From Chitinophagales bacterium (GTDB taxonomy: Bacteria > Bacteroidota > Bacteroidia > Chitinophagales > JADIYW01): a stretch of 64,000 nt of DNA. The translations under genes and the position numbers were made by a program. The notes under the pieces are model-generated. The model was not told where the DNA came from and made no database searches. It saw only the letters and a list, made by a program, of their open reading frames with translations. The stretch spans positions 75,422-139,421 of the forward strand of contig JAMLHI010000004.1 in the NCBI GenBank assembly GCA_023957235.1, written 5' to 3'. Numbering within the stretch: position 1 is the first letter of the stretch; the number at the start of each line of letters is the position of its first letter. Below are positions 1 through 64,000 of this stretch, in pieces.

Positions 1-465
1 CAAAGTGAAAATGGAAAACTCAATGAAAGAATCTTTACTTATTTACTTGACAATACAGAAATTTCTCTTCCAGATGCGTTTTTGAAAAAATGGATCATGG
101 CTTCAAATGAGAAACCACTTTCTGAAGAAGAATTAGAAGCTGAATATCCTGCTTTTGCTCGTAATCTAAAATGGTCATTGATTGTCAATAAGATATCTAA
201 AGATAATGATTTGAAAGGTGATTTTGAAGAGGTAAAAGAATACTCAAAAGAAGCACTTCGTCAGCAGTTGAGACAATATTCTCCTACTGGAGAGGGTTTC
301 TCAGATGATGATTTAGAAATGCTCAATAATAGTATGTTGGCAAAAGAAGACCATGTCAAAAAGTCATTTGATGCTGTTATGGAACAAAAATTGTTTACTG
401 TTATTAAGCAACAATTAACAATTGAAGATGAAGTTGTCAGTTTTGAAGATTTTTTTAAATCATAA
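1..465 (+). CDS. tig: Trigger factor, C-terminal part (5' end outside the window)
   Basis: Frame 1 is open from base 1 (QSENGKLNERIFTYLLDNTEISLPDAFLKKW...) into the listed ORF 82..465. The sequence is acidic and helical, and it sits immediately upstream of clpP-clpX, reproducing the conserved tig-clpP-clpX order. Confidence 0.7.
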   Translation, partial: QSENGKLNERIFTYLLDNTEISLPDAFLKKWIMASNEKPLSEEELEAEYPAFARNLKWSLIVNKISKDNDLKGDFEEVKEYSKEALRQQLRQYSPTGEGFSDDDLEMLNNSMLAKEDHVKKSFDAVMEQKLFTVIKQQLTIEDEVVSFEDFFKS

Positions 466-476
466 ATAAATACACT

Positions 477-1151
477 ATGGATTTTGGTAAAGAATTTAAA
501 AAATTTGCTGTAAAGGAAAGAGGACTTTCAGATTGGGGGGTAGATCAATATTTGCAACATTCAATTACAAGTATGACACCTAATATCATTGAAGAGCGTC
601 CAATGAATATTGCAGCATTAGATGTGTTCTCTAGATTAATGATGGATCGTATTATTTTTTTAGGTACAGGTATTGATGATTATATTGCTAATATTATCAC
701 AGCACAGTTATTGTTTTTAGATTCTGTTGATTCCAAAAGAGATATTCAGATTTATGTAAATAGCCCTGGAGGTGGAGTGTATGCTGGATTAGGAATATAT
801 GATACAATGCAATATGTCAATCCAGATGTAGCAACAATATGTACAGGTATAGCTGCTTCAATGGGGGCAGTATTATTGTGTGCTGGTGCAAAAGGCAAGC
901 GTTCTGCACTCAAACACAGTAGAGTGATGATACACCAGCCATTGGGCGGTGCTCAAGGTCAAGCTTCAGATATGGAAATTACATTGAAAGAAATGTTGAA
1001 ACTGAAAAAGGAACTTTACGATATCATTGCTGTTCATTCTGGCCAAACTTTTGAAAAAGTGGAAGCTGATTCTGATAGAGATTATTGGATGACTTCATCA
1101 GAGGCAAAAGAATACGGAATGATTGATGAAGTATTGTTTAGACAGAAATAA
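477..1151 (+). CDS. clpP: ATP-dependent Clp protease proteolytic subunit
   Basis: ClpP family motifs are present: NSPGGGVYAGLGIYDTM, the catalytic Ser context TGIAASMGAVLL and the His context RVMIHQPLGG. Length is 224 aa and clpX follows. Confidence 0.97.
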   Translation: MDFGKEFKKFAVKERGLSDWGVDQYLQHSITSMTPNIIEERPMNIAALDVFSRLMMDRIIFLGTGIDDYIANIITAQLLFLDSVDSKRDIQIYVNSPGGGVYAGLGIYDTMQYVNPDVATICTGIAASMGAVLLCAGAKGKRSALKHSRVMIHQPLGGAQGQASDMEITLKEMLKLKKELYDIIAVHSGQTFEKVEADSDRDYWMTSSEAKEYGMIDEVLFRQK

Positions 1152-1160
1152 ATATAGATT

Positions 1161-1207
1161 TTGGCAGTCAATGTTAGAGATATATTCGACTGCCAAGATT
1201 GTTTTTT
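1161..1207 (+). terminator. Intrinsic terminator-like hairpin after clpP
   Basis: Stem ttggcagtc (1161-1169) pairs with gactgccaa (1188-1196), followed by gattgttttttg. A second, weaker hairpin ttggac...gtccaa follows. Confidence 0.55.
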
Positions 1208-1306
1208 GATTGGACTTTATTAGATGATTGTTGTCCAATTGTAATAAAAATTATTAATTAGGGTTGATTGTATTAAAATCATTCTACTTTTATAAATTAA
1301 TCAATA

Positions 1307-2545
1307 ATGGTTAAGAAGAGTTTGCAATTTTGTTCGTTTTGCGGTAAGTCTAAGAATGAAGTCATGATATTGATTTCAGGGATGGATGCACATATTTGTG
1401 AAAATTGTGTCAATCAAGCTCAACAGATTATTCAGGAAGAACTTCAACATCATCATAAGAAAGGTGGATTTGTCTTAAATTCCAATTTAAAGCCTAAAAG
1501 CATTAAAGAATTTTTAGATGATTATATTATTGGTCAAGATGAAGCCAAGAAAGTAATCGCTGTTGCAGTATATAATCACTATAAAAGACTCAACCTGCCT
1601 GCCAAAGAAGATGATATTGAAATTGAAAAATCTAATATTATACTAGTAGGAAGAACTGGCACTGGAAAAACATTGATTGCCAAAACGATAGCAAAATTAT
1701 TAAATGTACCTTTTGCTATTGTTGATGCGACTGTATTTACTGAGGCAGGATATGTTGGCGAAGATGTAGAAAGTATTTTGACAAGATTGCTTCAAGTATG
1801 CGATTATAATGTCGATGTTGCCCAGAAAGGAATCGTTTATATTGATGAGATTGATAAAATTGCTCGCAAAAGTGACAATCCTTCTATCACACGTGATGTT
1901 TCAGGTGAGGGTGTACAACAGTCATTGTTGAAAATGTTGGAAGGAACCGAAGTCTTGGTTCCGCCTCAAGGTGGACGTAAGCACCCTGACCAAAAGCTGG
2001 TTAAAGTAGAGACAAAAAATATTTTATTCATCTGCGGTGGAGCATTCGATGGAATTGAAAGAAAAATTGGCAATAGAATTCAGCGTCAGGAGATAGGTTT
2101 TAAAAAGATTGATTCCAATGATGAAAAGATTGATAAAGAAAATTTATTAAAATATATCAATCATTCAGACTTAAAAGCTTTTGGTTTGATACCAGAATTA
2201 CTTGGTCGATTGCCCATATTGTCATATTTGGAACCATTAGATAAAAATGCGTTGAAAGATATTTTGACAAAGCCGAAAAATGCATTAGTTAAACAATTTT
2301 CTAAGCTTTTTGAAATGGAGAATATTCAATTGAAAATTGAGGATGATGCATTGGATTTCATTGTGGATCAAGCCATGGAGAATAAGTTGGGTGCAAGAGG
2401 TTTGAGATCTATTATGGAGGCAATTATGAATGATGCGATGTTTGAATTGCCTTCTCAAGAGGAAGTCAAAAAATTTGTAGTGAGTAGATCTTACGCTGAA
2501 GAAAAAATAAAAAAGACGAATACAAGTAAACAAAAAGTTGCTTAA
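1307..2545 (+). CDS. clpX: ATP-dependent Clp protease ATP-binding subunit ClpX
   Basis: N-terminal C4 zinc finger (CSFCGK...CENC), Walker [10 protein letters not shown] and Walker B VYIDEIDK. Length is 412 aa, directly downstream of clpP. Confidence 0.97.
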
Positions 2546-2587
2546 TGTGTTCTAAATATTGAATTATATCACTTAAATAAAATAATC

Positions 2588-3184
2588 ATGGCATTTGAAT
2601 TACCAAAATTACCTTATGCGTATGATGCTTTAGAGCCTCATATTGATGGAAGAACAATGGAAATCCATTATAGTAAACACCATCAAGCATATACTACCAA
2701 CTTGAATGCAGCTATTCAAGGTACTGCACTAGAAGGAAAATCAATTGAAGAAGTATTAGTTGAAGGAAAAGATATTCCTGCTGTTAGAAATAACGGTGGC
2801 GGGTTCTATAATCACAATTTATTTTGGACGGTAATGAGTCCAAATGGTGGTGGACTTCCAAAAGGTGAATTAGCTACTGCAATTGATAGTTCATTTGGTT
2901 CATTTGATGCATTTAAAGAACAGTTTGCTAAAGCTGCAGCTACTAGGTTTGGTTCTGGTTGGGCGTGGTTGAGCGCACATAATGGAAAATTAGAAATTTG
3001 CTCTACCCCTAATCAAGATAACCCAATTATGGATGGAAAATGTGGTGAGCCAATTTTAGCTCTTGATGTATGGGAGCATGCCTATTATCTACACTACCAA
3101 AATAGAAGACCTGACTATATTAGTGCTTTTTGGAATGTAGTAAATTGGGATGAGGTTGCAAGAAGATTTGCTGCTGCCAAATAA
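2588..3184 (+). CDS. Fe/Mn-family superoxide dismutase
   Basis: Signature [18 protein letters not shown] and an N-terminal [13 protein letters not shown]...HYSKHH. Length is 198 aa. Confidence 0.95.
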
Positions 3185-3204
3185 ATTTCAAAGATTTTAT
3201 ATTT

Positions 3205-3242
3205 AAAAGAGGTTGCCTTTTCATTGAGACAACCTCTTTTTT
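3205..3242 (+). terminator. Intrinsic terminator after sod
   Basis: aaaagaggttg (3205-3215) pairs with caacctctttt (3230-3240), followed by a T run. Confidence 0.7.
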
Positions 3243-3252
3243 ATTGTACATG

Positions 3253-3295
3253 AAACCAAAAAGCTCAGAAGTATTTCTGAGCTTTTTGGTTTTTT
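3253..3295. terminator. Bidirectional intrinsic terminator between convergent sod and the beta-oxidation operon
   Basis: Core stem gctcaga/tctgagc is flanked by an A-tract on one side and a T-tract on the other (aaaccaaaaagctcaga agtatt tctgagctttttggtttttt). It therefore reads as stem plus U-tail on both strands. Confidence 0.7.
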
Positions 3296-3305
3296 AAGTG
3301 TCTTA

Positions 3306-5432
3306 CTAAAGAAATTTTTCTCCTTTAGCCGCTTTGTCTAGTAATAATTGAGGAATAGCAAAACGATCACCATATTTGTTTTGTAGTTCCTTGGCCCTTT
3401 TAATAAATTCATTCAATCCATAAGAATTGATAAATTGAAGTGTTCCTCCATAATAGGGCGCAAATCCCCAACCAAAAATTGATCCGATATTAGCGTCCGC
3501 TACAGAAGTAACTACATTTTCTTCTAAACATCTGACCGTGTCTAATGCTTGAACAAAAAGGAGTCTGTCGATAACTTCCTGTTGAGGCAATTGTGATTTT
3601 TCCGGAAAGAGATTAGATAATTCAGGCCATAAATATTTTTTACCACCATCTTTAGGGTATTCATAAAATCCTGCGCCAGCTGCTTTGCCTGGACGATTGA
3701 GTGCTAATAATTTTTCACTGACTGAATATGAAGGATGAGTCGGTAAAGGTTTTCCTTCGGCTTTTAAATCTTCTTCTGTCTGCTTTCTGATATGTGCCAT
3801 CAATGACAAACTCACTTCGTCTGTCAAAGCCAATGGTCCGACTGGCATTCCAGCTTGTAATCCAGTATGTTCAATATATTGAGCGTTTTGACCTTCTCCT
3901 AGCATTGCTATTCCTTCTAATACATAAGTAGAGAATACTCTTGAAGTGTAAAATCCTCTGCTATCATTGACAACGATAGGTGTTTTTTTGATTTGTTTAA
4001 CATAATCAAATGCTTTAGCCAAAGTCTCATCATTGGTTTTTGCCCCTTTTATAATTTCTACAAGAGGCATTTTGTCAACTGGAGAGAAGAAATGAATGCC
4101 GATGAATTTTTCTGGTCTTACAGATGCAGTAGCTAAACCAGTAATAGGAAGAGTTGATGTATTTGAAGCATAGACCCCATTAATATCCATAACTGCCTCT
4201 GATTCTTGAGTTACAGTTGCTTTGATTTTTCTATCTTCAAAAACTGCTTCAATTATTAAGTCAGCACCTTCCACTGATTTTGGGTCAGCAGTAGGAGTGA
4301 TACGATCCAATAATGCCTGAGCTTGTTCTTTAGTCATTTTGCCTTTAGATACAGCTTTTTGAACAAGTTTTTCAGAATAAGATTTTCCAAACTCTGCTTT
4401 TTCTAATGTAGCATCTTTTAAGACAACTTCTATTCCAACGGCTGCTGATACATAAGCAATCCCACTGCCCATCATTCCAGCACCTATCACCCCCAATTTT
4501 TTAGTGATTTGAGGAGGGATATTTTGGGGACGGCTAGCTCCAGCATTGATACTGTTGAGTTGAAACCAGAAAGTTGTGAGCATATTATTGGCTACTTTAC
4601 CAGTAGCTAATTTTGTAAAATATCTTGATTCTATTCTACTTGCAGTATCAAAGTCAACAACTGCACCCTCCACCACAGAGGCTATTATCGCTTCAGGAGC
4701 AGGATAGTTTCCAAATGTCTTTTTCCTTGTCATGGCTGGAACAATTGGTAAAACCGATGCTATCTTTGGATTGCGAGGGTCACCACCAGGTATTTTAAAA
4801 CCTTTGACATCCCAAGGATTTTGAGATTTAGGATTGGCTTTAATCCATTCTTTAGATTTGGCAATTAACTCTTCTTGACTCTCAGCTACATCATCAACTA
4901 GACCAGCTTTTTGGGCTGGGATAGGTTTTAATTTTTTGCCTTCAGTCAGGAAGGGTAAAGAGTTTTGAAGCCCAATAAGTCTTGGCAATCGCACTGTGCC
5001 ACCACCTCCAGGCAATAAACCTAATGTGACTTCAGGTAGCCCAATTACTGACTTTGAATTATTGAGAGCAATTCTCCTATGACAAGAAAGTGCCAATTCA
5101 TAACCGCCTCCCAAAGCTGAGCCATTAATGGCAGCAACGACAGGAAAGCCTAATGTTTCAAGTGCTCTAAATCCTTTTTTGAGGTTTTCAGCCATATCAA
5201 AAATGGATTGAGCATCAGTATTTTTATATAGACTATCTAAATCTGCACCAGCAAGAAAAGTGGACTTGGCTGAAGTAATAATAACACCTGCAATACTTTT
5301 CTCTTGGGTTAATTTTGTAAGTACTTCTTGGAATAACTTGCCAAATTCATCATTGATCACATTTGCAGAACGATTCTGCATATCCATAGTGATAGTGACT
5401 ATATTATCTTGATCTTTTTCGTATCTGAACAT
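3306..5432 (-). CDS. Bifunctional enoyl-CoA hydratase / 3-hydroxyacyl-CoA dehydrogenase (FadB/FadJ-like)
   Basis: N-terminal crotonase fold (FLAGADLD, GSALGGGYELAL), a central Rossmann motif (VIGAGMMGSGIA) and a 3-HCDH C-terminal region. Length is 708 aa, downstream of a thiolase gene. Confidence 0.93.
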   Translation of the reverse strand: MFRYEKDQDNIVTITMDMQNRSANVINDEFGKLFQEVLTKLTQEKSIAGVIITSAKSTFLAGADLDSLYKNTDAQSIFDMAENLKKGFRALETLGFPVVAAINGSALGGGYELALSCHRRIALNNSKSVIGLPEVTLGLLPGGGGTVRLPRLIGLQNSLPFLTEGKKLKPIPAQKAGLVDDVAESQEELIAKSKEWIKANPKSQNPWDVKGFKIPGGDPRNPKIASVLPIVPAMTRKKTFGNYPAPEAIIASVVEGAVVDFDTASRIESRYFTKLATGKVANNMLTTFWFQLNSINAGASRPQNIPPQITKKLGVIGAGMMGSGIAYVSAAVGIEVVLKDATLEKAEFGKSYSEKLVQKAVSKGKMTKEQAQALLDRITPTADPKSVEGADLIIEAVFEDRKIKATVTQESEAVMDINGVYASNTSTLPITGLATASVRPEKFIGIHFFSPVDKMPLVEIIKGAKTNDETLAKAFDYVKQIKKTPIVVNDSRGFYTSRVFSTYVLEGIAMLGEGQNAQYIEHTGLQAGMPVGPLALTDEVSLSLMAHIRKQTEEDLKAEGKPLPTHPSYSVSEKLLALNRPGKAAGAGFYEYPKDGGKKYLWPELSNLFPEKSQLPQQEVIDRLLFVQALDTVRCLEENVVTSVADANIGSIFGWGFAPYYGGTLQFINSYGLNEFIKRAKELQNKYGDRFAIPQLLLDKAAKGEKFL

Positions 5433-5462
5433 GAATATTGTTTTAAAATTTTAAAATAAAAA

Positions 5463-6668
5463 TTATACTCTCTCAATTATTGTAGTTACCCCCATGCCTC
5501 CACCTACGCATAAAGTAATTAAAGCAGTGGCTTTACCAGTTCTTTCCAATTCATCTAAGGCTGTTCCTAATATCATAGCCCCAGTAGCTCCAAGTGGATG
5601 CCCCAATGCAATTGCACCACCATTAACATTAAGTTTTTCATCAGGACAATTGATGTCTCTTTGTAGTTTCAAGACTGCGGATGCAAAAGCTTCATTCATC
5701 TCAACTAAATCAATGTCATGAATAGTCATTCCTGCTTTTTTTAATGCTAATAAGGATGCAGGACCTGGGCCTGTAAGCATTATTGTAGGCTCTGTGGATG
5801 TGTGTGCAGCCATTCTAATTCGTGCTCTAGGTTTCAATCCTAAAGACGCTCCTTTTTCTTTACTTCCTATTAATACCAATGCAGCACCATCTACGATTCC
5901 TGAAGAGTTACCTGGATGATGAACATGGTTGATAGTCGAAAGTTGTGGGTATCTTTGTAGTGCTACGGCATCAAAACCCATTTCACCAGGCATGGCAAAT
6001 GATGGTGAAAGAGACAATAATCCTTCTAAAGTGGTATCTGGACGGTTGAATTCATCTTCTTCTAAGATAACTAAGCCATTAATGTCTTTTACTGGAATAA
6101 CTGAATTTTTAAAATATCCCGCGGCTTTAGCTGCTGCTGCTCTTTTTTGAGACCTTAATGCATACTTGTCTAATTCTTCTCTACTAAAACCTTCTAAGGT
6201 GGCAATTAAGTCAGCACTTATACCTTGTGGTACAAAATGAGTATTGAAACTTACAGATGGATCGAGAAACCATGGACCTCCATCAGAACCCATTGGTATT
6301 CTTGACATGGATTCAACGCCCCCTGCTACTATCATGTCGTGCCAACCTGAACGAACCTTTGCAGCAGCCAAATTGATAGCTTCAAGACCAGAAGCACAAA
6401 ATCTGTTGAGTTGAAATCCCGAAACAGAATCATCCCATCCTGCGTGAAGAGCTGCAATCTTGGCAATATTACCACCTTGATCACCTACAGGTGTTACACA
6501 CCCAAGTATGACATCTTCTACTTCTTTGGTATTGAATCCATTTCTTTCTTGCATGGATTTGAGTAATCCTGCTACTAGATTAATTGGTGTTACTTCATGC
6601 AGTGAACCATTTTTCTTGCCTTTACCTCTCGGTGTTCTTATGGCATCAAAAATATAAGCTTCATTCAT
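5463..6668 (-). CDS. Acetyl-CoA C-acyltransferase (thiolase)
   Basis: Thiolase motifs are present: active-site Cys context [28 protein letters not shown] and CVGGGMG near the C-terminus. Length is 401 aa. Confidence 0.95.
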
Positions 6669-6697
6669 ACTAAAAAATAATTTTAAAGTTTTAAATT

Positions 6698-6711
6698 AAC
6701 AAACGTTTGTT
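6698..6711. promoter_or_regulatory. Perfect 14-bp palindrome AACAAACGTTTGTT in the beta-oxidation operon leader (candidate operator)
   Basis: Seen directly. It lies 30-43 nt upstream of the thiolase ATG (6668, minus strand), just downstream of a near-consensus -7-like box TACTTTTA. Confidence 0.4.
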
Positions 6712-7012
6712 TGGTTAAAAGTAAACTTAAACAATTCTTGAGTATTTATGCAATAAGTACTATCAGTTTTTTTAAATATTTTTTAAATATTTAGTAGTGT
6801 ATGCTGATTAAAATATGGATAAAGGTGCCAATCGGAAAATGTGTTATCTGCTTCAGGGATGAATTAGTATAAACCTTTATGGAGAAAAATACCGATTATT
6901 AAATTTTGGTGTTTTATTCAACCTTACACCTTTTTTTAATTAGATAAAAAGGTGTAAAGCTGAATAATAGTGGAGGAAATATGTAACACACAAACAAATT
7001 ATTATTATTTAA

Positions 7013-7915
7013 CTATACAAGACTTTTAATTAGGTCTTCTTTTGTGCCTTCTAGTAAATCTATTAAAGGAATCTCAATCATAGTATATGCTCCTGGTGCT
7101 AGCCTTTTACTTGCTCTAGCGCAAGAAACAAGGATTTGACCAGTTAAAGATGGATTGTTGATAGTCATATTAAATTCAAATAATTGATTATCAGTGCTTC
7201 CAGAGACACCTTTGCGAACAAGATTGACGCCATGGCCTTTGTCTAAAAGATTGTCAACACTAGGTACTAAAGTAACATGAGTTTCATCATGAGAGAAGTA
7301 TTCATCATTTTTAATAGCTTGTGAAATTTGATCAAAACTATACCCATCTTCTATTTCTACATATACCATTCTTCTATGAATGCTAGTGCCTAATGGAATA
7401 GTCATAGATAAAGCTTTTTTCACTCCTTTTATTGCTTTTACTGCTACTGTATGTCCCATGCTCATTCCTGGGCCAAAATTGGTATAGCTAATTCCTTTTG
7501 GTGCCATTGCTAAGAATAAAGCTCTAATGACAGAATCGCTTCCTGGATCCCATCCGGCAGAAATGATTGAAACCGCTTTGTGAGATTTTGCTATAGGATC
7601 TAATTCTTGACGCAAATCCCAAATTCCTGTATGAATATCAAAGCTATCAATAGTGCTAATTCCTAACGCTAGAATCTTTTTAGCTTGTTCAGATACTTTT
7701 CTACTAGGTGAACAAATAATAGCTACATCTACATTTTTTAATTTTTCGATATCATCTACTATTTCTATTCCTGTTAATTCATAAGGTCGAGTACTGGTGG
7801 ATGATGGTCTTCTCACAACTCCTGCAACTTCAAAGTCAGAAGAAGAAAGTAAGGCTTCTAATACTGATTTGCCGATATTGCCATATCCAATAATTGCTGC
7901 TCTAATTTTTGCCAT
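7013..7915 (-). CDS. ddh: meso-Diaminopimelate D-dehydrogenase
   Basis: Length 300 aa. N-terminal Rossmann motif IRAAIIGYGNIGKSVLEAL, with overall length and sequence typical of Bacteroidota Ddh (GWDPGSDS, MSMGHTVA). Confidence 0.85.
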   Translation of the reverse strand: MAKIRAAIIGYGNIGKSVLEALLSSSDFEVAGVVRRPSSTSTRPYELTGIEIVDDIEKLKNVDVAIICSPSRKVSEQAKKILALGISTIDSFDIHTGIWDLRQELDPIAKSHKAVSIISAGWDPGSDSVIRALFLAMAPKGISYTNFGPGMSMGHTVAVKAIKGVKKALSMTIPLGTSIHRRMVYVEIEDGYSFDQISQAIKNDEYFSHDETHVTLVPSVDNLLDKGHGVNLVRKGVSGSTDNQLFEFNMTINNPSLTGQILVSCARASKRLAPGAYTMIEIPLIDLLEGTKEDLIKSLV

Positions 7916-8055
7916 AATGGTGTTTTTTTTAAAAATGAAATAATTAGTTTTTTCTAGGTTATATTAATGATATGACAAAATAACACACAAAATAATTTAA
8001 AATGTCTTTTTTTTAGGTTAATTTATTATAAAATTTTAAATTTTATGCTTCTTTT

Positions 8056-8063
8056 TATCTTTG
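8056..8063 (+). promoter_or_regulatory. Bacteroidota-type -7 promoter box TATCTTTG for the EVE-domain gene
   Basis: Exact match to TAnnTTTG. It lies inside the N-terminal extension of the raw ORF 8045.., which argues for the downstream ATG at 8120 as the true start. Confidence 0.45.
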
Positions 8064-8119
8064 TGTGTATTTTTGATGGATGTTATTACTTTTTTCAATC
8101 TTGTCTTAAATTCTTCTTT

Positions 8120-8515
8120 ATGAACTATTGGTTAATGAAAACTGAGCCAGATACTTTTTCATTTTTTGATTTAATGAAAAGGACATCAGAAATGTGGGAT
8201 GGTGTTCGTAATTATCAAGCTAGAAATTTTATGAAAGAGATGGAAGTCGAAGATTTATGTTTGATTTATCATAGTGGGAAGGAGAGAGGGATCGCTGGAA
8301 TAGGGAAGATTGTGAAATCTGCTTATCAAGATCCAACTGATTCAACTGGTAAATGGATTTGTGTAGATGTTGCACCAGTAAGAAAAATAGAATTTTTACC
8401 CTTAAATATTATGAAAACAAAATCTGGTTTGGAAGACTTGATGCTCTTCAGGCAAGGGCGACTTTCTGTGATGCCAGTGAGTAAAAAGCAGTTTAATATA
8501 ATTGTAGAGAGATAG
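8120..8515 (+). CDS. EVE (PUA-like) domain protein
   Basis: MNYWLMKTEPDTFSF...WDGVRNYQARNFM...IYHSG is the typical EVE-domain N-terminus. I take the start at the internal ATG; the raw ORF begins at 8045. Confidence 0.8.
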   Translation: MNYWLMKTEPDTFSFFDLMKRTSEMWDGVRNYQARNFMKEMEVEDLCLIYHSGKERGIAGIGKIVKSAYQDPTDSTGKWICVDVAPVRKIEFLPLNIMKTKSGLEDLMLFRQGRLSVMPVSKKQFNIIVER

Positions 8516-8714
8516 AAAGGATTGATTCAATTTGTTTTTATCCAATAATAGTCTTTAGTTCTTGTAATTGTCATTTGATTGAGTTTCATTATTGTGAGAT
8601 ACATTACTTTGTTAAAAATGCTAATATTATTTATTCTTATTGAGTTGTGGAAATCTTTACTTCTTTAAGCCATGAAAATTTCTTATTTTTACAAGTTGTT
8701 AAATATGCAAAATT

Positions 8715-11273
8715 ATGGCTGAAGAAGAAAGTCTGACCCCACGGATAATTCCTATTAATATTGAAGAAGAAATGAAGACAGCCTATATAGATTATTCTAT
8801 GTCGGTAATTGTTTCAAGAGCCTTGCCTGATGTTCGTGATGGATTAAAACCTGTACACAGACGTGTGTTGTATGGTATGCAAGATTTGGGTGTTTACTCC
8901 AATCGTCCTTATAAGAAATCAGCTCGTATTGTCGGAGAGGTATTGGGTAAATATCATCCTCATGGCGACTCCTCTGTATATGACACTATGGTACGTATGG
9001 CACAAGAGTGGTCATTGCGTTATATGTTAGTTGATGGTCAGGGTAACTTTGGTTCAGTCGATGGTGACAGTCCAGCGGCAATGCGTTATACTGAAGCAAG
9101 ATTGAGAAAGATTGCTGAGGAAATGCTTGGGGATTTGGATAAAGAGACAGTAGATTTTCAACTTAACTTTGATGATTCTCTTCAGGAACCTACAGTATTA
9201 CCTTCAAAAGTTCCACAATTATTAGTAAATGGAGCATCTGGTATTGCAGTTGGTATGGCGACCAATATAATGCCTCATAACCTATCTGAGGTGTGTGATG
9301 GAATTATAGCTTATATTGATAATAATGATATTTCTATAGATGAATTGATGCATTTTGTTCAGGCACCTGATTTTCCTACTGGTGGTACTATTTATGGATT
9401 AGAAGGTGTAAAAGAAGGCTTTAGAACAGGTAGAGGTAAAGTCAAAGTGAGAGCAAAGGCTATTATTGAAGAAGATAAGCATGGACGTACACAAATAATC
9501 GTTTCTGAAATTCCTTATCAAGTCAATAAAGCTAATCTGATTTCCAAGACTGCTGAATTAATCAATGATAAGAAGATAGAAGGTATTGCAGATATTCGTG
9601 ATGAATCAGATAGAGAAGGAATGCGTATTGTTTATGATTTAAAAAGAGATGCCATTCCTAATGTTGTATTGAACAATTTATATTTATATACACAACTTCA
9701 GACTTCTTATGGTATCAACAATATAGCATTAGTCAATGGTCGCCCTGAAGTGCTGAACCTTAAAGATATGATTCTACACTTTGTAGAATTTAGACATGAA
9801 GTTGTTGTTAGAAGAACGAAATATGAACTTGCCCAAGCTGAAAAACGTGCTCATATTTTAGAAGGCTTATTAATTGCTTTAGATAATATTGATGAAGTTA
9901 TCGAATTGATTAAAAAATCTTCCAACGGTGATGCTGCTAGGGAAGGATTGATGACAAGATTTGGATTGTCAGAGATACAAGCAAGAGCAATCCTAGATAT
10001 GAGATTGCAAAGGTTGACTGGACTTGAACAAGATAAAATCAGAGAAGAATATAAAGAAATTCAGGCTACAATTGAAAGACTTAATGAAATTCTAGCTAAC
10101 AAGCATCTTCGAATGGAAATCATCAAAGAGGAAACTTTAGATATCAAAAGTAAATATGGTGATAATAGAAGAACAGACATCATTCCTTTTGGAGATAATA
10201 TCTCTATGGAGGATCTAATTGCTAATGAGGAAGTCGTTGTCACAATTTCACATTTAGGATATATCAAACGTACTAATCTTGAAGAATATAAAGTTCAGGG
10301 ACGTGGTGGCAAAGGATCTTTTGGTGGCAAAACTCGTGATGCAGACTTTATTGAACATCTATTTATAGCTTCTACACACAATTATCTATTGCTATTTACC
10401 GAACAAGGAAAGTGTTATTGGCTGAAAGTTTATGAAATTCCTGAGGGCAATAAAACCTCTAAAGGAAGACCAATACAAAATTTATTAAACTTACCTCAAG
10501 GTGATAAAGTTAAAGCTTATATCAAAATCACAGATTTGAAAGATGAAGAGTTTTTGGATACCCATTTTGTTGTGATGGTAACTACTGGAGGAACAGTTAA
10601 GAAAACATCTGTAAGAGAATATTCTCGTCCAAGATCTAATGGTGTGAATGCTATTAGTGTTAGAGAAGGAGATGAATTATTAGCAGCTGAGTTAACCAAT
10701 GGTCAGTGCGAAATTATTTTGGGTTCTTCTTATGGTTATGCAGTAAGATTTAATGAAGAAGATGCTAGACCAATTGGACGAACTGGTATGGGAGTGAAAG
10801 GAATCACTCTGAGAGGGGATGATGATAAAGTTATCGGCATGGTAGTCGTAGATAAAACATCTGAAAATAGACCTGAAATCATGGTGGTTTCTGAAAATGG
10901 CTTTGGAAAACGCACTTATCTAGACGATCCTGAAACTGGAGAACCTGTATATCGTATTACCAGCAGGGGAGGGAAAGGAGTGATTACACTCAATACTACT
11001 GATAAAACTGGTAAACTGATTTCAATATCCTCTGTTACAGATGATGATGATTTGATGATTATTAACCGTTCAGGCATTACCATCAGAATCAGCCTTTTAG
11101 AGTTGAGAGTGATGGGAAGAAATACTCAAGGTGTAAAACTCATTAATCTGAAGAATGATGATATTATCGCTGCTGTATCAAAAGTAGAAAGGACTCAGGA
11201 TGAAGAGACTGATGCCAATGAAAATGAAGAGACTGATACTGCAGATAATGGCAATTCTAATACAGAATCATAA
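8715..11273 (+). CDS. gyrA: DNA gyrase subunit A
   Basis: [28 protein letters not shown] region [10 protein letters not shown] and active-site Tyr context [11 protein letters not shown]-terminal beta-pinwheel repeats are followed by an acidic tail. Length is 852 aa. Confidence 0.98.
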
Positions 11274-11286
11274 ATTGGAATAGTTT

Positions 11287-12471
11287 TTGAAAACCATAAA
11301 TCAAAACAAAATAAATATGATTAAAAAATTTTTAGCAATCGGTACATTTTCATTAATGTCTGTTACTTTAACTTTTGCACAAAAAGGCAAAGTGAATTCT
11401 GCAGAATATAATTTATCTACAGGTGATGTTGTAAAAGCAAAGGAGAATATTGATGAAGCATTTTCAAGCCCAGATATGCTTGTATTTCCTAAAGCATGGA
11501 TAATTAAAGGTGATGTTTATAAAACAATATATGATTTAAGGGCTACTAATAAAGATTTATATAGTGCTACTCCTGATGCTTTGACTACTGCCAAAGATGC
11601 TTATTTAAAGGCTTTTGAAGTAGAAGTCAATCCTAAAAAGAAAAAAGATGTCAAAGAGGGTTTGGCTTCAGTGGGTGCTAATTTTTATAATGAAGGAATA
11701 GCATCTTTTACAAACAGTAACTGGGAAGACGCATTTAATAAGTTTAAAAACACGCTTTCAATCAGTGAGTTTTTATACAATAATCAAATCGAAACAGTGA
11801 TTGATACTCAAGCTTATTTTGTAGTATTATTATCGGCTTTTAATTCGCATCATTTTAAAGATGCTATTAGTGCAGGTGAAAAGTTAATATCATTGAATGA
11901 TGATAGAGATGTTATTTATACTGTGTTAATAGATGCTTATAAGCAGACAGGAGAGCAAGAAAAGTATGAAAATACAATTGCTCAAGCAAGAGCAAAATTT
12001 CCAAATAATATAGATATTCTTTTAAAAGAAATCAATTTGTATTTGGAAAAGGGAAAGATTGATGAATTGGAAGGTAAACTGAAAGAAGCTATTACTTTGG
12101 ATGCAAATAATCCTTCTTTATACCAAGCATTAGCCAATGTTTATGATAAAAAAGGTAATGAACAAGGAGCTTTTGATATGTATGATAAAGCAATCGCTAC
12201 TAAACCAGATTATTATGAGGCTTATTACAATAAAGCAATTTTATATTTTAATAAAGCAATGGAAGTAGTAGAAAGAATGAATGAGGAAAGTGATATGAAA
12301 AAATATGATTTACTCAAAGCTCAAAGGTTGGAATTGTTAGAAAATAAGGCGCTTCCTTTATTTCTTAAAGCATACTCATTAGCTCCTGATGATGCGAATG
12401 TCATTAAAGCATTGAAGGAAATCTATGCAAGATTAGATATGTTTGATGAAATCAAGAAATTAGGAAAGTAA
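11287..12471 (+). CDS. Secreted TPR-repeat protein
   Basis: Signal peptide (FSLMSVTLTFAQ) followed by repeated TPR-like helices (e.g. PSLYQALANVYDKKGNEQGAFDMYDKAI). The start may be the internal ATG at about 11317. Confidence 0.7.
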   Translation: MKTINQNKINMIKKFLAIGTFSLMSVTLTFAQKGKVNSAEYNLSTGDVVKAKENIDEAFSSPDMLVFPKAWIIKGDVYKTIYDLRATNKDLYSATPDALTTAKDAYLKAFEVEVNPKKKKDVKEGLASVGANFYNEGIASFTNSNWEDAFNKFKNTLSISEFLYNNQIETVIDTQAYFVVLLSAFNSHHFKDAISAGEKLISLNDDRDVIYTVLIDAYKQTGEQEKYENTIAQARAKFPNNIDILLKEINLYLEKGKIDELEGKLKEAITLDANNPSLYQALANVYDKKGNEQGAFDMYDKAIATKPDYYEAYYNKAILYFNKAMEVVERMNEESDMKKYDLLKAQRLELLENKALPLFLKAYSLAPDDANVIKALKEIYARLDMFDEIKKLGK

Positions 12472-12492
12472 TTTTCAATATTATTGTATATG

Positions 12493-12525
12493 AAACGGCT
12501 GTCCAAATCGGATAGCCGTTTTTTG
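12493..12525 (+). terminator. Intrinsic terminator after the TPR gene
   Basis: aaacggctgtcc / ggatagccgtt stem followed by ttttt. Confidence 0.75.
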
Positions 12526-12628
12526 TTAAGCTGGATGCTGAATAAAAATTCAAATATATGTTTGGATAATCTTATCAATTGGGTGCCATCATTTTTCAAA
12601 AAGCCTAGTTAGCCAATTCAAACATAGA

Positions 12629-13546
12629 TTATTTATGCATGATAGTAATTTCAAATAATGAAGTTACAGGAATATGATCAGATAAATCTTCTCCATCTCT
12701 TTGGAATTCATCACGAGCCTTGTTGTATCCGATTAATTTGAATTTTACTTGTTCATTAGAACGGTAAAAAATTCTGTCAACTGTCTCACAATTCGGAGAT
12801 AATGGATCTGTGCAATCCATTAATGATTCAGCACCTTTTGTAGGAAATATACCTTTGCGGACATATTCTATCCATGTATCTGTAAGGTTTAATTGCTGAA
12901 ATATTTCTAAAGTATCTACTGCTCTAGTGTATCTGCTATTAAAATCTCCCATCACTAAAATTGGCCTCCCATCCGAATGTTCTTGAATGTATTCAAATAC
13001 TTGTAAGATGTTTGCAGTTCTTGATTCATAATCTTTTTTATCTGAACCAGCATTGGTGTGTAGATCATATACATCTATTTTTACCCCATCAACAATTTCA
13101 ATTTGGGAATAAAAAAAACCTTTGGGTGTCAGACAGTCTGCTCCATTACATCTTTTCCATTTTATTCTTTTTAATCCTGATATTTTATATTCTCCCAATA
13201 AGTTGAGCCCATCTCCTATAGGGACAGGTCCCATCCATGAAGTTTTATTAGCATGTTTAGCAGTTTTGTATAATAAATGATTGTAGTTAAAATCTTCTTG
13301 AACGACTACTAAATTATAAGCATTGAGTCTGCGACCAATTTCTTCAGTATTTTTTAAAGGTTCACTACTAGAAAGTCCTTCAGGCAATCCAGCTACATTA
13401 TAGGTAATAGTATTTAAAGTATCAATGTATGGGTAAGAAATGGGAGGATTTATCTCTCTCGTTTTTTTGCTTTGTTCCTCTTTTTTGCATCCTATAATTA
13501 ATGCAGAAAGGAGAGTTAAAAAGAAAATAATTTTTGCGTTTTTCAT
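12629..13546 (-). CDS. Endonuclease/exonuclease/phosphatase (EEP) family lipoprotein
   Basis: Lipoprotein signal (LSALIIGCKKE). EEP motifs are present: YNVAGLP near the N-terminus, LVMGDFN, and C-terminal SDHIPV. Confidence 0.8.
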   Translation of the reverse strand: MKNAKIIFFLTLLSALIIGCKKEEQSKKTREINPPISYPYIDTLNTITYNVAGLPEGLSSSEPLKNTEEIGRRLNAYNLVVVQEDFNYNHLLYKTAKHANKTSWMGPVPIGDGLNLLGEYKISGLKRIKWKRCNGADCLTPKGFFYSQIEIVDGVKIDVYDLHTNAGSDKKDYESRTANILQVFEYIQEHSDGRPILVMGDFNSRYTRAVDTLEIFQQLNLTDTWIEYVRKGIFPTKGAESLMDCTDPLSPNCETVDRIFYRSNEQVKFKLIGYNKARDEFQRDGEDLSDHIPVTSLFEITIMHK

Positions 13547-13758
13547 TTACTTGTGTTTTCTAGTATTTAAATGTATAGAATTTCTCGATAAATCAACTAG
13601 GATGTATAGAAATTTGTAAATGTTTATGAATGAAATGTATTGGTGATTTTAATTCTATTATTAATTATTCTCACTCAATTGATATGGAAGACTTCATTTC
13701 GTCAAGCTAAATCTGAAAGTCAATGTTTATATGCAAACAGATTTTAGTATATGAATTC

Positions 13759-15762
13759 TTAATTTTTCAATCTGATTCCTTTATTTCTAATAGGTTTATC
13801 TGAAGAAGGTTCTGTAGGAATTATAGGCAAATTGGGTTCTTTCTTAATGAAGGAGGATTTTTTTGAGTCACTTTCTTTGAAAGTATCAATATTTTGTAAG
13901 CTATCTTCAATAGGAGGTCGAGCAGTGTCTGATGTAGAAGAAAGAGAATCCTTCTGAACAGGATGTTCTAAGAGGAATTTTTGATATTGAACAGTATCTC
14001 TGATTACATCCCATTTATCTTTGGGTTTGGATGTCCAATGCCACTTGAAATTATTGAGAAAATAGGTATTGAGCTGTATTTGTTGGATAGGAGTAAAGGT
14101 GGCTTCAGGACTTAATTCTATCTTTAACCTTTGGATCTCGTTATTATTGTTAAAGGAGATATTAATAAATGCACCTTTAGCTAGATTACCTCCAATATAT
14201 TCACTGCTGTCATTTTTGAGAAAGTAGATACATTCAGCATTTCCGTTCACTAATACATGTTGAATTTTATTGTCTAACAACCAACCGGTGATTTTTTTTC
14301 CAGCTATCTGATGATAGACATTAGGATCACTTTCTTTGATGATAATAGCATTGTCAAATAATTCAATTTTATCTGCTTTTCCATTTTTCATATAGATATA
14401 AATAGAGTCAGATAGAAGTTGAGTACTATCTATCCACAAAATAGGATGATAGTATAATTTGAAAATTGAATCCATACTATTAAAATAGATTGAATCACAT
14501 ATTCCAGAAAGTTGACTTCGGATAAATTTTACATTTTTATAGCCGTAAAATATTTTTATACTATCAAGGCTAGGTACTATAGAGTCTGTATTTTCAATAT
14601 TTTCATTCTCTTGGAGAATAGACATATTGTTGGTTTTAATAGTATCATTGTCAACAGTATCTTTCTTTTTTTGCTTATCCTTGACTGTAATGTTCATGTT
14701 GACATTTGTTGTATCAAGTGGTGTTTTCGCAGTATCCAAGGAAGGGGAATGTAGAGATTGTGTTAAAAATTTTTCTTTATTTATTGTGTAATTGATTAAA
14801 GTATCAGCACTTAAAAACAAGGTATCTTTTTCATCTTCATGAATCATCAAGGGGTTGGATGTAGCCAAAGTATATTTTAAGCTATCAGTATAATAAATCT
14901 GATTGGAGAGGAGAGTAGCTTTTTCTTTTATATTTCTTGAAATGATATTTCCTTGAGCAAAACCTTCTCCTTTATTTTTGTCGTAATCTAAAAAGTCTGC
15001 TTGTAAAGTGTTATCTATGCCATTTTTTATCAAAGGTCTTCCTTTTAAATAGGCTTTGTTTTTTTTAGAATCAAAATATCCGTCTCTAGTAATAATTGTG
15101 TCTTTATCTGAAATAATAGTTGTCTCAGAAATAAAATAGGCAATTTTTGAGTCATTATCATATTTCATAGAGTCTGCAAACATGATATAATCTGGACTTT
15201 TAAGAACGACATTTTCTCGAAAAACAGTATAACCTTCATGTTGGAAATAAGTTCCATTATTGCTTGTTAATGTAGTTGAGTCTGAAATAAGTTGACCATC
15301 ATTCCAAAAATGTCCAATGTCTTTATCTATTTCATAAGTCATCATGGGAGCACTTAATGTAGATGTCTTGTCTTTGAGAATTACGTTCTGTTCTAAGATT
15401 GCAATTTTACTATCGCCATTGTATTTGAGCAGACCAGAACGTATTTCGATGCTATCACCTTTTGTGATTTTTACTTTTCCCTGCGCTTCTAAATAATTTG
15501 AATTAGGAAATAAAATGGCGCTATCACAATTCATAAACGCTTCTTCATGCTTCAAACGTACATGACCATCGAGCTTTCTTTTAATGATTTGGGTGATAGT
15601 GTCAGTCTCTTGCTCTAAGAAATCTGAATGTATAATTTCAATCTTTCTGTGTGAAACAATTGTATCTGTTACCTTACTCTTAGGTAAGAGCTTTAAAGGG
15701 TCAAATGGTATTCCAATGTGGGTTTGTGCATGGAGGTTTGTATGAAAAAATGCTATACACAA
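13759..15762 (-). CDS. OstA-like (LptA/LptD N-terminal-type) repeat protein
   Basis: Long beta-rich protein with repeated OstA-like segments (ILEQNVILKD, VFRENVVLKS, GNAECIYF). It lies in an envelope cluster next to an MlaD-like gene. The start is ambiguous: the listed TTG gives a truncated signal peptide, and the frame stays open upstream to 15855 with only CTG/ATT/ATA candidates. Confidence 0.5.
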   Translation of the reverse strand: MCIAFFHTNLHAQTHIGIPFDPLKLLPKSKVTDTIVSHRKIEIIHSDFLEQETDTITQIIKRKLDGHVRLKHEEAFMNCDSAILFPNSNYLEAQGKVKITKGDSIEIRSGLLKYNGDSKIAILEQNVILKDKTSTLSAPMMTYEIDKDIGHFWNDGQLISDSTTLTSNNGTYFQHEGYTVFRENVVLKSPDYIMFADSMKYDNDSKIAYFISETTIISDKDTIITRDGYFDSKKNKAYLKGRPLIKNGIDNTLQADFLDYDKNKGEGFAQGNIISRNIKEKATLLSNQIYYTDSLKYTLATSNPLMIHEDEKDTLFLSADTLINYTINKEKFLTQSLHSPSLDTAKTPLDTTNVNMNITVKDKQKKKDTVDNDTIKTNNMSILQENENIENTDSIVPSLDSIKIFYGYKNVKFIRSQLSGICDSIYFNSMDSIFKLYYHPILWIDSTQLLSDSIYIYMKNGKADKIELFDNAIIIKESDPNVYHQIAGKKITGWLLDNKIQHVLVNGNAECIYFLKNDSSEYIGGNLAKGAFINISFNNNNEIQRLKIELSPEATFTPIQQIQLNTYFLNNFKWHWTSKPKDKWDVIRDTVQYQKFLLEHPVQKDSLSSTSDTARPPIEDSLQNIDTFKESDSKKSSFIKKEPNLPIIPTEPSSDKPIRNKGIRLKN

Positions 15763-15835
15763 AAATAATTTGAATATCTCAATCAGAAATTGTTGGATAT
15801 GGATACCCTTTTTGATAACATTTATACTTTTTGGT

Positions 15836-16822
15836 TTATTCTTTATTCTTTCTTTCTATCAGAGAAAAACTAACATATCTTTTGGGATTGGTTTTTAGAT
15901 CCTGAAGAAGATAATTTAAAGAATTAATGGTGCTGTCTATTGAGGTGTATAGATGTTCATCTTTAAAAATTTTCCCCATTGTTCCTTGACCTTCGTTAAT
16001 AGAAGCTAAAAGCGCATTCACTTCTTCTAATGTTTGTTTGATGGAGCTGACAGTGTTTTCTAAATCTACTTTAGATACTTTTTCAGAAACACTTTCAAAA
16101 TTTTTGATGATATTATCTATGCTTTGGCTGTTGTCTGCAATCTTTTTAGTGAGTTCATTGGTATTGGCCATTATGCCATCAGCATTTTTTATGATGTTTT
16201 CAATATTGCCCTTTTGTTGCTGAAATACAGAAGAAATATCTGCAAGAACTTTATTGGAATGTGCTAGGGTTGCACTGACATCTTCCATTGTTTTTTTCAA
16301 TGTGCTATTTTCCCCTTTACCGATAGCGATATGTACATCATTAATCATGGTATCTAGGGAACCAATTAATTTATCGGCTTTTTTGGAGATAGGTTCTAGC
16401 TGTTCAGTAATAGATTTGAACATATCTTTTGGGCTATTTCCTTGATAAATTTTATCTTCACTAAGGATGTTATTACTAATTCCTCTTTTGATGGAAATTG
16501 CCTTTTTACCTAATAAATCGATGCTTTCAATATCAAATTGACTATCCTCAGGGATGTTAAGGTCTTTGGGTAAAGATATGGTTACAACTACTTGATGCTT
16601 CAGGTCATTGGCTAATTCTATTTTTTTTACCCTTCCAACTTCCAATCCATTGATGACTACAGAATTAGCTGGATATAAACCTGTTGTATTACTAAAGTTG
16701 ATTTTGTAAAATAGACTTTTGCTAAAAATATCATTTCCTCTAAGATAGTTATAACCCAAAATCATTAAAACAAGACCTATGATAGTTAGGGCACCAACTG
16801 TAACTTCATTACGCAATTTCAA
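15836..16822 (-). CDS. MCE/MlaD-family protein
   Basis: N-terminal TM helix (VGALTIIGLVLMILGY), an MlaD domain (NSVVINGLEVGRVKKIEL) and a long helical C-terminal region. Confidence 0.75.
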   Translation of the reverse strand: MKLRNEVTVGALTIIGLVLMILGYNYLRGNDIFSKSLFYKINFSNTTGLYPANSVVINGLEVGRVKKIELANDLKHQVVVTISLPKDLNIPEDSQFDIESIDLLGKKAISIKRGISNNILSEDKIYQGNSPKDMFKSITEQLEPISKKADKLIGSLDTMINDVHIAIGKGENSTLKKTMEDVSATLAHSNKVLADISSVFQQQKGNIENIIKNADGIMANTNELTKKIADNSQSIDNIIKNFESVSEKVSKVDLENTVSSIKQTLEEVNALLASINEGQGTMGKIFKDEHLYTSIDSTINSLNYLLQDLKTNPKRYVSFSLIERKNKE

Positions 16823-16861
16823 GATATCAATTTTTCAGAGTCTAAATATATGAAATTCTTT

Positions 16862-18070
16862 TTATTGCAAGTATAATTTTGCTTCATTTGCGGATAATCT
16901 TACTCCTTGACTGTAAACAACAATAAAAGCATCTTTAAATCCTAGACTTCTTATGAAATCCATTTCTTTTTTTGCATCAGAATAGTTACCAAAATTACCA
17001 GCTAAATATTTGTATAAGTTATTTTGTTTTTCAAAGCTCAATGATTTGATTGAGTTATAAGGAGCTTGTTTAATATTTAATAATTGACTAGTGACGGCTA
17101 TTTGTATTTTATAGATGACACTGCTAGAAGAGGTTGTTTTTTTGTCTGTTGTTGAACTATTTGTATTTGATACTGTTGGGACTTGTCCGACTTCTTGATT
17201 AGTAGAGCTAGTTGTATTTGTTGGAGCAGTATTGACATTTATATTTTGAGATACAGAACCACTTTTAGTATTTTCTATTGAATTTTTATACTCTTTAAAT
17301 GCTTGAAACAAAGATTCTGCTATTTCATCTTGTCCATTTGAAGACACTAAATATTTTTCTTCAGAAGGGTTAGATAGAAAACCAATTTCTGTCAAAACAC
17401 TTGGCATTGTAGTTCTGTATAATACAACAAAACCTGCCTGTTTGACTCCTCTATTTGAACGGTTTAATACATGAGTATATTGATGTTGTATTTTATCAGC
17501 AAAGTACATGCTTTGCTCTAAAAATGCATTGAGATTAAGAGACATTAAAATACTTGACTCTGGGGAGTTAGGGTCAAAGCCATCATAGATATTTTCAGCA
17601 TCTTTTTCGTAAGAAATAACTGAGTTCTCTCTCTTGGCGACATCAAACTGGTCGTCAGTTTTGTGTTGTCCTAATACAAAAGTTTCTGTTCCAAAAGCTG
17701 TTCTGTTCGTTGTTGAATTACAATGAATGCTTATAAATAAGTCTGCTTTATTTCTATTGGCAATAGAGGCTCTTTCGCTCAAAGGAATAAAAACGTCTGT
17801 TTTACGAGTATAAATCACTTTGACATTTGGAAATGCCTTTTCTATTTTCTGGCCTAAAAGCAATACAACTTGAAGCGTTACAAGTTTCTCATAAGAACCA
17901 GCAGCGCCTTTTGCACCTACATCTTGACCTCCATGTCCAGCATCTAAAACAATAGTATTTACTTTGTATTCTTGTGCTTCTAAGTTGTTAAAATTAAGAA
18001 ATAAACTAGCCATCCAACAGAATGTTAGTAGAATACTTAATTTTTTTCTCAGTTTTATGGTTTTAACCAT
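16862..18070 (-). CDS. N-acetylmuramoyl-L-alanine amidase with C-terminal SPOR-like domain
   Basis: Amidase_3 motifs (VLDAGHGGQDVGA, FISIHCNS), a Ser/Thr/Asn-rich linker and a C-terminal SPOR-like segment (YKIQIAV...DAFIVVY). Confidence 0.85.
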   Translation of the reverse strand: MVKTIKLRKKLSILLTFCWMASLFLNFNNLEAQEYKVNTIVLDAGHGGQDVGAKGAAGSYEKLVTLQVVLLLGQKIEKAFPNVKVIYTRKTDVFIPLSERASIANRNKADLFISIHCNSTTNRTAFGTETFVLGQHKTDDQFDVAKRENSVISYEKDAENIYDGFDPNSPESSILMSLNLNAFLEQSMYFADKIQHQYTHVLNRSNRGVKQAGFVVLYRTTMPSVLTEIGFLSNPSEEKYLVSSNGQDEIAESLFQAFKEYKNSIENTKSGSVSQNINVNTAPTNTTSSTNQEVGQVPTVSNTNSSTTDKKTTSSSSVIYKIQIAVTSQLLNIKQAPYNSIKSLSFEKQNNLYKYLAGNFGNYSDAKKEMDFIRSLGFKDAFIVVYSQGVRLSANEAKLYLQ

Positions 18071-18122
18071 AATTTAGTGGCTTTAATTTGGTTTATTAAC
18101 TAAAAATCAAAATTCTTATTGC

Positions 18123-20819
18123 TTGAAAACTCTCACAAGTTTTTTTTGTCTTTTTTTTGTGACAAGTATTTCAGGGAAGTCGCTGATGGCTCAGACGGCT
18201 GCTCAAATACCTGTTGACGATTTCAAGCGTTCCAAATTTAATGCCGAAAGCTCGTCTTTTCCTAATATAGATTCAATAAATTCAAATAAAATTCCCGAAA
18301 ACACTCAAGAAATCTTCTTTGTTGATTCTACCGCATCAACGAAATCAATAAAATTTCATAAAGATACGCTTGATGCACCAGTTGATTACAAAGCCAAAGA
18401 CTCAATTATTTATGACATCCCGCAGAAAACGATGTACTTGTATGGCGATGCTTCTGTAGTATATAAGGATATCACTATCAAAGGAGGAGTTATTTCTTAT
18501 AATTGGGAGATTCAAGAAGTAGAATCTCAATGGGCTGTAGATTCAATGGGCAACAAAATTTACAAACCAGAATTCAATCAAGAAGATAATATTTTTCAAG
18601 CTGACCAGCTCAGATTTAATTTCAAATCCAAAAAAGGTAAGAGTATTGGTGCTGTTACTAGACAGAGTGATGGATATCTTCATTCTTCTGAAATTAAAAA
18701 TATTTCTGAAAATGTATTTTTTGGAAATAGTGTAAAATATACATCTTGTGAATATGACCATCCTCATTTTTATATTGAAATTGGGAAAGCCAAAATCATA
18801 AAAGACAAAGTGATAGTAGGCAAACCTGCCAATCTTGTCATTGAAGATACAAGGACTCCATTGTTTTTGCCCTTTGGAGTTTTCCCTATATTAAAAAAGA
18901 GAAATACAGGTCTGCTTATGCCTCAATATGGAGAAACTCAGGAATTAGGCTTTTATTTAAAAGGACTTGGTTATTATTGGGCGATTAATGACTATGTCAA
19001 CATGACAGTTACAGGTGATATATATACGCTAGGGAGCTGGGGGATTACTAATAATATGGACTTTAATAAAAGATATAAATATGCAGGGAACATAAATCTT
19101 TCATTTACCAGCCTCCAACAATCAGAAAAACGCTCATCTACCTTCACGAAACCTAGTAAAGAATTTTTTATCAATTCTAATTTCAGATTAGATCCAAAGA
19201 AATTATATAATGGTAATTTCAGTGCAAGTGTATATGCTGGTACAAAATCTTATCACCAATATAATGTTTCTGACGCACAGACATTTTTGAATAATACATA
19301 TCGTTCATCTATTTCTTATCAGAAATGGTGGGTGAATAAGCCTATGAGATTGAGTATTAGTGCTAATCATAGCCAAAATACACAGACTAAGGATATTAAT
19401 TTTCAATTGCCACAATTTAATTTTTCTGTTTCTAGAGTAAATCCTTTTCAAAGAAAGGTACAGACAGGCGGTAAGAAATGGTATGAAAATATTGGTTTTT
19501 CATATAATATGGATATGCAAAATCAAATCAATGCTAAAGATTCCTTATTGTTTACAAAAAAGACTTTGGAGGATATGCGCAATGGCATTAAACATAGTCT
19601 GCCAGTTAGTTCAGGTAGTTTCTCATTGGGTAAATTTTTGAATTTATCTTTGAATTTTGATTACACAGAAAGATGGTATTTTAAATATCAGGAAAGGATA
19701 TTCCATGAAGATTTGGATACTTTTTATGTTGAAGAAGTTACTAAAAAGGGATTTAAGATGGTCAGAGATTTTGGATTGAGTGCCAATTTTTCTACTAGAT
19801 TGTATGGAATGATTCAGTTTAAGAAAGGTAAAATTAAGGCTATTCGACATGTCGTTAACCCTCAAGTCAGTTTCAATTACAGACCTGATTTTGGCAAAGA
19901 AAAATGGGGATATTATGGCAAGGTACAGACTAGCCCTGAAGGAACATTTGCTACTTATAACAAGTTTGCTAAAGGTATATATGGTTCTCCTACTACTGGA
20001 GCAGTGGGAGGAATTAGCTTTAGTGTAAACAATAATATTGAAATGAAGGTGGCTTCAAAAAGAGATTCTGTTACAGGAGAAAAGAAGATACCTATTTTGG
20101 AAAATTTTAATTTTGGAGGCTCATACAATTTTATTGCCGATTCATTTCGCTTGTCTGATATACGCTTTTCTGCCAATAATAGGATTTCTAAATATTTGTC
20201 TTTTAATCTGAATGGAACATTAGATCCATATATTTATGACAAAGATCGAAATAGACGTACTCCTCTTCTAGGAATTGCTCATGGGGGTAAATGGTTAAGA
20301 TTAAAAAATTTGAGTTTAAATCTTAGTGGTACCTGGCAGTCTAAAAGTAGAGATGGCCTACCTTCAAATGGAGATGAATTTGATCCAAGATATGGTCTTC
20401 CAGATGATTCGCTCAATATAGATGGATATTATTCCAAAGATCAAGTATTCGGGATGCCATTAGCTTATGTGGATTTTAATATTCCTATTTCAATTAATTA
20501 TAATTATTCCTTGAATATTAATCGCTTTTACTCTAGAGGTAAAGATACATCTAGTATTGTTCAGACCTTGAGTGCTGGAATCAATTTTAGTTTGACACCC
20601 AAATGGAAAGTTAGTGTAAATACAGGATATGACTTTACCAACAAAGAAATTTCTAGGACAGATATTTCTGTTTATAGGGATTTACACTGTTGGCAACTTG
20701 CTTTCAATTGGGTGCCTTTGGGATTTCAGAAAAGTTTTTCTTTAGAATTGAATGTTAAATCACAGATGTTGAAAGACTTAAAGTTGGCTAAGCGTAAAAT
20801 GTGGGTAGATTATGATTAA
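18123..20819 (+). CDS. Putative LPS-assembly outer-membrane protein (Bacteroidota LptD-like)
   Basis: Length 898 aa. It has a signal peptide, an N-terminal OstA-like region and a long beta-barrel-like region with alternating aromatic/polar strands. It is divergent from the amidase gene. TTG start. Confidence 0.6.
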   Translation: MKTLTSFFCLFFVTSISGKSLMAQTAAQIPVDDFKRSKFNAESSSFPNIDSINSNKIPENTQEIFFVDSTASTKSIKFHKDTLDAPVDYKAKDSIIYDIPQKTMYLYGDASVVYKDITIKGGVISYNWEIQEVESQWAVDSMGNKIYKPEFNQEDNIFQADQLRFNFKSKKGKSIGAVTRQSDGYLHSSEIKNISENVFFGNSVKYTSCEYDHPHFYIEIGKAKIIKDKVIVGKPANLVIEDTRTPLFLPFGVFPILKKRNTGLLMPQYGETQELGFYLKGLGYYWAINDYVNMTVTGDIYTLGSWGITNNMDFNKRYKYAGNINLSFTSLQQSEKRSSTFTKPSKEFFINSNFRLDPKKLYNGNFSASVYAGTKSYHQYNVSDAQTFLNNTYRSSISYQKWWVNKPMRLSISANHSQNTQTKDINFQLPQFNFSVSRVNPFQRKVQTGGKKWYENIGFSYNMDMQNQINAKDSLLFTKKTLEDMRNGIKHSLPVSSGSFSLGKFLNLSLNFDYTERWYFKYQERIFHEDLDTFYVEEVTKKGFKMVRDFGLSANFSTRLYGMIQFKKGKIKAIRHVVNPQVSFNYRPDFGKEKWGYYGKVQTSPEGTFATYNKFAKGIYGSPTTGAVGGISFSVNNNIEMKVASKRDSVTGEKKIPILENFNFGGSYNFIADSFRLSDIRFSANNRISKYLSFNLNGTLDPYIYDKDRNRRTPLLGIAHGGKWLRLKNLSLNLSGTWQSKSRDGLPSNGDEFDPRYGLPDDSLNIDGYYSKDQVFGMPLAYVDFNIPISINYNYSLNINRFYSRGKDTSSIVQTLSAGINFSLTPKWKVSVNTGYDFTNKEISRTDISVYRDLHCWQLAFNWVPLGFQKSFSLELNVKSQMLKDLKLAKRKMWVDYD

Positions 20820-20848
20820 TTTATTTACTAGTCTTCAATCAAATTGAA

Positions 20849-20856
20849 TATATTTG
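20849..20856 (+). promoter_or_regulatory. -7 promoter box TATATTTG upstream of the DUF6580-like gene
   Basis: Exact TAnnTTTG match, 21 nt before the ATG at 20877. Confidence 0.4.
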
Positions 20857-20876
20857 CATTCTAATTATTAATTACT

Positions 20877-21410
20877 ATGAAAAGTTTTAAGATAGATAGC
20901 CAGCTAATTGTTATTTTGTCTATAGTCCTTTTTGCTATTATAGCAAGGGTGTTCACTTCGGGAATGATACCCAATTTTACGCCTATAGGTGCTTTAGCTT
21001 TATTTTCAGGTGCATATATTAAAGATTCAAAATGGGCGATGATTTTCCCAATCACTGCTTTATTAATTGGTGATTTGTTTTTAGGGTTTCACAATACGAT
21101 GATTTTTGTATATCTCTCATTTGCATTGATAATATTAATGAGCAGATTTATCAATTATAGAAATCATTCAGTTGCACGTATATTGGGTTCTACATTATTA
21201 GGTACTATATTATTTTTCTTAGTCACAAATTTTGGTGTATGGGCTCTTACAGGAATGTATGAAATGTCATTTTCTGGATTGATGAGTTGTTATGTAATGG
21301 GTCTTCCATTTTTGAGAAATTCTTTGATGGGAGATTTGTTTTATGTTACAGTGTTTTTTGGTGCTTTTGAGACTATCAAACATTACATGCTATCTTATAA
21401 AGTAGTTTAA
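20877..21410 (+). CDS. DUF6580-like polytopic membrane protein (putative transporter component)
   Basis: Length 177 aa with about 5 TM helices. The motif PNFTPIGALALFSGAY is characteristic of this Bacteroidota family as I recall it. Confidence 0.6.
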   Translation: MKSFKIDSQLIVILSIVLFAIIARVFTSGMIPNFTPIGALALFSGAYIKDSKWAMIFPITALLIGDLFLGFHNTMIFVYLSFALIILMSRFINYRNHSVARILGSTLLGTILFFLVTNFGVWALTGMYEMSFSGLMSCYVMGLPFLRNSLMGDLFYVTVFFGAFETIKHYMLSYKVV

Positions 21411-21465
21411 TTTTTTTGTAATAATTTGGTATTGTTTTCTTGTATAGTTATAATTTTTTTACAGT

Positions 21466-22851
21466 TTGTCATTAATTAAATCAATCTCAGGGATAAGAGG
21501 TATCATAGGTGGTACCGTGGGTAATGCTTTGACCCCAATAGACATAGCTAATTTTACATTAGGATTTGGTACTATGATAAAAAGAGCAGGTGGCAGAAAG
21601 ATTGTAGTGGGTCGGGATGCTAGAGTTTCTGGAGAGATGGTTCATAGTATCATCGTCGGAAATCTTTTGAGTATAGGTATAGATGTAATAGACTTAGGTC
21701 TTTCTACAACCCCTACTGTAGAGATTGCTGTAGTATCTGAACAAGCTGATGGAGGCATTATTATAACTGCCAGCCACAATCCTAAGCAGTGGAATGCATT
21801 AAAATTACTCAATTCAGATGGAGAATTTATTTCCAAAGCAGTAGGTGAAGAAATGCTTGCAATTGCAGATGCAAAAGATTTTGATTTTGTTGATGTGGAT
21901 AATTTAGGTAATCGCACCTATATTGATGATTATATTCAAAGGCATATAGACAAAATTTTGGAACTGCCTTATGTAGATGTGGAAGCTATAAAAAATCGTC
22001 AATTTAAAGTGGCATACGATGCAGTAAATTCTGTTGGTGGGATAGCTGTTCCTTTATTATTAAAAGCCTTAGGCGTAGAAAATGTTGTAGAGTTATTTAA
22101 TGAACCAAATGGTTTGTTTCCACATAATCCCGAGCCTTTACCCGAACATTTATCTATTTTATGTACTGAAGTCAAATTGCATCAATGCGACTTAGGAATT
22201 GCAGTTGATCCTGATGTAGATAGAGTAGCGTTTGTTGATGAAAAGGGCAATTGCTTTGGTGAAGAATATACATTAGTGGCTGTAGCAGATTTTATTCTAC
22301 AAACTAATAAAGGAAATACGGTATCAAATCTTTCTTCTTCTAATGCTTTAAAAGATATTACAGAAGCCCATGGTTGTCAATATTTTGCTTCTGCAGTAGG
22401 AGAGGTGAATGTTGTGGCATTAATGAAAGAAAAGAATGCTGTCATAGGTGGAGAAGGAAATGGAGGAGTGATTTTGCCTGAGTTGCATTATGGTAGAGAT
22501 GCTTTGGTAGGAATTGCTTTATTTTTGACATATATTGCCAAATCAGAAAAGACAGTTTCTTCTGTTCATGCACAATTTCCTCAATATGTAATTTCTAAGA
22601 ATAAAGTTCAATTGGAAGATGGTATAGATGTCAATCATATTATCAAAAGGGTAGGAGAGCGTTATGCTCAATATGAGCAAATTACAATAGATGGGCTAAA
22701 AATTATCTTTGAAGATTATTGGGTGCATTTAAGAAGTTCAAATACAGAACCAATTGTCAGGATTTATGCTGAAAGTTCTACGGAAGCTACAGCATATAGT
22801 ATTGCCAATAAAATCAAAGGAGATATTATTTCTATCTTAAAAGAGTCATAG
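21466..22851 (+). CDS. glmM: Phosphoglucosamine mutase
   Basis: Phosphoserine loop ITASHNP, Mg loop AVDPDVDR and sugar-binding GGEGNGG. Length is 461 aa. TTG start. Confidence 0.9.
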   Translation: MSLIKSISGIRGIIGGTVGNALTPIDIANFTLGFGTMIKRAGGRKIVVGRDARVSGEMVHSIIVGNLLSIGIDVIDLGLSTTPTVEIAVVSEQADGGIIITASHNPKQWNALKLLNSDGEFISKAVGEEMLAIADAKDFDFVDVDNLGNRTYIDDYIQRHIDKILELPYVDVEAIKNRQFKVAYDAVNSVGGIAVPLLLKALGVENVVELFNEPNGLFPHNPEPLPEHLSILCTEVKLHQCDLGIAVDPDVDRVAFVDEKGNCFGEEYTLVAVADFILQTNKGNTVSNLSSSNALKDITEAHGCQYFASAVGEVNVVALMKEKNAVIGGEGNGGVILPELHYGRDALVGIALFLTYIAKSEKTVSSVHAQFPQYVISKNKVQLEDGIDVNHIIKRVGERYAQYEQITIDGLKIIFEDYWVHLRSSNTEPIVRIYAESSTEATAYSIANKIKGDIISILKES

Positions 22852-22868
22852 AGTCAATTTAAATTAGA

Positions 22869-23999
22869 ATGAGGGTTTATTTAGATAATGCTGCAACTAC
22901 TGCTATAGATTCAGAAGTATTTGATGCAATGATACCTTATTTTAAAGAATTTTATGGCAATCCTTCTTCTCAGCATAGTGTTGGTAGAGATGTAAAGTCA
23001 GCGATAGAGGAAGCACGAAAAAAAATCGCTCAGTTGATAAATGCTCAAGCTGGTGATATTGTTTTTACATCGGGTGGCACAGAGTCTAATAATACAATAT
23101 TGAAAGCGGCGGTAAGAGAACTGGGTGTTAAACATATCGTTATTTCTGCAGTCGAACATCATTGCGTTTTACATACTGCTGAATATCTTGAACAAGCAGG
23201 AGAAATCCGTTTGACAGTTATTCCAGTGGATGAAAAAGGGAAAATAAGTATTGATCAATTAGATAAGGTCTTATCTGAGTCAAATGAGAAAACATTGGTG
23301 TCCATTATGCATGCCAATAATGAGACTGGTGTTATGATTGATATTGAACAAATAGCTCAAGTCTGCCTTCATCACAATGCTTTATTTCACTCAGATACGG
23401 TACAGACATTTGCTCATTATCCAATAGATGTACAAAGTATTCCAATAGATTTTTTATCTGCAGCAGCGCATAAATTTCATGGACCCAAAGGAGTTGGATT
23501 TTTCTATATGAAGAAGTCATCTAAAGTCGGTTCGCTGATTCATGGTGGAAGTCAAGAGAGAGGTTGGAGAGCTGGGACTGAAAATGTTGCTGGAATTATT
23601 GGTATGGCAAAAGCCGCAGAATTGGCTTATGAACATTTGGAAGCTGAACGTTTTCAGATTAAAAATTTGAAATCATATTTGATTCAAGAAATTGAAAAGG
23701 CTATTCCTCATATTCAATTCAATGGTGCTATTGATGATTCTACATCTTATCGTGTGATTTCATTGTCTTTGCCTCCTCATCCTATGGGTAGCTTATTATT
23801 GTTTCAATTGGATATGCAAGGTATATGTGTATCTGGAGGTAGTGCTTGCAGCAGTGGCGCCAATATAGGTTCTCATGTGATGGCAGCAATGAATATTCCT
23901 GCTGAACGCATACCATTAAGATGTTCATTTTCTAAATATAATACAAAATCGGATATAGATATTTTAGTAGAAGCACTAAAAAACCTTTATTCAGTGTAG
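22869..23999 (+). CDS. Cysteine desulfurase (NifS/IscS-type class V aminotransferase)
   Basis: PLP-Lys context SAAAHKFHGPKG and catalytic Cys loop SGGSACSSG. Length is 376 aa. Confidence 0.9.
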   Translation: MRVYLDNAATTAIDSEVFDAMIPYFKEFYGNPSSQHSVGRDVKSAIEEARKKIAQLINAQAGDIVFTSGGTESNNTILKAAVRELGVKHIVISAVEHHCVLHTAEYLEQAGEIRLTVIPVDEKGKISIDQLDKVLSESNEKTLVSIMHANNETGVMIDIEQIAQVCLHHNALFHSDTVQTFAHYPIDVQSIPIDFLSAAAHKFHGPKGVGFFYMKKSSKVGSLIHGGSQERGWRAGTENVAGIIGMAKAAELAYEHLEAERFQIKNLKSYLIQEIEKAIPHIQFNGAIDDSTSYRVISLSLPPHPMGSLLLFQLDMQGICVSGGSACSSGANIGSHVMAAMNIPAERIPLRCSFSKYNTKSDIDILVEALKNLYSV

Positions 24000-24002
24000 T
24001 CA

Positions 24003-24857
24003 TTAGTATTTGATTACAAAATGCTCGGGAGCTTTATTTTCTTGGCGGATAAATACAATACCCATTTCATATATATCAATACTGACACTTGCTTTTGGAT
24101 GACTAATGATTTCATACCATGCTTTTTCCATATCCTTACTCCAATGTATGTCGTCAAAAATAAAAATGGTATGATTATTTGAGTGTTTTAAGCATTCATT
24201 AAAATAAAAGATGGTAGGGGCATAAGAATGATTGCCGTCTATGAAAATCAATTCAAATTGAGGAAATCGATCAAATACTTTTTTTAATTCATCATCAAAA
24301 TTGCCAGTGTATTGAATAATATTGTCACTTTGAGTAGCAGTAAATGTTTGGGAGGCAATTTTTGTAATATTGGGACATCCTTCTATAGTGACGACTTGAG
24401 CATTTGGGCATCCTTTAGCAAGATAAGAAGTAGTAATACCAAGTGAAGTGCCAAATTCCAAAATAGTTTTAGGTTGAAAATAATGAGTGAGTTTGTAAAT
24501 AAGTTGAGCATATTTTTTTTGTTTTAAACTGTTTTTGGCAATTGTGCTAATCTTTCGTTCTGTATTTCCCCATTTCTTTGCACCTGCTCCTAAATCTGTT
24601 ACATGAATAGAAGTGTCATTTTTCAACAATGCTCTTCGTCTATCTTCGATATTTGTAAACAGTGAAGGATTATGCCGTTTATAAAACACTTCTGTCAATA
24701 GATGATAAACAAAAGGAGAATGAATTCTCTGATTGCTTTTGGCCTTCCAAAGGTATATACAATAGCTGATTATACGATGAGTTACATTCATTCGGCTAAA
24801 ATACCTTTTCTCAGAAATAAAATGTATTTGAACGCTTAGTTTATTCATTAAAATCAA
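24003..24857 (-). CDS. Class I SAM-dependent methyltransferase
   Basis: SAM-binding motif ILEFGTSLGITT and an acidic loop IFIDGNH. Length is 284 aa. Confidence 0.7.
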   Translation of the reverse strand: MILMNKLSVQIHFISEKRYFSRMNVTHRIISYCIYLWKAKSNQRIHSPFVYHLLTEVFYKRHNPSLFTNIEDRRRALLKNDTSIHVTDLGAGAKKWGNTERKISTIAKNSLKQKKYAQLIYKLTHYFQPKTILEFGTSLGITTSYLAKGCPNAQVVTIEGCPNITKIASQTFTATQSDNIIQYTGNFDDELKKVFDRFPQFELIFIDGNHSYAPTIFYFNECLKHSNNHTIFIFDDIHWSKDMEKAWYEIISHPKASVSIDIYEMGIVFIRQENKAPEHFVIKY

Positions 24858-24893
24858 TAGTAAGTTATATCTTTAAGAAGTAAATACATCAAG

Positions 24894-25697
24894 ATGTCTT
24901 TTAAAGAAAAATATGGTCCATGGGCACTTATTACAGGTGCTTCTAGTGGCTTGGGTGTCGAATATGCCCTTCAAATTGCAGAAAAAGGCTTAAATGTTAT
25001 ATTGGTTGCACGAAGGATTAACTTGCTAGATCAATTGGCAGAGAGAATTAAGAACCAATATTCAGTTGAAGTTAGGACGATAGAATTGGACTTGGCCAAG
25101 GAAGGATTTTATAATGTTTTAGATGAGCAGATTGAAGGTCTAGATATAGGCCTCGTTGTGAATAATGCTGGGATAAACTGTGAGGGAGATTTTTATCGAG
25201 GTGATTTGGACAGGAATATCCAAATGCTAAGATTGAATGTTGAAGCACCTTTTATTATTGCTTATAATATGTCAAAAAAACTAGTGGAGCGTGGCAAAGG
25301 TGGAATTATATTTACTGCTTCATCTAGTGCTTTTCAAGCGACCCCTTATCTTTCACATTATGGAGCCACTAAATCTTATATTTTGTCTTTGGCAGAAAGT
25401 ATGAATTATGAATTTTCTGGTAGAAATGTCGATGTGATAGCTCTTTGTCCGGGAATGACAGAGTCTGAAATGACCAAAGGGATGAAAGGATCTCCTATTG
25501 TTATGAAAGCAGCTCCTGTAGTCAAACTGGCTTTGGATAAACTAGGCAAGGAGGCATTTGTTGTACCTGGTTTAGGTAATAAAGTTCAAGTTTTTTTGAC
25601 CCAGAGAGTTTTAGGAAGAGATATTTCAAGAGTGGCGACAGGTGCATTGATGAAAAAAATATTGTTAGGGGGAAAAAAGAAGAAGGAAACAAAATAA
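24894..25697 (+). CDS. SDR-family oxidoreductase
   Basis: TGASSGLG cofactor motif, NNAG, and catalytic YGATK (YxxxK). Confidence 0.9.
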   Translation: MSFKEKYGPWALITGASSGLGVEYALQIAEKGLNVILVARRINLLDQLAERIKNQYSVEVRTIELDLAKEGFYNVLDEQIEGLDIGLVVNNAGINCEGDFYRGDLDRNIQMLRLNVEAPFIIAYNMSKKLVERGKGGIIFTASSSAFQATPYLSHYGATKSYILSLAESMNYEFSGRNVDVIALCPGMTESEMTKGMKGSPIVMKAAPVVKLALDKLGKEAFVVPGLGNKVQVFLTQRVLGRDISRVATGALMKKILLGGKKKKETK

Positions 25698-25795
25698 TGG
25701 TAAATATGATCGTTAGAATGATATTATAATGATTAGTATTTTATTTTTGGAGTCCGAAAATAATTTTCATTGATAAAATATTTTAAATTTATATT

Positions 25796-26254
25796 ATGGT
25801 AAAAGAAATTATAGATAAAATAGAAAGTGCTGTCAATCAACAAGTTAAAGAAAAATTTGGTTTGACTGATGATCAAAGTGAAAAAACTTCTGGTGTGTTT
25901 AAAGAAGCAATTCAAAATTTTCTTTCTAGTGGAGGATTGAAAAATCCTCAATTACTCCAGTCTGCGTTACAAAATGTCAGCTCATTGGAAGATAATGAGG
26001 TTGTTATAAAAATTAAAGAGAATATAGCTAAAGGGTTACAAGAAAAAGTAGGCCTTAGTCCTGAAATTGCTAATGCTATCAAAGATTTTTCTATCAAAGA
26101 ATTGATAAATACAATTTCTTTAGAATTTACTGATGAGAAAGGAAATTTTGATTTTGAAAAAATTCTATCCAAATTGAATATTCAAGATTTAGAACAGACT
26201 GCTAAAGATTTGTTAGGTAATTTTGGTGGACTTGGCAATTTGTTTAGTAAGTAA
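25796..26254 (+). CDS. Hypothetical protein
   Basis: A 152-aa ORF with native codon usage and a helical, acidic sequence, followed by a terminator. I recognise no family. Confidence 0.5.
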   Translation: MVKEIIDKIESAVNQQVKEKFGLTDDQSEKTSGVFKEAIQNFLSSGGLKNPQLLQSALQNVSSLEDNEVVIKIKENIAKGLQEKVGLSPEIANAIKDFSIKELINTISLEFTDEKGNFDFEKILSKLNIQDLEQTAKDLLGNFGGLGNLFSK

Positions 26255-26273
26255 AGGATTTAAATAATATTTG

Positions 26274-26306
26274 ATGGTGTCTATTTTTTGACTGATACCA
26301 TTTTTA
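26274..26306 (+). terminator. Intrinsic terminator
   Basis: atggtgtc / gataccat stem followed by ttttt. Confidence 0.6.
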
Positions 26307-26359
26307 TCTTTAGTATTTCTATTTATTAATTTATAATTCACATTTATCTTTTAAAAAAT

Positions 26360-26953
26360 ATGATTCTCAAATTTATTTTTTACATCCTATATAGGTTGAA
26401 AGGTTGGGGCATGGAAGGGGTTGTTCCCAAAGAAGCTCAAAAATGTGTTATGATTGCATCGCCTCATACTAGTAATTGGGATATTGTTTTTGCGTCTGCG
26501 GCATTTCAGGAGATGAAGATTCCTTTAAAATTTACTATTAAGAAGGAGTGGTTTCGTTTTCCATTTAATTTATTGATAGGGCCTCTTGGAGGAATTCCTA
26601 TTGACAGAAGTCCTAAAGTGCCTGGCGAGAAGCGTTTAAGTATGGTAGATGCTATGGCTAATATATTTCAAGGAAGAGAGTCAATTGCTGTAATGGTGAC
26701 TCCAGAAGGTACACGCAAAAGAACTGAACAATGGAAGACAGGTTTCTGGTACACAGCCAAACAAGCAGGAGTGCCTATTTGCTTAGGGTATTTGGATTAC
26801 AAAAAGAAAAGGGCAGGTGTGGGTATGGTCATTTGGCCTACAGATATAGAAAAGGATATGGCAACTATGATGGAGTTTTATGATCAAATTACACCATGCT
26901 ATCCAGAGAAATTTTCATTAGATCCTAGATATACTAAACACCGTAAAGTATAG
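26360..26953 (+). CDS. 1-acyl-sn-glycerol-3-phosphate acyltransferase-family protein
   Basis: HX4D acyltransferase motif (PHTSNWD) and a PEGTR block (VTPEGTRKR). Confidence 0.8.
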   Translation: MILKFIFYILYRLKGWGMEGVVPKEAQKCVMIASPHTSNWDIVFASAAFQEMKIPLKFTIKKEWFRFPFNLLIGPLGGIPIDRSPKVPGEKRLSMVDAMANIFQGRESIAVMVTPEGTRKRTEQWKTGFWYTAKQAGVPICLGYLDYKKKRAGVGMVIWPTDIEKDMATMMEFYDQITPCYPEKFSLDPRYTKHRKV

Positions 26954-27047
26954 TGGCAATTTTATTTTGTATTATTCATTCTGTTATATCCTATGATATG
27001 CGGCAGCTTAGGACGACTGAACAAATATAAACGAACAGACAAAAAAT

Positions 27048-27965
27048 ATGATACCAGACTACCAAACGTTAATGCTTCCTTTAATGAAACTTGTTTCAGA
27101 CGGACAGGAACATAAATATCGTGACCTCATTGAAAGACTAGCAGTTGAATTTCAAGTAACAGACGATGAACGCAAAGAACTTTTGGCAAGTGGCAACCAA
27201 GCAATTTTTGACAATCGAGTTGGTTGGGCAAAGACATATTTAAAAAAGGCTGGACTTCTTGACTCACCAAGACGAGCGACTTTTATTATCACAGATCTTG
27301 GTCGACAAACTTTAGCTAAAAAGCCTGACCGAATTGATGCAAAATATTTACGACAGTTTCCTACGTTTATAGAATTTCAAAATGTATCTCGTAACGACAA
27401 CGAAACCGAAGAGGATACCATGATCGTTGCAGTTAATGAACAGACACCAGAGGAAAGTTTAGATAAGGCTTATCAAAGAATCCGAAAGACTTTGGCTTCT
27501 GAACTTTTAAACAAAGTAGTTGACCTATCTCCAGCCTTTTTCGAGCGACTTGTAGTTGAGCTTTTAGTAAAAATGGGTTACGGTGGTTCAATCAAAGATG
27601 CTGGAAAAGCAATGGGTAAAAGCGGTGATGAAGGAATTGACGGTACAATAAAAGAGGATAAACTTGGACTTGACATTATTTACATTCAAGCCAAGCGTTG
27701 GAAACCTGGTAATGTTGTTGGACGACCTGAACTTCAAAAATTCGTTGGTGCACTTGCAGGACAAGGAGCCAAAAAAGGAATTTTTATTACGACTTCTAAT
27801 TTTACTAAAGAAGCATTGGAATATACACCGAGAAATGAGACCAAAATAGTTCTCATAGACGGTGAACAGTTGGCTCAACTAATGATTGACTATAATCTTG
27901 GTTGTACACCACAGCAGACTTACGAACTTAAAAAAATTGACAGCGACTATTTTGGCGAAGAATAA
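27048..27965 (+). CDS. mrr: Mrr-family type IV restriction endonuclease
   Basis: N-terminal Mrr_N winged helix (IPDYQTLMLPLMKLVSDGQEHKYRDL) and a C-terminal Mrr_cat PD-(D/E)xK core (GIDGTIKEDKLGLDIIYIQAKRW). The gene is visibly richer in G+C and CpG than its flanks. Confidence 0.88.
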   Translation: MIPDYQTLMLPLMKLVSDGQEHKYRDLIERLAVEFQVTDDERKELLASGNQAIFDNRVGWAKTYLKKAGLLDSPRRATFIITDLGRQTLAKKPDRIDAKYLRQFPTFIEFQNVSRNDNETEEDTMIVAVNEQTPEESLDKAYQRIRKTLASELLNKVVDLSPAFFERLVVELLVKMGYGGSIKDAGKAMGKSGDEGIDGTIKEDKLGLDIIYIQAKRWKPGNVVGRPELQKFVGALAGQGAKKGIFITTSNFTKEALEYTPRNETKIVLIDGEQLAQLMIDYNLGCTPQQTYELKKIDSDYFGEE

Positions 27966-28025
27966 CACAGACAGACAAGAAAGCCGACCGCAGTTGATTG
28001 CGCGAAGTTCTATTGGGTGAGAATT

Positions 28026-28949
28026 TTAAGCCTTTCCTGCTAGCAGATACATACAAGCCATTCGAACTGCTACACCATTTTCTACCTGGTCCAAAATAAT
28101 TGAATGTTCAGAGTCTGCCACATCTGAAGTGAGTTCAACTCCTCTATTGATAGGTCCTGGATGCATGATGATGATGGGCCTTTTAAGAGTTTCCAGTCTC
28201 TTTTTATTGACACCAAAGTATAAAGAATATTCTCTAATTGAAGGGAACAATTTAATATTTTGACGCTCTAGCTGAATTCTAAGCACATTGGCTACATCGC
28301 ACCATTCCAAGGCTTTTTGAATATTATATTCTACTGAAACTCCAAGTTCAGTAATGTGTTTAGGAATGAGGGTAGGAGGGCCACAAAGCTTAACATTAGC
28401 CCCTAATTTTGACAAGCAATAAATATTAGAAAGAGCGACTCTTGAGTGCATGATATCTCCTAAAATCAAAATGTTTTTGCCTTTTAAATCTCCAAGTTTT
28501 TCCTGCATTGAATAGGCATCCAAAAGTGCTTGTGTAGGATGTTCATGGGTGCCGTCTCCTGCATTTAATATATTAGCATTAATATGGTTGGCAAGAAAAT
28601 TAGGAGCTCCCGGACTAGGATGTCTCATCACCACCATATCTACTTTCATTGCCAAGATATTATTGACAGTATCTAAAAGGGTTTCTCCTTTTTTGACAGA
28701 AGACGATGAGGATGTGAAATTGACAATATCTGCCGATAATCTTTTTTGTGCCAATTCAAAAGAAGTTCTAGTTCTAGTGGAATTTTCAAAAAAGAGATTT
28801 GCAATAGTCATATCTCTAAGAGTAGGTACTTTTTTGATAGGGCGATTGATGACTTCCTTAAAAGTACTTGCTGTTTGTAAAATCAATTCAATATCAGACT
28901 TGGTAATGTCTTTGATTCCTATCAAATGCTTTGTACTTAGATGGCTCAT
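28026..28949 (-). CDS. pyrB: Aspartate carbamoyltransferase catalytic subunit
   Basis: STRTR carbamoyl-phosphate motif, HPTQ and HPGP. The start overlaps the pyrR stop by 4 nt. Confidence 0.95.
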   Translation of the reverse strand: MSHLSTKHLIGIKDITKSDIELILQTASTFKEVINRPIKKVPTLRDMTIANLFFENSTRTRTSFELAQKRLSADIVNFTSSSSSVKKGETLLDTVNNILAMKVDMVVMRHPSPGAPNFLANHINANILNAGDGTHEHPTQALLDAYSMQEKLGDLKGKNILILGDIMHSRVALSNIYCLSKLGANVKLCGPPTLIPKHITELGVSVEYNIQKALEWCDVANVLRIQLERQNIKLFPSIREYSLYFGVNKKRLETLKRPIIIMHPGPINRGVELTSDVADSEHSIILDQVENGVAVRMACMYLLAGKA

Positions 28950-29497
28950 AAATTTTCTTTTAATAAGATGACATGACTACCGTTTTCTTGTGTATCCCAT
29001 TGAACAGAAACGACTTCTCCCATCTGTGTGTCAACAGTTTTTCCAATAAAATCAGGTTGTATAGGCAATTCTCTATTAAATCTTCTATTAATTAATGTGA
29101 GTAATTTGACTTCTGATGGTCTCCCATGTGCTAGCATAGCATCTAACGCTGCTCTGATAGTTCGACCTGTATAAAGCACATCATCTATTAGAATAATACG
29201 TTTCCCTGTTAAAGAAAAATCAATATTCGTTGCTTTAGCTTCTAATTGTACTCCCTTACTTTTAAAATCATCTCTGTAAAAAGTAATGTCTAGTTGACCA
29301 TACAAAATATGGCTTTGTGTGCTGTTAACAAGATATTTGTGAATCTTATCTGAAAATAAAACTCCTCTTGGTTGAACTCCTATAATAGCTGTATCTGAAA
29401 AATCTCCATAGTTTTCTATTAGCTGATTGCTAAAACGCTCTAACATAAGTTGCATTAGCTGATGATCTATGATGATGCGATTATTCATAGGCAACAC
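28946..29497 (-). CDS. pyrR: Bifunctional pyrimidine operon regulator / uracil phosphoribosyltransferase PyrR
   Basis: PRTase motif ILIDDVLYTGRT, about 180 aa, immediately upstream of pyrB. The true start is probably the ATG at 29488 (MNNRIIID); the listed start is a GTG. Confidence 0.9.
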   Translation of the reverse strand: MLPMNNRIIIDHQLMQLMLERFSNQLIENYGDFSDTAIIGVQPRGVLFSDKIHKYLVNSTQSHILYGQLDITFYRDDFKSKGVQLEAKATNIDFSLTGKRIILIDDVLYTGRTIRAALDAMLAHGRPSEVKLLTLINRRFNRELPIQPDFIGKTVDTQMGEVVSVQWDTQENGSHVILLKENL

Positions 29498-29660
29498 AAA
29501 TCTAATTTTTTTTGCTTAATCCACTAGCATTTGAATAGGATAAAATTTTTTATTCTCCTTTGGCTATTATTAGCAATCAAAAATGAAATCAAATCTTTCA
29601 ATTATTTAGAAGATATTGTTTTGAGCTGAAAAGCTATTTTGTCTATTTTGAAAAATATGA

Positions 29661-30584
29661 TTATGTTAGAAATCTATATAAGCTAAAGCAACTCAATGAT
29701 ATTATAAGAATTCCTACTGCCACCATAGCTGTTTTGACAGGGATTAATCTAGTAATAAATGTTCCTAATGGTGCTGATAGTGAACCTCCTATAATCAGAC
29801 CTAATATCACTGAAAACATGTCTAATAGGTTATCAATGTAGATGAAAAATACAATAGAAGCAGTAAATGCTACTAAAAATTTGGCTGTATTTACTGAACC
29901 GATGACTTTTCTAGGATGATTGCCTGTGCCTATTAGTGTGGCAGTAACTACAGAACCCCATCCACCTCCACCAATAGCTGCTACGAAGCCTCCTATCAGT
30001 GCTAAGATACTTGCACCCTTATAATTATTGTCTTTGACATGTAATCGTTCTTTATATGCTTTTAGAATAATATAAATCCCCATCATTAATAAATAAAAAG
30101 AAACAAATGGCTTGATTAAATGTCCGTCAAATACAGAAAGTAAATATGCTCCTGTTCCAGCTCCCAATGCTCCAGGAATCAAAAGACTCAGTAATAATCC
30201 TTTGTCCACATTACCCATGCGTAAATGGGAAAGTCCTGAAACTCCTGTAGTGAAAATTTCTGAGGTGTGTACTGCTGCACTAGCCATTTTCGGATGAATA
30301 CCTGTGGCCATTAGAAATGATGTAGAACTGACTCCATAAGCCATTCCTAAAGTGCTGTCTATTAATTGGGCAATAAAACCTACTAAAATAAAAGAGTATA
30401 TTTTGTAATCAAAAAATATGGTCGTGAGGATTCCTTTTAGTGTTAATGCTTTTTGAGCTGGTAAAAAGTCGATAGCTAAATAGGCTAAGATGGCAATTGT
30501 AGATAGTATAAGTATAATTATTCCATACCAATGAACAAGATCTTTGACACTTTTTTCAGCTTTCACTTTTGACATTGAATTCAA
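29661..30584 (-). CDS. TauE/SafE-family anion exporter (membrane protein)
   Basis: About 8 TM helices with Gly-rich repeat halves typical of TauE/SafE (GGGGWGSV, GAGTGAYL). Confidence 0.75.
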   Translation of the reverse strand: MNSMSKVKAEKSVKDLVHWYGIIILILSTIAILAYLAIDFLPAQKALTLKGILTTIFFDYKIYSFILVGFIAQLIDSTLGMAYGVSSTSFLMATGIHPKMASAAVHTSEIFTTGVSGLSHLRMGNVDKGLLLSLLIPGALGAGTGAYLLSVFDGHLIKPFVSFYLLMMGIYIILKAYKERLHVKDNNYKGASILALIGGFVAAIGGGGWGSVVTATLIGTGNHPRKVIGSVNTAKFLVAFTASIVFFIYIDNLLDMFSVILGLIIGGSLSAPLGTFITRLIPVKTAMVAVGILIISLSCFSLYRFLT

Positions 30585-30730
30585 TTTGAGCTTGTAAATA
30601 TAAAAGCATTTTTTGTATAATCTACTATTTCAATAGACTAAATAGATAATTACATTATTTTCATTAACTATTTATATGGATAGGTTTTATTAAATATTGG
30701 GTTTTATATTGATTTGATTTTAATCATTAT

Positions 30731-31387
30731 CTATATTTCCATTTCAGGTACAAAGTCTGGGACAATTAATTTTCCTTCTGTTTTAGATTGAATTTCTTCT
30801 ATACTGACTCCTGGAGCTCTTTCTATAAGATGGAATGCATTTTCTTTAATTTCAAAAACTCCTAAATCTGTTACGATTTTTGTGACACATCCAACTCCAG
30901 TTAGAGGTAGGCTACATTGAGGAAGTAGTTTGGATTCACCTTCTCTATTTGTATGTTGCATGGCTACTATGATATTTTTGGCTGATGCGACTAAATCCAT
31001 TGCTCCACCCATGCCTTTAACCATTTTGCCGGGAATTTTCCAGCTAGCTATATCTCCATTTTGTGCTACTTCCATGGCTCCTAAAACTGTAAGATTGATT
31101 TTTCCTGCACGAATCATTCCAAAACTTTCTACAGAATCGAAGAAAGCTCCACCAGGAATAACTGTTACAGTTTCTTTCCCTGCATTGATCAGGTCAGCAT
31201 CAATATCTGATTGTGTGGGGTATGGACCCATGCCCAATATGCCATTTTCTGATTGAAGCATGATGGTCATTCCTTCTGGTATATAGTTGGATACTAAAGT
31301 TGGAATTCCAATTCCCAGATTGACATAATATCCGTCTTGTAATTCTTTTGCAATTCTTTTGGCAATGCCATATTTATCTAATGCCAT
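30731..31387 (-). CDS. 3-oxoacid CoA-transferase subunit B
   Basis: The SENG motif with the catalytic Glu (LQSENGILGMGP) and GMGGAMDL. Length is 218 aa. Confidence 0.93.
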   Translation of the reverse strand: MALDKYGIAKRIAKELQDGYYVNLGIGIPTLVSNYIPEGMTIMLQSENGILGMGPYPTQSDIDADLINAGKETVTVIPGGAFFDSVESFGMIRAGKINLTVLGAMEVAQNGDIASWKIPGKMVKGMGGAMDLVASAKNIIVAMQHTNREGESKLLPQCSLPLTGVGCVTKIVTDLGVFEIKENAFHLIERAPGVSIEEIQSKTEGKLIVPDFVPEMEI

Positions 31388-31407
31388 AGTGATGTTGTTT
31401 TTTATTA

Positions 31408-32544
31408 TTATTTATGTTGTTCGTAATCTTTTAAAACGCTTTTTTGTTCCAAGTCTCCTCGTTTTATTTGTTTATTTCTATCCATTAAGTGGTGAATGAG
31501 TATGTTTTGAATCTTAAGAACACTCGGAAAAAAATGATTATATTTTACTGTTGGGATTTTTAAAGACGAAAGTATGTGTCGGTCTAATAAATAATTGGAA
31601 ACAGATTTATGTATGTAATCCATATTGTCAGAAATAAAATCCAACTTAAATAAGGATAAAGGTGTGTTTTCATTGACCAGAGAATTGGCAAGTATAATGC
31701 TATTATTGTCGGGTAGAGCTTGTTTACTCGTCCAGTAATACAAAAATTCGACTGCTTGTTTTTTATTATCTGGAATAAGAGATGCATCCACACCTAATAG
31801 CCAAGTGTTGTATTTCCATAAGTGAAAAACACCATCTTCTTCTTCTTGAGTAAATTGAAAATTTAATTGTCTGAGTCCATACAGAAAATAGAGTGAAAAG
31901 GCACATTTTGTTGCAATCATATCTAAAATATTAATTGGAGTACCTAAAGAAGATATTGGCCAATCAGGATGTTTCTTTAAAATTGCCAATCTCGATATGG
32001 AGTGTATTAATCGGATTTTTAAACAAGACTCCAACCTCTTGTCATTGTCTTCAATTTCTTTTCTGCTTGTGTTTATCCAAAAATTTAAAGTATTATAAAG
32101 CCTTTGTGTTGCTCCCTTTTTCAATGCTCCTGTTGCAATTAATGGTTGAGTGAGATTGGAAAAATAGTATCCACCCATTAGTGAGAAATCTCTTAAAACT
32201 AAAAGACCTATTAATCCACATCTCTCACTCAGTTCTCCACCTTTTTGAATAAGACTTTCATTGAGCCAATTTGGCTTTGATTTCATTTTGTAAAATAGGG
32301 AGAGCACTTCTTGAGGAAGAGCGTCTAATTGTCCATTTGAATATAAAAATTTTGAGATGCTTCCAAATGATTGATTTTCTTGGCAAATTGTTATGATTTC
32401 ATCACATTCATCATCTATTTTGAAATAATATTTGTCGAGATATTCCATGTTTTTAATACTCAAATTTCCTTTTGCCCATGATTGAAAACCATGACCATTC
32501 CCTTTACTCCAGAATAAGTGAAATTGATGCTGAAAATTTGTCAT
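31408..32544 (-). CDS. DUF2236 (MpaB/oxygenase-like) family protein
   Basis: Length 378 aa. The motif LKIRLIHSISRL resembles the conserved R-x-x-H-x-x-x-R helix of DUF2236. It is wedged between CoA-transferase subunits A and B on the same strand. Confidence 0.55.
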   Translation of the reverse strand: MTNFQHQFHLFWSKGNGHGFQSWAKGNLSIKNMEYLDKYYFKIDDECDEIITICQENQSFGSISKFLYSNGQLDALPQEVLSLFYKMKSKPNWLNESLIQKGGELSERCGLIGLLVLRDFSLMGGYYFSNLTQPLIATGALKKGATQRLYNTLNFWINTSRKEIEDNDKRLESCLKIRLIHSISRLAILKKHPDWPISSLGTPINILDMIATKCAFSLYFLYGLRQLNFQFTQEEEDGVFHLWKYNTWLLGVDASLIPDNKKQAVEFLYYWTSKQALPDNNSIILANSLVNENTPLSLFKLDFISDNMDYIHKSVSNYLLDRHILSSLKIPTVKYNHFFPSVLKIQNILIHHLMDRNKQIKRGDLEQKSVLKDYEQHK

Positions 32545-32620
32545 GGTAAAAGATTTGAATGATTAAATTTCTTTGAAATTGACCTTAATATCTATTGTCT
32601 TAGGGTAGTTGATAAACTGA

Positions 32621-33313
32621 TTATAACTGAACAGTTACTTTTTCTATTCTCTTTTCATAGTCTTTTCCTTGAAAAATTCTGTGTACATATATTCCAGGTA
32701 CATGAATGTCATCAGGGTCAATTTCTCCAGCAGGGACTAGTTCTTCTACCTCAGCAATTGTGATTTGGCCAGCCTTTGCCATTGCAACACTAAAATTTCT
32801 TGTTGTTTTTCTAAATACTAGATTACCCAAGGTGTCGCCTTTCCAAGCTTTCACTAGACTAAAATCTGCATGCAAAGCATGTTCCATTAGATACATCTTT
32901 CCATTGAACTCTCTGATTTCTTTGCCTTCTGCAACTTCAGTACCATAGCCTGCAGGTGTGAAAAAGGCTGGAATACCCAAGCCTGCCATTGCTATACGGG
33001 TTGCTAGTGTTCCTTGTGGTACTAAATCCACTTCTAGCTCTTGACTAAGAAGTTGTTTTTCAAATTCTTTATTTTCTCCTACATAAGAAGAAATCATTTT
33101 TTTGACTTGTTTGGTTTTTAACATCAAGCCTATGCCAAAATCATCTACTCCAGCATTATTTGAAATACAAGTAAGGCGATCTGGTCCTTTTTGAACTAGT
33201 GCTGAAATCATATTTTCTGGAATACCATTGAGCCCAAAACCTCCAAGCATTAAGGTGGCTCCTGATTCTATATCGAAAATTGCTGATAAGGCATCTTTAA
33301 ATACTTTGTTCAT
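32621..33313 (-). CDS. 3-oxoacid CoA-transferase subunit A
   Basis: N-terminal GATLMLGGFGLNGIPENMI, with GTLATRI and PAGYGT blocks. Length is 230 aa. Confidence 0.93.
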   Translation of the reverse strand: MNKVFKDALSAIFDIESGATLMLGGFGLNGIPENMISALVQKGPDRLTCISNNAGVDDFGIGLMLKTKQVKKMISSYVGENKEFEKQLLSQELEVDLVPQGTLATRIAMAGLGIPAFFTPAGYGTEVAEGKEIREFNGKMYLMEHALHADFSLVKAWKGDTLGNLVFRKTTRNFSVAMAKAGQITIAEVEELVPAGEIDPDDIHVPGIYVHRIFQGKDYEKRIEKVTVQL

Positions 33314-33516
33314 GAATAAATAACTGTTTTTGGTTAGAGCTAATTTACTAAAGTTTTTATTAACTCGCTTTTATTTTCCTATTGGTGATATTTAGCCTAT
33401 AGATAATAAAGGTTTAAATTGGCTGCAATGGAGGTTTTTTGAAAGAAATGAAAGAGTTTTTTTGATTCTTTCTTTTTTCAAAGTGCTTTTTGTATTTTTA
33501 TGTAATTGAGAAATTT

Positions 33517-34941
33517 ATGTCTAATCAGGTACATGCTTTTACAAATGATGTATTAGGTAATTTAGATGCCGTAGGTATTGCTACTGCTATTCGTGAAAAA
33601 AAGATATCAGTAGGAGAGGTTACTCATGCTGCAATAGAAAGAGCTGAAAAAGTAAATAGCCAACTAGGTGCTATTGTTTTGAAGACTTATGATGATGCCA
33701 GAAATATGAAGCAGGTCAATCAACAAGGTTTTTTTTATGGAGTACCTACATTTATTAAAGATAATGAAAATATTAAAGGACATCCCAGTCAGTTTGGAAC
33801 AGGTGTGTTTAAGGCAAAAGTAGCTACAGCTAATGGAAGTTTTGCTAATCAAATGCTCCATACTGGATTGAATTATTTGGGAAAAACTTCTCTACCTGAA
33901 TTTGGTTTAATTTGCAGCACTGAAAATGAAAAATGGGGCATTACTAGAAATCCTTGGAGCATTCAACATACTACTGGTGGTTCATCTTCTGGGTCTGCAG
34001 CTATGGTAGCGAGTGGTGTAGTACCGATAGCTCATGCTAATGATGGTGCTGGCTCAATAAGAATTCCAGCTTCATGTTGTGGATTGGTAGGGCTGAAACC
34101 ATCGAGAAATAGACTGGTCAATTTTGATGGCTCTCAAGTATTGCCTATTAATATTGGTTATCAAGGAGTGTTAACTCGTTCAGTAAGAGATACAGCTGCA
34201 TTTATGTTTGAGGCTGAGAAATTTTTTAAAAATTCTAAAATGCCTTCAATTGGCAATGTTGTATCTCCTTTAAAGAAAAGATTGAAAATTGCATTTTTTG
34301 AAAATCAAGATTTACATTTAACTGGCCATGTTGATGAGGATACACATCGAGTATTGAAAGAGACCGCAAATTTGCTTAGTTCTTTGGGTCATATAGTTGA
34401 AGAAATCAAGATTCCTATTGATATCGATCATATCAGAAAACATTTTCTTAATTATTATGGATTTATAGCTTTTTTGGAAACTAGAATGTTGTATTTGATG
34501 TCTGGGGAAAAATTTATGAGCAATAAGATGGAGCCATTTAGTTATGGTTTGAGCAACCGATTTGCTAAGAATCCTCTTCGTATTTTCAATAGTATCAATG
34601 TTTTGAAGAAAACTATTACCCAATTAGAAAAAGATTTATTGAAGAGATATGATATTTTATTAACGCCAGTTACTGCTTTGAGAACACCTGAAATTGGCTA
34701 TTTCTCTCCACTTTTGTCTAGTAAAGAAATTATCAGAAGAGCATCATTTTTTGCTCCATTTGCTGGAATGCAAAATGTGACAGGAGCTCCAGCTATTTCA
34801 TTGCCTATGGGTGTGGATAGCAGAGGTCTGCCACTAGGGATGCAGTTTTCGTCACTTTTTGGACAAGATGCATTGCTTTTGGAGTTGGCTTATGAGTTGG
34901 AGCTTGCCCGTCCATGGAAGCATTTGTTTAATGTTGGGTAG
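33517..34941 (+). CDS. Amidase-signature family amidase
   Basis: AS signature GGSSSGSAAMVASGVVPIAHANDGAGSIRIPASCCGLVGLKPS. I take the start at ATG 33517 (MSNQVHAF); the raw ORF begins at TTG 33490. Confidence 0.9.
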   Translation: MSNQVHAFTNDVLGNLDAVGIATAIREKKISVGEVTHAAIERAEKVNSQLGAIVLKTYDDARNMKQVNQQGFFYGVPTFIKDNENIKGHPSQFGTGVFKAKVATANGSFANQMLHTGLNYLGKTSLPEFGLICSTENEKWGITRNPWSIQHTTGGSSSGSAAMVASGVVPIAHANDGAGSIRIPASCCGLVGLKPSRNRLVNFDGSQVLPINIGYQGVLTRSVRDTAAFMFEAEKFFKNSKMPSIGNVVSPLKKRLKIAFFENQDLHLTGHVDEDTHRVLKETANLLSSLGHIVEEIKIPIDIDHIRKHFLNYYGFIAFLETRMLYLMSGEKFMSNKMEPFSYGLSNRFAKNPLRIFNSINVLKKTITQLEKDLLKRYDILLTPVTALRTPEIGYFSPLLSSKEIIRRASFFAPFAGMQNVTGAPAISLPMGVDSRGLPLGMQFSSLFGQDALLLELAYELELARPWKHLFNVG

Positions 34942-35051
34942 GGTATTATTAAAGTTGCCTCGTCCTAAAATAGTTGACAGGTGAAATGTTGTCCTATATA
35001 ATTTGGTGCTTTCTTAAGAATAGTTGATTGATAGAAATGCAATGAAAATTA

Positions 35052-35951
35052 TTAAATTTTACGTTTGTTTCTTATTCGTCTGACTAAGAAAAACAGAATG
35101 AAAACCAAGATGAAATAAGGCCAAGAAGCCATTATCCAAAGAAGTAAATTGACTATTGATATCCAGCCATTATGTATAGATGTTTTTACTCTTTCTGTAA
35201 ATTTATCTTGAGGCTCTGGTTTGTAAACAAATGCCTTTTCCTGAAAAATATGAATATTTAATGTACTGAAAGACACTTGGTCGCTTAAATATTTTAATTG
35301 CCCTTCTTTACTTTCAATTTCTTCTTGCAGCACTCTGATACTTTCTTCAATATCAATAATATCTTTAACTGTTGAAGCCTTGGCTAGTAATTCTTTGTAT
35401 CTTTTGAGATATTCTTTTTTGTTTGTCAATCGAGTTTCAATATCAAGATATGCTTCTGTCACATCTCTTGCTTGAATACTTTTACTTTTGATTTCATCTT
35501 TTCCTTGTTCAATATTAGAAATTAGATTTTCAAAATTGTCTGACGGAATACGAATTTTGAGTTGATAAGCAATAGAGTAGTCATCATTTTGTAAATCTTC
35601 GCTTTCGTAATATGCATTATATTTTTTCAATAAGAAATTGATAGCTTTCTTACTAGTCTGGATATCTTTAGTTTTCACTGAGATATATCCATCTTTGATT
35701 ATTTTTTTCTTGTGGACAGTTACTTGCTGGCCTGTTTTTTCATCTTTATTTGAAGGGCTAGATTCTATAGCTTCATCTGTAGTAGGAGTTGATTTTACAT
35801 CTTCATTTAGTTGAACAGCATCGCTTTTTTCCATTGATATTTCTGCGTTGCTTCCTTGTGAGTAGGTGACAATATTCTCTTGATTTGAATTGCAAGAAAT
35901 ATGGATGGTCAATAGGACTATTAGAAGTATTAAAATATTTGTTTTCATCAA
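35052..35951 (-). CDS. DUF4349-like membrane-anchored lipoprotein
   Basis: Lipoprotein-type signal (LTIHISCNS), a coiled central region and a C-terminal TM helix (WPYFILVFILFFLV). Confidence 0.5.
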   Translation of the reverse strand: MMKTNILILLIVLLTIHISCNSNQENIVTYSQGSNAEISMEKSDAVQLNEDVKSTPTTDEAIESSPSNKDEKTGQQVTVHKKKIIKDGYISVKTKDIQTSKKAINFLLKKYNAYYESEDLQNDDYSIAYQLKIRIPSDNFENLISNIEQGKDEIKSKSIQARDVTEAYLDIETRLTNKKEYLKRYKELLAKASTVKDIIDIEESIRVLQEEIESKEGQLKYLSDQVSFSTLNIHIFQEKAFVYKPEPQDKFTERVKTSIHNGWISIVNLLLWIMASWPYFILVFILFFLVRRIRNKRKI

Positions 35952-36130
35952 TTTACCATTTTAGTGGTTGGGGGTTAGATAAATAAGATTGCTTTGTGGA
36001 GGTATATTTATATTTCTATCAAACGACTTCAATATAAAAATATTTTAATATTGAGTCGCTATAAATATTTTGCTTTGATATTTGGATGATATGGAATGAT
36101 TGAACTCAACAATATTTGTCTGATATTCAA

Positions 36131-36868
36131 TTATATCAATAACTTGCCACTTTCTTTTTTTAGCCATTGGAGATGTTTTCTATATTCAGGCATCGCTTTT
36201 TCTACTAATGCCCAAAATCTATCGGAATGATTCATTTCAAAGCGGTGAGCTAATTCATGTAAAATGACATAATCACAGACTTCAGGAGGTACTAAGAGCA
36301 ATCTTGTGGAAAGGCTAATTGCCCCAGTGCTAGAGCAGCTTCCCCATCTAGAAGTAGTGTATCTCAATGTTATTTTATTTAAATCTGCTTGAAAATATTG
36401 CTGATTGAGTTCTTTTACCCGTTTTTGTATGTCTAATAAAAAATATCTATTTAGTCCTTTAATCAATAAATCTTTTGATTCTTGATATAAATCTTCTTGA
36501 TGATTGGATAAATGGATAGGTAAATAAAATTTAATAGTGTTTTGTGGTGAAAACCTTAATGTCAGTCTATCTCCAGCAACAAAATGTTGTTCAATTTGAT
36601 AGTTTTGACCTAAAATTTGAATGGTATTACCTGATAGAAAACTGTCTTTATGTGTCGGAGAATATAATTGTTTTTCAGAGATTGTTTTGGTTGCCCATTG
36701 GATAAGCTCTTGAGTTGATTTATCTCTTTGAGATGAGGTCATTCCCTTGGGGATACGTATAATAATTTGATTTTTCTTTAGAGCAATTCTAGCATGCTTC
36801 CTGATTTCTATTATAATTTTGACAGGTACAGGCAATTCCTGAATTTTAGCAAGCAACTTTTCGTTCAT
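36131..36868 (-). CDS. DUF45 / M48-like (YgjP-type) zinc-dependent hydrolase
   Basis: HExxH motif in VILHELAHRFEMNHSDRFW, typical of the YgjP/DUF45 family. It lies 15 nt downstream of the 710-aa paralog on the same strand. Confidence 0.75.
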   Translation of the reverse strand: MNEKLLAKIQELPVPVKIIIEIRKHARIALKKNQIIIRIPKGMTSSQRDKSTQELIQWATKTISEKQLYSPTHKDSFLSGNTIQILGQNYQIEQHFVAGDRLTLRFSPQNTIKFYLPIHLSNHQEDLYQESKDLLIKGLNRYFLLDIQKRVKELNQQYFQADLNKITLRYTTSRWGSCSSTGAISLSTRLLLVPPEVCDYVILHELAHRFEMNHSDRFWALVEKAMPEYRKHLQWLKKESGKLLI

Positions 36869-36883
36869 TCCTATTGAAGATAT

Positions 36884-39016
36884 TTAGTTGGACTCAGTTT
36901 TAATCATTTGATTATAAGCTTGTATAAATATGGCACCAAGATTTTTATGAGGTGGTACATAATCCAAAAATCTTTCATAGCTTTTGCCACTACCTTTGAG
37001 CTTGTTATCTAAGTCTTTCCATAAATTTGTCCATACCAGTTCGTTTTTATCTTTCAATACCTTGCTCATTTCCACTAATAAAGCATTATTGACAGTATAT
37101 GTTCCGATTTGTTTAGATGCTATTATTTGTGCATTTGGAGCTCTTTTGATTACCTCTGAAAGATTATGATACCCGCCACAGGAGCCTAGAAAAACAACTT
37201 TAGCATATTCTGGAATTTGACTGATTGTATTCATTGCATAATAGCTATGTCCTCTATGGACAATAATTGAAGGATGAATGTCTCCATTTTGTATTTTCTG
37301 AACCAATTTTTCTTGACCTTCTCTTTCAAAAAGCGGTTTGTTGGCATATATAGTAGTCGCTTGTTTTCCTTTTCCTTTTATGACTACAAAGTAGGTAGAA
37401 TCCTGAATCTGATATCCAGCATTTTTAAAAGATCCAATAAAAGTGCTAAAAGAAGTAAGACCATCTTCGTCGTCAAAGAAAAAATGCAATTGTGTGGTAC
37501 CTAAAGAGTCAGCAAAAGATTCTATAGCTATTTGGTCAACTGCAGGGAGCTTGTAATTTTCAAGTAAATCAACAAAATTGGAGTCTGTCTGATTGTTTCC
37601 CATTTTTTGATATAATAATTTGAGCAAAAGTCCATATAGCACTCTGCTGTCTTTGCTTAACTGAGGGAGGCAAAATTCTTCTTTGAGATAAATTTCAAAT
37701 GTTTTGAGGTAGTTGAGGTTTTCTAAGCTGCCAAAAGTATCTACAACATAAACTGCTTCAGCAATATTTCCATCATCTCCATTCAATTCAGAAACAAATT
37801 TTTTAAGGATTTCAGTAGCTTGTTCTTGAGGCATAGTAGATAGAAATGTTTCTAAGGTATTATATCCAGCACACAGCTTAATAAATGTCCTGAACTTATT
37901 AAAATTGACTTGCTCCATTAAATAATAGCCATTCAATCCTTCACTTTTCATTTTGATTAATAATCTTTCAAAAAGGCCATTAAAAGTAGAAGTAAATATT
38001 TCCTCAGGACTATAGACGATTAAGGTATATAACTCAGAGGCTCCCATTGCCTTGACATTAGCAAATCGTTTGCTTGTATCTGTCAAGTCATGTAATTCAT
38101 TGACTTTCCTCACTTCCTCAAGTGCACGAATACTCAATTCTTGTTCTATATCATATTTGCCAATTGTACTATTCTGTTGTTTGGCTTGAATAAGTGCATT
38201 AAGGTAAGTAAGTGGATATTGAGAGACACTATTCAGCAAATCGGAAGAGATGTTATTATGATAAATTAAATCAATAAAATAATAGACTTTAGACTCGTTG
38301 CCATATTTATTGTACAAGTCTATCAATATTCGAACTATACTATCTTGACTTTCAGAAATAATTGCATTGACACTGTTTTTGCTATTGAAATATTTTTTTA
38401 CTGTCATCGGTGAAACCCTAGCCACTTCTTCAATAATTTTCAAAGTATAAGTTTCAGTAGAGTATAAGTTTAAGTTTTTAAGTACTTCGCTGGGGTATAA
38501 AAGTGCTGCTTTGAGTAAAAACGGCTCCGCTTCATCATTTTCTTTATAAAAAGTTATATTATTAATAGAAGATACAATATCTCTAAGCAGATAATTTTGA
38601 AAATCATCATCTTCTTTATGTTTTAGAATACTGTAGATATTTTTAAACATTCTCTCATAGTAGTCTAAAAAGTGATAATTATTAGGAGATATTTTGCTTA
38701 AAATATTATATACCTGAAGTAAATAACCGTAGCTGATAGCACCATCAGTATTTTTATCTTCAATTATCTCTTGGATAGAATCTACTAATTGAATATAGAT
38801 ATGGCTTGCTTTTTCAGTAAGTTTTGAATCTTTAAATGTGATAATGCTATCATTAGTGCCATCAAGAATATCCAAATACTTTTGTTGTTGGTCAATTCTT
38901 TCATGAAATGCCAATCTTTGAATATTGAATTTTTCAGCCTGTCCCCATAATGTATTTTGGGACATAAACATGATGATTAAGACAAAATAGAATTTATTTA
39001 ATTTCCAAAATATCAT
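36884..39016 (-). CDS. Large secreted protein of unknown function, paralog B (710 aa)
   Basis: Signal-like N-terminus (FYFVLIIMFMSQNTLWGQA), a long helical region and a C-terminal alpha/beta-looking domain with IIVHRGHS and FLGSCGG. It aligns clearly by eye with the C-terminal ~650 aa of the upstream 1021-aa protein. The start overlaps the upstream stop by 23 nt. Confidence 0.8.
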   Translation of the reverse strand: MIFWKLNKFYFVLIIMFMSQNTLWGQAEKFNIQRLAFHERIDQQQKYLDILDGTNDSIITFKDSKLTEKASHIYIQLVDSIQEIIEDKNTDGAISYGYLLQVYNILSKISPNNYHFLDYYERMFKNIYSILKHKEDDDFQNYLLRDIVSSINNITFYKENDEAEPFLLKAALLYPSEVLKNLNLYSTETYTLKIIEEVARVSPMTVKKYFNSKNSVNAIISESQDSIVRILIDLYNKYGNESKVYYFIDLIYHNNISSDLLNSVSQYPLTYLNALIQAKQQNSTIGKYDIEQELSIRALEEVRKVNELHDLTDTSKRFANVKAMGASELYTLIVYSPEEIFTSTFNGLFERLLIKMKSEGLNGYYLMEQVNFNKFRTFIKLCAGYNTLETFLSTMPQEQATEILKKFVSELNGDDGNIAEAVYVVDTFGSLENLNYLKTFEIYLKEEFCLPQLSKDSRVLYGLLLKLLYQKMGNNQTDSNFVDLLENYKLPAVDQIAIESFADSLGTTQLHFFFDDEDGLTSFSTFIGSFKNAGYQIQDSTYFVVIKGKGKQATTIYANKPLFEREGQEKLVQKIQNGDIHPSIIVHRGHSYYAMNTISQIPEYAKVVFLGSCGGYHNLSEVIKRAPNAQIIASKQIGTYTVNNALLVEMSKVLKDKNELVWTNLWKDLDNKLKGSGKSYERFLDYVPPHKNLGAIFIQAYNQMIKTESN

Positions 39017-42000
39017 ATAATGCTCTTATTAGTATAGCTCCTGCATTTTTATGAGGAGGTATATAATCTTTAAAATATGGGTTTGAACCTACTCTTTGGT
39101 TCATTTTATTCCAAAAGTCAGACCAAACTATATCTTTCCCGCTACGAATATCATCATTGATTTGCTTAAATAAAGGATCGTTGATATACATGGTTCCGAC
39201 ATTTCTATTACAAAGAATCTGTGCGCCCGGAGCCCTATCTATTGCAATCTGTTGAACATGGTATCCTCCACAAGAGCCGTCTAAGATGAGTTTGGCAGAA
39301 GCTGGGATACGGGAGAAAGTCTTAATAGTATGTGTGCTTAATCCACGGTGAACTACAATTTGTGGGTCTAAAGCATTTTTTTTCATGTATTCGGTCATGT
39401 CAGAAATGCCTTTTTCTCCTTCTCTGGCTTTGTTGGCAAAGATATCTATCTTTTTTCCAGTTTTTGATTGAATGAGTACAAAGGTTCCTAAATCTTTTAT
39501 GCTCCATTCAATATGACTACGTTCATAGGAACGAATAAAGTTATTGTATGATCCAATACCATCTTCGTCATTATAAAAATAGTATTGTTGAACATTGGTC
39601 AATTGTTGGTTAAATAGTGAATATACGGGTAAAACATCTACCGCAGGTAAAATATATTTTTCAGCAGCATATTTTGCCCAGCCATCTTCTATTTTGGGAG
39701 AAATCAAAGTAGATAAAATCCCATAAATAGCTACTCCTTTATCCAATTTTTGAGACTCTACTCTTTCATATTCTAATTTTAGCTGCTGATGAAGCATTTG
39801 AACTATGGATGGACTATTTAAGCTGATAAAAATATCGGCAACTTGTATGGCATCATTTTCTGACAGATTTTCAAGACCACCCATTAACATTTCAATGATT
39901 TGACTCTTTTCGGTAGATGTGAATGCATTGAAAATAGTATCTAATACGTCATAATAAGCACATTTTCGTAAAAACTTTTTGTAGTTATTGAATCCCAGAC
40001 TTTTTAATAGTGGAAATATATTTTTTTGAGGAGATTTGTTAATCAGCTCTTTTAACATTTTATTGAAACTACTTTGGATAATTTCATCTTCACCATAAGT
40101 GATATAAGTATATAATTCTTCTGGGCTAAGTGTAGAAAGTTGTTCGTTGAAATAGTTGTCCGTATTTTCCGAAATATTCAAATTTCTTACAAATTTCAAA
40201 GCACTAACAGATATTGTTTCTTCAAGGGAGTATCGTCCCATGACATTGGGGTTTGCAAGTAAATGGATGATTCTCGTTGTTAGTTGACTATTGTTTTGGC
40301 AAATGCTATCAGCTTTTAAAATTGAAAGTTTATGATGATAGATATCATCTAAAAGTAGATAAGCTCTAGTATTTATTCCTGCAGTTTCATTGATTTTATA
40401 TAAGGTTTTGATGACACTGTCCTGGCTATTTTTGAACAAGTAGTTCCACGGATGAGTGGGTTGGATAATATAGTTCTTGGTCGTCAGGGGAGCTATTCTT
40501 CCTATGTTTTTAAGTGCATCAATTCCTTGCTTTTTTAATTTTATTTTATCAAGATTTCTAATGATTTCTAAAGGGTATATTTTTGAGATATATTGGAGTA
40601 GTTCGTTTGAATAAGGTTCATCAATCCATTCAGATATCTTTTCCAATGCAAAAAAGGGTGCATCTTTCCATTTGATAAGGATTTTCTCTTGGTCAGACAG
40701 ATTAAAATAATAAGTCTTGATGAAATATGCCGGAGCTTTGGGTTTGGGGAGACTTGTTTTTATTGTAGAATTAGAGCTAATATTTAGAGAAGCATTGATA
40801 CTATCCAATTGTTTAGGACTGAGTTCAGCTCTCCTTTTTTGAAGATATGTTTTCAAAGTATCTCCCCCACAAAGGATTCCCCATGTTTGTTCTAAATGAT
40901 CATGAGTTATTCTTTCTTGAAAAGCATAAATTTCTTTTAGAGGAATGCTATTCAGAAAATTTTCAGAGAGGGCTGTTTTTTGATTGGATGAAAATATCCA
41001 TTTAATAAAAGCATCCAATTCTGATGGAGAAAGCATCTTATACATAACAAAAAGAGCCTGAATTCTACTACTATCTTTTATCGTTGCAAATGACTCCATT
41101 TGCCAGTTTTCGGGAGCTGAATTTTTGAACTGCTTAATTTTTTTGATGTATTTAAATGTGATATCATTCCATTTTTGCTGTATTGCAGTTGATGCAATAA
41201 GTGGTGGATTAATGACAAGTGGCAATATATTATTGATGAGAGTAGATTCGTTATTAGACAATTGCTCAGCTTGTTCTATACTCATCTGATTTTTGGAAAT
41301 ATAGGGTAGGAGATAGTAGGGATGTTGGCTATATCTGTATTTTTTGTAGATTTCAAATAATATTTTTATATCGGGATGAGTGCTTTTAGACAATTCGGTT
41401 TTTACGAGATTATTATAATGCATAAATTGACTGAAAGTATTTGGGCTATTTAAAATCGCAGCTACTAAATCTTTAGCGTCTAAGCAGTAATCCAATTTTG
41501 AAAACTGTGCAATCAATTCCTGTGGTCTTTCTTTAGACATTTGCAAAGTAGCTTCTTCCGAAATTTCTGCTGGTAATAGTATTTTTACTGCCGAATAATA
41601 ATCTGGTAAAAGTTGATAAACCCATGATTTCATATCTATACTCTTATCATGTCCAGCCTTTAAAATAGCAAGAGCCTGAAAAAAAACATCATCATAGACA
41701 GTGCTATTATACTTTTTGAAAGTAGATACTTGTATATATGTTAGATAGCGATTGAGTAGTTGGAAATAGATATCTGATTGATAGCTTGAAGACTTGACCC
41801 ATTCTTGAATTTCATTTAAATAGTTGAAATTATCTTCTGAAAGTGCAATGCTATCCTGTTTGAATCGTTGGATATGATTGGAAATAATATCTGATTCTAT
41901 AGTGGTTGCTTTGGCAAAATCAATGGAAGAAAAGAAAGTGAAAAAGATAAAAAAATATATAGCTAATACTCGCATTAGGGCATGATATGGTGTATAAGGT

Positions 42001-42059
42001 AAAGTTAAATGTAAAATGTGAAATGTTATCCATTTGAGTTGTAAAACACTGTTAAACAA
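38994..42059 (-). CDS. Large secreted protein of unknown function, paralog A (1021 aa)
   Basis: Probable true start at Met29 (about 41975; MRVLAIYFFIFFTFFSSIDFAKA signal). The helical region appears partly duplicated internally, and the C-terminal domain carries IVVHRGLS and LDGSCGG. I recognise no family. Confidence 0.8.
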   Translation of the reverse strand: MFNSVLQLKWITFHILHLTLPYTPYHALMRVLAIYFFIFFTFFSSIDFAKATTIESDIISNHIQRFKQDSIALSEDNFNYLNEIQEWVKSSSYQSDIYFQLLNRYLTYIQVSTFKKYNSTVYDDVFFQALAILKAGHDKSIDMKSWVYQLLPDYYSAVKILLPAEISEEATLQMSKERPQELIAQFSKLDYCLDAKDLVAAILNSPNTFSQFMHYNNLVKTELSKSTHPDIKILFEIYKKYRYSQHPYYLLPYISKNQMSIEQAEQLSNNESTLINNILPLVINPPLIASTAIQQKWNDITFKYIKKIKQFKNSAPENWQMESFATIKDSSRIQALFVMYKMLSPSELDAFIKWIFSSNQKTALSENFLNSIPLKEIYAFQERITHDHLEQTWGILCGGDTLKTYLQKRRAELSPKQLDSINASLNISSNSTIKTSLPKPKAPAYFIKTYYFNLSDQEKILIKWKDAPFFALEKISEWIDEPYSNELLQYISKIYPLEIIRNLDKIKLKKQGIDALKNIGRIAPLTTKNYIIQPTHPWNYLFKNSQDSVIKTLYKINETAGINTRAYLLLDDIYHHKLSILKADSICQNNSQLTTRIIHLLANPNVMGRYSLEETISVSALKFVRNLNISENTDNYFNEQLSTLSPEELYTYITYGEDEIIQSSFNKMLKELINKSPQKNIFPLLKSLGFNNYKKFLRKCAYYDVLDTIFNAFTSTEKSQIIEMLMGGLENLSENDAIQVADIFISLNSPSIVQMLHQQLKLEYERVESQKLDKGVAIYGILSTLISPKIEDGWAKYAAEKYILPAVDVLPVYSLFNQQLTNVQQYYFYNDEDGIGSYNNFIRSYERSHIEWSIKDLGTFVLIQSKTGKKIDIFANKAREGEKGISDMTEYMKKNALDPQIVVHRGLSTHTIKTFSRIPASAKLILDGSCGGYHVQQIAIDRAPGAQILCNRNVGTMYINDPLFKQINDDIRSGKDIVWSDFWNKMNQRVGSNPYFKDYIPPHKNAGAILIRALYDILEIK

Positions 42060-42223
42060 GGAGGATTTATCTTAAAAGATTTATAATTGGATGCCTTTCC
42101 TATTTATTGTCATCAAGAAAAATTTAAATGACTGTTTTGTTCAATTTTGATATAATAGGTTTAATATTTAGAATTTCCTTTACTTAGAATCTGCAAATTG
42201 TCTTCCTATATGAACATATAATA

Positions 42224-42256
42224 AAAAACCCTTATCGAAAGGATAAGGGTTTTTTT
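42224..42256. terminator. Bidirectional intrinsic terminator after rplI
   Basis: aaaaacccttatc gaaa ggataagggttttttt: a GC-containing stem flanked by an A-tract and a T-tract. It separates the ribosomal operon from the downstream paralog operon. Confidence 0.8.
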
Positions 42257-42276
42257 ATTGATGTGATTTTGTTGAA

Positions 42277-42723
42277 TTATTCAGCTATAACTTCAAATTC
42301 AAAATCAGCATTAATTTCTTTAAAGATATGTAGCGTAGCTTTATAAGTGCCTAAATCTTTAATTTCATTAGGAATAATAATTTTTTTACGTTCAACATCG
42401 ATTCCCAATTCACTTTTAATAGCATCAGCTAATTGTACATTAGTCACACTACCAAACAATTTGCCAGTAGTACCTGCTTTTGCACCGATAGAGAATTTTG
42501 TTCCTGCTATTTTTTCAGCAAGAGCCTTGTAATCTTCTAATTGTTTAGCGATTTTGTTGACTTGTTGACGCTTGATTTCTTCTAAATGCTTTTTATTTGA
42601 AGCATTAGCAATTTTAGCCAAACCTTTTGGAATTAAAAAGTTGCGACCATATCCAGGTTTTACCTTCACAAGGTCATATTTTAGACCTAAATTTTCAACA
42701 TCTTGCAATAATATGATTTCCAT
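42277..42723 (-). CDS. rplI: 50S ribosomal protein L9
   Basis: MEIILLQDVENLGLKYDLVKVKPGYGRNFLIP is the canonical L9 N-terminus. It is the last gene of rpsF-rpsR-rplI. Confidence 0.97.
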   Translation of the reverse strand: MEIILLQDVENLGLKYDLVKVKPGYGRNFLIPKGLAKIANASNKKHLEEIKRQQVNKIAKQLEDYKALAEKIAGTKFSIGAKAGTTGKLFGSVTNVQLADAIKSELGIDVERKKIIIPNEIKDLGTYKATLHIFKEINADFEFEVIAE

Positions 42724-42729
42724 AAGATT

Positions 42730-42996
42730 TTACTTTAAAAGGTCAGCAACATAAGGTAAGATAGCCAAGTGGCGAGCACGCTTGATAGCGGTTGCAATTC
42801 TTCTCTGAAATTTCAAAGAGTTACCAGTGATTCTACGTGGAAGAATTTTACCTTGCTCATTGATAAATTTTAATAAGAATTCAGGATCCTTAAAGTCAAT
42901 ATAACGGATACCTGTTCTTTTAAAACGACAGTATTTTTTTCTATTTTGACCAATTTTTGGTGCATTTAAGAATTTGATTGATTTGTCAGCAGCCAT
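42730..42996 (-). CDS. rpsR: 30S ribosomal protein S18
   Basis: [27 protein letters not shown]...[19 protein letters not shown]. Confidence 0.97.
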
Positions 42997-42998
42997 GA

Positions 42999-43352
42999 TT
43001 ATCCCTCCGTTTTTTCAAATTTTTTAGATAATTTCTCCTTTCTTTGTTGAGCATATTTCACTGCATATTTGTCTAATTTTACAGTAAGGAAACGCATGAT
43101 GTTCTCATCGCGTTTAAACTCAATTTCCAATCGACGAATCAATTGTGGATCAATTTTGAATTCAATCAAGGTGTAAAATCCAGTAGTTTTCTTTTGGATA
43201 GGATAAGCCAATTGTTTGATTCCCCAATCCTCTTTACTCACTAACTCTCCACCGTTCTTTTCTAAGAAGTCTAAGTACTTCTTTACGGTTCTTGTGTACT
43301 CGTCAGAGCTAAGTACGGGCGTTGTAATAAAAACCGCTTCGTAATGGTTCAT
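42999..43352 (-). CDS. rpsF: 30S ribosomal protein S6
   Basis: MNHYEAVFI...[15 protein letters not shown]...Y is the S6 signature. It is the first gene of the S6-S18-L9 operon. Confidence 0.95.
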
Positions 43353-43375
43353 AATAAATAAATTAATTTAGGTCG

Positions 43376-43383
43376 CAAAGGTA
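43376..43383 (-). promoter_or_regulatory. -7 promoter box TACCTTTG (extended TACCTTTGCGAC) for rpsF operon
   Basis: The reverse complement of caaaggta matches TAnnTTTG and lies 24 nt upstream of the rpsF ATG. Confidence 0.5.
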
Positions 43384-43813
43384 CGCTTTTTACTGGATTT
43401 TACAAGTTTTTTAATTTTTTTTAAATTTTGATTTGTTATTGATTTGTTAAGGAAGTGTATTCTTACTTGTGATATCTCATATTTTTTTTGAATATTGTTC
43501 TTTTTTTATAACTTGGATATAGCTATATGGATGATGTATGCTACATTTAATTTTTTAAATGATTTTAAAATAGATATGTATTAAAATTATTTATAACAAA
43601 TTTGTTTTAGAATTTTTGATATATAGAATGTATAGCATATTTTAACATTTATTTTAAAATTATCTAATAATTATTCATTATAAATCACTTATGGTTTTGC
43701 TAAAAGTTAATTTGATGTTTATATAATTGGTAATTATTTTTATTTTAGAATGTGCTGCTATTTGTTTTTATTAATTTATAGAGTATATTTAATTAAAGTT
43801 TGTATATCAATAA

Positions 43814-44008
43814 TTGAGTTTTATGATGAACGTAGAAAAGGTAAAGAAAATGCTGCTAGACGATAGTCTTACATTGAGTGATATTGCTAAGAAGTTGAAT
43901 TATGATAGTCTTCAAGTATTGTCTTCAGAATTTAAAAAAGCGACTGGGATGACTCCGTCACGATTTAAAAGATTGAATGATGAGCCTGTGAAGGATAGCA
44001 AAAAGTAG
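43814..44008 (+). pseudogene. AraC-family fragment encoding only the second helix-turn-helix
   Basis: LTLSDIAKKLNYDSLQVLSSEFKKATGMTPSRFKRL matches the C-terminal HTH of AraC/XylS regulators. An in-frame stop lies immediately upstream (43811-43813), and there is no sensor domain or first HTH. Confidence 0.45.
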
Positions 44009-44173
44009 TAGCAATATTTTCAGTAATTATCTGTTTTTTGAATAGTCTTTTGACTATTATAACATCCTTTTATATACATTGAAAAATATTCAACATTGGA
44101 ATATGAATCATTCTTCAACAAGCCTCATTGGTTGTTAGGTTTGTTTTTTAGGGAATGTTTTTGTGGTGAATTT

Positions 44174-44650
44174 TTAAATGCTCATCATTTTTAGCAGAGT
44201 CACAGCTGCTTCTACACCTTTATTTCCATGTTTTCCTCCAGCTCTGTCAAGTGCTTGTTGTTCTGTGTTTGGAGTCAATACACCAAAAATGAATGGAATA
44301 TCAAAATGTAAGTTGAGATTTTGGAGCGCCTGAGCTACTGAATGATTAATATATTCATCGTGCTTGGTTTCTCCCTTTATAACGCAACCAATACAAATTA
44401 CACCAGAAAGATGATGTTCTTTTGCTATTTTTTTGGCTGCAAATGGCAATTCAAATGTGCCTGGTACAATGCTAATGACGATATTGTCTAAACCTACCCC
44501 ATGTTGCAATAATGTATCTTTACAACCATTGAGTAATTCAAATGTAATGTGCTGATTCCATTCTGCTATGACTATACCGACATTCTTACCTTTTCCACTA
44601 GGAACTGCATTAATGACGTAGTCTGATAGGTTTTTTAATGATGAAGCCAT
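44174..44650 (-). CDS. ribH: 6,7-dimethyl-8-ribityllumazine synthase
   Basis: VPGTFELPFAAKK, GCVIKGETKHDEYI and ALDRAGGKHGNKG. Length is 158 aa. Confidence 0.95.
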   Translation of the reverse strand: MASSLKNLSDYVINAVPSGKGKNVGIVIAEWNQHITFELLNGCKDTLLQHGVGLDNIVISIVPGTFELPFAAKKIAKEHHLSGVICIGCVIKGETKHDEYINHSVAQALQNLNLHFDIPFIFGVLTPNTEQQALDRAGGKHGNKGVEAAVTLLKMMSI

Positions 44651-44651
44651 A

Positions 44652-45332
44652 TTAATTACTAGCGTTCAATTGAGCTAATTCTCTTTCTGCTGTTGAGCCT
44701 TCTATTGATGTAGGAAAATTGTCAATAAGCGTTTGAAATGTTTTAGCAGCTTCTACTGTCTTTTTGTTAATGATTTGAACTTTTGCCAATTTATACAAAT
44801 AGAAAGGAGCAGAAATTTCATTTTCTTTATCTGCATCTACTGCTTTTTGGTAATTTTCTTCAGCAGATTTCATGTCTTTTAATTCCGCTTTTGCATCTCC
44901 TATACATCCGTATTTTCTTGAATTTAAAAGAGCATCATCTGTACTAAAGCTTTCTAAATACTTGATAGCTTCTTCGTAGCTTCCTACATGCAAAGCTGAT
45001 ATACCTGCATATAATTTAGCTCCATTCCCAGCTTTTGTGCTACTGTATTTATTGATGATATCTTTAAATCCTAATGCAACACCATCTCCATTAAGTGCCA
45101 AATTAAATGAATCTTTTTCAAAATACTGCTGAGCTCTAATCATTTGTGTCTGAGCTTTATTTTCTTTAGGAGTAGAAATCAATTGTTTATAGCCATATCC
45201 TAATATTACTAAAACCAATATTGCAATAGTTGATCCTGCAATAATTTTGCTATTCCTTTCAAGAAAATTTCTTGTTTTTGCTTCTACAATTTGTTCAGCT
45301 TCATAAAATTTATCAGTCTCCTTTTTAGCCAT
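44652..45332 (-). CDS. Membrane-anchored TPR-like protein (YfgM-like)
   Basis: A single N-terminal TM helix (IIAGSTIAILVLVILGY) followed by TPR-like helices. It lies 1 nt upstream of ribH. Confidence 0.65.
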   Translation of the reverse strand: MAKKETDKFYEAEQIVEAKTRNFLERNSKIIAGSTIAILVLVILGYGYKQLISTPKENKAQTQMIRAQQYFEKDSFNLALNGDGVALGFKDIINKYSSTKAGNGAKLYAGISALHVGSYEEAIKYLESFSTDDALLNSRKYGCIGDAKAELKDMKSAEENYQKAVDADKENEISAPFYLYKLAKVQIINKKTVEAAKTFQTLIDNFPTSIEGSTAERELAQLNASN

Positions 45333-45359
45333 GGAAGATTAGTTTTATAGTTTATGGCG

Positions 45360-45367
45360 CAAAGGTA
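45360..45367 (-). promoter_or_regulatory. -7 promoter box TACCTTTG (extended TACCTTTGCGCC) for the TPR-ribH operon
   Basis: The reverse complement of caaaggta lies 28 nt upstream of the ATG at 45332. Confidence 0.5.
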
Positions 45368-45417
45368 TAATTTTCATTGTGTTTTTTATATACTTCTTTC
45401 AACTCAAATAACATCTT

Positions 45418-45425
45418 TATCTTTG
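45418..45425 (+). promoter_or_regulatory. -7 promoter box TATCTTTG upstream of recF
   Basis: Exact TAnnTTTG match only 4 nt before the listed GTG start. This implies either a nearly leaderless mRNA or a slightly later start, for example the in-frame TTG at 45442. Confidence 0.35.
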
Positions 45426-45429
45426 TATT

Positions 45430-46551
45430 GTGGAAAATGGATTGTTTATTGAACAATTGTTACTGAGAGATTTTAAAAATTATACTCAATTGGAGTTGAA
45501 TTTTAATCATCCTTTGGTGGCTTTTGTGGGTAAAAATGGTGTTGGTAAAACAAATATTCTCGATGCTATTTATTATGTATGTACTACTAAAAGTTATTTG
45601 AATTCAAGTGAACAGTTTAATTTCAGACATGATTGCCAGGGTATGTATTTACAAGCTTCTGTTCAATTGGCAGATAGACATTATAAGGTGGCGATGAAAA
45701 TTGTCAAAGGAAGAAAGAAAGAAATCCTATTGAATCAAGTTAAAGAAGAAAAATTAATCGAATATGTTGGAAAATTTCCAGTAGTAATGATAGCACCTTA
45801 TGACAACTTGATTATTTTGGGCAATAGTGATGAAAGAAGAAAGTTAATTGATAATATTTTATGTCAATCTGACCTTAATTACCTAGAAGAATTATTGCAA
45901 TACAATAAAATTTTAGCCAATAGAAATGCACTTTTGAAGCAGATGGCAGACCAGCCTAATTTATCTTCTGATTTATTAGATACTTTAGATGCAATGCTGT
46001 CAAATGTTTCTGAACCTATTTATTTGAAAAGAAAATCTTTTGTCGAAAAATTTTCTGTTGAATTGGAGAGAATGTATCATCAAATCAGTCAACAGAATGA
46101 AAATATTGCAATCTCTTACAAATCTCAATTGCATGAGAAGCCACTTTCTCAGTTGCTATCTTCTCATAGAAGGAAAGATTTGCTGTTACAAAGAACGACA
46201 GTTGGCCTACACTTAGACGATTTGGATTTTTCATTAGATGGACATCCACTAAAAAAGGTGGGTTCGCAAGGTCAACATAAAACTTACGTCGTGGCTATGA
46301 AATTGGCTTTGTATGCTCTATTAAGTGATAGAAAAAAAGTATCACCTATTTTATTATTAGATGATATCTTTGAGAAATTTGATGAAAATAGAGTTGAGCA
46401 ACTTTTTAAAGTCTTGAATGAGTATCATTATGGACAAGTGTTTATAACAGATACCCATGAAGAAAGGGTAAAAAAGATGCTTCTACATGTTGGAAAACCT
46501 TTTGAAATATATAAATTAGATAAAAATCATGTCAAAAAGGAAAGAAGCTGA
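45430..46551 (+). CDS. recF: DNA replication and repair protein RecF
   Basis: LRDFKNY, Walker A GKNGVGKTNILDAI, an SMC-like signature (LKKVGSQGQHKT) and Walker B ILLLDDIFEKFD. Confidence 0.93.
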   Translation: MENGLFIEQLLLRDFKNYTQLELNFNHPLVAFVGKNGVGKTNILDAIYYVCTTKSYLNSSEQFNFRHDCQGMYLQASVQLADRHYKVAMKIVKGRKKEILLNQVKEEKLIEYVGKFPVVMIAPYDNLIILGNSDERRKLIDNILCQSDLNYLEELLQYNKILANRNALLKQMADQPNLSSDLLDTLDAMLSNVSEPIYLKRKSFVEKFSVELERMYHQISQQNENIAISYKSQLHEKPLSQLLSSHRRKDLLLQRTTVGLHLDDLDFSLDGHPLKKVGSQGQHKTYVVAMKLALYALLSDRKKVSPILLLDDIFEKFDENRVEQLFKVLNEYHYGQVFITDTHEERVKKMLLHVGKPFEIYKLDKNHVKKERS

Positions 46552-46843
46552 TATCAGGTATAGTAAGAATATCTCTCTTATGGATGCACTCAATTTGTTT
46601 GTAAAAGAAAACCATTTGGATAAAAAGCTGGAGTCTGTTAAGGTTTCTGAGGTTTTTGTCAATTCAATACCTTCTTCTTCGAGAAAATATATTAAAAAGG
46701 TAGATTTTAGCAATGGCATACTAAGAGCACAGATAGAAAGTGCATCTTTGAGGCAGAATCTTCAAATGGCTTCATCTTCACTTTGTGAATTGATGAATGA
46801 AAAACTAGGAATGAACATTGTACAGAAAATTTTGTTATCATAG
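46529..46843 (+). CDS. DUF721-domain protein (recF-associated)
   Basis: A 104-aa ORF overlapping the recF 3' end by 23 nt, the usual position of DUF721 genes. Confidence 0.65.
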   Translation: MSKRKEADIRYSKNISLMDALNLFVKENHLDKKLESVKVSEVFVNSIPSSSRKYIKKVDFSNGILRAQIESASLRQNLQMASSSLCELMNEKLGMNIVQKILLS

Positions 46844-46878
46844 AATATATAAAAAATTATTTTAAACTCAAATAAATT

Positions 46879-47199
46879 ATGGCATTTACAATCACAAATG
46901 ACAATTTCCAATCAGAAGTGTTGGATAGTAAAAAAGTGGCAATGGTTGATTTTTGGGCAGAGTGGTGTGGCCCTTGTAGAATGGTAGGACCAATCGTCGA
47001 AGAACTTTCAAATGAATATGAAGGTAAAGCATTAGTAGGAAAATGTGATGTGGATGAGTATGGCGATGTAGCAGCTCAATTCGGTATTCGCAGTATTCCT
47101 ACAATTCTATTTTTCAAAAATGGCGAACTAGTAGATAGAGTAGTAGGAGCTGTTCCTAAAGCTCAGTTGAAAGGGAAATTAGATGGTCTTTTGGCTTAA
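46879..47199 (+). CDS. trxA: Thioredoxin
   Basis: WAEWCGPCR active site. Length is 106 aa. Confidence 0.97.
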   Translation: MAFTITNDNFQSEVLDSKKVAMVDFWAEWCGPCRMVGPIVEELSNEYEGKALVGKCDVDEYGDVAAQFGIRSIPTILFFKNGELVDRVVGAVPKAQLKGKLDGLLA

Positions 47200-47221
47200 A
47201 AATAACTTATCATCTAACATG

Positions 47222-47258
47222 AAAGGGTTGTCTTGGATAAAGCAACCCTTTCTTTATT
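47222..47258 (+). terminator. Intrinsic terminator after trxA
   Basis: aaagggttg / caacccttt stem followed by ctttatt. Confidence 0.7.
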
Positions 47259-47421
47259 ATCTTACTATTAGAATCATCAGTGTCCGATAAAAATACGATT
47301 TTATTAATTTGACCTCTGAAGGCCTTGATTTGCATGAAATAGCCATCAAATTTCAGTGAAAGAAAGAAAATGTTTTGCAATGCATGAAGTATCTTCCTTT
47401 GGAAAATATTTAGCAAATCTA

Positions 47422-48372
47422 TTATCTACCTTTTTCCTTTATCCTGTCGTAATTCTTTAAAAAGTCTTGATAGACGCTTTTCAGCCCATCAGAAAGATGG
47501 ATTTGATGTTTCCAGCCGCTATTGTGAATTTTTGTACAATCAGTCACTTTTCTTGGAGTGCCATCAGGTTTACTACTGTCAAATATCAATTGACCTTCAA
47601 ATCCTACGGTATCTTTTATCAATAGTGCTAGTTCTTTGATGGTAACATCACTGCCTGTTCCAATATTTAAAAATTCAATATCAGAATAATTTTCCATTAA
47701 AAAGATACAAGCGGCTGCCAAATCATCAACATGCAAAAACTCACGCATAGGAGAGCCTGTTCCCCATATTACCACTTCATTTTCTCTATTGATTTTTGCT
47801 TCGTGAAATTTGCGGATTAAGGCAGGCAATACATGAGAATTATTCAAGTCATAATTATCATTGGGTCCATAAAGATTTGTTGGCATAGCAGAAATAAAAT
47901 CTGCTCCATACTGACGACGATAGGATTCACATAGTTTGATGCCTGCAATTTTTGCAATAGCATAAGGTTCATTTGTTTCTTCTAAATATCCTGATAAAAG
48001 ATATTCTTCTTTTAAGGGCTGAGGAGCCATTTTGGGATAGATGCAAGTGCTTCCAAGGAATAATAATTTTTTTACACCAGTTTCAAATGCACTATGGATA
48101 GCATTGCACTCAATCATCAAATTTTGGTATAGAAAATCAGCACGATAGACATTGTTGGCATGAATTCCTCCTACTTTAGCTGCTGCAATAAATGCATAAT
48201 CGGGTTTTTCTCTATCAAAAAATGCTTTGGTTTCAGCTTGATTGACTAGGTTTAATTCAGAAGAAGAAGCTGTTATAATATGATGATACCCTTCTTTTTT
48301 TAAAAGTCTTACTATTGCTGAACCTACCATTCCATTGTGTCCGGCAACGTATATCTTAGCATTTTTTTCCAT
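47422..48372 (-). CDS. fcl: GDP-L-fucose synthase
   Basis: [13 protein letters not shown] Rossmann motif and the YAIAK catalytic motif. Length is 316 aa, downstream of gmd. Confidence 0.93.
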
Positions 48373-48474
48373 TGGATTTTCGAAACAATTAAAAAATGTC
48401 TTTTACAAATAGCAATTAATTGATTGATATTCAATTGCAATAGTAAATAGACATATTTTTTTGATAAAAAAATA

Positions 48475-49587
48475 TTATTCGTGATAGTTGAAAATTTGAT
48501 GTCCGCCTTCCAATAGATATTTGTCTTTTTCAAATAATTGGATATCAGATTGCATCATGTCATCTACTAGGGCTTTTAAGTCATATTTTGGATTCCATCC
48601 TAGTTTAGTTTTAGACTTAGTAGGGTCACCAATGAGCAAATCCACTTCTGTAGGTCTGAAATATCTAGGGTCAACAGCGACAACTTCTTTGCCAATTTCA
48701 ACTTGATATTTAGGGTTGTTACATGCAGTAATATATCCTTTCTCATCAATACCTTCTCCTTTAAAAGATATCTCAATTCCTAAATAGCTGAAAGCCATTT
48801 TGACAAACTCGCGCACCTCAGTAGTTTTTCCAGTGGCAATTACATAATCATCAGGAGCATCTTGTTGCAATATCAGATACATTGCTTCGACATAATCCTT
48901 TGCATGACCCCAGTCACGTTTAGCATTGAGATTTCCTAAATACAGATTTTCTTGAAGACCCAATGCTATTCTAGAAACAGCACGGGTGATTTTCCTAGTG
49001 ACAAAAGTTTCTCCTCTTAGTGGTGATTCGTGGTTGAAAAGAATACCATTGCAAGCATAGATTCCATAAGCCTCACGATAGTTGACAGTAATCCAGTAAG
49101 CATACATTTTAGCAACAGCGTATGGAGATCTAGGATAAAAAGGCGTTTTTTCAGACTGAGGAATTTCTTGCACTTTACCATAAAGTTCTGAAGTAGAAGC
49201 TTGATAAAGTTTGGTTTTATTGGTTAATCCCAATAAACGAATCGCCTCTAATAATCTCAATGAGCCGACCGCATCCACATTGGCAGTGTACTCCGGAGTG
49301 TCAAAACTCACTTTTACATGCGACATAGCTCCTAGATTATAAATTTCATCAGGTTGGATGTCTTGAATGATACGAATTAAGTTGGTCGAATCAGACAAAT
49401 CGCCATAATGTAATTTGAAATTGATATTTTCGGTGTGAGGGTCTTGATATAAATGATCTATCCTGTCAGTATTGAACAAAGAGCTTCTTCTTTTAATTCC
49501 ATGCACTTCATATCCCTTACTTAATAGCAGTTCTGCCAAATAAGCACCGTCTTGACCAGTAATTCCAGTGATTAAAGCTTTTTTCAT
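48475..49587 (-). CDS. gmd: GDP-mannose 4,6-dehydratase
   Basis: [26 protein letters not shown], and [17 protein letters not shown]. Confidence 0.96.
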
Positions 49588-49656
49588 TTATTTTTTAAAA
49601 ATTAAACCGTGAAAATACGTTATTTTTCTCTTTTTTTACTATTTGAATTGAATTAT

Positions 49657-50241
49657 ATGATTCGGAAAATCAATATTGCTGTTTTTATATCTGGAGCAGG
49701 CTCTAATGCTAGAAATATCATAGCATATTTTAGGGATAATGATAAGGTAGAAGTGTCTTTGATACTGAGTAATAAATCTGATTCGGGCGCATCACAAATT
49801 TCTCAAGACACGGGTGTCCCTTATTATATTTTTGACAGAACGGAATTTTATGATTCAGAAAAAGTCTTAGATGTATTAAAGAGTCAAAATGTTCAGATGA
49901 TAATTTTAGCTGGATTTTTATGGCTGATTCCTGAATATTTACTCAAATTTTTTCCTAATAGAATTATAAATATCCACCCTTCACTATTACCTAAATATGG
50001 AGGAAAAGGGATGTATGGCATGAAAGTACATAAGGCTGTAAAAGATTCAGGTGATAAGTTGAGTGGGATAACTATTCATCTTGTCAACGAAGAATATGAT
50101 AAAGGTCAGATTTTGTTGCAGAAAACTGTTGACTTGTCACCAGAAGATACTCCCGAACAAATAGCCCATAAAATCCATGATTTGGAATATGCCCATTTCC
50201 CTCATACGATAGAAAAGTATCTCAATTCACATTTTCAATAG
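49657..50241 (+). CDS. purN: Phosphoribosylglycinamide formyltransferase
   Basis: INIAVFISGAGSNARNI and NIHPSLLPKYGGKGMYG. I take the start at ATG 49657; the raw ORF starts at GTG 49609, only 21 nt from gmd. Confidence 0.9.
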   Translation: MIRKINIAVFISGAGSNARNIIAYFRDNDKVEVSLILSNKSDSGASQISQDTGVPYYIFDRTEFYDSEKVLDVLKSQNVQMIILAGFLWLIPEYLLKFFPNRIINIHPSLLPKYGGKGMYGMKVHKAVKDSGDKLSGITIHLVNEEYDKGQILLQKTVDLSPEDTPEQIAHKIHDLEYAHFPHTIEKYLNSHFQ

Positions 50242-50306
50242 CAGTTTTGGAAAAGTAGTTGATTGTCTATGTATTTTGAACTCAAATTCCAAAATATTTT
50301 CATCGT

Positions 50307-51428
50307 CTATCTCGCTACTTCTTTGCTGATGAAGAATACAAATATTTTATCTAATAGCCAGACAAATAACCAGTAAATCGGCATTATTATAGGGTATAAT
50401 AAGACGACTAAAAAGGTATAGCCGTGATATTTTCCTGCTTCATTTCCTATTGAATTATCAATGATTGTAAATGAATAGATATAAAATATTAATATGATAA
50501 ATGGTAGAACTATACTTCCTGCATTTAATACCCATGGGTTCTTCTTTTCTGGGAATTTCAATCTGTATTTTCTTATGGAAAGAAAGTGAAATAAGAGGGT
50601 GAGTAATGAAAAAATAAGAGTCAGCCCAAATGGGCTAAGCCGAATTAAAAATTTGGCTAAGGCGCTGATTTCAGGTTTGTAAATGACTTCAAAATACTCA
50701 TCGGGTAGCTTTGAAAATGACCAAGTAGCGATATTATTCAACTGTCCACTGTCTTGTTGTCCAAGTGTAGTTGATAGTTTTGAGTTAAAATCGGAAGCAT
50801 CTAAAGTGATTTCTAAAGAGCCAAATGATTTCCATTTTTTGGCTGGTGATAATGAATATCGGAAACTATATTCTTTCACCCATCCAGAAATATCTTTCCA
50901 AACATTAGCTACATATTCAACTCTAATATGATGGTTTCCTTGAGTGAGATTTGTTTCAAAATATTTTAAATCTTTCAAAGGATAAATATATCCATGCTTC
51001 TTTTCCCAAAAAAATTCTACTGTTCCAGCGTCAAGATTTTGTGTAGGTGTGTCTAGTGAATTTGAAAATTTTTCTAATGGACTTTCTTTTGATACTATAT
51101 ATTCATTAGGAATATCAAGAAGATGGACTGGTTGCTTGTCCACCCAGATTTTAAAATCACCTTTGAAATCTTTTGCATAAAATAGTAAGGGAATTTGAAT
51201 GCCAGATGTATTTGAGCGGATGAAATAATCTATGCGAAAAAATGCGGTCTCAAATTTATTGTCAGTCTTTAGAAATATTTTTTCATTGAGAATATCAATA
51301 TCATGACTAGAAAAGGCTGATGCAGTCATTGTCCCTTTCCTAAGAGGAGAGGCCATATTGGCGTAGCATAGTTGTCCTATTAGTAATAGAATTAAGAAGA
51401 ATAATTTTATAAAAGTCACTTTTTTCAT
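50307..51428 (-). CDS. Hypothetical membrane protein (signal peptide + extracytoplasmic domain + C-terminal TM bundle)
   Basis: Signal peptide MKKVTFIKLFFLILLLIGQLCYA, a ~240-aa beta-rich region, then 3-4 hydrophobic helices. I recognise no family. Confidence 0.6.
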   Translation of the reverse strand: MKKVTFIKLFFLILLLIGQLCYANMASPLRKGTMTASAFSSHDIDILNEKIFLKTDNKFETAFFRIDYFIRSNTSGIQIPLLFYAKDFKGDFKIWVDKQPVHLLDIPNEYIVSKESPLEKFSNSLDTPTQNLDAGTVEFFWEKKHGYIYPLKDLKYFETNLTQGNHHIRVEYVANVWKDISGWVKEYSFRYSLSPAKKWKSFGSLEITLDASDFNSKLSTTLGQQDSGQLNNIATWSFSKLPDEYFEVIYKPEISALAKFLIRLSPFGLTLIFSLLTLLFHFLSIRKYRLKFPEKKNPWVLNAGSIVLPFIILIFYIYSFTIIDNSIGNEAGKYHGYTFLVVLLYPIIMPIYWLFVWLLDKIFVFFISKEVAR

Positions 51429-51462
51429 ACTATTTCATGACTTTAATAGCGTTTACTACAAT

Positions 51463-52263
51463 TTATATCATAGTATTCGAATAAATATCTCCAAATTGAG
51501 ATTTAACAAACCTATCCGAATCTACTTCTTCTTTCATTTGCTGAGGGGTCAACCATTCATCCAATGCCCATTCCATGCTTTCTCCTACCGAATAGTTAAA
51601 TAATACTTTTTTGTTATTAGAAATAGCAACTATTCTATCTATACATTCGGTTATAGATTGTTTTCTCTCAGGTATGGTATATTCAAAAGAGATAAACTCT
51701 ACTGGTTGAGATAATCCTTGAAGGACTTCATATTCATATCCTTCTACGTCTATTTTTATGAACTTAGGTTGACCATAATTATTGATAAGATGATCTAAGG
51801 TTGTCATCTCAATTTTTTGTTCTTTGTTCCATTTGAACTGGCTAAACCGTCCACTTTCTTTGGTTGCATCTATCCAATCTTTTGAAAAAGAGGAAATGGT
51901 GTGTTCATTAGAAATATACATCGTTTTGGTCTCTTCGGCTTTTCCTAATCCTTTGGGAACGATAGTCAGTTTATCACCATATTTATTTTTTAGAAACTTG
52001 ATACATGGAGCTTGAGGTTCGACAGCTATTATTTTGATATTTTTATCAATAATAGGTTCTATTCTGTTTCCAAAATTTGCTCCAACATCGAAATAAATAT
52101 CTTCATTAGATTTTAGGAATTGGGAATAAAATTTTCTTCTCTTCAATATCAAATCTTTTTCTCTTTTTGTTTTGAAAGTAGATTTTATGACTTGTATTGT
52201 ATAATTACCTAAGATTTTTTCTATTAATTTTTTTACCATTTTCCTGTTTAATTTCTTCCTCAA
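51463..52263 (-). CDS. FkbM-family methyltransferase
   Basis: YFDVGANFGN SAM-binding motif and IKIDVEGYEYEVLQG, both characteristic of FkbM. Confidence 0.85.
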   Translation of the reverse strand: MRKKLNRKMVKKLIEKILGNYTIQVIKSTFKTKREKDLILKRRKFYSQFLKSNEDIYFDVGANFGNRIEPIIDKNIKIIAVEPQAPCIKFLKNKYGDKLTIVPKGLGKAEETKTMYISNEHTISSFSKDWIDATKESGRFSQFKWNKEQKIEMTTLDHLINNYGQPKFIKIDVEGYEYEVLQGLSQPVEFISFEYTIPERKQSITECIDRIVAISNNKKVLFNYSVGESMEWALDEWLTPQQMKEEVDSDRFVKSQFGDIYSNTMI

Positions 52264-52358
52264 TATGACCGAATAGTGTTATTAGATAGCTGTACTATGT
52301 ATTCTTTCAAACTCTTATTCTTTTTTGGGTTAAAATTATAAAAAAGGAAATACTCTTT

Positions 52359-55358
52359 CTAATTAATCTTTGTAATTGTAATCTCCACTCTTTGATTGAG
52401 TTTTCTTCCTTGTTCTGTATTGTTATCAGAAATGTTTTGTGATTTGCCATAGCCTTTATAAGTCAATCTTTCGGGAGAGACTCCTCTTGTAATCAGATAA
52501 TCCATGACAGATTTTGCTCTTTTTGTAGAGAGTTCATTGCAGAAATTATCATCACAAAGCCCATTGGTATGACCACCAATTTCGATATTAAGTTCTTTGT
52601 TTTTGATTAGATAGACTGCCAGTTGGTTGAGATCGTCATAAGATTTTGACTGAATAAAGGAGGCATTGACAACAAAATATACATTTTTTAGAGATATTTT
52701 TTGGCCAATTTCTTTTTTTAGTACAGATAATTCATCTGCTATTGTATTGCTGTATATTGTTGTGCCTGATTGTTCTTTTATTTTTTGCAAACTATCCAAT
52801 TCTTGTTTTAGGGAATTAATATCTTTGTATTGTTGTTTTTTGAGTGTTTCTAGTTTTTTTCTTTCATTCTCTAGGTTTTCTTTTTCAAGAGCTAATTGTT
52901 CCTTTTCTATCTGCATTTGAGAGATTGCAATAGCTATTTTTTCTTTTTCACTTAATAGTTTCTGTTGTTCTCTTTGCAAACTATCATTATTGTTTTTAGT
53001 CTCTTGGTTGATTGAAGATATTTGGTTCTTTTGCTGCTCTAAAATTTTTAAACTATCTTCTAATTTTATAATTTCTTGATTCCAATCCTTTTTTTGTTCT
53101 TCAGTATTGTTAGCATAATGATTCAGCTTGGAAGTTGAAGGTAAAGTAGAAATCGAATCAGTAGATGCTTGCTTTTCAGCCACAGTTTCTAATGTATTGT
53201 TAGAGGTGTTAATATTTTGAGCTTCTTGGAGTTCTCTAAGTTTTTGCTCATAACTATTCAACTCTTTTTGTTGTTTTATATTATCAATTTGAGTGGGCTT
53301 GTAAACAATTAATGAGCTATCAGACTGCTTGGCAAGAGTTGTTTCAGGTGTTTTTGATTCATTAATTCTGATGGGTTCTTGAAGAGTCGGTGCTGGAAGA
53401 TTTTGGGCTGCCATAAGTTGTTGAAGCTTTTCTTCATAGGGAGTTAGTTTTTTATTATTTTCTTTTGCCTTAATAGGCTTTGTTTCTGACTTTTCTGGAG
53501 TTGAATTTGTCAAATTTATATTTTGGAGACTGTCAAGTTTTTGCTTGTATTCATTAGTAGTATTGCCATTACTATTAGAAGTATAAACAGTAGATGGAAC
53601 AGCAGGGATATTTAATTTAGCCCTTTCCAGTTGTCTTTTGAGATCATTGATTTTTTCATCATAAGAAGGATCGTAATTAACTGAAGGTGGAGTATATGCT
53701 GGGAAATTATTATTTGGATGGATAGGCAATGTGGTATATTGCTCCTCTAGTTTTTTTAAGTCTTCATTAATTTGTGTTTCCTTTTTGTCGATAGCTTGTT
53801 CTTCATTGGATTTCTCAATAGGGCTACCCGAATTGGGACCTTGATTTAATTGTCTTCTGAGTTCTTCAATTCTTTTATCTATATCAGAGGTTTCATTATT
53901 TTGATAAGGTTTGAGTTTGGGAATCTCAGGAATACTACTTGCAAATAATCCTTGATCTATTTTGACAGCATCAGGTCTCAATTCTCTAGGCAATGAGATT
54001 TTATATATATCACTTAAACCATAGCCACCACCTCTTTCACTAGAATAATAAGCATATTCTCCTGAAGCAGGAATGGTGTAATAAATATCCATCCCTATAG
54101 TATTGATATTCTGCCCTAGATTGACAGGTGTACTCCAGTTCTTCCAAGTATTGTCGAGTCTTCTACTCATAAACATATCAAAATCACCATATCCGGCATG
54201 TCCATTGGAAGAAAAATAGAGTGTTTTGCCGTCAGCTGCAATAAATACACTGGCTTCTGCTGCTGCTGTATTCAAGTCTGCTCCCATATTCATTGGTTCT
54301 GACCAGTTACCATCTGCATATTTAAAACTGACGTACAAATCCATATCTCCATAAGTGTCATCTCTTTCTATGGCCATCACTAATACTTTCTCGTCTAAAC
54401 TGACATGATAGCATGCAAACCGGCTTTTGTTGTACATATTGAAAATAGTCAATGGTTTAGGCTTGCTCCATGTACCATTGTTCTGTTTTTTACTGACTGC
54501 TACACCTTGTGATTCTGTTCTATAATCATATTTATTGGCGAGATACATTGTATTTCCATCTGGACTAATAGCACAAACAAAATTGTGTTCATCAGTATTT
54601 AAAGGAGAACCTACATTGCTTGCATTAGACCAAGAACCATTATATTGTCTTTGGGAAACATATATGTCGTCTTTTTTTTCGATACCTAAATTTTCAGGAG
54701 CATTTTTTCTTGCAAAATAGAGTGTAGCACCATCAGGTGATATGATTGGCAACATATCATTATAAGGTGAATTGACGCCTGAGCCTAGATTTTCAGGAAA
54801 TGGATTGATAGAATTATAAGCGATAGTATTGATTTTGGGTTCTATTTTGATTTTGTCTGGTGATATGCCGATACAGTCAATTTGAGGCTGGTTTCTAAAA
54901 TTGGCATAATTTAGTTCCAGTTTGAGACGGATGACTTTATAAGGAGTAAGAGGTATAAAATGGCTAAAAATTCTAGCGACTTGTGGATCTAAAGGACGAG
55001 GATTGGCTTGGTGATAAACGAGATATTCTTTACCACTGACATCATAGAGATAAATCTTTTCGATGGCACCAGATAATAGATTTTCTCCGATTGCGATTTG
55101 TTGAACTTGAGAAGGTCTTTCAAACTCTACTGTGATAGATGCAGTTTGTGTACCGCTTGCTGGAGCCCATGCTACAAGGCTTTTGCCATAATTTGGAAGT
55201 GCATTGGGAATACCTAATACTTGTTGAGCACTGAATTCTTTGGTGCCATATTGTGAACTAAATTTGACAACATTCTTAGCCCAATATACTTGTTGGGCTT
55301 TTGCGTAATTGCTCAATAATGATATAAGAAGTAAAAAGAGTAAATTTTTCATTTTCAA
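52359..55358 (-). CDS. OmpA-family protein with TolB-like (PD40) beta-propeller repeats and a long repetitive coiled-coil spacer
   Basis: Signal peptide, then repeated PD40-like segments (ISPDGATLYFA, ISPDGNTMYLA, IAADGKTLYFSS). The spacer is Q/N/E/K-rich. The C-terminal OmpA domain contains NELSTKRAKSVMDYL...GRKLNQRVEI. Confidence 0.85.
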   Translation of the reverse strand: MKMKNLLFLLLISLLSNYAKAQQVYWAKNVVKFSSQYGTKEFSAQQVLGIPNALPNYGKSLVAWAPASGTQTASITVEFERPSQVQQIAIGENLLSGAIEKIYLYDVSGKEYLVYHQANPRPLDPQVARIFSHFIPLTPYKVIRLKLELNYANFRNQPQIDCIGISPDKIKIEPKINTIAYNSINPFPENLGSGVNSPYNDMLPIISPDGATLYFARKNAPENLGIEKKDDIYVSQRQYNGSWSNASNVGSPLNTDEHNFVCAISPDGNTMYLANKYDYRTESQGVAVSKKQNNGTWSKPKPLTIFNMYNKSRFACYHVSLDEKVLVMAIERDDTYGDMDLYVSFKYADGNWSEPMNMGADLNTAAAEASVFIAADGKTLYFSSNGHAGYGDFDMFMSRRLDNTWKNWSTPVNLGQNINTIGMDIYYTIPASGEYAYYSSERGGGYGLSDIYKISLPRELRPDAVKIDQGLFASSIPEIPKLKPYQNNETSDIDKRIEELRRQLNQGPNSGSPIEKSNEEQAIDKKETQINEDLKKLEEQYTTLPIHPNNNFPAYTPPSVNYDPSYDEKINDLKRQLERAKLNIPAVPSTVYTSNSNGNTTNEYKQKLDSLQNINLTNSTPEKSETKPIKAKENNKKLTPYEEKLQQLMAAQNLPAPTLQEPIRINESKTPETTLAKQSDSSLIVYKPTQIDNIKQQKELNSYEQKLRELQEAQNINTSNNTLETVAEKQASTDSISTLPSTSKLNHYANNTEEQKKDWNQEIIKLEDSLKILEQQKNQISSINQETKNNNDSLQREQQKLLSEKEKIAIAISQMQIEKEQLALEKENLENERKKLETLKKQQYKDINSLKQELDSLQKIKEQSGTTIYSNTIADELSVLKKEIGQKISLKNVYFVVNASFIQSKSYDDLNQLAVYLIKNKELNIEIGGHTNGLCDDNFCNELSTKRAKSVMDYLITRGVSPERLTYKGYGKSQNISDNNTEQGRKLNQRVEITITKIN

Positions 55359-55592
55359 TGTAAATAATGAATGGCTATCTAAAACCCTACCAAATTTATT
55401 GATTTTATAGTAATAAATGTTGAATTCTGTGATTTAACACTGTTCTAATAAATGAATAACGTATTCTTGTTGGTATATTTTATACGCTGTTAAGCTAATT
55501 TCAAGTTTTAAGTATATTGTTTGACTAGCTAGTTTTCTCTTATAAAATTGGATTTGAGTAGAGCAGAAAATAAACAATTGAAAATATTTTTT

Positions 55593-55600
55593 TACTTTTG
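55593..55600 (+). promoter_or_regulatory. -7 promoter box TACTTTTG upstream of the two-component operon
   Basis: Exact TAnnTTTG match, 63 nt before the histidine kinase ATG. Confidence 0.35.
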
Positions 55601-55662
55601 AATCTACAGATGATTTGCTGACAGTCCTTTCTGTTGTCAAATTAAATTACTAAAAACACAGC

Positions 55663-56655
55663 ATGTCTCTCAATTTTTTTAAAAATCCCCGACGATATGT
55701 ATATTATTTTTTCACAGTATATATATTGATGATTTTCTTTTGGTGGTGGTTTATGATTTTCCGCAAAGACAGCCAAATGTATAGAATTAAAGAGCAGTTA
55801 TTGTACGAAAGATTTGAAAAGGATGACTCCAATATCTTTAATGAGTTGGAATTATTGACTGATTTTCATGAACGCCAAAGATGGATGATTATAGGAGAGG
55901 GTGCCACCTTTTTAATTTTAATAGTTTTAGGTATTTGGAAGTTGAGAGATTCTGTTAAGAAAGAGGTTGGATTAGTAGGTATGGAAAGAAATTTTCTTTT
56001 ATCTATTACTCATGAGCTAAAGTCTCCTTTAGTTAGTGCGCAATTGAATCTTCAGACACTCAGTTCGAGAACCCTCACTCTAGAACAACAAAAAATGTTG
56101 ATTCATAATACTGAAGAAGATATTGTCAGATTAAATGACCTTGTTGAAAAGATATTACTAGCTTCAAGGATAGGTCATAAGAATTATGCTGCCCAATTTG
56201 ACGAAGTCAATATTTCAGATTTGATTTTATCATGTTTTGATACCGTAAAGAATAGAAATATTGGACTTGATTTACAACAATTGATAGAAGAAGATATATG
56301 GGTCAATGGTGACGAGTTGATGTTGAAATCTATGGTGCTTAATTTGTTGGAAAATGCTGTTAAGTATGCGCCTAAAAATACCCCAATTGTAATTTCTTTG
56401 AGAAAGGAAGAAAATATGGCAGTATTGGATGTGGCTGATGATGGAATTAGAATCTCTGATAAAGAAAAAAGCAAAATATTTGATCGTTTTTATCGTGTAG
56501 GTAATGAGGGGAAAAGGACAACAATAGGCGTTGGTTTGGGCTTGTTTATTGTTCGGCAAGTGATATTGATGCATCATGGAAATGTCAAGATTATTGATAA
56601 AAATAAGATTGGAAAAATATTCAGAGTAGAAATCCCTTATATTGGTGCCTTATGA
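55663..56655 (+). CDS. Sensor histidine kinase
   Basis: Two N-terminal TM helices, H-box [10 protein letters not shown]-box [10 protein letters not shown] and G-boxes DDGIRI / GVGLGL. Confidence 0.9.
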
Positions 56656-57353
56656 GTCTAAACGTGAGAGTTTTATTAGTAGAAGATGAAAAAAACATTC
56701 GAGATGTTGTTAAACTCAATCTTGAATTGGAAGGATATGAAGTGATAGCCGTAGATAATGGACCAGATGCTATTAGGCGAGCAAATGATGAAGTCTTTCA
56801 TCTCATTATTTTGGATGTCATGCTTCCAGAAATGGATGGATTTGAAATCTGTGAAACAATCAGACTCAGAGATGCTTATACGCCGGTTTTATTTTTAACG
56901 GCTAAGGATAGTTATGAAGACAAAATAAAAGGATTGAAAAAGGGCGCAGATGATTATTTGACTAAGCCTTTCAAATTAGAAGAGTTGCTATTGCGTGCAA
57001 AAAATCTGATAAAGCGTAATATGATGAACTCTGAGGATAATAAGGAGAATTTTCAAACATACAGTTTTGGTGGTAATGAAATTAATTTTCTAACCTATAA
57101 AGCAAAAGGTGTAAACGGTGAACTAGATTTGACAAAAAAAGAAGTGGCTCTTTTAAAACTATTGATTGAGAGAAAGAATGAAGTCGTTTCTAGAAATGAT
57201 ATTTTAAAAATTGTTTGGGGGTATGATGTGTTTCCTTCAACACGGACAATCGATAATTTTATTCTTAATTTTAGAAAACATTTTGAAAAAGACTCTAAAA
57301 ATCCAGAACATTTTATTTCTATCCGTAGTGTAGGGTATAAGTTTTTAAATTGA
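56652..57353 (+). CDS. OmpR/PhoB-type response regulator
   Basis: Receiver domain (LLVEDE, phospho-Asp context [13 protein letters not shown]) and a C-terminal winged helix ([12 protein letters not shown]...RSVGYKF). Its ATGA start overlaps the kinase stop. Confidence 0.93.
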
Positions 57354-57356
57354 TTC

Positions 57357-58748
57357 TTATTGCTTTGTATGATAGTACAAAGTGATAGCAGTTTTGCCCT
57401 TGCCAAATGTTTTGATGTTTTGGTATTGGTGGCTTTTTAAAATATGAGGTACAATGTTTTTCATATCATTACATACTGGGCTATAGGCAATATACCTGAC
57501 CAGAAAGCTGTTATTTTCAGTTATATCAGTCAATCTTTGTCCCCCTGTCAAATTTGTCTGTTCTTTACTACAAAACAGTGGAAAGCCTGAGCCAATTTCT
57601 TTTTCAGGTATTCGCTTTAGCTGGATATAATTCCAAAATTCTTTTCTATTTTTTTCATAAGTAATGTATTGGAGTGTGACATCCCAACCATTGCTAATAG
57701 GATAGGGATATAGCCAGAAATGTCCAGATATAAAGCATGTTAAAGTAAATAATAACCATGATTTTTTCCATCGAAAATTATCCCAAAGTGAAAAGATAAA
57801 TAGAAGTGCACTTACATGAACAATCATAAAGTATCTATGTCCTACAGGATTGCTAAAAAATAAGATACTGACACTTAATACTAAGTCAATAGCAACAGTA
57901 ACTATTAAGATTTTTTTCTGATGATTTGAAAGTTGAACTTTGAAAATCCAACTGATAGAATAAAGAAAGAGTAGTGTCAAGGCAATGGCTCCGTAGTCGA
58001 TATAAGCTCTGGTGATTCCAATCAAATTTTTAAGGAATTGAGATAGATTTGCTATCTCTCTTTGACCTTGCCATGTAGTAGAAGGAGTCGAGATCATCCA
58101 GCCGGTTATTTTGTAATGATAGAAATGCCAACATATTAAAGGTGCTAAAGCCAAAATTACCAGGTATATATTCTTCTTATACGCTTTATATTCTAAAATA
58201 AGGAAAAGAGCCATACAAGTGATAGCTATCATTTGCCCCCGAATACTGCAAGCACTTAACCCCCAAAAACCAATGAGTACAAAAATATTTCTGGAATATA
58301 ATATTCCTAAAAGCGTAAGAAGAAAAAATGGTATTTGAACAATATCATAAGAAATTAAAGAAGATTGAGTGAGGATATATGGATGAAGTAGTAAAGCGAG
58401 TAAAGCAATATATTGTGCTGATTTAGAAATATTTAAAGACACTAATATTTTTATAAACAAATAAACCATTCCCCATAAAAATGGTAAGATGGATAGGTGA
58501 CTAACTAATAAGGTTTTTCCAAATACTTTCCAGATTATTGACAAATATATCTGAAAAAATGTGGGGTGACCAGCATCCCATTTAAGAGGAGGAATTGACT
58601 TTTGTATGCCTTCATTATAAAACCATTGCGCTATTGAAGAAGTTAAAATACTGTCCCAAAAAAAAGGAACTCTAGCAACACAAAGTGTGAAGATTAGATA
58701 GAAACCTAAGCCGATTAAAAGAAGTATTTTTTGTGGTACTTGTTGCAT
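57357..58748 (-). CDS. Polytopic GT-C-type glycosyltransferase-like membrane protein (ArnT/PMT-like)
   Basis: Length 463 aa with about 11 TM helices. The first periplasmic loop has an FWDS acidic motif, in the usual position of the GT-C catalytic Asp. The family assignment is tentative. Confidence 0.5.
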   Translation of the reverse strand: MQQVPQKILLLIGLGFYLIFTLCVARVPFFWDSILTSSIAQWFYNEGIQKSIPPLKWDAGHPTFFQIYLSIIWKVFGKTLLVSHLSILPFLWGMVYLFIKILVSLNISKSAQYIALLALLLHPYILTQSSLISYDIVQIPFFLLTLLGILYSRNIFVLIGFWGLSACSIRGQMIAITCMALFLILEYKAYKKNIYLVILALAPLICWHFYHYKITGWMISTPSTTWQGQREIANLSQFLKNLIGITRAYIDYGAIALTLLFLYSISWIFKVQLSNHQKKILIVTVAIDLVLSVSILFFSNPVGHRYFMIVHVSALLFIFSLWDNFRWKKSWLLFTLTCFISGHFWLYPYPISNGWDVTLQYITYEKNRKEFWNYIQLKRIPEKEIGSGFPLFCSKEQTNLTGGQRLTDITENNSFLVRYIAYSPVCNDMKNIVPHILKSHQYQNIKTFGKGKTAITLYYHTKQ

Positions 58749-58924
58749 TAGTGATGCTAATCTACATGTAAAATGAGGATTTTTGGTGACTTATTCAAGA
58801 TATCGTCAAAATGAAGACTTAGAGAATTTTATGAAGGGATGAGTGTGAATTCTAAAATTTTGAATACTACAACAATACAATTGATTTTTATTATTTTAGC
58901 AATTATAGCGTAGATAGATAGAGA

Positions 58925-59848
58925 ATGTCTAAGAATAAGATAGAGATTAAGCGTTTTGATAAACTAGATTTGCTGGCAAAGCAAGTGGTGGAAGGTTTCA
59001 TTATCGGACTTCATAAAAGCCCTTATCATGGATTTTCTGCTGAATTTGCTGAATATCGAATGTATAATGCAGGTGACTCTGTCAGAAATGTGGACTGGAA
59101 AGTTTACGCCAAAACAGGGAAGATGTTTATTAAAAAGTTTGATGAAGAAACTAATTTAAGATGTCAATTGGTCATAGATATCTCTTCTTCTATGTATTTT
59201 CCCAAAAACACCAAAGGTCAGCAATTGAATAAATTGGAGTATGCTGCTATTTCAGCGGCTTCATTGAATTATATGTTGAATCGTCAGAGAGATGCTGTTG
59301 GGCTTACACTAGTCAGTGATAGAATTGAGGTTCATACGCCCTCTAAAACAAATTCTGCTCATCAACAATTGATTTATAATCATTTGAGTCATTTGTTGAA
59401 TCATCAACATGAAGAAAAGAAACAGACTAATTTAATCACCTGTATTCATCAAATTGCTGAACTACTTCATCAACGTTCATTAGTGATTTTATTCAGTGAT
59501 TTTATGGAGGAGAGAGAAAAAATGAATGATTTTTTTGATGCCCTTCTACATCTAAAACATAACAAACATGAAGTGGTCATTTTTCATACCTACCGAAAAA
59601 AAGAGGAGTTAGATTTTGTATTTGACAATAGACCTCATGAGTTCATAGATTTAGAATCTGGAATGAGTGTAAAATTAATGCCTAATGAAGTGAAAAATTT
59701 TTATCAATCTAAAATTTCTGAATATTTAAAGATGATAAAACATAAATGTTCTCAATATCGCATTGATTGGGTAGAAATGGATATCGATGCTGGATTTGAA
59801 GAAGTGCTTCAGACTTACCTTTTAAAAAGAATGAAAATGAAAGCCTGA
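58925..59848 (+). CDS. DUF58-domain (vWA-like) protein
   Basis: GLHKSPYHGFSAEFAEYRMYNAGDSVRNVDWKVYAKT is the hallmark DUF58 N-terminal block, and LVIDISSSM is a vWA-like MIDAS remnant. Confidence 0.85.
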   Translation: MSKNKIEIKRFDKLDLLAKQVVEGFIIGLHKSPYHGFSAEFAEYRMYNAGDSVRNVDWKVYAKTGKMFIKKFDEETNLRCQLVIDISSSMYFPKNTKGQQLNKLEYAAISAASLNYMLNRQRDAVGLTLVSDRIEVHTPSKTNSAHQQLIYNHLSHLLNHQHEEKKQTNLITCIHQIAELLHQRSLVILFSDFMEEREKMNDFFDALLHLKHNKHEVVIFHTYRKKEELDFVFDNRPHEFIDLESGMSVKLMPNEVKNFYQSKISEYLKMIKHKCSQYRIDWVEMDIDAGFEEVLQTYLLKRMKMKA

Positions 59849-59942
59849 CTTTGACAGCCAAGCTTTTATTTGCGTTCGAACTATTGTATTAACAGTATTA
59901 TAACCTATTTTGAGAAATCTGTTATATAGGTTGAAATAGAAT

Positions 59943-61097
59943 TTAGTACAAAGGTAGCTGTGGTTCAATTTCTTTGATATAACCTAATATTCCACCTTTT
60001 AAGTTGAGTAAATTGTCATAGCCTAAATCTTGAAGAGCTTCAATTGCTCTAGTGCTTCTCGCACCACTTTTACAGTGGATAATGACAGGAATATCTTTAC
60101 GAATTTGATCCAAACTGTTTGTAATGGTTCCTAAAGGAATTAATTGTGCTCCTATATTCACCAATTCATACTCATGAGGTTCTCGAACATCTATCACTTG
60201 AATATCTCTGGCTTCATCTTTCCATTGCTTAAATTGAAGAACGTTGATTTCTTTGACTTCTTTTTTGTTGATTGAATCATGTTTTAAACCACAGAAAAAC
60301 TCATAATCTATCAATGATGTTTGAGTAGGCTTGTCTCCTGTGAGTGGATTTTGAGGGTCTTTGAAAATCTTAAATATTCTTGTTGTGAATCCTAAAGCAT
60401 CGAAAGTAAAAAGTCTTCCATTCAAAACTTCGCCAATTCCTGTTACAATTTTGATGACTTCGTTGGCTTGAAGACAGCCCATGATTCCAGGTAATACACC
60501 CAAAACACCACCTTCTGCACAACTTGGTACTAAGCCTGGAGGAGGAGGTTCGGGATACAAGTCTCTGTAATTAACACCTCCTTCGTAATTGAATACTGAT
60601 ACTTGACCATCAAATCTGTAAATAGATGCATAGACATTAGGTATGCCAGTCATTACGCAAGCATCATTGACTAAATATCGGGTAGGAAAATTGTCGGTTC
60701 CGTCTGCAACTACATCGTATTCTTTAAATATTTTCAACGCGTTTTCACTTGTCAGCCTCTCATTATAGGTGACAACTTGAATATGAGGGTTAAGAGATTG
60801 AATGCGTTCTTTAGCTGCTTCTACTTTTAATTTTCCAATATCATTGACAGAAAACAATACCTGTCTTTGTAAATTACTATCATCTACAGTGTCAAAATCT
60901 ATTAATCCTATAGTACCTACACCTGCTGCAGCTAAATATAATAGGGCAGGGCTACCGAGGCCTCCAGAGCCAATAATTAATACTTTTGCAGCCTTTAATC
61001 TTTTTTGCCCTTCTAATCCGACTTCTGGAATGATGATATGTCTAGAATATCTAGCCAGTTCTTCTTTACTGAGTTGAATTTCTTCTACGTTTCTCAT
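59943..61097 (-). CDS. moeZ: MoeB/ThiF-type E1-like adenylyltransferase fused to a C-terminal rhodanese domain (MoeZ-type)
   Basis: YSRHIIIPEVG...IIGSGGLGSPALLYLAAAGVG nucleotide motif, the conserved CAEGGVLG loop, and a rhodanese active-site loop HCKSGARS. I take the start at ATG 61097 (MRNVEE), 10 nt after the cysO stop; the listed GTG at 61127 would overlap cysO by 20 nt. Confidence 0.9.
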   Translation of the reverse strand: MRNVEEIQLSKEELARYSRHIIIPEVGLEGQKRLKAAKVLIIGSGGLGSPALLYLAAAGVGTIGLIDFDTVDDSNLQRQVLFSVNDIGKLKVEAAKERIQSLNPHIQVVTYNERLTSENALKIFKEYDVVADGTDNFPTRYLVNDACVMTGIPNVYASIYRFDGQVSVFNYEGGVNYRDLYPEPPPPGLVPSCAEGGVLGVLPGIMGCLQANEVIKIVTGIGEVLNGRLFTFDALGFTTRIFKIFKDPQNPLTGDKPTQTSLIDYEFFCGLKHDSINKKEVKEINVLQFKQWKDEARDIQVIDVREPHEYELVNIGAQLIPLGTITNSLDQIRKDIPVIIHCKSGARSTRAIEALQDLGYDNLLNLKGGILGYIKEIEPQLPLY

Positions 61098-61107
61098 ATA
61101 TTTTGGC

Positions 61108-61392
61108 TTAAAAGTTAGAGGAGCCACCAGCTATTGCTGGAACAATACTCACAATAGTATCAGGTTGCAATGGAGTGTTATCACCATCTATTCCACGGAT
61201 ATCGTCTTCTCCGACAAATATTTTAACAAAGCTTCTTATTTTTCCATTAGCATCTAATATCTGAGGGCTAATATTAGAATATTTCTGAGTCAAATCTTTT
61301 ATAGCTTGTCCGACAGTAGTAGCTTCAGTATTAAAAGTAGCTTGATCTTCAGTGTACTTTCTTAATGGTGTAGGAATAATTAAAGTGGCCAT
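61108..61392 (-). CDS. cysO: ThiS/MoaD-family ubiquitin-like sulfur carrier (CysO-like) with GG-SSNF C-terminus
   Basis: 94 aa counted from the internal ATG (MATLIIPTPLRKY...). Beta-grasp-like length and pattern. It ends ...VPAIAGGSSNF, with Gly-Gly codons at 61123-61128 and four more codons before the stop. It sits between the JAMM and E1-like genes. Confidence 0.8.
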   Translation of the reverse strand: MATLIIPTPLRKYTEDQATFNTEATTVGQAIKDLTQKYSNISPQILDANGKIRSFVKIFVGEDDIRGIDGDNTPLQPDTIVSIVPAIAGGSSNF

Positions 61393-61426
61393 ATTTATTG
61401 TTTTATTGTTTCTAAAATTGTTTGTA

Positions 61427-61840
61427 TTAAAATTCTTGTTCAAAAATATTTTTTTCCTCATTCAATCTCCAAGAACTTAAAATATCAGATTGTCCATCTA
61501 TTACTGATACTATAATATATGAAAAAAATGGCAATGCTTGTTTGAGGTCATGTTCAGATGGGATAGCAGGATGCTGAGGGTGGGAGTGATATACTCCTAT
61601 TAAAGTTGTTTGGTGAGTCAATGCATATTGTTCTGCTTTGATATAATCAATTGGCGATATTTCAAACCTTCTTCTTTGATCACCTTCTTTACTGTTGGCA
61701 ATTGGTCTAGCAAGTTCAATAGTTCTTTTTCCATTCTGTTCAAAGCCATATAAAAAACCTACACATTCATTTGGAAACTCTTTTTCAGCATGAGTCCTAA
61801 TGATTATTTCTGCTTTTTGATTGAAGATAGTATGATACAT
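61427..61840 (-). CDS. mec: JAMM/MPN+ (Mov34) metalloprotease (Mec-like)
   Basis: Complete JAMM motif: upstream Glu (NECVGFLYG) and HSHPQHPAIPSEHD (HxHx7Sx2D). Length is 137 aa. Confidence 0.9.
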   Translation of the reverse strand: MYHTIFNQKAEIIIRTHAEKEFPNECVGFLYGFEQNGKRTIELARPIANSKEGDQRRRFEISPIDYIKAEQYALTHQTTLIGVYHSHPQHPAIPSEHDLKQALPFFSYIIVSVIDGQSDILSSWRLNEEKNIFEQEF

Positions 61841-61841
61841 T

Positions 61842-62777
61842 TTACAAAATTTGGTCTAAAATATCTGGATAATTAGAGGCATGGTCTGGAAAAATAGTTA
61901 CAATGACGCCAGATGATATAGATTGAGCAACTTTTAAAGTTCCGACTAAATTGGCGGCAGAAGAAGGGCTGAGTAAAAGCCCCAGTCTTTGGGCGGCAAG
62001 TTTTATCATATCAAACGCTTCTATTGTATCAATGAATAAATTTTGGTCAGCTATATTCTCATCATATATTTTAGGTACTAATGCACTTTCTAGGTGCTTC
62101 CATCCTTCCAATCCGTGCATTGCACTATCTGGCTGCAGTGATGTCAATGAAATAAATGGATTCAGTTCTTTCAATCTTCTAGAAGTCCCTGTAAAAGTGC
62201 CAGTTGTTCCTAATCCTGCCACAAAGTGAGTGACTTGAGATTGAGTTTGTTCCCAAATTTCGATAGCAGTCGTGTGATAATGGGCTTTCCAGTTATCCTC
62301 ATTGGCATATTGATCGGTATAATAATATAAATCAGGATGTAATTGAGACAATTCTTTAGCTTTTATCTGAGCCTCGTCTGTAGTGCCAAATTTAGAAGTG
62401 AAAATAATATTTGCACCTAAGGCTTTTAATGCAGTTTTTTTCTGACAGGACGCATTTTCTGGTACACATAATGTGACTGGAAGACCAATGTTTGCTCCAA
62501 TAGTAGCATAAGCAACCGCAGTGTTTCCACTTGAAGCGTCAATGATTCCTTTGTTTTCATTGATAAGCCCTTTTTCTATTGCTGACATAATTATCCTATA
62601 TGCTGCACGTGCTTTGACGGAATTAGATAATTGATTCCATTCTAATTTTGCATATATTTTTATATTCGGATTGCTCTGTATCTTGCTGATGTCAAATAGA
62701 GGAGTCTGACCAATATGTGAAGCTAAACATTGAGCTTTTTGAATAATTGATGTTGTATGTATAATTGTTTCCGTCAT
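61842..62777 (-). CDS. cysM: PLP-dependent cysteine synthase (CysM-like, O-phosphoserine/thiocarboxylate-type by context)
   Basis: PLP-Lys context NSVKARAA, the SSGNTAVAYA loop and GTTGTFTG phosphate-binding loop. It is the first gene of the operon. Confidence 0.88.
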   Translation of the reverse strand: MTETIIHTTSIIQKAQCLASHIGQTPLFDISKIQSNPNIKIYAKLEWNQLSNSVKARAAYRIIMSAIEKGLINENKGIIDASSGNTAVAYATIGANIGLPVTLCVPENASCQKKTALKALGANIIFTSKFGTTDEAQIKAKELSQLHPDLYYYTDQYANEDNWKAHYHTTAIEIWEQTQSQVTHFVAGLGTTGTFTGTSRRLKELNPFISLTSLQPDSAMHGLEGWKHLESALVPKIYDENIADQNLFIDTIEAFDMIKLAAQRLGLLLSPSSAANLVGTLKVAQSISSGVIVTIFPDHASNYPDILDQIL

Positions 62778-62782
62778 TAGTT

Positions 62783-62822
62783 AATATAAAAAATAAATAA
62801 GCCTCACTTTTCAGGTGAGGCT
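62783..62822 (-). terminator. Attenuator terminator between the Cys-leader ORF and cysM
   Basis: Minus strand reads AGCCTCAC CTGAAAA GTGAGGCT followed by TATTTATTTTTTATATT. It ends 6 nt before the cysM ATG. Confidence 0.8.
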
Positions 62823-62862
62823 CATATTTGCTTTATTAAAATATTTTTCCTTTATATAAATT

Positions 62863-62870
62863 CCTCACCT
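62863..62870 (-). promoter_or_regulatory. Antiterminator arm AGGTGAGG (contains the leader-peptide stop codon)
   Basis: It is perfectly complementary to CCTCACCT (62813-62820, minus strand), which includes 6 nt of the 5' arm of the terminator plus the first 2 loop nt. The leader's TGA stop occupies 62865-62867, inside this arm. Confidence 0.7.
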
Positions 62871-62939
62871 ATCTGTTATTGTGCAACAACAGCAACAGCA
62901 TACCGCTAGATTTCTAAATAATTGGAGTTTATTTTTCAT
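62865..62939 (-). CDS. Cysteine-codon-rich leader peptide MKNKLQLFRNLAVCCCCCCTITDR
   Basis: Hand translation of the minus strand gives ATG AAA AAT AAA CTC CAA TTA TTT AGA AAT CTA GCG GTA TGC TGT TGC TGT TGT TGC ACA ATA ACA GAT AGG TGA. The six consecutive Cys codons lie at 62883-62900. The ORF is not in the supplied track because it is too short. Confidence 0.8.
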   Translation of the reverse strand: MKNKLQLFRNLAVCCCCCCTITDR

Positions 62940-62946
62940 GTTTATA

Positions 62947-62954
62947 CAAATATA
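62947..62954 (-). promoter_or_regulatory. Candidate -7 promoter box TATATTTG for the Cys-leader transcript
   Basis: Exact TAnnTTTG match 7 nt upstream of the leader ATG, which would give a nearly leaderless mRNA. This is tentative. Confidence 0.35.
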
Positions 62955-62990
62955 CATTCATGTTTTGGAATAAAGTTGCAAATAATGTTA

Positions 62991-63024
62991 ATAAAATAAT
63001 AACTAGTCACTATAAGTAGTGGCT
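62991..63024 (-). terminator. Intrinsic terminator after the DUF3817-like gene
   Basis: Minus strand: AGCCACTA CTTA TAGTGACT (one G-U pair) followed by AGTTATTATTTTAT. Confidence 0.55.
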
Positions 63025-63059
63025 TGAATTTGCAGTGTTCACCCTATTCAAATTGAAAT

Positions 63060-63353
63060 CTACATCTGTGCTTTTAATTCCTTGTCAAAAATAAATGCAC
63101 CAAATGGAAGTAAGGATAGAATAAAGCCTTTGATTGAAAATTGGTATGTCCATTTATATTTTGAATGGCATAATAATATCCATATAATAAAGGCTATAGT
63201 CAATCCTCCATGTATTCTTCCTAGCCAATAAACAAAATCAGGATAGCCTGCAAGATACTTCAATGGCATGCCAATTCCTAAAAGTAATAAATATGAAATT
63301 CCTTCTAAAATGGCTATCAAGCTGAATTGTTTTAACAGAGTATAGTCTTTCAT
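63060..63353 (-). CDS. DUF3817-like small integral membrane protein
   Basis: Length 97 aa with three TM helices. ILEGISYLLLLGIGMPLKY...RIHGGL resembles the DUF3817 family. Confidence 0.65.
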   Translation of the reverse strand: MKDYTLLKQFSLIAILEGISYLLLLGIGMPLKYLAGYPDFVYWLGRIHGGLTIAFIIWILLCHSKYKWTYQFSIKGFILSLLPFGAFIFDKELKAQM

Positions 63354-63371
63354 TAAATTAATTTAATGGCG

Positions 63372-63379
63372 CAAAGATA
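63372..63379 (-). promoter_or_regulatory. -7 promoter box TATCTTTG (extended TATCTTTGCGCC)
   Basis: The reverse complement of caaagata lies 19 nt upstream of the ATG at 63353. Confidence 0.45.
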
Positions 63380-63462
63380 TTAGATTCTCTCTAAATAGTT
63401 TGTCAACAAAACATCAAATATTGTTTAGATATTGTACTAAGAAGTTACCTCTTTCCTAATGA

Positions 63463-64000
63463 TTATGATGAAAATGTAATTCTTCTAAAAATAAATTTAA
63501 AAGTGCCATCATTATTATTGCTAGATGAGTAGGTCTTATTGATAGGATTGAAATATACTGATGAAAACCATAATGGGAAAAATAATAACCACAAATCCAA
63601 ATTGTATATTCTCATAAATACATAGGTGAGAATGGAGAATATCAACATGATAACAGCTAACAATTTGTCAAATTTCTTGGTAAAAAAACCTACAGTGTAA
63701 ATAGCTTGAGTCAGAACAATCATAAAATATAGAAAATCGGTAAAACCAGGATGATTCAACCAAAATTGTATCCATCTAGCATGAAGTCCATTGGGTGCAA
63801 GCGCAAATAATTCTGCATGTTGATGTTTAAGAATATTTGTCATCTCATGAGGTTCAAAAAGCCCACCATAATATATTTTGGCAATAGTAGAGTGTAGCAT
63901 GACATATAGTACATAGTATCTGGCAAACTCCCACAATCTTATCCAAATGTCGTTTCTGAAACAAAAAGGGAAAAGAGTAATAAATATACATATTACTGTT
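63463..64000 (-). CDS. Hypothetical polytopic membrane protein (5' end outside window)
   Basis: The listed TTG start at 63936 is not the real start. The frame stays open to base 64000 (…TVICIFITLFPFCFRNDIWIRLWEFARYY…). The sequence contains several hydrophobic helices. Confidence 0.55.
   Translation of the reverse strand, partial: TVICIFITLFPFCFRNDIWIRLWEFARYYVLYVMLHSTIAKIYYGGLFEPHEMTNILKHQHAELFALAPNGLHARWIQFWLNHPGFTDFLYFMIVLTQAIYTVGFFTKKFDKLLAVIMLIFSILTYVFMRIYNLDLWLLFFPLWFSSVYFNPINKTYSSSNNNDGTFKFIFRRITFSS

Follow-up and report, generated by a model that had tools for sequence, protein, structure and literature searches.

Downstream of the rplI terminator, the stretch of Chitinophagales DNA analysed here (64,000 nucleotides, hereafter the window) carries three minus-strand open reading frames of the same direction, designated genes A, B and C. 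The sequence-only reading saw in them a candidate functional module, in which two large secreted paralogs would be coupled to a DUF45/M48-type zinc hydrolase; among the roles it considered were the processing of envelope or secreted proteins and a protease acting with a pair of partners or inhibitors. We wondered which of these genes form a conserved unit and what the two large proteins might do. The locus comprises the following features:

42223..42255, minus strand: intrinsic terminator of the rpsF-rpsR-rplI operon, a 14-pair stem followed by a T-run
38994..41975, minus strand: gene A, long-type paralog, 993 aa from ATG 41975
36884..39016, minus strand: gene B, short-type paralog, 710 aa, its start overlapping the end of gene A by 23 nt
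36131..36868, minus strand: gene C, YgjP-like/DUF45 metal-dependent hydrolase, 245 aa (PF01863, 8.3e-44)

Organization of the locus

The layout agrees with the earlier description in most respects. All three co-directional ORFs are present and their junctions match: besides the A/B overlap, there is a gap of 15 nt between B and C and one of 179 nt between C and the next gene. The strong terminator postulated behind rplI was found as well, and the A-B(-C) unit is delimited by it on the upstream side. No terminator occurs between genes A, B and C, and the statement that no room is left for internal promoters is true of this genome. The length given for the long protein, on the contrary, has to be corrected. 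The version in the ORF list (38994..42059) begins with TTG at 42059 and encodes 1021 aa. Since the database gene call P0288, which matches gene A with 100% identity and 100% coverage, has 993 aa, and orthologs are of similar length (991-1005 aa), the real start is almost certainly ATG 41975.

A and B are diverged tandem paralogs

In BLASTP, residues 494-1013 of A align with residues 173-700 of B (535 aa, 29% identity, E = 2e-75). The proposed homology is thus borne out, though not its extent of about 650 aa: it covers about 535-570 aa, to which a duplicated module is added. This module, located in the N-terminal part of A, is a diverged duplicate of a part of the helical solenoid described below:

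40782..41696, minus strand: extra N-terminal helical module of A (BLASTP, self-comparison)

Residues 122-426 of A match B 120-412 with E = 6e-8, and the N-terminal half of A matches the C-terminal half of the same protein with E = 4e-7, in an alignment that takes in the pair DIKILFEIYKKY / VIKTLYKINETA. The partial duplication suspected earlier is therefore real, and every peptide pair quoted earlier, whether for the paralogy or for the duplication, was found and aligned. Judged from these alignments, A and B are true, diverged tandem paralogs.

The family was then traced in other genomes. With a threshold of E <= 1e-3, at least 1,265 representatives of 50%-identity clusters were retrieved; the stricter threshold of E <= 1e-30 gave 661. 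Relatives occur in at least 533 species genomes, mainly in Chitinophagales, including the cultured genera Chitinophaga, Sediminibacterium and Pinibacter. All names given to family members in source databases are either "hypothetical" or spurious. Many lineages possess a single copy. Among 80 species loci, 14, all from other Chitinophagales genomes, contain a pair, and the long-type gene lies directly upstream of the short-type gene in all 14, with a junction of 4-23 nt overlap or 0-6 nt gap. A shows 63.5%, 36.5% and 34% identity to the upstream genes of loci L001, L006 and L003, respectively, and B shows 65%, 41% and 37% identity to the downstream genes of the same loci. Such comparisons show that long-type and short-type proteins are separate orthologous groups and that the A+B pair is ancient.

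Gene C is a local neighbour

Gene C was correctly recognised as a DUF45 zinc hydrolase. Its product matches PF01863 with 150.5 bits, well above the Pfam gathering score of 26, in an alignment that spans the 207-position profile from 1 to 206, and contains the HExxH motif as HELAH (aa 204-208, 36245-36259, minus strand). A and B are unrelated to this family; C alone belongs there.

The view that A, B and C constitute one module draws on their tight spacing, on the lack of a terminator between them and on the gene order, which is the same in L007 and L008, the closest relatives. These two are, however, the only ones of the 80 species loci in which a YgjP gene adjoins the family. Even in L001, which is the same contig as L007, B and YgjP are separated by 447 nt and two small ORFs. 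At distant pair loci (L002/L003, L006, L087 and L088) the neighbours are others and YgjP is not adjacent; single copies in L004, L089, L090 and L091 have other neighbours as well. Neighbourhood conservation had been set beforehand as a refuting test, and homologs elsewhere turned out to be unlinked to DUF45 genes. Moreover, signal peptides are predicted in A and B (see below) and none was found in the product of gene C, which would place C in a different compartment. Lacking conserved linkage, the three-gene module is largely refuted by these comparisons and very improbable. The DUF45/YgjP gene appears to be a local cytoplasmic neighbour, gained in this small clade only and lying outside the conserved unit. 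It may well be co-transcribed with A and B here, as a lineage-specific arrangement.

Predicted export signals and helical solenoid

Both large proteins begin with a predicted signal peptide, in line with what had been noted from their N-termini. These and the adjoining solenoid are:

41907..41975, minus strand: predicted signal peptide of A, from Met29, MRVLAIYFFIFFTFFSSIDFAKA, cleaved before TT; read from sequence
38942..39016, minus strand: predicted signal peptide of B, MIFWKLNKFYFVLIIMFMSQNTLWG, cleaved before QAE; read from sequence
37544..38941, minus strand: all-helical solenoid of B, about aa 26-490 (AlphaFold model m747829e591c8)

Gln following the signal peptide cleavage site is typical of Bacteroidota, and the family consensus N-terminus reads ..LL........AQ.. 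accordingly. A heuristic applied to 255 full-length members recognised a strongly hydrophobic core at the N-terminus of 196; in 167 a small residue precedes Gln around positions 15-36, and a lipobox is present in just five. A and B are predicted to be exported, and the prevailing N-terminal pattern would suit the Sec/signal peptidase I route.

The model of B (pLDDT 88.8, pTM 0.80) reveals that the helical solenoid makes up more than two thirds of the protein, as it does in A. Its central part is strongly conserved as well (family consensus ELYTLIVYS.EEIFTSTFNG and FRTFIK.CAGYN). For the N-terminal 460 aa, the best full-length Foldseek matches are HEAT/ARM solenoids (CAND1, importin-beta/Kap family), but none is significant (E >= 0.014, TM-scores below 0.25), and neither A nor B matches Pfam HEAT, ARM or TPR families. 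Soluble lytic transglycosylase Slt70 (1qte, 1sly) also occurs among the full-length matches, with non-significant E of about 0.3-0.7 and over the helical part only. The likeness concerns overall design: in periplasmic Slt70, a large alpha-superhelix holding a polymeric envelope substrate is combined with a small catalytic domain. The catalytic domains are unrelated, that of Slt70 being lysozyme-like, whereas the A/B family has an alpha/beta domain.

In giant relatives, a helical-hairpin sequence motif, ..PYAxxVIExAAxxxPxxAL.., is repeated.

The C-terminal alpha/beta domain

The solenoid is followed by a compact domain:

38997..39650, minus strand: C-terminal alpha/beta domain of A, with HRG (39342-39350) and GSCGG (39264-39278), from the alignment
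36887..37543, minus strand: C-terminal alpha/beta domain of B, aa 492-710, from model m58a2e51ea3a5 and conservation
37460-37474, 37244-37258 and 37172-37186, minus strand: invariant motifs DDEDG, HRGHS and GSCGG in the B domain

Residue conservation was scored over 270 members (226 short-type and 44 long-type) and holds in both types. In B numbering, D516, D518, G519, N559, H587, R588, G589, S591, G611-G614, G638, N643, W662, W666, Y686, P689 and N692 are 98-100% conserved. In the model of the B domain (pLDDT 91.3, pTM 0.88), conserved residues are situated at strand ends or helix starts. The invariant residues are predicted to lie where successive parallel strands terminate, on the C-terminal side: Asp516, Asp518 and Gly519 after strand 1, followed by Asn559, His587-Arg588-Gly589, Gly611-Ser612-Cys613-Gly614, Gly638 and Asn643. 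It is this edge of parallel sheets where active sites of alpha/beta enzymes are located. The modelled segment G611-S612-C613-G614-G615, between strand 607-611 and helix 616-625, has the form of a small-x-nucleophile-x-small turn.

That both proteins stand outside any characterised family was upheld by all searches. Apart from noise, A and B have no match at E <= 0.1 in Pfam-A 2025, NCBIfam r20 or PADLOC, and no match in a sequence search of PDB. Scanning of the C-terminal domain of 21 members against curated families at E <= 10 gave only scattered single matches. Foldseek with the domain model retrieved nothing below E = 1e-3 from PDB, and BFVD was likewise negative.

The best domain matches in PDB and BFVD are Ras-like GTPases (G domains of Arl2, MglA, Rab6, FeoB and EF-Tu), which share with the B domain a three-layer alpha/beta/alpha sandwich and a beta-hairpin after the first helix. 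These matches are weak (E about 1e-3 to 1e-2, TM 0.3-0.46, rmsd 5-9 A). The P-loop GxxxxGK[ST] is replaced by DDEDGLTS in the A/B family, whose alignment contains no P-loop, NKxD or DxxG motif, and with HRas as target hhalign returns a probability of 0.2%. In addition, GTP is not expected in a compartment outside cytoplasm, whereas the A/B family is predicted to be exported. We therefore rejected Ras-like/TRAFAC GTPase identity, as the G1/G3/G4 motifs are missing and the likeness of fold is marginal.

Hydrolases with a nucleophile elbow (alpha/beta hydrolases, class I glutamine amidotransferases, DJ-1/PfpI) were rejected too: the elbow turn is present, but their fold is not among the Foldseek matches. 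The family alignment contains no invariant His or acidic residue after Cys613, H690 being variable, and the weak match to GATase_3 (E = 0.011) concerns one member only.

Possible function of A and B

We tentatively regard the ancient A+B pair of this undescribed exported family as a novel type of heteromeric enzyme that depends on a thiol or on a metal, a reading that we hold to be plausible but slightly short of probable. In each protein, a cleavable signal peptide would be followed by a solenoid of about 460 aa, which is partly duplicated in A, and then by an alpha/beta domain of about 220 aa that would harbour the catalytic centre. Cys613 might act as a nucleophile on the strand-turn-helix elbow with His587 as base; in another version, the cluster of His, Cys, Asp and Asn would hold a metal. 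The solenoid would grip either a partner or an extended substrate from the envelope or periplasm. Translational coupling would provide A and B in fixed proportion, and the two could act as a heteromer outside cytoplasm.

We infer catalysis from the position of conserved residues at the C-terminal edge of the modelled parallel sheet and from the small-x-Cys-x-small elbow pattern; no known enzyme family or fold lends it support. A lone extracytoplasmic Cys could also be a metal ligand or structural residue and not a nucleophile. The heteromer is suggested solely by tight coupling of the genes, and since many lineages are single-copy, it would not be obligatory.

Alternatively, A and B may be non-enzymatic periplasmic scaffolds, adaptors or binding proteins, with the invariant His, Cys, Asp and Asn serving a structural metal or the stability of the fold. 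The large share of solenoid, typical of protein-binding scaffolds, its well-conserved centre and the lack of enzyme family matches are all consistent with such a role. On the other hand, at least 20 invariant polar or small residues gather at strand ends of one small domain and are kept in both paralog types at only about 30% identity, which is more typical of a catalytic or ligand site than of one that stabilises the fold. We consider a scaffold possible, though rather unlikely.

A third interpretation sees the C-terminal domain as a divergent clan-CD cysteine peptidase (caspase, separase, CHAT-like) placed on a helical repeat, the arrangement known from separase and TPR-CHAT. The invariant VHRGH ... 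LGSCGG represents a hydrophobic strand with His-x-Gly and, 26 residues on, a hydrophobic strand with Cys; an acidic cluster follows strand 1, and the modelled beta-alpha-beta order of elements around His and Cys is appropriate. Raptor and Craspase, in which a caspase-like domain is joined to helical repeats, turn up at low rank among the full-length Foldseek matches. Separase, TPR-CHAT (Craspase) and Raptor resemble A and B in that a long helical repeat precedes or accompanies a compact alpha/beta domain, with His after one strand and Cys after the next in similar order and spacing. These proteins are, however, cytoplasmic, whereas the A/B family is predicted to be exported, and no similarity to clan CD is detectable in fold or sequence. 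Caspase, gingipain, CHAT and separase are all missing from the top 50 PDB matches of the domain-only Foldseek search, though their folds are plentiful there. The domain profile reaches a probability of 0.2% in hhalign against caspase-3 (its sequence entered by hand), and no Pfam peptidase or CHAT family is matched even at E = 10. The VHRGH ... LGSCGG pattern fits other alpha/beta enzymes too. A clan-CD peptidase is accordingly very unlikely.

Phosphate-related neighbourhood in other lineages

In about 36 Chitinophagaceae loci, the family gene is adjoined by a divergently transcribed gene pair for a PhoB-like response regulator and a kinase of about 350 aa. In L018, L020, L033, L057 and L088 an orthologous kinase gene (41-43% identity over full length) lies immediately upstream of the family gene in the same orientation, and in L064 it is divergent and located beyond the response regulator. 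Genes for PiT, PhoU_div and a Porin_O_P-like protein flank the two-component system, and nine loci have PPK2 downstream of the family gene, in the same orientation and 4-79 nt away. The intergenic region between family gene and two-component system contains a conserved 16-nt motif, ATTATnTAATTGTTAA, which in several loci also precedes the PhoU_div-PiT operon.

In view of these associations, one may ask whether family members are exported enzymes or factors that respond to phosphate under the control of a PhoBR-like two-component system and take part in phosphate or polyphosphate metabolism. The recurrent adjacency, the kinase ortholog in further loci, the nearby phosphate genes and the shared motif argue for it. 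Yet neither the regulator nor the kinase reaches the cut-off of the respective NCBIfam model, PhoB or PhoR. The motif lies at a fixed distance from the regulator gene but not from the family gene, and it stays with the regulator where a DUF1003 gene is inserted. Further, the Chitinophagaceae loci are phylogenetically non-independent, and many lineages are without such a link, among them L087, L089, L090, L091, L004 and the window. The motif was not found upstream of A in the window, and the sole two-component system there, 14 kb off, is not the ortholog. We consider a phosphate-responsive role unlikely, and adjacency to PhoBR-like and PPK2 genes in other lineages is to be taken as a lead, not as proof.

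The most far-reaching proposal unites both lines. A new class of exported enzymes, with a Cys/His/Asp or metal centre of undescribed fold on a solenoid, would be wired to the PhoBR-like system and PPK2 in Chitinophagales and serve scavenging of phosphate or polyphosphate, or phosphate-dependent remodelling of the envelope, with A+B as its heteromeric form. We consider this conjunction quite improbable.

Significance

What is new here is the undescribed family and its C-terminal domain; no new biology is demonstrated. The family is conserved across the order, with more than a thousand sequence clusters in hundreds of species including culturable soil Chitinophaga, and has so far no name, family model, solved relative or predicted function. 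A false lead has been removed, as the DUF45 gene lies outside the A+B unit. The C-terminal fold is confidently modelled, has no significant PDB neighbour and carries invariant Cys, His, Asp and Asn. The domain of about 220 aa, obtainable from cultivable hosts, is thereby a well-defined and inexpensive object for biochemistry and for the curation of the family. If the phosphate link were true, the family would be an added player in phosphorus cycling by soil and freshwater Bacteroidota.

Gene organization in the window

The sequence-only reading had described a minus-strand operon of two large secreted paralogs (genes A and B) followed by a zinc hydrolase of the DUF45/M48 type (gene C). The genes concerned, together with the next gene downstream (D), are as follows:

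38994..42059, minus strand: A, long-type paralog, ORF-list version of 1021 aa from TTG
36884..39016, minus strand: B, short-type paralog, 710 aa (ORF list)
36131..36868, minus strand: C, YgjP-like/DUF45 hydrolase gene, 245 aa (ORF list)
35052..35951, minus strand: D, DUF4349 gene

Junctions are as had been claimed: A and B overlap by 23 nt, and gaps of 15 nt and 179 nt separate B from C and C from D, respectively. The proposed upstream boundary was found as well, a strong hairpin with T-run at 42255-42223 that closes the rpsF-rpsR-rplI operon. Overall, the observation was borne out, with a correction to the start of A. Translation of A almost certainly begins with the ATG at 41975, since this codon gives a classic signal peptide, MRVLAIYFFIFFTFFSSIDFAKA (read from the sequence), and agrees both with the database gene call of 993 aa (100% identity and coverage) and with the length of A orthologs (991-1005 aa).

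The surroundings are of housekeeping character (ribH, recF-like, amidase, CoA transferase and ribosomal protein genes). Scanning for sigma-70 promoters yielded chance-level matches only, and no exact copy of the Bacteroidota -7 box TAnnTTTG precedes A. Upstream of rpsF, a stand-alone 64-aa ORF of AraC-type HTH (43814-44008, plus strand; PF00165, PF12833) is present, and its position is kept in L001 (65 aa), a locus from a 65%-identical relative. The product of D (family match at 3.6e-49) starts like a lipoprotein (..LLTIHISC) and has a transmembrane segment at its C-terminus.

A and B are paralogs predicted to be exported

Homology between A and B is real (E = 2e-75, 29% identity), although it extends over 535 aa and the 650 aa originally claimed are somewhat too long. 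All peptide pairs quoted in support of it were found aligned in the A/B and A/A comparisons. At its N-terminus, A does carry an additional, diverged copy of the helical module, as had been suspected; this copy matches B at E = 6e-8 and the second half of A itself at E = 4e-7.

The N-termini of both proteins, as of most family members, combine positive charge, a hydrophobic core and a small residue that often precedes Gln; lipoboxes are rare in the family. Pfam search of A and B gave no domain matches, the Por_Secre_tail sorting domain included. The family is most likely located outside the cytoplasm, the predicted location being probably periplasmic. This part of the initial interpretation is supported: the pair are genuine paralogs, predicted to be exported, from an undescribed family.

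The long and short pair recurs, mostly without the hydrolase

The idea that A, B and the metallohydrolase form a three-gene module is not supported. The YgjP gene adjoins the family only in L007 and L008, the two closest relatives of the window, and is absent from 78 of the 80 species loci; none was found beside more distant loci with the long and short pair. Even in L001/L007 (the same contig), 447 nt and two small ORFs separate B from YgjP. These ORFs (38 and 92 aa, L001:10158-10546) have no Pfam match and are absent in the window. The DUF4349 gene, considered as another partner, was rejected (adjoining the family in 0 of 80 loci).

What recurs is the pair itself. Long forms constitute one orthologous group and short forms another, and in 14 of 80 loci the long gene immediately precedes the short one; the two overlap by 4, 8 or 23 nt or are separated by 0-6 nt. 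Such tight coupling suggests that the long and short proteins are made in fixed stoichiometry, and they may possibly form a heteromer. In most other lineages, the locus contains a single family gene, of the short type. In another Bacteroidota MAG (L064:4327-8940), the short type has been independently duplicated in tandem (760 and 771 aa, 15-nt gap). In L089 (8001-11371), a single-copy family gene is followed at zero gap by a GH5_mannosidase-like gene (423 aa).

Two-component systems and phosphate genes in other lineages

A divergent arrangement of the family gene with an adjoining OmpR-type response regulator and a kinase of about 350 aa is seen in about 36 Chitinophagaceae loci. Best NCBIfam matches are PhoB models for the regulator and PnpS, WalK and PhoR for the kinase, all below cut-offs. 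Beyond the two-component system, a PiT, PhoU_div or Porin_O_P-like gene is found. An orthologous kinase (41-43% identity, full length) adjoins the family in six further loci; in L018, L020, L033, L057 and L088 it immediately precedes the long and short pair on the same strand, and in L064 it is divergent, beyond the regulator. At the former five loci (e.g. L088:5790-6848) this histidine kinase (about 350 aa) is an orphan, with no response regulator alongside. In nine Flavipsychrobacter-type loci (L068:6618-7364, L069, L074, L078, L080, L082, L084, L085 and L043), a PPK2 gene lies 4-79 nt downstream of the family gene in the same orientation, in what looks like an operon.

The shared intergenic region of the approximately 36 Chitinophagaceae genomes contains a conserved 16-nt motif, ATTATnTAATTGTTAA (often TTAACA-N9-TGTTAA), 35-74 nt upstream of the regulator gene. 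Several Sediminibacterium-type loci carry a second copy upstream of the PhoU_div-PiT operon. Examples from L023-L079 are:

L026:4385-4400: 16-nt motif
L051:4396-4411: 16-nt motif
L051:2537-2552, minus strand: 16-nt motif

The motif is probably the operator of the response regulator. These neighbours are a testable lead towards a tie of the family to phosphate, a reading we regard as improbable. The motif keeps its spacing from the regulator gene rather than from the family gene, many lineages lack any two-component link to the family, and in the window neither the motif upstream of A nor an orthologous kinase is present; matches to the motif there are at chance level, with 2 mismatches. The two-component pair that the window does encode (histidine kinase and OmpR-type regulator, 55663-57353, plus strand) is not orthologous to the PhoBR-like system beside the family elsewhere (28% and 37% identity). 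It adjoins a minus-strand gene for a 999-aa protein with PD40 repeats and an OmpA domain, the whole arrangement spanning 52359-57353.

The family and its C-terminal domain

More than 148 proteins of about 700 aa are closely related to B; all are labelled hypothetical and originate from MAGs of Chitinophagales or Saprospiraceae. When 1.84 billion cluster representatives were searched with a profile, 1,265 relatives passed E <= 1e-3, of which 944 also passed E <= 1e-10 and 661 passed E <= 1e-30, and a scan with one genome per species found a relative in at least 533 species. Cultured carriers include Chitinophaga pinensis, C. japonensis, C. terrae, C. rupis, C. costaii, Parasediminibacterium and Pinibacter. 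All RefSeq and UniProt names are hypothetical or uncharacterised (e.g. WP_012788900.1 from C. pinensis DSM 2588), and no paper mentions the C. pinensis family accessions.

Most members are about 690-760 or 980-1090 aa long, with a few giants up to 7,391 aa. Giant relatives, the 7,391-aa protein included, have signal peptides at the start and additional solenoid repeats; those of 1,233-2,578 aa, scanned for domain fusions, gave unrelated Pfam domains or none. In giants of 1,500-7,400 aa (P0256, 7,391 aa; P0224; P0203; P0154, L092:6001-11445; P0211), signal peptides are combined with long helical-repeat arrays (..PYAQxVIExAAxxxPxxAL..) and the C-terminal domain occurs once, mid-protein.

The AlphaFold2 model of B (40-sequence alignment) is confident (pLDDT 88.8, pTM 0.80), with residues 1-490 all-helical and 495-710 alpha/beta; the C-terminal domain modelled alone is likewise confident (pLDDT 91.3, pTM 0.88). 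Among 226 short-type and 44 long-type members, conservation reaches 98-100% in each type at the following residues (B numbering): F513, D516, D518, G519, N559, H587, R588, G589, S591, G611, S612, C613, G614, G638, N643, W662, W666, Y686, P689 and N692. H590 does not vary among short forms and is kept in 86% of long forms; A of the window has Leu there. In the model, conserved residues occupy ends of consecutive beta-alpha-beta strands or first turns of helices. Beta-alpha-beta crossovers join parallel strands, which places the loops with conserved residues on one edge of the sheet, where alpha/beta enzymes usually have their active sites; the residues would then be expected to cluster in space. 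G-S-C-G-G sits between strand and helix, the form of a nucleophile elbow.

Pfam-A, NCBIfam and PADLOC returned nothing for A or B, phmmer and profile searches of PDB nothing relevant, and 21 C-terminal domains scanned singly at E <= 10 only scattered noise. Foldseek matched the full-length B model in PDB to HEAT/ARM solenoids only (CAND1, importins; non-significant), and the C-terminal domain alone to nothing below E = 1e-3. Top matches of this domain in PDB and BFVD are Ras-like GTPases (TM 0.3-0.46, rmsd 5-9 A), including one viral small GTPase in BFVD at 8.7e-4. A Ras-like GTPase was rejected, as Foldseek scores are marginal, G motifs are absent and hhalign against HRas gives a probability of 0.2%. 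The motifs VHRGH and LGSCGG raised suspicion of a clan-CD protease (caspase, separase or CHAT-like); Foldseek on the domain model gave no support, nor did hhalign against caspase-3 (probability 0.2%), and this rival is retained at low probability. The family of A and B, predicted to be exported, lies outside every curated family and solved fold tested, and would be new both as a protein family and in its C-terminal domain.

Follow-up and report, generated by a model that had tools for sequence, protein, structure and literature searches.

The element upstream of the cysM-mec-cysO-moeZ operon is most probably a ribosome-mediated transcription attenuator that controls this operon by sensing charged tRNA-Cys, a reading to which we give a probability of about 0.85. 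It lies on the minus strand of the 64-kb stretch of DNA analysed as a whole here (the window), and consists of a mini-ORF with six consecutive cysteine codons, an intrinsic terminator and an anti-terminator that excludes the terminator. The reading is carried by these sequence elements themselves, by the thermodynamic plausibility of the two structures, and by a comparative set of 80 related loci (Chitinophagales, Saprospiraceae, Cytophagales, Flavobacteriales and Balneolaceae) in which the elements are conserved, both helices covary and the spacing is maintained.

The leader mini-ORF, its predicted promoter and the downstream operon

The leader mini-ORF was located at 62865..62939 of the minus strand, from the ATG at 62939-62937 to the TGA at 62867-62865. 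Reading of the strand together with the ORF list gave 24 codons and the stop, with the peptide MKNKLQLFRNLAVCCCCCCTITDR, and the distance from its ATG to the ATG of cysM was 162 nt. The six cysteine codons (TGC TGT TGC TGT TGT TGC), which are the proposed regulatory codons, occupied 62883..62900 of the minus strand. Both the 24-codon ORF about 160 nt before cysM and the position of its cysteine codons had been put forward in an earlier sequence-only reading of this DNA, and both were confirmed. The mini-ORF stands between the predicted promoter and cysM, with which the amino-acid operon begins, and its cluster of cysteine codons matches the end product of the cysteine-synthesis pathway that follows. 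An in-frame ATG at 62957, just upstream of the predicted -7 box and overlapping it, would give an alternative ORF of 30 codons, and the start codon (62939 or 62957) is a predicted one in either case. The run of six TGY codons occurred once in the window. Runs of three cysteine codons, which are common in the background, were present at 3169 and 6132 of the plus strand, and a run of four TGC codons at 54258 (+) was set aside as a chance product of an out-of-frame CTG repeat inside a minus-strand gene of 999 aa.

Bacteroidota initiate translation without the lead of a Shine-Dalgarno sequence and need an unstructured start region. For the promoter search, the -7 box TAnnTTTG, the consensus of Bacteroidota, was used in place of a generic sigma-70 scan, which is inapplicable to this phylum. 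A predicted sigma-A -7 box, TATATTTG, was found at 62947..62954 of the minus strand, 7 nt before the ATG of the mini-ORF. In Flavobacterium psychrophilum this box spans -12 to -5 (PMC9723704). The box in the window predicts a transcription start near A62942 and a 5' UTR of 3 nt, and the boxes in four relatives (L001, L002, L003 and L010) would imply a 5' UTR of 0-1 nt, which means that the mini-ORF transcript is predicted to be nearly leaderless. Of 62 first units, 12 had an exact -7 box at a distance of 2-12 nt upstream of an in-frame ATG, compared with 0.6% of random ATGs, and the 26-nt block around the box was identical in the closest relative (L081).

The first structural gene (61842..62777, minus strand, as are the three genes after it) encodes a cysM-like PLP-dependent cysteine synthase (PF00291 at 8.6e-62). 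The top NCBIfam match of its product was cysM, below the equivalog cut-off, and its PDB matches included the CysM proteins of E. coli/Salmonella and of M. tuberculosis. The second gene (61427..61840) encodes a mec-like JAB/JAMM metalloprotease (PF14464 at 9e-23), and the third (61108..61392) a cysO-like sulfur carrier of the ThiS/MoaD fold (PF02597), whose likely start is an internal ATG giving 94 aa, the length at which the ortholog in L081 was called. The top PDB match of this carrier was M. tuberculosis CysO (3dwg_C, E = 3e-13), and its C-terminus, ...AGGSSNF, runs past Gly-Gly. The fourth gene (59943..61097) encodes a moeZ-like adenylyltransferase/sulfurtransferase with ThiF and rhodanese domains (PF00899 and PF00581); its likely start is the ATG at 61097, which gives 384 aa as in the ortholog of L081, and the matches of its product to the MoeZ/MoeB models of NCBIfam (1e-147 to 1e-149) stayed under the equivalog cut-offs. 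The PLP cysteine synthase, the ThiS-fold carrier, the JAMM protease and the ThiF/rhodanese activating enzyme of a CysO-type operon are encoded together here, and by gene content the operon would serve CysO-type (sulfur-carrier-protein-dependent) cysteine biosynthesis. The same four protein types make up the CysO pathway of M. tuberculosis (mec-cysO-cysM and MoeZ), from which the present operon differs in gene order, in the inclusion of moeZ, in the extension of CysO after Gly-Gly and in a CysM that scores below the NCBIfam cysM cut-off. The four-gene operon was kept in 69 of the 80 loci, and the remaining loci seem to be cut off short of the full operon.

Terminator and anti-terminator in the window

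The intrinsic terminator was located at 62788..62825 of the minus strand, with an 11-bp stem (62825-62815 with 62807-62797), a 7-nt loop, a U-rich tract reaching to 62788 and a folding energy of -15.5 kcal/mol. The arms of the stem are AUGAGCCUCAC/GUGAGGCUUAU (62825-62797). The sequence-only reading was right about the terminator and its hairpin but had made the stem too short, and it had placed the end of the T run 6 nt before the ATG of cysM (62777), where 10 nt was measured. The 5' strand of the anti-terminator lies at 62854..62871 (minus strand), with the core UAGGUGAGG (62871-62863), which includes the leader stop codon, and the weak extension UUUAUAU (62860-62854). In the pairing table of the folding, its 3' strand (62812..62827, minus strand) comprises the 5' arm of the terminator and three loop nucleotides (AUAUGAGCCUCACCUG). 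The stop codon is embedded in AGGTGAGG (62870-62863), and the proposed complementarity of this 8-mer to CCTCACCT (62820-62813) proved exact. The anti-terminator core is short, with 8-9 bp closing a loop of about 40 nt, and its duplex had a z of -4.3 against shuffles.

Folding of the leader showed the expected switch between the two structures with the position of the ribosome. In the constrained fold with a ribosome on the cysteine run, the free nascent RNA formed the anti-terminator at -14.4 kcal/mol and the whole 5' arm of the terminator was sequestered, and the terminator was the only structure formed once the ribosome was placed at the stop codon (-16.0). The two full states through the U tract were nearly isoenergetic (-17.8 and -16.9), so that the outcome would be decided by the order of synthesis and the position of the ribosome. 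The cysteine tract paired only locally in all folds.

We infer from these elements that the mini-ORF is translated from a transcript of the predicted promoter, that termination takes place at the hairpin and that the operon responds to cysteine. In the proposed mechanism, transcription would start a few nucleotides before the AUG of the mini-ORF, and a ribosome would be translating the leader as RNA polymerase moves through the following ~100 nt. With plentiful Cys-tRNA, the ribosome would pass the six cysteine codons, reach the stop codon and cover UAGGUGAGG, whereupon the terminator hairpin (62825-62797 and the U tract) would form and transcription would end before cysM. With scarce Cys-tRNA, the ribosome would stall on the cysteine run with its 3' edge 3-18 nt short of the anti-terminator segment. 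The segment left free in this way would pair with the 5' arm of the terminator upon its transcription, the terminator would not form, and the polymerase would read through into the operon.

Conservation and covariation across Bacteroidota

At least three consecutive cysteine codons were found within 450 nt upstream of cysM in 67 of the 80 loci. The 13 loci lacking a nearby run were checked singly and showed contig ends, leaders further upstream or interrupted cysteine clusters, and among the 77 loci with enough upstream sequence a Cys-rich mini-ORF preceded the operon in 76; L024 was the sole informative locus among the inspected exceptions without any such mini-ORF. The density of runs of at least five cysteine codons in the 80 loci was 1.47 per kb within the 450 nt before cysM and 0.005 per kb elsewhere. 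In the family the run was 3-8 codons long, most often 5, and the median length of the mini-ORF was 24 codons. Outside the run, neither the sequence nor the length of the peptide was conserved; the only strongly conserved features were the in-frame TGY run, the anti-terminator and the terminator, joined by an A/T-rich, variable spacer. The closest relative, L081, showed the same pattern, since the promoter block, the ATG, the anti-terminator with its embedded stop codon and both terminator arms were identical to those of the window and the peptide and spacer differed. Tandem duplication of the unit was frequent. In some relatives such a leader was also present before an O-acetylhomoserine sulfhydrylase gene, and in some loci a 1-Cys peroxiredoxin was co-transcribed.

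A terminator with a GC-rich stem of 10-14 bp and a T tract followed 78 of 82 mini-ORF units. A strict finder, which allowed no mismatches and a loop of at most 9, returned no terminator for about 16 units, most of which turned out to have bulged terminators upon inspection and with a fold-based finder. In Balneolaceae, neither finder gave a terminator in L066 and L069, and none was apparent in the fold of L068. Conserved cysteine mini-ORFs with alternative hairpins before orthologous operons, the pattern by which the sequence-only reading had proposed to judge itself, recurred across Bacteroidota. A weak covariance-model match elsewhere in the window (42208-42310) was rejected, as it covered a terminator only, with no cysteine run and no anti-terminator complementarity.

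The anti-terminator covaried with the terminator arm, as in the pairs GGTGAGG/CCTCACC, GGAAAGG/CCTTTCC and GGTGGAG/CTCCACC. The best duplex with the terminator arm was better than in dinucleotide shuffles (z < -2) in 45 of 66 units, with a median z of -2.8, and in the other 21 units this test gave no anti-terminator significantly better than shuffles. When arms were swapped between units, cognate arms paired better than non-cognate ones, with a mean difference of -4.25 kcal/mol, a median rank of 0.047 and a Wilcoxon p of 3e-12. The anti-terminator helix was 79.9% paired in a plain MAFFT alignment and showed 29 double-change cells versus 15 in shuffles, none of 500 shuffles reaching this number; the units of alignment A2 were preselected for a good anti-terminator. 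On the unselected alignment (A4), which held 91 matches to a covariance model fitted to the terminator only and in which the anti-terminator columns were imperfectly registered, the helix was 73.3% paired versus 67.9%, with 64 double-change cells versus 37.5 (0/500 reached this), and slid registers were 37-62% paired. The terminator helix was 91.4% paired with 38 double-change cells, a value that none of 500 shuffles reached.

The anti-terminator started 6-20 nt after the last cysteine codon (median 12, IQR 9-14), just past the footprint of a stalled ribosome. It kept no fixed register with the reading frame (offsets 19/17/9), and it enclosed the stop codon in no more than about one third of cases, of which the window is one. 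This spacing, together with the independence of frame, points to an RNA-level constraint set by the size of the ribosome. The stop-codon-based geometry of the sequence-only reading holds in the window but not across the family, where the position is keyed to the cysteine run instead; its comparison with trpL and hisL attenuation gains support from recurrence, covariation and folding, with the function itself still a proposed one. A 1:2 helix is a feature of the trpL type and is not required for the class of leader-peptide attenuators. Such a trp-like helix was predicted in the window (62926-62915 with 62871-62862), but was dropped from the mechanism of the family, in which upstream pairing with the anti-terminator was not conserved (mean z -0.3 against shuffles). 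No conserved pause hairpin was found across the family either, and an untranslated leader might consequently read through by default in many of its members.

Rival readings, known leaders and significance

Among the closest precedents are the mycobacterial leaderless polycysteine sORFs (Ms5788A and the 'Cys ribulon'), which are likewise unannotated mini-ORFs of consecutive cysteine codons, placed at the 5' end or close to it in transcripts of cysteine-related operons. There, as proposed here, ribosomes that stall on the cysteine tract act as the sensor, leaders can stand before several operons, and the poly-Cys sORF is the first cistron of a cysteine-related operon, as was also found in the window. 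In Ms5788A the pairing partner of the cysteine tract is the Shine-Dalgarno region of the following gene, control is translational and termination was excluded (Canestrari et al. 2020, bioRxiv 10.1101/834739). A translational mode of this kind, in which stalling on the cysteine run would free the start of cysM and the hairpin would mainly occlude initiation rather than terminate transcription, has in its favour that the sole experimentally characterised poly-Cys leader ORFs work in this way (bioRxiv 10.1101/834739). The hairpin and U tract in the window also end close to the AUG of cysM, and in L005, L033, L036 and L040 the T tract extends up to the start codon or into it. A dual effect is possible given the need of Bacteroidota for an unstructured start region. 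We nevertheless regard a mainly translational mode as improbable, for the hairpins have all features of intrinsic terminators, their distance from cysM varies from -3 to >300 nt, the first unit of a tandem lies about 200 nt away, and another gene sits between leader and cysM in some loci. Unlike that of Ms5788A, the cysteine tract was unpaired with the start region of cysM in every fold. The Bacteroidota element further differs from the mycobacterial leaders in its canonical intrinsic terminator and covarying anti-terminator, in its phylum and in the operon regulated, and the two share no homology.

In a second rival reading, the product of the mini-ORF would be a functional Cys-rich micropeptide, for example one with metal or redox activity or the precursor of a RiPP, whose gene merely happens to lie next to cysM, and the hairpin would be an ordinary terminator or stabiliser. 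This is very unlikely, even though poly-Cys peptides could bind metals and a 1-Cys peroxiredoxin gene shares the transcript in some loci. The peptides are unconserved beyond the cysteine run and differ between tandem copies, the conserved downstream segment stays complementary to the terminator arm whichever of the three frames it is in and whether it lies before or after the stop codon, and a terminator between the gene of a co-expressed peptide and the following operon would make no sense.

We give an equally small chance to a trans-acting factor (a protein, small RNA or metabolite) that would bind the leader RNA and drive the switch, with the cysteine codons incidental or secondary. No family in a scan of Rfam 15 (4227 models) matched at threshold, the best leader match being Phe_leader (RF01859) with 20.1 bits versus 55, and permissive E-values gave sub-threshold noise only. 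The A/T-rich variable spacer leaves no candidate ligand-binding domain, and the spacing from the cysteine run to the anti-terminator matches the ribosome footprint. What speaks for such a factor is the inferential nature of leader translation and the example of Firmicutes, whose cysteine and methionine genes are under riboswitches and T-boxes according to references cited in PMC1262725. A chance co-occurrence of a cysteine-codon run and a terminator, for which only the AT-rich, low-complexity region speaks, is refuted by the comparative data and practically negligible, given a run in 0/100 dinucleotide shuffles of the window, the ~275-fold enrichment in related loci, which bear out the earlier claim that the run is unlikely by chance, the phylum-wide conservation and the covariation of both helices.

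With the ribosome-mediated attenuator as the preferred reading, the element resembles the classical attenuators (trpL, hisL, pheL, leuL, thrL and ilvL of Enterobacteria, ilvB of Actinobacteria) in its ORF with end-product codons between promoter and operon, and in an intrinsic terminator with a mutually exclusive anti-terminator set by ribosome position. It differs from them in its amino acid, cysteine, in its host phylum, which lacks Shine-Dalgarno-led initiation, in a predicted near-leaderless start, in the lack of a conserved 1:2 (pause/anti-anti-terminator) helix, in the frequent tandem arrangement of the unit and in showing no sequence or Rfam similarity. The view that cysteine attenuators are rarely described has to be narrowed, as mycobacterial poly-Cys leaders (bioRxiv 10.1101/834739) and a cysS uORF (PMC8632094) are known. 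The latter, uORFC-8-2, is a predicted attenuator with tandem cysteine codons and an intrinsic terminator before cysS in Rhodobacterales (Brewer et al. 2021, PMC8632094). Compared by description, it has two cysteine codons (at about positions 14-15) inside the first stem before cysS, where the present leader has six before cysM; it is alphaproteobacterial, controls cysteinyl-tRNA synthetase rather than biosynthesis, and is unrelated in sequence to the Bacteroidota element. Actinobacterial candidate leaders with cysteine runs near the stop codon, predicted by comparative genomics before cys/cbs operons (Seliverstov et al. 2005, PMC1262725), are without terminators, with Rho-dependence only suggested, whereas the Bacteroidota element has a full terminator and anti-terminator. 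In the literature searched, which covered few subscription-journal papers, no description of a Bacteroidota cysteine leader was found. Attenuation in 'Bacteroidetes/Chlorobi' was reportedly the subject of earlier Russian comparative-genomics surveys. Taken together, the comparisons indicate a real and conserved element that is apparently undescribed and appears to belong to the classical class of leader-peptide transcription attenuators.

A wider reading, for which we see even odds, is a phylum-wide, hitherto undescribed cysteine 'ribulon' of Bacteroidota, made of leaderless or near-leaderless poly-Cys terminator/anti-terminator switches, often with two complete attenuators in series. They would act on the CysO-type operon, with O-acetylhomoserine/O-acetylserine sulfhydrylase and 1-Cys peroxiredoxin as further targets in some lineages. 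It would be the first terminator-based switch for cysteine biosynthesis, and the charging of Cys-tRNA would then also read out thiol and redox status.

Little is known about how genes are regulated in Bacteroidota, whose promoters and initiation of translation are unlike those of model organisms and from which few cis-regulatory RNAs have been described. The element is a concrete and testable candidate regulator of the sulfur-carrier (CysO-type) cysteine pathway, and it would extend terminator-based leader-peptide attenuation to cysteine, for which prior experimental evidence concerned only translational control in mycobacteria. With a start predicted to be nearly leaderless, no Shine-Dalgarno sequence and tandem units, it may offer a natural system for transcription-translation coupling outside Proteobacteria. 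For annotation, a family of the Rfam type could be built from the alignments and would aid the prediction of cysteine regulons in uncultured Bacteroidota.

Leader, predicted promoter and operon in the window

The leader is located on the minus strand and consists of a 24-codon ORF, MKNKLQLFRNLAVCCCCCCTITDR, which extends from the ATG at 62939-62937 to the TGA at 62867-62865 (sequence reading and ORF list) and contains six consecutive Cys codons, TGC TGT TGC TGT TGT TGC, at 62900-62883. The stop codon lies inside the anti-terminator segment AGGTGAGG (62870-62863), and the perfect complement of this segment, CCTCACCT, is found at 62820-62813, both on the minus strand. These elements of the sequence-only reading were recovered almost to the base. 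The intrinsic terminator was also present (62825-62797, minus strand, -15.5 kcal/mol), but its extent had been drawn too short, since the stem contained 11 bp (AUGAGCCUCAC/GUGAGGCUUAU) around a 7-nt loop. The U-rich tract after the stem ended at 62788, and the gap between the T-run and the ATG of cysM at 62777 was 10 nt rather than the 6 nt proposed. The 64-kb window contained the (TGY)x6 pattern a single time, and 0 of 100 dinucleotide-preserving shuffles contained it, in agreement with the earlier view that six adjacent Cys codons are unlikely to be accidental. The other four-Cys run of the window (54258, plus strand) was an out-of-frame CTG repeat within a gene of 999 aa on the opposite strand.

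A perfect match to the Bacteroidota sigma-A -7 box, TATATTTG, was predicted at 62954-62947 (minus strand), 7 nt before the ATG. Given that this box spans -12 to -5 in Flavobacterium psychrophilum (PMC9723704), transcription is predicted to start near A62942 with a 5' UTR of 3 nt. In the closest clade (loci L001, L002, L003 and L010) the box was located 4-5 nt from the ATG, which predicts a leaderless transcript. Of 62 first units (a unit being one mini-ORF with its own terminator), 12 had an exact box located 2-12 nt ahead of an in-frame ATG, versus 0.6% of random ATGs. The 26-nt block TTCCAAAACATGAATGTATATTTGTA (62955-62980, minus strand), spanning the predicted -7 box, was identical in the closest relative, L081, where its flanks had diverged. 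An alternative in-frame ATG at 62957, with which the ORF could become 30 codons long, lies inside this block and was therefore more likely kept through nucleotide-level (promoter) conservation. The leader is directly preceded, on the same strand, by a DUF3817 membrane-protein gene (63060-63353, minus strand), and L081 keeps this synteny.

The genes 3' of the leader encode a PALP cysteine synthase, a JAB/JAMM protein, a ThiS-fold protein and a ThiF+rhodanese protein. The best solved relative of the ThiS-fold protein was CysO of M. tuberculosis in the CysM-CysO complex (3dwg_C, E = 3e-13). This relative and the gene set justify the label of CysO-type operon at the level of gene content; the window CysM scored below the NCBIfam cysM equivalog cut-off. 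The CysO-like carrier (61108-61392, minus strand) ended in ...AIAGGSSNF, four residues past the Gly-Gly motif, and this extension would need to be cleaved off, presumably by the JAMM protease Mec encoded next to it, for a thiocarboxylate to form. Because the first 23 codons of the cysO ORF overlap mec, translation probably begins at the ATG at 61392, giving 94 aa, the same length as the L081 gene call.

Conservation and covariation across Bacteroidota

CysM homologs placed the window among uncultured Chitinophagales. The comparative sample of 80 genomic loci, fetched using an alignment of 30 homologs, covered Chitinophagales, Saprospiraceae, Cytophagales (Flammeovirgaceae, Reichenbachiella, Fulvivirga and others), some Flavobacteriales and Balneolaceae. 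The order cysM-mec-cysO-moeZ was kept in 69 loci, and the remaining loci appeared to end before the operon was complete. In 67 of the 80 loci, a short ORF carried at least three consecutive Cys codons within 450 nt upstream of cysM, and runs of at least five occurred at 1.47 per kb in these 450 nt versus 0.005 per kb in the remaining sequence of the loci, with both strands counted. The 13 apparent exceptions comprised three contig ends, six leaders further upstream (usually before an additional first gene), three interrupted Cys clusters, each of which the covariance model presented further on detected, and one empty locus, L024, the sole one among 77 informative loci with no Cys-rich mini-ORF. 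The mini-ORF expected by the sequence-only reading upstream of orthologous operons was thus found in 76 of 77 loci, with 3-8 Cys codons (most commonly five) and a median length of 24 codons. L081, whose CysM is 87% identical, had the same order as the window, DUF3817-leader-cysM-mec-cysO-moeZ. The ATG, the anti-terminator including the stop codon embedded in it, and the two terminator arms were identical, whereas its leader peptide (MKAKFQSFRNILAACCCCCMNTNG, five Cys) and spacer differed.

A strict finder, which required a hairpin plus a T tract, detected strong terminators in most units, with stems of 10-14 bp and -14 to -24 kcal/mol, 18-47 nt past the mini-ORF stop; a fold-based, bulge-tolerant finder detected them in 78 of 82 units. 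The terminator arms varied by lineage (CCTCACC, CCTTTCC, GCTCCAC, CCCTTCCTG and others), which made a real test of the anti-terminator possible. When the terminator 5' arm was paired with the stretch between the end of the Cys run and the arm and compared with 200 dinucleotide shuffles, the best duplex had z < -2 in 45 of 66 units (median -2.8; window -4.3), and the complementary segment tracked the arm (GGTGAGG, GGAAAGG, GGTGGAG, CAGGAAGGGC). The upstream segments also strongly preferred their own arms over dissimilar arms of other loci as pairing partners (median rank 0.047, 64% in the best decile, mean difference -4.25 kcal/mol, Wilcoxon p = 3e-12).

In alignment A2 (plain MAFFT, 31 units picked from those with z < -2), 79.9% of the anti-terminator cells were paired (shuffled mean 72.3%, slid registers 39-66%), with 29 double-change cells versus 15 after shuffling; for the terminator, 91.4% were paired (81.9%, 33-71%), with 38 double changes versus 12.8. 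Neither double-change count was reached in 500 shuffles. Since the rows of A2 were preselected, a covariance model carrying the terminator structure alone was built and searched against the window and all 81 loci. It gave 91 hits, 84 of which were leaders on the operon strand, many from loci outside the training set. In the resulting unselected alignment of the 91 hits, A4, which was not fitted to the anti-terminator helix, 73.3% of the anti-terminator cells were paired (67.9%, 37-62%), with 64 double changes versus 37.5, again reached by 0 of 500 shuffles. The alternative hairpins proposed for the window therefore recur upstream of orthologous operons, and both helices covary. Weak covariance-model matches on both strands of one site in the window (42208-42310; 34 and 31 bits) carried neither a Cys run nor anti-terminator complementarity, and the site looks like a bidirectional intrinsic terminator.

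Ribosome position and the probable mechanism of attenuation

In units with z < -2, the anti-terminator started a median of 12 nt past the last Cys codon (IQR 9-14, range 6-20), with a median loop of 40 nt to the terminator arm. It lay wholly within the ORF in 29 units, overlapped the stop in 13 (including the window) and followed it in 3. Its position was far more variable relative to the stop codon than to the Cys run, so the anchor is the Cys run and not the stop codon, to which the spacing had earlier been keyed. All three phases of the reading frame were represented (19/17/9), which, together with the narrow Cys-run spacing and variable stop, indicated a constraint on the RNA counted from the Cys run. 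The distance from the Cys run to the anti-terminator corresponds to the 3' reach of a ribosome. If this reach is taken as about 12 nt, counted from the start of the A-site codon, a ribosome paused on any of the six Cys codons of the window leader would leave 3-18 nt of clearance before the anti-terminator, while one at the stop codon would bury it.

The window anti-terminator consisted of a 9-bp core (UAGGUGAGG/CCUCACCUG) and a weak 7-bp extension. In folds of the RNA that lies 3' to a ribosome stalled on the Cys run and extends to the terminator loop, the anti-terminator formed (-14.4 kcal/mol) and sequestered the whole 5' arm. Once the RNA extended through the U tract, the two states, anti-terminated and terminated, were nearly isoenergetic (-17.8 versus -16.9 kcal/mol), and therefore the order of synthesis and the position of the ribosome decide which one forms. 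A ribosome at the stop codon left the terminator as the sole possible fold (-16.0 kcal/mol); in the untranslated window leader, 62926-62915 paired with the anti-terminator strand and the terminator formed. This pairing, a trp-like 1:2 helix, was not conserved across the family (mean z -0.3) and is thus not counted in its mechanism.

The conserved elements, the covariation of two helices, the ribosome-scaled spacing and the thermodynamic plausibility support the attenuation first proposed from sequence, and ribosome-mediated transcription attenuation sensing Cys-tRNA(Cys) is the best-supported explanation, to which we assign a probability of roughly 85%. From these features we infer that the leader is translated, that transcription terminates in vivo and that the operon responds to cysteine. 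The chief alternative is a translational mechanism of the mycobacterial type, which may contribute wherever the T tract directly adjoins the start codon. It is disfavoured on two grounds: the hairpins have the form of canonical terminators and their distance from cysM varies widely (-3 to more than 300 nt), and no fold showed the Cys tract paired with the start region of cysM. A functional micropeptide, a switch operated by a trans-acting factor, and a chance arrangement are all unlikely.

Leader variants and relation to known systems

Two complete attenuators in series were present in the 460 nt upstream of cysM in L012, L021, L023, L038, L041, L049, L050, L053, L054 and L079; L013 was a further tandem locus. 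Each tandem unit contained a poly-Cys mini-ORF and its own terminator, usually with its own anti-terminator. The exact -7 box, where found, preceded the first unit, and none was ever found near the ATG of the second. To our knowledge, tandem leader-peptide attenuators are unusual. If tandem riboswitches and T-boxes are a guide, the serial arrangement would give a sharper response.

In L034 and L045, second poly-Cys mini-ORFs were located 3' of moeZ (MIQYTQNMMCCCCCQPRQPDSYWCR, L034:7238-7372, and MNQYTQTMMMCCCCPPRQPDRYWCM, L045:7233-7372, both plus strand), with a GC-rich terminator, about 120 nt upstream of an O-acetylhomoserine/O-acetylserine sulfhydrylase gene (identity checked in L034: TIGR01326, 692 bits). 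The covariance model matched the L045 copy, and the arrangement suggests a multi-operon Cys attenuation regulon. A 1-Cys peroxiredoxin gene was inserted at L029:3037-3702, L034:3096-3764 and L045:3044-3712 (checked in L034: PF00578 and PF10417), with the Cys leader in front, about 1.1 kb upstream of cysM, which ties the cysteine leader to an antioxidant enzyme; L013:3584-3943 encoded a truncated 119-aa remnant. In L070, a sirohaem-synthase-like gene (1946-2563, plus strand; PF13241, PF14824) between a tiny 'CCC*' frame and cysM suggests that synthesis of the sulfite-reduction cofactor may be co-regulated. In the Balneolaceae loci L066, L068 and L069, the ORF was longer and GC-richer and had 7 or 8 Cys codons at its very C-terminal end. 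Folding revealed no clear U-tract terminator in these loci, and the bulge-tolerant finder detected none in L066 and L069; they may use a different mechanism, translational or Rho-dependent, as in Actinobacteria.

No Rfam 15 family matched the leader at threshold. The polycysteine leaderless sORFs of mycobacteria are cysteine-responsive by experiment, yet they are translational attenuators (bioRxiv 10.1101/834739), whereas the window element carries a canonical intrinsic terminator; to the knowledge of the authors of that 2020 study, uORF-mediated cysteine attenuation had not been described. The Cys leader peptides predicted earlier in Actinobacteria lack terminators (PMC1262725), unlike the Bacteroidota element. 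In Rhodobacterales, a uORF containing two Cys codons in tandem, together with a terminator, was predicted upstream of cysS (PMC8632094), and for flavobacteria leader-peptide attenuation was mentioned in generic terms only (PMC9723704). No description of a Bacteroidota Cys leader was found in the full-text literature, in which subscription journals are incompletely covered. The sequence-only reading overstated the case, mainly because cysteine leader ORFs were already established in mycobacteria. A Cys-specific, terminator-based family of leader-peptide attenuators, widespread in Bacteroidota, has apparently gone undescribed. Its mechanism is a textbook one and conceptually unsurprising; the family represents a phylum-wide regulatory element that is directly testable.
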